Assembly (NCBI GenBank): GCA_965235115.1
Contig: OZ249445.1
Coordinates: 20,150,001 to 20,214,000 of the forward strand
Direction of reading: 5' to 3'
DNA length: 64,000 nucleotides
From: Laetmonice hystrix
Lineage: Eukaryota
Made by a program: the position numbers and the translations under genes. Position 1 is the first letter of the stretch. Every line of letters begins with the position of its first letter. Below, piece after piece: positions 1 to 64,000 of this stretch. The notes under the pieces are model-generated. The model saw only the letters and a program-made list of their open reading frames with translations. It ran no database searches and was not told where the DNA came from.

Positions 1-33
1 TTCTTGCTTAAGTTCAGTAGAACTGAGCCCTAC

Positions 34-3000
34 CGTGGACCAGGTGGGAACAATCGTAAGGATTCGCAGAGACACTGGTCGAGGTATACCATCTTTGCCA
101 ATGAGTCGTACTTAACGGGTCCCTGAAATAAGGTTCCAGAGTATGTCAGGTATTCTCTTATAGTTTTGTAATGTTGTCTGCTCAGTAGACATCTCTGTGC
201 TGTTTTAATCGACAGTATGATACATAGTATCTTTCCTTTTACTGCAAGACTACATCCATTACGCAGCAGTAGACGGCCCCCAAAGGCAAATACAATATAT
301 TTCAGGGGGCAAGCCAGGGTTTGCTTTTGACCCGGAAGAGGTCCTCTAATTGCCTGTGACTCCTGACCTCCTTGCCGCAGACGTCATCGATCTCAGACAG
401 CAGACGATCCTGGGCGTTCTGGTTCACCGCCAGGCTGTAGAACAACATCGTCAGTCCGGTCGCCGTCGTGTCCATTCCAGCCATGAAGAAAAGGAACGCA
501 TTGCCCAGGATCTCATTCGTTGTCAATCCTACGGTGTATGAGTTATTTTTTTACCACCACCTCCGTTCTTTTAGAAACATTCTTTTGGGCCTTCACAGTT
601 GCCAATATAACTTTTCCATTCTAAAAATAACTGCTGATGACTGAATAAGGGACGATATAATAGATAAATGTCTATTTCTGTTTTGAGCACGTTATATTTG
701 ACTTGTTGAAATCTTTACCATCCATCTACGGTTCTGCAGAGCAATGCATTTCAAAACGAAACCTTTGCTCTTCTTTTTGCCATGCAACTTTTTTATTGGA
801 ATCTTTGCTTTGAGCTATCACCTTTAAGCTTTGTCTCGTCCACCTTCTCGTCTCCCCCACCGTCCACCTTTGTCTGCTCCCCATCTTGGTCCTCTGGACT
901 CTCAGGTTCAATGATGTTGTGTCCCTGTTGGGCCCTCACCATCAACTGGATAAAGTCTGTCCTCGACTGCGCAAAAAGGACGACACACGGGAACACATGT
1001 GGCTCCACTGACCAGACTGGCAACTAATGTTTTGTGATAATATATTGTGGAATAGCATAATGGTTTGCATTAAACGGAATATAACACGTCACCGACCTGG
1101 TCTTCATCTTTCTGACGTAGCTCCAGGGCTTGCTTAGTGACCTCGGTGAAGAAGGACACAACGTCATCGGCAATGAGCTTAATGCCAAATCTCCGAAGAA
1201 ACAGAGCCAATGACGGGTAGAAAACTTTTGGTACAAAAGAAAACAAAACCAGGCTAAACCTCCAATGTATGCAAAGTAAAAACTCAACCACTCCAGGGAC
1301 CTTCTTCCTTGAACATTAGACCTCTGTGACTATCTTTCTGGTGCGGTTATATTTTTACCGGATACTAACCCGTTCAGAATTTAAATACCACTCACATGAT
1401 ATGGCAAGCAAGGGATTTGTATCACTGAAATTGTCCAAAGCCTTCCTGGCCTTCGCCACAAACATGTTATCTTTGTCAGTTTGTGAGTCGACCCGCATGC
1501 CGAATGCCGTGCTTGAGATGACGTCCATGGTAAACGCCCCGGCACATCTGTATAGAGAAAACTCCTCAGTGGTCAGCACCTTACAACTTCACATCTCAAT
1601 TCAATACTCGTTAAATAAACGCACAACCAGCAATTTCAATGATAAAAATGACAACTCCAACTGACTCTTTCATGTCAAACTCCTTCCCAGTTTGTGCCTC
1701 CTTTGCCAAGTTCTTTGCCAGCTGCTCCCCACATCGGTTGACCTCGGCCACCATCTGCAAACATTAGGGGACCTATATTTTAACCCCTACTCCCATTCTG
1801 GGGGGGGGGGGGGCAGAAACAAGTTTACCACATGTTTTAAAAAGAGTTCTACAAAAGCTACCACATGATTCTGTTCCTGAACATTTAAAAGGTTACGATA
1901 CTTGCTCTTTTCAGTTTTCCTGTGGAGAAGGTGGGTGACATGTTGTTGCGGACATGTCTCCAATGGTTGTCTTTGATGACTGTCAGCATGGTGTCGACCA
2001 CTTCATTCCCCAACACGAACAACTAGAGCCGAGCCGGAGATACCGTTTTAGAATAAATTCAAATTAGCGTAGGATCCTTTGTGACTGACGTCAGATTTCG
2101 GAATATAGGAATTTTGAGTTTAGGAGCGGGAACCCATTTTTAGAATCATTCAGATATTAAGGAATTTCGAGGAAATGGGAAGAAAACTGTGGAAGAGGTT
2201 TCTTGTACACGAGGTCATCATTCATGACTCTTAGAAAGATCCTATCTTTGAAATTACGGTTGTTTTAATGAATGAAACTATATATTCATTCCCTCTCTGC
2301 CCTCCATATATTGAAACGAATCTATCTAAATGTCTTAGGAAACTGAAGCAATAAACTCTAGCATCCTACCCTTCTATTGGTGAAGTTTGGGAAGTCCTTG
2401 ACCATCACTTGTGACAAAATCTCTTCGTCAAATATCACCAAATCAGGAGTTCGGCCAGAGAACGTTCTACACAAAGAATTCAGGATCTTGTACAGGCCTA
2501 CATATTTGATATTACTTGTTGGGAAAAATCCTTTTCCGAGACCCGATATTTCATAATTTAGGGAATTATCTCCCACACCATCACGTTCTTTCCCTACGGA
2601 CCTTTGACAAAGCAAGCCGGACTGAGCAACCCTATTTAATTTCACTCTCCGACATATTTCCTGAGACTGAGGCCTAACTATCATATTCACCAATACCATA
2701 CTTGTAACTAAAAAAATAGATACATTTTATAACTACTTACCCCACCACCTTACCATATTTTCTTAGTTCGGCATCGCCATCCTTGAAACCCTGAAAACAC
2801 ATTTTTACAGTATAAAAAACACAATTACATGTATTGAGTTAAGCTGGGTATGCATACGCCGATCCGACTCAACTCAAGCCGACTCAACTCAATCCAACTC
2901 AACTTGTTTGTATGGCCTGAAACCCACAGCATACCACCATGACCTGGCTCTGAGAAGGGGTTTCAAGGCATAAAAAAACGGCATAAAAAAGGACCAATCT

Positions 3001-4400
3001 GCCAGGAAGAGATGTCTAGACTTACAAAAATAACGTTTATACATCAGCTTGATCACATACCTTTTTCATCCACGACAACATCGTGCCAACAAAAGGGTAG
3101 GGAGTCGGCCCGGGAATACCCTGGGATCTGAAAACGTTGAAATTCCACGAGCCATATCTGCGAAAAGACAACTCTTTTTTTAAGTCATAAAGTCAATACA
3201 AGAGCATTGGCAAGATCTGACATGAAAGAAAGATATCATCAAGTAAACAACTTAACATGTTTAAACGTGTTATGTTTATATGGGGCAACGTACATTCTAG
3301 TGCCGATTATCTGGTGCCAAGACACACTGCAAGGTCCAAGGCAGCAGAACTTTTTTCTGGGGCAGCAGAACTTTTTTCAAGGAATCACGCCTTCTGATAA
3401 GGCTTTTCAGTTTCCCAGCTTGCTTGTTTTGGCTGAGGGAAATCTACAGGCCTTAACTCAACAACTACATATATTAATAGTAAACGACGTCACATTTCAG
3501 GCAGGTTACCAAAAAAAATCATGAATTCTACTTCTAAGTGAACAAAAAAAAAGCATGACTTCTACTTCTAAGTGAACAAACAAAAAAGCATGAATTCTAC
3601 TTCTAAGTAAAGTTTCAGTAATCTCACTCTGTAATGTAGCTGTGGTGGATCCAGAGGTCTTTCTTGACTGGTTTCCAATATGGGCTGCTAAGGGGGTCTG
3701 GGGCCCAGGGCAAGTTCCTCTAAAAATATTTTTTGAAAAATCGTAGTGCTTCATTGCGTTTTTGCAAGAAATTTACCGAAAATCAGACTGAAAATATAGC
3801 CTGGAAAATGTACGTTTTATTACATAATTGTGTAAAGACATTCTTGTTGTTGTTTTTGGGGGGAGTTTTGACTGGTTTCTGGAAAAAGGGTCCGAACCCC
3901 TCTGGATCTGCCCCTGTATAGCCTGTCCTATACGTGACATGTAGGATGGGCGGGGACTGAAAGGGTCTCAATCCACACATACAGGCTATTTGTACACGTT
4001 GCTGACACAGTTCACCCAGGGATATTCACAGTGGGGCAGCAATGGAATCCGCCACAGATTTACTGCGTTGTTCACGAAGGTCAACAACCTCAGTACTTAT
4101 GTCACATATATATGTAAGGAATCCTCTGTTGTATATATATAAAGTGTCTGGAATGTATGCGATCTGGTCAGCTTGTCTCTTTTGTCAATTATTAATTAGC
4201 CAGATAATTCAATCCCGCCAAATCACGGCACAATTTAATTTAAGGTCCACAGTACAAGTCTGACATGATTAATATCATAGACCTAGGTAATTAATAATAA
4301 GAGAAAATTGGCAAAGATTTACTTACATGAGAAGGGTCACGATGATGAAGAGTGACAACAAGAGCCATAACGGCACATCAACGAGTCCTAAAATCAGCAT
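34..4400 (-). CDS. Cytochrome P450, CYP3 clan (CYP3A-like); 3' part lies beyond the left edge
   Basis: Exons 5'->3': 4327-4400, 3061-3157, 2741-2790, 2370-2466, 1906-2022, 1666-1754, 1396-1547, 1097-1224, 822-966, 368-528, 34-122. All junctions are phase-compatible. The translation shows an N-terminal TM anchor (MLILGLVDVPLWLLLSLFIIVTLL), GIPGPTPYPFVG, WRHVRNNMSPTFSTGKLK, I-helix FFMAGMDTTA and K-helix ESLR. Early exon boundaries resemble CYP3A. The PERF and heme-Cys motifs are off-window. Confidence 0.95.
3525..3610. repeat. Short tandem repeat, ~35 bp x ~2.5
   Basis: Repeated aaaaaaa(g/t)catga(a/c)ttctacttctaagt. Confidence 0.8.
3638..3916. mobile_element. MITE-like element, GGCGGATCCAG-type termini
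   Basis: Left gtggtggatccagagg and right cctctggatctgcccctg are imperfect inverted termini around a non-coding interior with a G-run. Confidence 0.55.
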
Positions 4401-5203
4401 TGTGTCGTGTCAGCCGGACCGAACCAATCTGACCGAACTCTCTGTCAACCCCCAAACTGGCCGACCGCCGCTAGCCGACTGGCCACTACTATAGTGAGGT
4501 TTTGGACTTATACGTGTTGGTACAAACGCTCCGCCGATAATCTAGGTCAGATCTATCTGATTCAAAGCCAGGCTGTTTTTGCAATCATGCCGTCCACTTG
4601 TGCTCCTGATCCGACCCACATCTTAGGTTAACACATACAATATGTAGATCATACTTAGGCCTACTTGTTCAACAGCTTTATCAAAATACATCAATAATGT
4701 AATAAAAAAAATGGACCCAAAGGCCGGGTATAATAAATTGTACTCTAATCTCCTTAGAGAACGTCACAAGCTTATCAAAAATTAAAAACCTCAATGGTAA
4801 ATAACAGCTTTTCTCACTGGCATGAACCATTTATTTTAAAATGCATGTTAATATATTATATTATTATGTTGCAATAAAAACAAAGCATGAACACTAGATC
4901 ATGTACGTTTCAAGGATACACTGCGCAATTGGTCCCCAGATGGATTAAAATGAGCGGGAACCCTGTAAATGCACTTTGTCACTTCATTTAATAATATACC
5001 ACAGTCATAGACCAATGAGAGCATTAGGGATAGGCATTTTCTTCTTCGTTCATGTCGTCAATGGCCAGTAATAATAATCAATCATCTAAATTTTCTACAA
5101 CCACTCTCATATCTAAACACACTACTGAAAAAAACTAGCCATCCCTAGGTTTTTATAAGACCCCAGTGTGATAACGGTAGTAAGTGTCATTGCGCGTCTC
5201 CGA

Positions 5204-7558
5204 CTACTCCCACTCGAGGTCTAAGATTCCGTACTTGTCGCACAGTTTGTACAGACGCATTGTGGCGGCGAGGTTATCAAGGGAAAGTTGTATGACGTCA
5301 CTGTCCATGTCGGCCATAGTCAGCAATTCCTCGCGTGGGAACCCGAACGCTTCCGACAGGGCCAACGTGGAGTGACGTTCTGAGTGCAGAAATCAAGCAC
5401 AACTAACATTTAATGGGAAATATCATGCATTTTTCCTTCCTTTTAAATATAATTATTATTCCTATTATTAGCATAAGAATACATTGGCCCAATATGTAAA
5501 AAACCCAGCTAGCCTTCGTTCGTAGAGAGCTCAAATCTGTGGTCAAGTGGAAGAAGTAATTCTACCTGACAACAGCTTAGCAGCGTCCTCTGCTTCCCCT
5601 TTTACCGGAAAGTGAACGTTGCGTTCTTTCCAGACTTTTTCCACGAACTCATTCCGAGAGGCGCGATCCTGAAGGTTCTCCAGGAAGGCGCGCGTCTCTC
5701 CGGCGTCTGTGTTGTCCAGGGGGGTTAAAGGGTAGTCAGTAGTGTCCATCCACGTCAACAGTTCCATGGCCATCTCACCGACCTGGTCAGGGTGTGATCA
5801 GATCCGTCACAATCTACTATTGGCAGACGACCCATGGCGAAAAATGTCAAGACAACGGAAGCAAAAGCCTTCTTCTTTCGGTATCGTCGTGGGGATTACA
5901 AAAGGTTTGACATTAGCATTGGCAGATCGAGTGTCGTGAAAGTGTTTTGGGGACTTCGGATTCCCTAGTGCATTGCCTAGACAAAGAAGGGTCTACTCGC
6001 CTCAAACATGACATCGAGGCTTCCGTTGACTCGTGCCTCGTTGACGAAGCTGTCGACAAAGTCATCCATGGGTGAGAAAGGGATGCCCAGCATCCGCGAG
6101 AGGAAAGTCAGACTGGGCGAATCTTCACATCAACACATACACACAGCATTTTTAAACGGGTACTTTAATTATACTTGCCATCATTAGTTTTACGATCACT
6201 TAATCACTGTAAATATATGGAGGGCTTATTACCTTAATTGCTATGTTAAACAAGGAAACCAGAAGTTGGCCAGATATTTTCGTGGTGTTGAATATTTACT
6301 GATTTGCATGATACTATTTACAGTATTCCATTATTTCGCTCATTCTCCATTTACCTGCTATTCCCAACTTTTACAGTATTTCACTGAAATCTTGAAAAGG
6401 TGACTAATTTTGCCTGAAAATAACCCCCCCCCCTCAAAAAAAAAAATCCAAACCATTGCATCGCTTCCTTCAACTGACTGTCTTCATTAACGTTTCTCTC
6501 CTTAAGTTGAATATGTGTGTGCTACTCACGGCAGACCATTGTAGCGAGTTCTCCCTGCTGTCCGGGATCAAACAGGTCCAAATGGAGGCTGTGACCCAGG
6601 TCAACCAGTCCCTGTCGTGTCGCGCCGCGATCTTCGCCCGCCTCCAACAGCCACAACAAGTAGTTGTGATCCTGGCCAACAGTACCGGGGTCGTCAGGTA
6701 TAGACATTGGAAGACATAGGTAAGGTTGTGCCTTGACTCGAGGTACACACAAGGACATGGGGAGGTGTCGTTAAAAGTGGTCTCAATGAGGAAATACTGA
6801 TCTAGCAAATGGTATCTCGACCAGGAAATGATCTTTCCTGGTAAGGTCGTTTGTAATCACTCAAAAATCAACCAGAAAATTAGAACCACAGGTTTATAGA
6901 TGAACCCGATAGATTTCAATATTAGAGAGATAGAGAAATAAAGGACCGCTGCCTGTCTTAAGTGAACCTGAGAGATTTCAATATTAGAGAGATAGAGAAA
7001 TAAAGGACCGTTGCCTGTCTTAACCGAACCTGATAGATTTCAATATTAGAGATATCATGAAATAAAGAACTGTTGCCTGTCTCAATAAACCTGATAGATT
7101 TCAATATTTGAGATATCGTTAAATAAAGGACTGTTGTTACCTTGGTTTTGGAGACGAAGCGGCTGAACGCCTGGGCTAGTTTCTCATCACAGTCCTCACC
7201 ATTGTGTGGCCGCCCCCCTGTGGTACAAGAGGCGGGGGGGGGGGGGGGGAAGGGGGGTTAACTCTGTTCACTTCACCAACACGCACGTTCAAATTACACA
7301 CACTATCCTCTCCCATGACATCTATCTCTATGTCATAATCAGTTTTTTTTACAACAGGCATCAGAAGAATCAAGCACCTGACAAAATATGATTGGCCTCA
7401 ACACATCGGTATCAAAGCTTCAATGATACCTTATCATCTGCCACTTTACTTTTGTACCACTCTGTATATCTCTGTCGTATACAAGCTGTGAAAAACTTAC
7501 CTGAGGAAAGAAAATATCCACAAAAGAAAAACACGAAACAGGTTTGCGTGGTCCACAT
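5204..7558 (-). CDS. Uncharacterised secreted protein, paralog A (263 aa, 6 coding exons)
   Basis: Exons 7501-7558 (MWTTQTCFVFFFCGYFLSS, signal-like), 7141-7217, 6530-6671, 6001-6122, 5566-5782, 5204-5379. Total 792 nt, phases 1,0,1,0,1, open to TAG. Colinear homology with paralog B supports every exon. Intron 4 has a GC donor. Minus-strand AATAAA at 4830-4835. Confidence 0.8.
6900..7135. repeat. Minisatellite ~62 bp x ~4 in intron 2 of paralog A
   Basis: Unit gatagatttcaatattagagagatagagaaataaaggaccgctgcctgtcttaagtgaacct starting near 6908, 6970, 7032 and 7093. Confidence 0.9.
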
Positions 7559-8836
7559 TGATAGTGCTCCCTGGGCGGTCGCAAGGATATGGCCAGTGTC
7601 TCCTACCACGCCACATATGTCCCGTTAGGTCACGATCTTCAAACTGGGACCCTAGCCAACCGCTTTCATTCCATTTAATTGTAGACAATCACTAAATCCG
7701 GGTGCAACTCTTCCATGACCTCCATTTTTTTTAATAGGGGAATTAACATTAAAGCTTACTCAGGTCATTAGTATATTGTCAATAGGGGGAGATACGCAAC
7801 ACTCCTGTTTGGTTTTGTCATCCATAATAAAGACTATGCTGTTAGGCCACGGTAATATTAAAGTTTACTTTTAACAATTTGGAAGAGAAATGTATGTATG
7901 AGCCTAAGTTAATATATAGTCCCGCTTATATGTATACACATATACGTATGTACGTAGGTAGGTCGGTCAAGTAGGTAGGTAAGTAGGCAGGTAGGTAAGT
8001 AGATATGCCTAATGCATGAGGCCATATAGCTTAAGTATGCCTTAGAAACTTGGATACCAGGCGTAGGTGTGGAGTGTGTAAATGTAATAATATAATAATT
8101 CTGTTTATTTGCTATTGGATAGCTAACGTTGCTATGTACAGTGTTGTCTTTGTACAGGTCCTGTTCATAGCATCATTTCTACATGCCATTGATCTATGAT
8201 TAAATCCGTGCAGTATATCCTGACTGCAGCGCGAGACGTTCACAAACGGGTAATGTCTCCATGTCCATATACTTGCACGCATGTCACATACGTATTCCTT
8301 TTCGTCATTCCCTCGGTAACGATTACGTTCAAAAGACACTTGAAGTCTCTTTGAGCCTTCCCAATTCATGAATAGGTTCAGAATCCACAAAAGAAGCACG
8401 CTTCAGTGGTTTCTTTAAAAAAATCAGTAAGAATTTTGCAGTACCTAAAGATCTCACCCCAGCAAGTTGTAGATCGATCTCAGTGATTTCTATACATTAC
8501 ATATAGCCTGACCAGGGTGGATATACAGCAGGCATGTTTCTATTATATTCCCGTGAGGGAACTAGGGTATATGACTTCCCCATCATTGATATATATCCAG
8601 GCGGTGTATGTGTATAAAGTTTCCCCTCACTAGGACAATACATGAAATATTGATATGTAAAAATGGTAGAAACACTTCAAAGTTTATACTTCAAAATGTG
8701 TCATCTTATGAATCAGTCCAGAGTAGTATCTATCTATGAAAGTCAACAGGACAAATCAAACATCCCACTTTAACACCATTAATCTATTCGGCCCACCTTA
8801 TTTCTACAGTGTTCAATCAATAAATGTGTATCCCGG

Positions 8837-10864
8837 TTACTGTAAATCTAGAAGACCCAGTTTTTCAGCCACCCTGTAGAGCCGCAAGGCGGCGCGCACC
8901 CCCCGGATGTGACGTGCGATCCGCCGAGGGCGCATGTCCTTGGCGAACGCCCTCAGCCACACCTCGGGGATCTGGAGCCGGTCGGACAGTTGCTTCAGCG
9001 AGTCTGCCTCTGAAAACACGGAAAGTACGATAGACAATATGAGACCAGAAATATGTCCTGGAAGTCATGATAATGGGTGATTCTTTACTGGGTACTAAAC
9101 AACGTACTAAACAAAAAAGGCGTATTTGCTTTACTGTTGCAGCTTATACAATCTATATTTCCAAGATTCGCACATTCCCAAGGCCTATAACTTTGCTAAA
9201 AGAAACAAACTCGTAAATCAAATTTCGTTACCTGTTAACACCTTTGCCACAAACGCCGGTTCGTAGGCCAGCGGGAACAACTCTTCCCGTAACGCGATAC
9301 GAACGCGCGGGTCTGACGTCAGTTCTTCCTGGACGTGTTCTAGAAACTTCTCCGTCTCCCGTCTCCCAGCATGCTGTAGTGGGGCCACTGGATATCCGGT
9401 TTGGAGAGTCCACTCTAACAGTTCGATGGCGATTTGTCCCACCTACATCATGGAAAACGGCGCATGATATTTATATACAGAGGCAATAAACCAACAGCAG
9501 AATAATGATATTACGAAATGTATGGCGACAGGTCTCTTTCTCTACGTGGTACCGGTATGTAGGCCCAGCTCATTCGGTAAAAACAGGGGTGGGTTGGTGG
9601 TTTTTACGTCCTGTCACTAAATGTTGGCTTTCTTCAGGACTTTGTCATTTTCTCTCTCCGGTGATGATAAAGGACTAGGAGAACCCTTTCCTTACACACC
9701 CGGCCTTTGAAACCCCATTAGGCAGAACTGGGCGAGAAGGCGGTGCCAACAGCATGGTCAATTGTAAGGCCAATCGAAAAATAGTTGTTTTTTTTTTCGT
9801 TTAACACAAATTACGACTTCAGTTGGGGATATTATCTTCATATTGACCTTTACCAACTATGATGAACTGAATCTGTCAAGAAATGTTTTAGACGTTCTGA
9901 CTTCTCAAAGCGCGACCCTACCTTTTTGAACGACCGCAGTCGGCCATATGTTTTCACTGGGAGAATATAATCTTCGTAAAACTGGTCCACTTGAAGAATA
10001 TCAACCCGCAGCGTGTAGGAAAGGAAGGCACGACTTCTCGAATCTGGAACACATTAAACCAATCGCATTTGTCCGTAAACAAGGGGCGACAGACCACCAG
10101 GCCCCCTACTGCGGCCCACAGTGTTTTGATCTTTACGTTGTGCATAAGCTCACTTGGTAACACCAGCGTTATTTCCTATATGTAGGATTACAGCAGAAAA
10201 TATTTCTAACACAGAATTAGGGAATTCAGAATTAACAATAATGAAAAGGAAACAAAATATATGTGTGAAATAAAGTGCCCATACGTACGGCAGAGTTTCT
10301 GAGCCAGTTTCTTGACATCGTTTGGATTGTGAAGGTCAAAGCCAATGTAAGCGCCCAAGTTGTCTATCGTTCTTCGGTTGACTGGGTGTGGAAGGTCCAT
10401 TACATTCAGCAGATAGTTGCGGGTTTTGCAGGTTTTAACAAACTTCACCATGGCATACTCAAGTTTTTGACAGTCCTTGTTCACCCGGCTATCTAATAAC
10501 ATATAAATGGAAACGAACATGGCCACCTTCCCAACCTTAGGTGACTTTGGAAATGGGAAACGAGCTATGGAAAGTTGACACCAGGAATGCACAGAAGCAA
10601 AGTATACACATACATGGGTATCTGTAACGGAGAGGCGCAGCCCCCCCCCCCCCCCCAACACACACACACTCCGACTTTTTGGTATTAGACCTTTTCCTTG
10701 TTTACAGTTCCCCCCCCCCCTCCCCCACCTTGAGCAATCCCTGACATACATATTACACACTACGATATATGTAATCAGACAGACCACTTACCTGGTTGCC
10801 AGGTGTAAGAGACCGACACCCCACAAAGGATACAGGTTGCATACAACCAAAGCCGCCCGTCCAT
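8837..10864 (-). CDS. Uncharacterised secreted protein, paralog B (260 aa, 5 coding exons)
   Basis: Exons 10792-10864 (MDGRLWLYATCILCGVSVSYTWQP, signal-like), 10289-10492, 9922-10043, 9232-9442, 8837-9009. Total 783 nt, GT-AG introns, open to TAA. Its 122-nt exon matches the 122-nt exon of paralog A, and both start ATTCG. An upstream acceptor at 10564 is an in-frame alternative. Confidence 0.82.
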
Positions 10865-13533
10865 TTCTTTCACATTTCATGAAAACAATGGTTTAATGAC
10901 GACACAGGATCAGAACCTCCCCGACCACAGTTCCAGGATCTGACCGACCTTGCATGCCGCGGGCTCTCTGCCAGCCGAACTGTGTGTGTCTATTAGAGAA
11001 ATAATTACACAAAAACTGGTGCTGGTCTGTAACAGGCCTACTAATACTTAATACGTGCAATGTTTAGGTTGTATTTCATGACGTCTAGGCGAATGGTGAT
11101 GAACCAGTCGTTTACTGTCGATCTTTAATTACCAGTTAGAAGTCATTATTTGAACGAGTCATTTCGTCACCGACACAGCGTTGACTTTGGGATCGAGTTC
11201 ACTGCTCGGCTTTCAGAGCGTCAAAAAGGCAGCAACTGTGACAACTTTTTCTTTATTCGAGAGAAAAGGTTGAAAAATGCAGTGTATTAAGATATTTATT
11301 AAAACTTATCGATGTATACTAAGGGTGAACGATAGAAAAGCAAACAAAAACTGAACCAGAAACTAAACGTAACTACTTAAATCAGGCAAATATGGACTAG
11401 TACGCTTAACAACATTCAGGAAAACTTGTACACTAAAACGCCGTCTGAATGGGGTTCACCACTTCCCTTTCATGGACTTTTTTTCAAGGGTTAGGTCTAA
11501 TACAATCTTGATGTAATATTAATAAATTAAAAGAAATTGAATAAATAAAATATAAACAAAACGAAACATAAATACTTAAATCTATAGATGTGTAATTTCA
11601 CCCTTTATTTCTTCTTTTCATTTGAACCTTTATACATGTGACGTTCCAGGTTTGTGAAAAGCCGTTGGGTACGACAATCGACAGCCTCGTTCTGGCCACG
11701 CCTCGCGGCCTGCAGCTCCACCTGGCGAGACCGACATGACGGTCGATCCTTCAGGTCGATTGCTGCCTCATAGTGCACATGTATAATCGTCAGTTATTGC
11801 ACATAAGACATAACAACAGATAGAAACCTCAACGCACGGAGCATGTATACATGTTGTGACCCAAAAATAAAATCACGATTCTGGTCTGTGACTCGGGTCT
11901 CATTTTTAGTTTCATGAGCCAAAATCATTTCATGACCTGCCGCTAAACCTCCTGGTAAGGGCTCCTAGACCAACTAAAGTCTATGCGTCTACGTGCTGCA
12001 TTCTCACTGAATGTTGGTTGCACGCAACTGTTGGTTGCACAGATTAAGTTTGTGCTGATGTGTGCACGCACCACTTACAAACACTGACGTGCCTGTTAGT
12101 CGACGTCCGGCGCTGAGATCACCAATTTACGCAAAACCTCGCTGGGTTTCGATAACTACCGAAAATAAGGAACATGAATGAAGGCAAAGCCCGCAATCCC
12201 GATTTTAAAGAGAGTAAGCCGCTCGCATTTGGATGTCAGGTGACAGGGTCCAGCAATCTATGACGTCACGAGTTGTAGACTCTGGTCATTCTCACAAAAT
12301 CAGACATCTACTAGCGCTGCGCTCACAACCGACTTCCCATGCGCAGCAACTCAATTTGTTGAAAAGGTATAAACCAAATTAAAAGATAGGCCTACATATA
12401 TAAAGAGAATAGAGGGAGTGACGTCACTTTGTGCCTACAATCAATTTAAGAAAGTTGTGGGATCGCGGTAGAACCAGTAAATTTACTTTTAATAACCCCC
12501 CCCCCCCCCCCGCCTAAAAAAATGAAAACTCTTAATTCCATGTTATGACTGACTATTCCCCGAACAAGTCCAAGTATATAATCTCTCGCATACAGACACG
12601 TGCGCACACAATCTCGCCAACTAGGGCTACAATATATGAATATATGTGTACATAATATTATAATAAAACAAAACGAAAAAATCGACAATTGATCGGACAT
12701 GAACATTTGAGGCGGTACATACAAGATACCTGGGAATGCGTGGCTCAGACACAGACACAGACAGTTAACACTGATGCTAACTACGCATTGGATGCGTTCT
12801 GTTCTAAAACAGAACACGTCAAGATAACAATCGATTGATTCGACTAACACAGCAATGTACAGCAGGGGGAAGTTTAAACCAGCCAAACTGACGGTACCTC
12901 AATAGTACCCTAACATTTGGTCCAATATTATCTGAGAACACCTTAGTCTGTCTTGGGTCGATGATGCCTCACAATTAAGCACACACATGCCCCGGTACCG
13001 CCACAGAAAACCTGAACCACTAAATATCGTAGCGCCATCGCTCAGGGCATCCACTGCAGTAAACATTTTGTCTTTTGTTTTTTTTTTACAATAGGCGTAC
13101 AAGAGGCTATATTAAGGCACAAAGGTTGAAGACTTCTGAAGGCCATTCAATCTACCAAGGAAATCCTACTTAACTCGTAATGCCAGCCTGCTGTGCAGGA
13201 TTACTCTTCTTTTATTATAATTAATCACTAAAGGGGAACTATATATCCGAGTTATAATGTTAGAAATAATAATAATCATCTCGTATAGAAAATGCATATT
13301 TATCTTGCTATGACCAGACATCAACAATATGTGTTTATAAATCTCATTATACCCCCCCCCCACCCCACCCCACCATTCAAGGCCACTTGGTGCTCCCTAC
13401 ATGCCTGGTAACGCGTTCCCGTACACGAGTTCGCGTCACATATACATAATTGTTTTTATCGACACTCCCTCATTTCTACCACTCTCAATTTACAAAAGTG
13501 TACCATAATTCCTACCATTCAGAACACACTGGC

Positions 13534-13630
13534 TTTATTATTAGAATACATACGTGTGCCCACTTCTGTGGATACAGATAACACTGATTGCGAACTAGTA
13601 CAGAAATGTATTTACACCATTGTATTTACA
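13534..13630 (-). promoter_or_regulatory. Probable MYRF 3' end: poly(A) signal preceded by two Pumilio-type elements
   Basis: Minus-strand AATAAA at 13534-13539, and TGTAAATA at 13609-13616 and 13623-13630, about 1.6 kb downstream of the stop codon. Confidence 0.4.
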
Positions 13631-15132
13631 ATGCCACAATAAAAATGGCTGCCCCTTCCCCAAACTTAAGAAAAGAAAACTGTATCCGCCCAAAGAAACT
13701 GTCATGCAGATAATACAACGTTTATAACTGCTGCCTAACCAGGTTTTTTTTTAAAAGCGCACCAAATCCTCTTCAATGACGTCACTGACGACATCTGTGA
13801 CGCAACTCTCACGTTGGAGTCCAGAGTTCCCTCCGGCGTCCGACACAAACAACACGGCCGCCCTCTAGTGGCAACCAAATGCTGGGATTGCAAATCGCAT
13901 CACAAAGCAGGGGTGTCAACTAACTCAACTCTTGAGTTCATCGCTGGGGGCAGAAATCTGTCCTTCCAAGTGTTCTGATTTCTGTTGGGGTTTGGTATAA
14001 TTACAGTCACACCGAGCAATGGACCATGGCAACACGGACACACAATGCGCTCAATCTATTCTGCTTCATCCATTTGTCATAAATAAACGTGACCTCTGAG
14101 TAACAAGACGTTCAATAGCACAGTACACCACCACGTCTGTTAATTAAAACATCATCTTGAATACAAATTGGGCACTTTCTTGTCATTAAGAATACAGGTC
14201 ATCAAAAGCGATAACAGTTCATAACAATAGCCTGTACCCTTTACCAATAAGTATACACGTACTTAACATTGTCCTCTCATGGTCATCATTCTAGGAACGC
14301 ATCCGCTCTCGAGTCTGGCGAATTCAACATTTTCCCATCTATGATTTTCCTTTGATAAATACAAGTAATTTATCCTCAGTAAACTGCAATCTCACAAAGG
14401 AACCTTATTGTTCCGTTTGAATTGGCACTATGAATATTGTGTACAATAACCGCGTCCCTCCCTACACTGATTGGTGCAGTTCGTCTCACCTTTGGTAACC
14501 CCCTCCCCCCCCCCCGCAAAAAAAACCCCAAAAAAACACCCAAAAGCACCCAATACAACCAACTCTTGTCAAAGGCTTTACGAGAACGGGCACAGGCCTG
14601 ACAACGTCTCCAGCCACAGTATATATCTCTGCCACTCACGTAAGCTGCTCCCAAGTCTAAAACAATCCCTCTAGTTTCTGTGACCTTGAGGTACACTTGT
14701 GAAATAAGATTGAGTGATAGAATCACAGCTGACGGTCCAAGGCCGTGGGTGAGGGACGAGTGACTGCGATTGACGGAGACGTCCGCAGCTCAATCAATCG
14801 ATCAGTCAATCAATCAATCAACGTTCCGTCTCATCTGCAGAAATATGAACACAATCGGTTATTTTAGATCAGCTTAAGGCATGGTAACATCAAAATGTAC
14901 AAATGTTTCCTGTTTTCAGTTCTACTGCCAGGATTAAAATTGTATTTAAATCTCAGTCGTCTTTCGAAATTTCAAAGAGAATCAACACAATTAAATGTAC
15001 AATTGAAAGTACATGTAAATGTCTTTTTTGCGTAAAACTAAACAAAAAACGTAAAACTAATTTACTAATTACTAATTCCAATCAGTTGCTGCATTATTCC
15101 AGCTTACCTTTGAGACGGGGTTACTGAGGCCC

Positions 15133-50066
<34,934 letters not shown>

Positions 50067-53000
50067 CTGCAAAACATAACAACCAGAAACAATTAAATCA
50101 TCTCTCAGACTTAAATCATCACATCTTTTATCGCCATCTCTACGTCAGTCGTTTCCTTCTACATGAACAACTTTTTTTTACCTTCTCCTCGACTGGCTCC
50201 ACATAATACAGCATCATTACAAAAAAACCCCAATTATATTGTTGTATGCATAAACATTTAAGATCTGCCTCAACTAATTTTTCCATTGTTGCAGCGTATA
50301 TAAAACGATGATTTGAACCACAACAAAAACTGACAAGTGCTGTCCATCACGTCACACACAACCAAACTGTTACCAGTAGTTGTCAAACAGGAGGCCTGGA
50401 TGTATTCTCGGCCGTGCATTCTTACGAATTGAAGCAGATATGTTTGGAATCCACGTCAGTCGGCCTAAGTGAGCAGGATGATACGTCATTGCTATAAAGT
50501 GATATCACTGCGACGTCACCGCTCCATCAATATTTCTGACAATACTGAGCTTCCATATGCCTATATCCTCTCTCCTGGTGAAAACCAAGCAGGACTGTTT
50601 AGAAACAGGCCTTCTCTCTCTCTCTGATCATGGTGCCATCATTCTTCTTGCTTTCAACAATGTCTTTGCAATTTTCTAGCAACTCCACGCCCTCTGACAG
50701 ATACAAGCTCTTCAGAGTACCCCAGCCGATCACATGCCTGCTGTCCTACTTCTTTCGAAACCCTATATCACCTGATTCTGGTATGTCACTGACCAGCTAA
50801 TTATTACTGCAATACCTGATCCAAACTGGCCCTAGCCTTGAGCCGGGATTTTTCAATCCCCAAGTCAATATCTAAACTCGGGTCTAAACCTTGACTTGAC
50901 ACAGACGTGCCATAATATAGCAGACCAGCAGGAGCCTTGACCACTGAGCCACCGCGGCCCCCTCACCGAACTGAGACCAATGTCCCAACTTGTCAACACA
51001 GGCCCAGCCCGACACTTTCCCTACGAGGCCAACCAACTGACACATAGTGGACAATACCGCCACGCCAGCGGCAATAAACCACTGAATATTCTCATAAACC
51101 ACCTTCTAGGTGTTCTACTGGACCTCACTTGTTTAGAAATAATCAAAGAGTCAAAAAATATGGCTTTGCCTCTCACACATAGGAAACTGCAGCTACCGTT
51201 TAACGCTGACGTTCCATACTGATAAGAATTTTCACCTGTCCTGAATTGAATCTCATCATGCCAGGGGAAAATGACATCGTAATATTCCAGTCATGGCCTT
51301 TTATTATATTAAAGTGGGGAAAATAAGCTTGCACTTATCCAAATATCGTATGCCAACTAAGTTCTGGGAATGGACAGCAATTCAAACATATCACAAGTAT
51401 GGCCCTACCTGCCTGGTACAGACCGAATCTTCTGGTTGACATTCTGACCTCAATACGCTATATTATTAATTCTCATGACCTCCTCCGGCAACAATGACCT
51501 TCCTGGCGTCATCTTATCATTCACCATCCATAACATTATACTACAAGGTACAACATCTGAACTTAACCTGGAATACCTTTAACGTTCCAGTTTCTCACCT
51601 CAGAATTCATTAATGAGGTTGGGAGGTCGTTGATTGTGCCGGTTACATAAGATAAGGAGCCTGACGCATCAGTACCTGGTCATGGCGCCCTCCTCAGTCA
51701 TGACGGGAACGGCTGGTGTCATGATCAACCCTTCCGAGTGAGTCCGATCTCTCACTCAATCATTTACTCATTAAATGATCGGTCGGGTCATTGGGTACAT
51801 TGGGAACCGGTTAAGCAGAAAATCGTATTTTTTTCCACATCCATACGATCATGTACTGTGGAAAGGTTACTCTAAATTTATAAGTGGATATTCTCTATGC
51901 TTGCTCAAGGCCTATTTCCGAAAATCTTGTACTACTTGCAACTTTTTAGGTTGTAAAAGAACTGACAAAATTCTTCCAGGTCTGCAGTTTAAGTAAGTAA
52001 CTAAATATGGGGAATTTTATGACCCAATCCCAACCAAAATTAGAAAATTTGTATTGTTATAGATATCTGGTGGCTTGCAGGTAAAAATGACAATGTTCAC
52101 AAATATCAAACCTCAAGTGTCGACCCATATACAATTGAAACTGGTCATCATTTCCAGTCCGTTTAGATATCACCATATCAAAGTCACTCACTTTACGGTG
52201 CTACTTCAAGAACAGAATAAGAAGATCAACTCAAGTGTTGTGTGACCATGGGAAGAGCATGCCCCATTATTGATCACTGTGGGAGAAGATTGTAAGTGAC
52301 ACCCGAGATGGTGTTGTTGATCCTAGCCCGCAGTCAGAGCCATGTGGGGCCGGTACCTACAGTGACTAATATCAGTTCAAACCATTTCAGGCCAACTTCA
52401 CTCAATACCTGGCTTGTCTCCTGGGAAACCTATAAAACCGTCATTCATGTAACCCTGGCAAATAATTATGCAAACCAGAGCCGTGAACATAAATTGTGTG
52501 GTTAATGACACACAAGGGATGAGCCATAAATGTTTTGGGAATAAAAGTTGTTTTTTTTAATTTCGTTTTTTTTTTTTTTTTTTTTTTTTTGGGGGGGGGG
52601 GGGGGGATTGCAAGGTGCCCGTTTTGAGACTCGTATGCGGTATACGATATGCGGTGTGGAGGTCGGGAGGGGGGGGGGGCAGGGAGGGTTGTAGGGACAG
52701 GGTTGTCCCTAGTCCATCACTCAGTATCTCTCTGACAACCAACTTCCATCGACTCCTCCATAACTGCGGGGCAAACGGTAATAAATGCAGGAAATGCGGC
52801 GCTGGTCCGCTCCGAACCTAGTACCTGGCCACACTTAATAGTCACCTGTCGAATCGGATCGCCCCCGCTGCCTGCCCGGGGGTTGCAAACAGAGGGGCTA
52901 ATTTCAGGGGGTGAGAAGAAGATGCTACGGGTCAGCGGCCGGGCGGGCGGGGTACAATGAGCACCCCCTTACCCTACCCAGCACGGTGCGACAAAAGGCT

Positions 53001-54758
53001 GTGGCCGGGGCAGACAACGGGTGGGGTGGATTGTGTGGGGGGTGGGGGTGAAGGATCGCTGTTCTCTTCACAGTCGGAGACCCCCCCCCCCCCCCGCCAC
53101 CACCACCACCACCACCACCACCACACCGGCCTGTATGAGTCCTGTCTCCGATGTTGAATAGATAATATAAACTTGGTGAAAGGCAGCGGCGGCCACGCCG
53201 GATCCTTTTGTGTGAGCATCCGTCACCTGTCGTCGGTAAACTGCTACAATTGGTTTGGTTTCTAACCGTTTGAATGTCAAACAAACCAACAAAAATACAC
53301 AGCCTTCATAATCACACTCTGAGGCCTTGGTACACAGATAAGCTATTGCTGAGCTTGTCTTGACTTTTCACATTTACTAAATGAAACGACCTCAACTATA
53401 TAGAAGCCAAGTCTCATTCCAGCTGCAACATATACTACTTGCTTCGGATACATGTATTATCAAACTATACAAACAAAAAATACTTCAAATTTATTTCAGT
53501 TTTACTTTAAATTAAACATTATGCTTCGATCCTTATTCTCATTTCCTCATACGCTGGCCTACATTTGCCTATGTGGAACTTCATATTACTATCGTACCGT
53601 GAAAACACTGAAATATCTAAAACCCTTTTGAATTGACGTTAGCCTTACATGTTACAGGTATTACATCATGCCAAATCCTAACCTTAAGATAAACATCATA
53701 AAGCTCCTCCATAGTAAAAACGCGTGGACGAAATTATTTCAACATGTTGCTCTCAGATTGTTGACACTATATTCTTGAACCACTGCAATGAGCGGACACA
53801 ATAAAACTCTGACCGCCAGACACCGGCCCGTCGGACTATTCCTGGACCGGAGATGACACCATTTGACACACCAACGGCCAACATCCTCATAACCACAAAA
53901 ATGTTTTCTACCTATACCTGAACAAAGCCGTGCATTCCTTACCATGAAGCGAGGTGTAACCTGTAACTTTGTGAATTATTGCTCTGTAAGGGACACGCGG
54001 TCCTTAACCACCATGGCCCTTGTTGGGGTGTTGTCCATGGCAACTCAGCTGGAAACCATGAATATTTTATCCAAGCTAGATTTTTTTTTCTTTTCAGAAG
54101 AACGTACAAGTTTCTGTTAAGTACCATAGGTATCTACAAAAGATGATTTAACATACACTATAAATTTACATGACAATGTATTATGATACTCTGCAATGAT
54201 CAAACTGGTATATAAGAAATACTCTACTCCTTTGCCCAGACATACATAATACATAATAGCTAATTGCAATGCGTCCTGTGTCCCCCGTAAATACATTATG
54301 ATACAGAACGTTCCGTCCCATGTTTTAGCGTGCCGTTCCATGCCGCATCGGTCGCCTTTTCCCCGCCCCCTTTCATGACACACATTCAGTTTTTTCATGA
54401 TACACATTCAGCTTTTTCATGATACACATTCCTCATAAAGCGCTCTCTGCACTGCACATCGCTCAAACAATGGCCGAGGAGGCGGTCTTCCAAATGATGG
54501 CCGAGTTCGCCAAGGGTGAACCAACATTGATTCAGGAGTTTGAAGTGTAAGGCACTTTGTTTAAAGCTGACAGTTTCCCCTGTGCCGGCCCGCCTGCTGA
54601 GCCCCCCGCCCTCCGTCCCTGTTACACGGCACCCCCACCCCCTCCCTTGTCATCCGCCAATCCGTTTACTGAAGACTTAATTGACTTCAAGTTCAACTAC
54701 AGCATCCGGTCCTGGTGACACCGAGGACGAATGGGAACACGGCTCCAATGGTGACATT

Positions 54759-55915
54759 ACTAAAACAGCTCCTATGGCGACTCCACACATCGGCTAACAA
54801 ACTAAAACAGCTCCTCTACTGTCTTACTAAAACAGCTCCTATGGCGACTCCACACCTCGGCTAACAAACTAAAACAGCTCCTCTACTGTCTTACTAAAAC
54901 AGCTCCTATGGCGACTCCACACCTCGGCTAACAAACTAAAACAGCTCCTCTAGTGTCTTTACTAAAACCGTTTCTTTGGCAACCCCAACCCTCCGTTAAC
55001 AATTAATCTAAAACAGCTCCCCTGGTGTATTTACTAAAACAGCTTCTATGGTGACTACAGACTAGAACAGCTCCTCTGCTGACTCTATAAACTGCCCGAT
55101 CCAACAGCTTCCCCTGTCAATTAAAACCCAGGGAGACACAGCTAAAACAGCTCCACTGATCACTCGAGACAATAGCAACCATCAGAACTAGAAGAGCTCC
55201 ACTCCTGACGTCGCACATCTGAGACAGTGCGAGTGACGCTGTTCTAGACCTTGGCTGACAAATCTTCAGTAACCCCAAAGATTGATGACTTCCAATATAT
55301 GGTGTCAAACGGGACAGTCGACTGCCCAACAGCTCACCTAAGAATTAGGTGAGAGACACTTGCACATCCTAAAACAGCTAACTAATTTACACACTGGTTA
55401 ACAGACTAAAACAGCTTCTCTAAGAGATTCACACCCTGGCCAACAGACTAAAACAGCTTCTCTGAGAGATTCACACACTGGCCAACAGACTAAACAGCTT
55501 CTCAGAGAGATTCACACACTGGCCAACAGACTAAACAGCTTCTCAGAGAGATTCACACACTGGCCAACAGACTAAACAGCTTCTCAGAGATTCACACACT
55601 GGCCAACAGACTAAACAGCTTCTCAGAGATTCACACACTGGCCAACAGACTAAAACAGCTTCTCTGAGAGATTTACACACTGGCCAACAGACTAAAACAG
55701 CTACTCTGAGAGATTCAAACACTGGCCAACAGACTAAAACGGCTTCTATGAGAGATTCACACACTGGCCAACAGACTAAAACAGCTACTCTGAGAGATTC
55801 AAACACTGGCCAACAGACTAAAACGGCTTCTATGAGAGATTCACACACTGGCCAACAGACTAAAACAGCTTCTCTGAGAGATTCACACACTGGCCAACAG
55901 ACTAAAACAACTTCA
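54759..55915. repeat. Compound minisatellite built on CTAAAACAGCT (67-bp x3, degenerate middle, 39/42-bp x ~12)
   Basis: 67-bp unit at 54761, 54828 and 54895; ggccaacagactaaaacagcttctctgagagattcacacact units from ~55430 to 55910. Confidence 0.9.
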
Positions 55916-58900
55916 TCCAGGACTTCAGGCACTGTTCAAAATACTAAAATAGCTTCATTGATCATTCAAATCAACAGCTTATGAATATATCTCCTATGTG
56001 GCTTTAGACCCTGAACAGCATACATTACTCGAACACTCATGCGAAGGTTCTAGCCAGTCTAGGCACCAGCTCACTGAAACTTGTCCACAGTAAACTCCAA
56101 AAACATGCCCCCCTAGCTCATATAGAACTGGTCTAGTTAACCTTGGTAACGAATATCCACAGGCCAACACCTAACGAGGTATCCTACCTCTGAGGCATCA
56201 TAAACTTGGAGGCAATTCACCTGCATACTTATCCAGTATCATCAGTTAATGAATTTTTAAAACATTCTACTGACTTGTGGCTACACTTTTAGCAGGTTTG
56301 AATTCTACCCTCTTAACCCCCCCCCCCCCCCCCCCCCCCAACAACAATATACGATGTTGGTTTTGAACATGAGCGTGCAACATAAGGTTCGGCCAATGGG
56401 AGAAGGGGTGCCACTGGCTGAAATGGCCGACAAAATACCTAGGGGCAATTACCCCCCCCCCCCCTTCCTGAGGGGCACAGGAGTCTGGGAAGCACACAGG
56501 CCATCTCCGTGTACTTTACGGGGAAGGGGACACAATCCGACCCTATCGGCGTCTCACACGAGCACCGACGAGATCAAAGATTCCTCAATTGTTGCCTTTT
56601 TTCTACAACATGTAACAACATATTCCTGCACGCTATGTTTGCACTACATTCTCTACCCGAACCAACCCTCCACAAGTAACCCTACTGTCTCCTGCCCTGG
56701 GCACACCTAGTCACAAGTGACCGTCCGGTAACCCCAGGTGACAGACTGACGTGAGCATGTTGTCAGGAATGTGTCAAGGTGACACAGCCAAACACTGAAC
56801 CGATCATAATGATGTCATAATAAGGTAATAACGCCAGGGCAGCCATCTTTCTACCGGCCACCAATGCAACTTTTACATATTCATCATCTGGAAAAGGTCT
56901 TTTTTCATATCAAACTCCATCTATGTTTTTTTATGAATACAAACTTATCATAGTTTCTTATTTAATTGCCAGCGACGTTTGGTCGCTGTGCTACTTTGGC
57001 AATAAATTGAACTGTTGAGAAAGTTGTTCGTTATAGCACTTCCTGAACGTATATTTCCACCAGAACAATTGAACAAATAAGCAGACTATAACGATATCAA
57101 TTTTCATATTTCGTTGAGCAAAAGCAACCTGATACGGTGATACCCAAAGAATGACGGCAGAAAAAAACGTATTAAATGGGAGAGAAAAAACCCGGAACAA
57201 GTGGGAAAGCTGCCAGGAAACAGATGCTATGGAAAGTAAATGTAAGTTGTACGTTACATGTGATGGTAGTTGATGATTCTGAAGCTATCCATCTCGAGAT
57301 GATGATGGGAACACATCCTTGCTTACTCCTTCACCTTGTCAAAACGTTCAAGCATGCTACTCAATCCTCAAGTGTATCGCTCTCCTCTCCGCGTCCACAA
57401 TCAGGTTCGTCTCTATAATTTATAGAGATTCTCTAACCGGTGCAGAGTTGGCCTCGGTAGTCTCTCTCGCTCCCCCTCTCTCTCTCTCCCTCTCTCTATC
57501 CAACAAAATTATCCGAAGGGCCACTTTTAACTGCAGTCTCCTCTTAGATGGATGCGTCCATAAATCTGAACCCCCACGTCTCTAGATGCAGAGATTCGCT
57601 TCTTGATTTACGAGTTAGACAATGGGTTCATTTCTGTCTGAGTCTGAGTGTTGGATGCCTGCTGGGAACTTGACCGCTCCGTGAAGGTTAGGGCGGGGAC
57701 GGGGCAGTGAACTGGTCACCTCACCTTTGACCTCTAGGGAGCACCAATCACAGACGGCATGCACGCATGTTGCGACCTGGTTGCGACAGCCTCTAAACTA
57801 TGCCAATAACCAGGATGTATTGGAATGCTGCAGTGATGATGAAGGGCATTGGTGGTATTAATTTTTTGTCTAAAAGTCATCACCAAAGGTTACATCCTGG
57901 AATTGGAATTGGAAAGAAGGAAATTTAAACAATTACAGAATACCTCCTTTTAGATTAAAACGCTGGCTGGGTTTACAAACAATATTTACTTATTTTTTCA
58001 AGCGAAAAAAGGCCTGATGCGGAAGGGGCAACATTTGGTACTGATTACCCTCCTTTACCCACGCTGTTATATTGGCCTCTGCCCTTGCCGTGTATCATCA
58101 CTTTCTCCAGTTCCTAAATTGATACATTTGACTATTCACGCCTCACTGTAGCTCCGGTCACTTCAGACAAATCAAGGGCACTACTACCTGCACCACTTGT
58201 AAATTGCCTCGTGTTTTTTTGTCAGCCCGCTGGGGGCCACACTTGTTTCACCAGTGTGACATACAATATCTGTTTCCACCAGAACGGAGTGGCACTGCCC
58301 GGTACATCCTCGCAACTCGCCAGGCTCACAGCCACGTGGGCTGGGCTGATTTACAAAACATGGCCGTGGAATTCTTCAGATTCTTACCAGCCTCTACATA
58401 TGGCTTCAGAAACTTCATGGGCTCCGTTCGGAACCCGTAACCACGTTTGAGCCACTCCTGGGTAGTTTCGGGCAATTGCAAGCCAAATGAGCTCGATGTG
58501 TCTCTCCGACTAGGAACCAACTGTCTGCCTGTAGGTCATCTACAAACCATTAATTTTGGCTCAACTTTCTACGCCAGGTCTGGCTGTGCACCAGTCTCTG
58601 AGAAGTCTGCAGGTCTCTGATGAAATGCTCCGGGGCAAAATTAGCTCCTCCTCTTTTGGCTTTGATGTCGACAACGAATGTATTGTCAAAGCTCCGTGAG
58701 AAAGGAACTTGTAATGAACTCTGCGCTCTGTTATTAAAATACAAGCACGGCTTGCAAAACGCTACTTTCTGATAACATTGAAGAACATAAGCAGGACATA
58801 AAACTTTTCGTTTACCAAACTCTGCGCTCTGTTGTTAAGGAAGAGCCTAAAGCAAACGTTTGGAGGTGTGTTGTCAAACTGTGCAAGCTCTCTGAATCGC

Positions 58901-60432
58901 ACGTTTGTATAATGATTTCAGCTGTGTACAGCTCACCGTCACGCCGAACTCATTGACTGCCCTGGACCAAGTTCTCCACTCATTTCACAGATGGTGTCGC
59001 TCCGAGCTGCCTGAGATCCAGTGACGAGCCGCTGCTCAGAGTGGAACCATCTAAGGGCGGAGGCAGACAATAAAAAATGTTGGAAAAGTTTCCGGGGAAA
59101 CCATGAAAAGGAGGGGGGGATAGGACGGGGGGGATGGTCCTCCTGGTACTAAGTATATCCGGATTAGATCCTTACACACACTCAACACACTGGAACGTCT
59201 CCCGGTAACATCCGCGGGATCCTTTTGTGATTTTTTTTTGTTTACTCCATACTGTTCTCGTATCCGAAATAGTTCATTGGTAGTCCAGTGTCCTTGGATA
59301 TAACATATAAATCCAGTGCTGTCAGATTGGGGTGTAGCAGAGAGCAGCGAAATCCGACTGCTCCATACAGAGATGCCTTCCGTTGCTGATGTCCAGGCGG
59401 GGTCGGTGATGGACTGTGACAGTGTTGGGGGTCGGTCGGTGGGCTGGATGGTCGTTTGGTTCGACTGGTTAATGTAGGACCGTAATTAGGTGCGCGCATC
59501 ACGCACTGTCACGGTACCGTGGTCGTCACGGGTGTCGCCGCCTATCGGGCCCTGAGGGCACGCTCGCTCCGAGTCCGTCCGGGCGGGGGGGGGGGGGGGG
59601 AGGGGGGAGGGGGCATGCTCTGTTGTGAGACCCACAGTTCTCTTGCACTCAATCCAATCCACACGGCCTGTCACCAATATTAGGTCCCCAAATCAGTCTG
59701 TTCGCCCCGCTCAGCCTTAACTCAGCAGGCCATCAACTTCAAAACCAGCAACCCTTAGCCAAACTTTTCCATGTGTGAGTGGAACAGGTTGAGGTGGCAG
59801 GGTCAGTGAGATGCAGACTCAGGTAGTAAGTAGGAAGGGCTGAACATAGGTGAGACTATGCTCCGGAGGGCGTCTGTCACCTGAGAAATCAAACAGGACT
59901 CCTGACCCCTGGAAGGTCACAGTGGAGGGTACGGGATGGTGGTAAAAGATGGGGTAACCAATGAGGGTGGAATAAACGCCTCTTGGGCGACCAGATCAGA
60001 CCAGAGACCGGCTACGGGAGTGCACCCCCACAGGTGGGGTGGGTATGGACGCCACTAAAGGCTCCCCCTGTCCATGATGACCAGTGGGGTAAGAACAGTC
60101 CAGGAATGATCATGTAGGGTGAGGGTGAATGCGGATGATGGTGGTTTAGACAAAGACAGGGTATGGAAGTCTCAGGGTGAAATGTGGGCCTCTGGGGCAC
60201 AGTTGGGGGCCGGGGTAGGGTAAAACGAGTCAAGGGGCTACGGGGCTGTTCTGTATTAGAGGCCTCGATTGGTAAGGGTGGGAGAGGGGGAGGGGGTAGT
60301 ATTAGCCAATCAGGTGCTGTATGGGTGACTTGACTGGGGGTGGGGGGGGTGGGGGTTGTTATGTTGGCCGCTGATGCTGGCGTGGGAGCAAGCGGAGTAG
60401 GGGGGGGGTGCAGGAGTTTTGTAGTACCCTAC

Positions 60433-60782
60433 CTTATCTGTGCGACAAACTGCGGACCGTAATCTTCCATCCAGAATGGCCGCGCGGTGGCAGGGGCCGT
60501 CACCAGCGGCGGGCCGAGGGTACGGCCGTCGTGCGGGCCCCAGCACTGGCCCACCCTTCCCCCGGCATCGGCGTAGCTACGGCTGCCTGGCGGTAAGTTC
60601 CCTACGCCGCGGTGGCTCTGCATCGACCAGTTTGGTGGCGGTTGTTGTTGTATTAGTTGTTGTTGTTGTGAGTCGTAGTCGGAATGGTGGCGGTCACACC
60701 GTTTCATTTGCTCCTTGTGGAGGTTGAGGTGGTGGCCAGGGTCTGTGCTGGCGGCACGCGGGGCTGGCCGTTGGTACCACAT
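60433..60782 (-). CDS. Candidate first coding exon of MYRF
   Basis: ATG-initiated Gln/Pro-rich open frame (MWYQRPAP...QQQQLIQQQPPP...FVAQI) ending AG|gtaggg in phase 2. This matches the phase-2 entry of exon 50066. No MYRF-diagnostic motif is present. Confidence 0.4.
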
Positions 60783-63700
60783 GGTACGAGCAGGGCGGCG
60801 GCGGGAGGCGGACGGACGGCCGGCCGGAGCTCTGACAGCATCCCCCTGCTCGGAGCCCGCTGATTGGTGCGATACACCGCCAGCCGACACCGGCCATCCA
60901 TCAGCTCAGACTTTCTCCGCCTGACACCGCTCCCCCTACCCTCACACCCCCCTCCCCCACTCATCCGACCTGACCCTCCCCCTCACTCCCCCCCCCTGCT
61001 TCCATTCCAACCCAAATACAGCCTCCGCATATAGATCTACACATCATCACAGACTACTACAGCATAATGCTACAACTTTGGCACCCTTACCCTGTCCCCA
61101 CCCCACCTCATGCCCCCACCCCCTTCCGGATCAACCCTCATAGTCTCTCCACACCGCCCCATCTCCACCGTGCTCCAACACCCTTCATCTTCACCACTAT
61201 CAGCAGCCACTGGACGCGCCAGCCACAATAAATAAACTCAGCAAATATGTTTCCATCAAAATATGCCGCACCCCCTCCCCCAGTACACCCCAGGTGGGGG
61301 TGGTGGGTGGGGGGTTACAATGTTTCCCGCCTAGCTGGGGCCATGCCATGTAGCTCCTGACATATACCCTGCCCACCAATCAATCAGTCAAGGCCTGTAT
61401 ATGTCACATATCAATCAATGGACACAAACATAATACAAGACCATGTCATACTGGATCCAAGACTAGTGGAACGGAGGAGGGGGGGGGGTAGGTGCAATGA
61501 TTATTCATTATCTGCCCCCCTCCCCCGTCCTTCCCACCCTCTGACTGGACTGTGCCCCATCAGTGTGACTTATTGTATGTCAATCACTCAATATAATCAA
61601 TCAATCAATCACAGTATGGGACAGGAGTCAATGGGCACAACAATTACCTGCCATGGATACATAATTATGTAACCGCCTTAACAATTTTCTACAATGCCAT
61701 GGACATTTTCCCGATCGAATCCGACGAACATGTGATTGTCTTTCAGATTTAACCCCGCTAAACATCAAATTTATTACAGCCATAAAAGTAAGTAGCTGCC
61801 GAAGCAGGTTATAACTTGGCTCGCCATATTTGGAACCACTGCCGACCTTTACTGATGAGGATCAACATTAACGAGTACTACAGAAGTTTGGAAAGTTAGT
61901 ATTATCCCTAGAAAGTGCAGTCAATCCAAAGGATTCTACTTCTTCAACCCAAAACAGATGGAATCCTCAGAATCACTAGACTCACCTTCTGTATCAGTCG
62001 GACCGGCTCCCAATCAAAGATGTCCCGCCACTGACAAAGTTCACGCCAGTATTATTATGGTTAAATGTTTAGCTGCCTTTCAACAATGTGATTAAAAGCG
62101 AGCTTTTGTTTCCTTGCTGTTCTAAAAACAGCGGATGCCATGCCGAGATGGTGCCACCTGACACATCCCGGCAAAGTGCCGTAAACCCGCCGACGGGTCA
62201 GACGGCACGCAAAATATTATAATGACCTTTTAAACAAAACTTTTTCTTAATAATAATAATAACAACCAGTAATGTGCATAATCTTGAAGCTTACATGGGG
62301 CTTCATCTCCCCAACCTCCGTATAATTATGAGTTCTGTTAATTGAGATTCACTGTAATCAGGGAAACCTTCCAGTGTGTTGCTACCATTATTAACCTGCA
62401 GGTTCGGCTCAGGTTGTCCCATCAACCCGTACCAACTTTTCTTGCTCCAGGTTCATTATAAATGCCAACAGACAGGTTTGGGTGACTGTCCTACAGGCGA
62501 ACTCAGCTTCCGAGACGAAAAGGCCTCTCAGCTATCAATGCCTACTCAAACTTGGGTCCAGTTCAAGCCCAAGTCTGTCCCAATTATCATATTGTGTTTA
62601 TAAACGGATAAAGACGGCACATTGAGCCCTATCTATAGAACCAGTTAAACATGCCCTCCCCCCATCAAATAAAAAACTTCTCTATACGTTAGTTATAGTG
62701 CCAATGAACAAATTGCAGCAGGTTTTTTGTTCTCACGGGCAATAGGAACCAACAGGTACAAGGATACATAAATTATAAAATATGACTCCTCTGACAAGGT
62801 CGGGCCAGGGGAACCCTGTGTAACGTTCCATTGCACAGACTATAATTTTCACATGCATGTGATATTTATTCGCCCGGAGGTCTATAAGGAAACCACATAT
62901 TCTATCTCCAATGCCTCTCACAATGCGTCTTCATTGTTCTTTTCATGCCAAACAAAAGACAGATTTTCGATCTTGTGCTAAAGGAGTTGTAATATAAACC
63001 ACAACAAATTTTCCACCCTAAAGCGATTTCCATACCCCAGATTTTGCGGCCGGTCCCCCCCCCCCCCCTCTTTCCCCCGACCCTGGTGAAGTTATGATTC
63101 GTGGCTCCTCAGCGCCACCCTGACAGCTTGATGAAGGCGTATATAAATATGCACTGCTACGTCTACAGTGTCACATTGCACCTCGTCAACGCGTCACCGA
63201 CCTGCCTTACAGACAACTACACGATCACAACAACTAAAGCGGCAGCTTGCCTCGTTCACACTCAACAATCCTCCAAACCAAATTAATGCTCGCCCCTTGG
63301 TACTCCGATCTGACCTCCGACACACCTCGTATAGAACCCAGCCTCCGGTTGCTAGGGTAACTTACCTTGTTGCCACCTGGGAGCTCGCTGATGCTGCGGT
63401 TGTGCGATTGACACGGTATAAAACAAAAGTACAGTGAGATGTTACTTGTCAGTTAGCTACGAATCTCTCCTCGACTTTTATCTTTGCCACTTATGTCAGC
63501 ATCAAAGGCAACAACCATTGGCGGGCAATGGTTTCCTTCCACTCTCCCTGCCCCCGTACGTGCTAGGCCCCGACCGGGCATTGGGGGGAACAGGGCCGCC
63601 TTCCCGACACATGCTTTCAATTACATCAAACAAAAATATGATATTGGGACTGCGGGGCCAGGTACGCCGCGATACCGTGTGGGTCTCCCACAGGGCCGGC

Positions 63701-64000
63701 GATGAGCGCGCTCCCCTCGGTCAGCACCGGGCCCGCCGCCCGCCCTCCCTCCCGCCCGGACCGACTGGCCGCCTGCTCCCACACCCCGGCCCTGCCTCCC
63801 TCAGCCCCCCGGTTACGATCCGGGCCCGACCCTGGCACCCTCAAAGCTCCCGTACTCGGGGTAAACTACCGGTAATTGGGTGGGCGGGGTCAGGGGTATA
63901 TAGGGTGGGAAACCCTCAGGTGTGGAAACAATGCGACTTGAAGATTGGGCAGACATCGATACCCAGTGATAGCAGGTGCCTGGGTGTGTTACTGACCAGG

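What the first reader, a model, noticed from the sequence alone, without database searches (positions are those of the whole stretch)
5204..10864. Tandem pair of unassigned ~260-aa secreted helical proteins hidden between a P450 and MYRF
Hand-splicing gives two complete, open, signal-peptide-bearing genes that the ORF track shows only as fragments. They are clearly homologous (DC..KL..A...FV, NYLL, LG..I..DL..P, FLS..L, VG..A.ELL.W...YP..PL......ET..FLE, RLY...K.G.LDL) but deeply diverged: 10/40 identities in one exon and 18/38 in the best block. Splice phases and the 122-nt exon length are shared. Intact frames despite this divergence imply long-term selection. I recognise no enzyme, lectin, toxin or hormone motif. 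Two Cys residues (EDC/KDC and MVC/KLC) are conserved, suggesting a disulfide. This is the best candidate for an undescribed system in the window.
Basis: partly seen in the sequence, partly recalled or inferred. Interest (0 to 1): 0.82.

Follow-up and report, generated by a model that had tools for sequence, protein, structure and literature searches.

The report
Undescribed secreted worm protein pair
Two neighbouring, transcribed genes of this annelid-type worm encode related ~260-residue proteins with signal peptides, one strongly acidic and one strongly basic, from a small family with no detectable match to any described protein; their function is unknown.

Summary
On the minus strand lie gene A (6 exons, 263 aa) and gene B (5 exons, 260 aa). 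They are 32% identical (BLASTP E 1e-39). They share intron phases, a 122-nt exon and two cysteines.

Run X4 carries intron-less contigs of both genes, so it behaves like RNA. Eight of the nine junctions are confirmed to the base, including a GC-AG intron. The first junction of gene A was not reported.

No known family matched: exon-wise Pfam, PDB sequence profiles and ESM Atlas features all gave nothing. A profile search of 1.84 billion proteins found four exon-sized fragments from other samples, two of each type.

New here:
- A third, distant member (gene C) on contig C8 keeps three intron positions and both cysteines.
- An internal two-fold repeat has moderate support.
- Net charge is opposite and type-specific: A has pI 4.5 (net -23), B has pI 9.5 (net +11). 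The fragmentary relatives show the same split.
- No polar residue is invariant, which argues against an enzyme.

Best reading: a lineage-restricted, non-enzymatic, secreted helical family. A and B may work as an acid/base pair, but that is inferred only.

The parts
7501..7558 (-). Gene A exon 1 (CDS part): ATG at 7558 and a signal-peptide-like hydrophobic N-terminus. It ends in phase 1. The 5'UTR reaches at least about 7582.
   Evidence: model. (in-frame stop 22 codons upstream). (hydropathy). (X4 depth over 7454-7645). The 7501|7217 joint itself was not among the rows shown.
7141..7217 (-). Gene A exon 2 (77 nt): start of module N1 with the first conserved Cys (C29).
   Evidence: Joint 6671|7141 in X4 contig 25.
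6530..6671 (-). Gene A exon 3 (142 nt): rest of module N1, ending at the second conserved Cys (C92), phase 1.
   Evidence: Acceptor corrected from 6731 to 6671 by alignment to gene B. Confirmed by X4 joints 6671|7141 and 6122|6530.
6001..6122 (-). Gene A exon 4 (122 nt): module N2. It is followed by a GC-AG intron (5783-6000).
   Evidence: donor GAG|GCGAGT. X4 joint skipping 218 nt, for which only the GC..AG placement is canonical.
5566..5782 (-). Gene A exon 5 (217 nt): module C1, the best conserved part (W, YP..PL and FL motifs).
   Evidence: alignments. (AF2: four helices, pLDDT 57). (joints).
5204..5379 (-). Gene A exon 6: module C2 and the stop codon (5204-5206). In this type the exposed face of its amphipathic helix is acidic.
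   Evidence: Joint 5379|5566.
4829..5203 (-). Gene A 3'UTR, with an AATAAA at 4835-4830.
   Evidence: X4 contig 25 extends 321 nt below 5150. PolyA signal.
10792..10864 (-). Gene B exon 1 (CDS part): ATG at 10864 and a signal-peptide-like N-terminus, phase 1. The 5'UTR reaches at least about 10944 and holds two short upstream ATGs.
   Evidence: Joint 10492|10792 in X4 contig 26.
10289..10492 (-). Gene B exon 2 (204 nt): whole module N1 with C32 and C92. It is the most polymorphic exon.
   Evidence: (AF2: four helices, pLDDT 64). (six differences between haplotypes, four amino-acid changes among those listed).
9922..10043 (-). Gene B exon 3 (122 nt): module N2.
   Evidence: Joints 10043|10289 and 9442|9922.
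9232..9442 (-). Gene B exon 4 (211 nt): module C1.
   Evidence: Joints.
8837..9009 (-). Gene B exon 5: module C2 and the stop codon. In this type the same helix face is Arg-rich.
   Evidence: Joint 9009|9232.
8229..8836 (-). Gene B 3'UTR (about 608 nt).
   Evidence: X4 contig 26 starts at 8229.

Best explanation
Shown:
- Genes A and B are real, transcribed, correctly spliced tandem paralogues.
- They belong to a small, taxonomically restricted family. This genome has three members: A and B here, and C on contig C8.
- Each protein is a signal-peptide-like N-terminus followed by two related modules of about 113-130 residues. Each module is split at the same place by a phase-1 intron.
- The first module carries two conserved cysteines.

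Inferred:
- The proteins enter the secretory pathway and fold into an all-helical two-lobed body. One disulfide (C29/C32 to C92) clamps the first lobe.
- They are not enzymes. The only invariant residues are hydrophobic or structural (W, Y, P, L, F, G), plus one Ser. They therefore more likely act by binding something, or as an extracellular structural component.
- The duplication that gave A and B is old, and each type has kept its own charge. A-type is acidic and B-type is basic. The sharpest switch sits on the exposed face of one amphipathic helix in module C2.
- My preferred mechanism is that A and B are made together and associate as an acid/base heterodimer derived from an ancestral homodimer. 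The target (a ligand, or a matrix such as mucus, cuticle or tube) is unknown.
For: - Transcription and splicing: intron-less contigs in X4, depth 87 (A) and 163 (B), in the same data set.
- Homology of A and B: E 1e-39.
- Gene C: BLASTP to B E 2e-10; hmmsearch against the A+B profile 1.9e-11; three shared phase-1 intron positions; both cysteines kept.
- Family size: profiles that include C find only A, B and C in the genome.
- Relatives elsewhere: only four exon-sized ORFs among 1.84 billion proteins, two B-type and two A-type. Exon order and boundaries are conserved in L003 and L005.
- Purifying selection: pS 0.68-1.0 (saturated) against pN 0.26-0.44.
- Signal-peptide-like N-termini, with no other hydrophobic span.
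- Helices: four in N1 of B and four in C1 of A.
- Internal repeat: hhalign of the N-half against the C-half gives score 26.9, P 5.6e-4. Columns 55-94 of both halves align in register across the phase-1 intron. The score beats 150 of 150 column shuffles.
- Charge: A has pI 4.5, net -23; B has pI 9.5, net +11. The C-half of A-type L005 is -8.8 and that of B-type L003 is +9.9.
- The C2 helix is Arg-rich in both B-type sequences and acidic or neutral in both A-type sequences.
- No invariant polar or catalytic-type residues apart from one Ser.
Against: - No whole-protein structure could be predicted. The exon models have low confidence (pLDDT 57-64).
- The one complex job, four exon pieces of B, gave no answer.
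- Binding of A to B was never tested.
- Secretion was not tested with a dedicated predictor or with proteomics.
- The tissue behind X4 is unknown, so 'made together' means only 'in the same RNA-type data set'.
- Gene C is mildly acidic (pI 5.1) and unpaired, so members can presumably work alone.
- Opposite charge between paralogues can also arise from different targets.
- Support for the N1-C1 part of the internal repeat is weak. The signal sits in about 40 columns around the intron.
Confidence: 0.5

Rival explanations
1. The proteins are very remote members of a described helical extracellular fold (for example a saposin-like, secretoglobin-like, insect-allergen-repeat-like or other lipid-binding helical bundle). 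Exon-by-exon sequence searches simply cannot see this.
For: All homology searches had to use pieces of 25-115 residues, which costs sensitivity. Small helical modules often turn out to share known topologies. The fragment models were too poor for a meaningful fold search (all E > 3).
Against: Gene C's contiguous 115-149-residue exon also finds nothing in Pfam, PDB or the Atlas. The cysteine pattern (two conserved) does not fit saposins, which have six. ESMFold2 gave pLDDT of about 40 on all four pieces, as is usual for sequences unlike anything it has learned.
Confidence: 0.3
2. A and B act separately on different targets. The basic B binds polyanions or microbial membranes, in a defence-type role. 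The acidic A binds cations or a basic matrix. The opposite charge reflects subfunctionalisation, not partnership.
For: The charge difference is conserved by type. B's first module is unusually polymorphic, with four amino-acid differences between the two haplotypes in 67 residues, as is often seen in defence-related genes. Gene C exists without a neighbouring partner.
Against: A and B have stayed adjacent and in the same orientation, and both occur in the one RNA-type data set at similar depth. The charge switch is concentrated on the same helix of both proteins. That pattern is what one expects for a symmetric interface turned heterotypic.
Confidence: 0.25
3. The hydrophobic N-terminus is an uncleaved signal anchor or an ER/organelle targeting signal. 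The proteins would then be membrane-tethered or lumenal residents rather than secreted.
For: Cleavage was not predicted with a dedicated tool. A's N-terminal region has no positive charge.
Against: The hydrophobic stretch is short (about 11-14 residues) and is followed by small residues (SSG in A, SVS in B), as in cleaved signal peptides. Neither protein has a KDEL-type C-terminus.
Confidence: 0.1
4. The open frames are chance or decaying sequences without protein function.
For: None beyond the lack of any annotated homologue.
Against: Spliced transcripts exist. Frames are intact and intron positions conserved in three paralogues and in other samples. Synonymous sites are saturated while protein motifs are conserved.
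Confidence: 0.02

Closest known systems
Secretoglobin pairs (androgen-binding protein alpha/beta-gamma genes, Fel d 1 chains 1 and 2). Comparison from general knowledge, not from a match.
   Same: They are small helical secreted proteins encoded by adjacent paralogous genes. Their products join, with disulfides, into a heterodimer that holds a ligand.
   Different: Secretoglobin chains are about 70-90 residues with one four-helix unit. A and B are about 240 residues with two modules. No sequence match was found in Pfam or PDB. A-B binding is untested.
Insect allergen repeat (Bla g 1 type, Pfam Ins_allergen_rp). Comparison from general knowledge.
   Same: It is a secreted all-helical protein built from an internally duplicated module of about 100 residues. 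The two copies together form one lipid-holding body.
   Different: No Pfam hit on any exon. The lineage differs (insects versus annelid-type worm). The conserved motifs and the cysteine pair are not those of that family.
Other orphan secreted proteins of this same genome (scan note s1-342760).
   Same: It is also a lineage-restricted, spliced, signal-peptide-bearing helical protein without database relatives.
   Different: That one is described as cysteine-free, coiled-coil and cut at furin-type sites. A, B and C have a conserved cysteine pair, globular-type hydrophobic motifs and no conserved dibasic sites. I did not compare the sequences.
Leg1 / C6orf58 family (Pfam PF05612), the genes next to paralogue C.
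   Same: It is a secreted animal protein family of poorly known function. Two copies lie 2-8 kb downstream of gene C.
   Different: There is no sequence relation: hmmsearch finds no hit and hhalign gives probability 0.15%. The link is neighbourhood only.

Membership tests
Any Pfam-A family | Score above the family's gathering cut-off | tested here: not met
   Twenty exon pieces or ORFs of A, B, C and relatives were scanned. The best was Rrf2 at E 0.0033, 18 bits against a cut-off of 30, on one exon of B only. It was absent from the B-type orthologue L003 and from A. The search was exon-wise only, because the spliced protein has no reference.
Any protein with a solved structure (by sequence) | Significant hmmsearch or phmmer match to a PDB chain | tested here: not met
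   Profiles of N1, N2, C1 and C2 and gene C's 115-residue exon were searched. The best E-values were 0.026-1.1, on unrelated proteins.
Any known fold (by structure) | Confident structural neighbour of a confident model | tested here: inconclusive
   Only two single-exon models could be made (pLDDT 57 and 64). Foldseek against AFDB clusters gave E > 3. The whole protein was not foldable with these tools.
Saposin-like proteins | Six cysteines forming three disulfides in a module of about 80 residues | tested here: not met
   Only two cysteines are conserved across A, B and C, both in the first module. The second module has none conserved.
EF-hand calcium-binding proteins | Conserved 12-residue Asp/Glu loop (DxDxDG...E) | tested here: not met
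   An acidic stretch in C2 of A (DMDSD...) is replaced by DMRPRR... in B. There is no Pfam EF-hand hit.
Helix-turn-helix DNA-binding domains (Rrf2, HTH_19) | Reproducible profile match across family members, in a nuclear or cytoplasmic protein | tested here: not met
   Weak hits on single exons (E 0.003 and 0.04) were not reproduced in orthologues. The proteins carry signal-peptide-like N-termini.
Leg1 (PF05612) | Match to the Leg1 profile, or to the Leg1 genes next to paralogue C | tested here: not met
   No Pfam Leg1 hit on any exon. hmmsearch and hhalign of the A/B/C profile against the two Leg1 genes gave no hit.
Heterodimeric secreted paralogue pair (functional kind, not a sequence family) | Physical association of the two gene products | not testable with these tools
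   Full-length chains cannot be handed to complex prediction. The one job, on four exon pieces of B, returned 'no answer'. Only indirect support exists: adjacency, presence in one RNA-type data set and type-specific opposite charge.

The most novel reading that the evidence does not exclude
A and B are the two subunits of an obligate acid/base heterodimer with a previously unseen extracellular helical fold. The fold is built from an internally duplicated module of about 115 residues. The family arose in annelids or their near relatives and serves a lineage-specific extracellular task, such as carrying a hydrophobic ligand or organising mucus, cuticle or tube matrix.
Probability: 0.2. Interest if true: 0.6.

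Novelty: categorically new. Interest (0 to 1): 0.45.

Why it matters
If the reading holds, this is a conserved, expressed animal protein family that no database describes. It has a clear modular history: a module duplicated inside the gene, then the gene duplicated, then the two copies took opposite charges. That makes it a tidy case for studying how a homodimer may become a heterodimer, and how lineage-restricted secreted proteins arise.

The value is limited for now. No function, tissue or fold is known, and invertebrate genomes hold many such orphan secreted proteins; another was already noted in this genome. 'New' applies here to the family. The fold may still prove familiar once the full-length protein is modelled.

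Tried and rejected
**Searches that found nothing**
- Exon-wise Pfam scans: nothing. The weak Rrf2 and HTH hits were rejected because they did not recur in orthologues.
- PDB profile searches: nothing.
- ESM Atlas by features on exon C1 of A and on gene C's 149-residue ORF: nothing usable.
- The search for homologous proteins: exon N1 of B had no candidate. The C2 profile had none scoring. The C1 profile returned only the same fragments.
- Foldseek on the two low-confidence exon models: meaningless, E > 3.
- Paper searches for the sample accessions and for conserved peptide motifs: nothing relevant.

**Tests with no verdict**
- Complex prediction with the four exon-encoded pieces of B as chains: 'no answer', pLDDT about 40. 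This is not evidence either way.
- Two searches for RNA runs listed no run on record as RNA. X4, of unknown kind, nevertheless proved to hold the spliced forms.

**Models and ideas dropped**
- My first model of A exon 3 (acceptor at 6731, 283 aa) was replaced by 6671.
- Pairwise Smith-Waterman of the N-half against the C-half was not significant. Only profile comparison shows the repeat.
- Synteny of relatives: L005 (20 kb) shares nothing with the window beyond the family exons. Its N-terminal exons could not be placed.
- A relation to the Leg1 genes next to gene C was rejected.
- A DDxxD motif in N2 of A and an EF-hand-like stretch in C2 of A are not conserved in B or in relatives.

- The spliced full-length proteins were never sent to any search or folding tool.
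- Gene C's signal-peptide exon was not found.
Full report
**1. What is in the sequence**

Reading the minus strand of 5204-10864 gives two genes.

- Gene B lies upstream. Its CDS exons are 10864-10792, 10492-10289, 10043-9922, 9442-9232 and 9009-8837, giving 260 aa.
- Gene A lies downstream. Its CDS exons are 7558-7501, 7217-7141, 6671-6530, 6122-6001, 5782-5566 and 5379-5204, giving 263 aa.
- My first model of A used an AAG acceptor at 6731 and gave 283 aa, with a 20-residue insert that B lacks.
- A CAG acceptor at 6671 removes the insert. It is preceded by a CTGAC branch-point-like site and a pyrimidine tract.
- All introns are GT-AG, except the intron after the 122-nt exon of A, which is GC-AG (GAG|GCGAGT).
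- Both ATGs are preceded by in-frame stops.
- A and B are 32% identical, BLASTP E 1e-39.
The splice phases are shared and two cysteines are conserved (A C29/C92, B C32/C92).

**2. Transcription and splicing**

- No run is on record as RNA.
- When the four runs of the source sample were laid on the stretch, three (X1-X3) held only the unspliced genomic form.
- The small run X4 held two intron-less contigs.
- Contig 25 (1190 nt, word depth 87) joins 5379|5566, 5782|6001, 6122|6530 and 6671|7141. It runs about 321 nt past 5150, to about 4829, just beyond an AATAAA at 4835.
- Contig 26 (1471 nt, depth 163) joins 9009|9232, 9442|9922, 10043|10289 and 10492|10792. It starts at 8229, which gives a 3'UTR of about 608 nt.
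- The 218-nt skip in A can be placed canonically only as GC..AG.
- The genome holds no intron-less copy of either gene. X4 therefore behaves as an RNA data set, and both genes are transcribed and spliced as modelled.
- The exon 1|2 joint of A was not among the rows shown, although X4 depth covers exon 1.

**3. Context**

All genes here are on the minus strand. P450 exons lie at 302-1579. A MYRF_ICA exon lies at 26927-27019.

**4. Relatives**

- The exon-wise search of the own genome first found only A and B.
- A two-sequence profile of module C1 was searched by HMMER against 1.84 billion representative proteins. It found four proteins, all exon-sized ORFs called on genomic contigs of other samples.
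- P0001 and P0002 are B-type. P0003 and P0004 are A-type.
- Locus L003 carries the last two B-type exons. L005 carries three consecutive A-type exons. L004 carries one A-type exon. Order, boundaries and phases match the window's genes.
- Synonymous sites between the window and these loci are saturated (pS 0.68-1.0), while pN is 0.26-0.44. The frames have therefore been kept by selection over a long time.
- Metagenome scans and word-based protein searches added nothing.
- Notes of other agents on this genome call it an annelid-type worm. I did not test that.

**5. A third member**

- A six-sequence C1 profile gave a weak extra hit on contig C8 (E 0.3).
- Reading that locus shows a colinear gene on the minus strand, which I call gene C.
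- It has an N1 exon (C8:14282250-14282050), one exon that fuses N2 and C1 (14281655-14281308), and a C2 exon from 14281081 to the stop.
- The phase-1 introns before N1, between N1 and N2, and between C1 and C2 sit at the same places as in A and B. The phase-0 intron between N2 and C1 is absent.
- Both cysteines are kept.
- BLASTP of C against B gives 25% identity over 193 residues, E 2e-10. hmmsearch against the A+B profile gives 1.9e-11.
- Its signal-peptide exon was not found.
- Profiles that include C find only A, B and C in the 627-Mb genome.

**6. Architecture**

- Each protein has a hydrophobic N-terminus of about 20-24 residues, the only hydrophobic span. Two halves follow.
- Each half consists of a piece of about 70 residues (N1 or C1), a phase-1 intron, and a piece of 40-57 residues (N2 or C2).
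- Pairwise comparison of the halves is not significant.
- Profile-profile comparison does show the repeat. With A, B and C in the N-half and five sequences in the C-half, hhalign aligns columns 55-94 of both halves in register across the intron. The score is 26.9, P 5.6e-4, above all 150 column shuffles (mean 10.7, sd 2.1; earlier versions).
- I read this as moderate support for the internal two-fold repeat proposed in scan note s1-349287. The signal is concentrated around the intron. N1 against C1 alone is not supported.
- AlphaFold2 on the two pieces that have references gives four helices each: N1 of B at pLDDT 64 and C1 of A at pLDDT 57. 'Helical' is supported for those parts only, and weakly.

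**7. Comparison with known families**

- Pfam scans gave nothing above noise on the pieces and ORFs of A, B, C and their relatives.
- The same holds for PDB profile searches, ESM Atlas features and Foldseek on the fragment models.
- The weak Rrf2 and HTH hits did not recur in orthologues.
- The Leg1 genes next to gene C are unrelated.
- All these tests were exon-wise. A remote relation to a known fold therefore stays open.

**8. Clues to function**

- The columns invariant across the family are W, Y, P, L, F and G, plus one Ser. No set of polar residues suggests catalysis.
- A is strongly acidic (pI 4.5, net -23) and B is basic (pI 9.5, net +11).
- The same split holds in the fragmentary relatives. 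The C-half of A-type L005 is -8.8 and that of B-type L003 is +9.9.
- The sharpest switch is on one amphipathic helix of C2. Both B-type sequences carry an Arg-rich face there (RPRRIARHIRG, RPRKIAHYIRT). The A-type sequences carry DSDVIQLSLDN and DDSMLYQYLTN.
- Both genes are adjacent, co-oriented and present at similar depth in X4.
- From this I infer that A and B are partners. The likeliest form is a heterodimer in which equivalent helices face each other, as would follow from an ancestral homodimer. This is inference only.
- The single complex job, on exon pieces of B, gave no answer.
- B's first module differs at four residues between the two haplotypes of the sequenced animal, while A's listed differences are synonymous. 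This fits either relaxed constraint or diversifying pressure on that part.

**9. Verdict**

The observation and most of the interpretation are confirmed. The finding is an undescribed, lineage-restricted family of signal-peptide-bearing, probably helical two-module proteins, with a conserved acid/base paralogue pair.

It is new as a family. Whether it is new as a fold or as a 'system' is not known. Interest is moderate, because orphan secreted proteins are common in such genomes. The charge-complementary pair and the clean duplication history make this one a testable case.

Noticed in passing
window 5783-6000 (minus strand): A GC-AG intron follows the 122-nt exon of gene A. It is confirmed by the intron-less contig of X4. 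Gene B has a normal GT donor at the homologous site.
   Followed up: yes
window 6901-7136: A 62-nt tandem repeat, 3.8 copies at 88% match, lies inside intron 2 of gene A.
   Followed up: no
window 10289-10492 (gene B exon 2): The two haplotypes of the sequenced animal differ at six bases here. Among the sites listed there are four amino-acid changes (M39L, H60R, F76L, N80S). The listed differences in gene A (V119V, L17L) are synonymous.
   Followed up: partly
window 10865-10944 (gene B 5'UTR): Two out-of-frame upstream ATGs lie 16 and 11 nt before the start codon.
   Followed up: no
G000:C8:14280893-14282250 (L011), minus strand: A third, distant paralogue (gene C) of the family. It keeps the phase-1 introns but has lost the phase-0 intron. 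Its first exon was not found and its expression is unknown.
   Followed up: partly
L009:6506-7606 and L009:1052-2137, minus strand (G000:C8, about 14.272-14.279 Mb): Two nearly identical intron-less genes of about 365 residues belong to the Leg1 family (PF05612, E 1.4e-46). They lie in tandem 2-8 kb downstream of gene C and are unrelated in sequence to A, B and C.
   Followed up: partly
G000:C8 about 14283591-14284430, and window 55543-55965: A minisatellite of about 840 nt lies upstream of gene C. It gives weak tblastx matches (26-30% identity, E down to 2e-5) to a repeat array in the window at about 55.6-56.0 kb.
   Followed up: no
window 7230-7260 and 10636-10720: Long G or C homopolymer runs sit in introns of A and B. 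Logan contigs break there.
   Followed up: no
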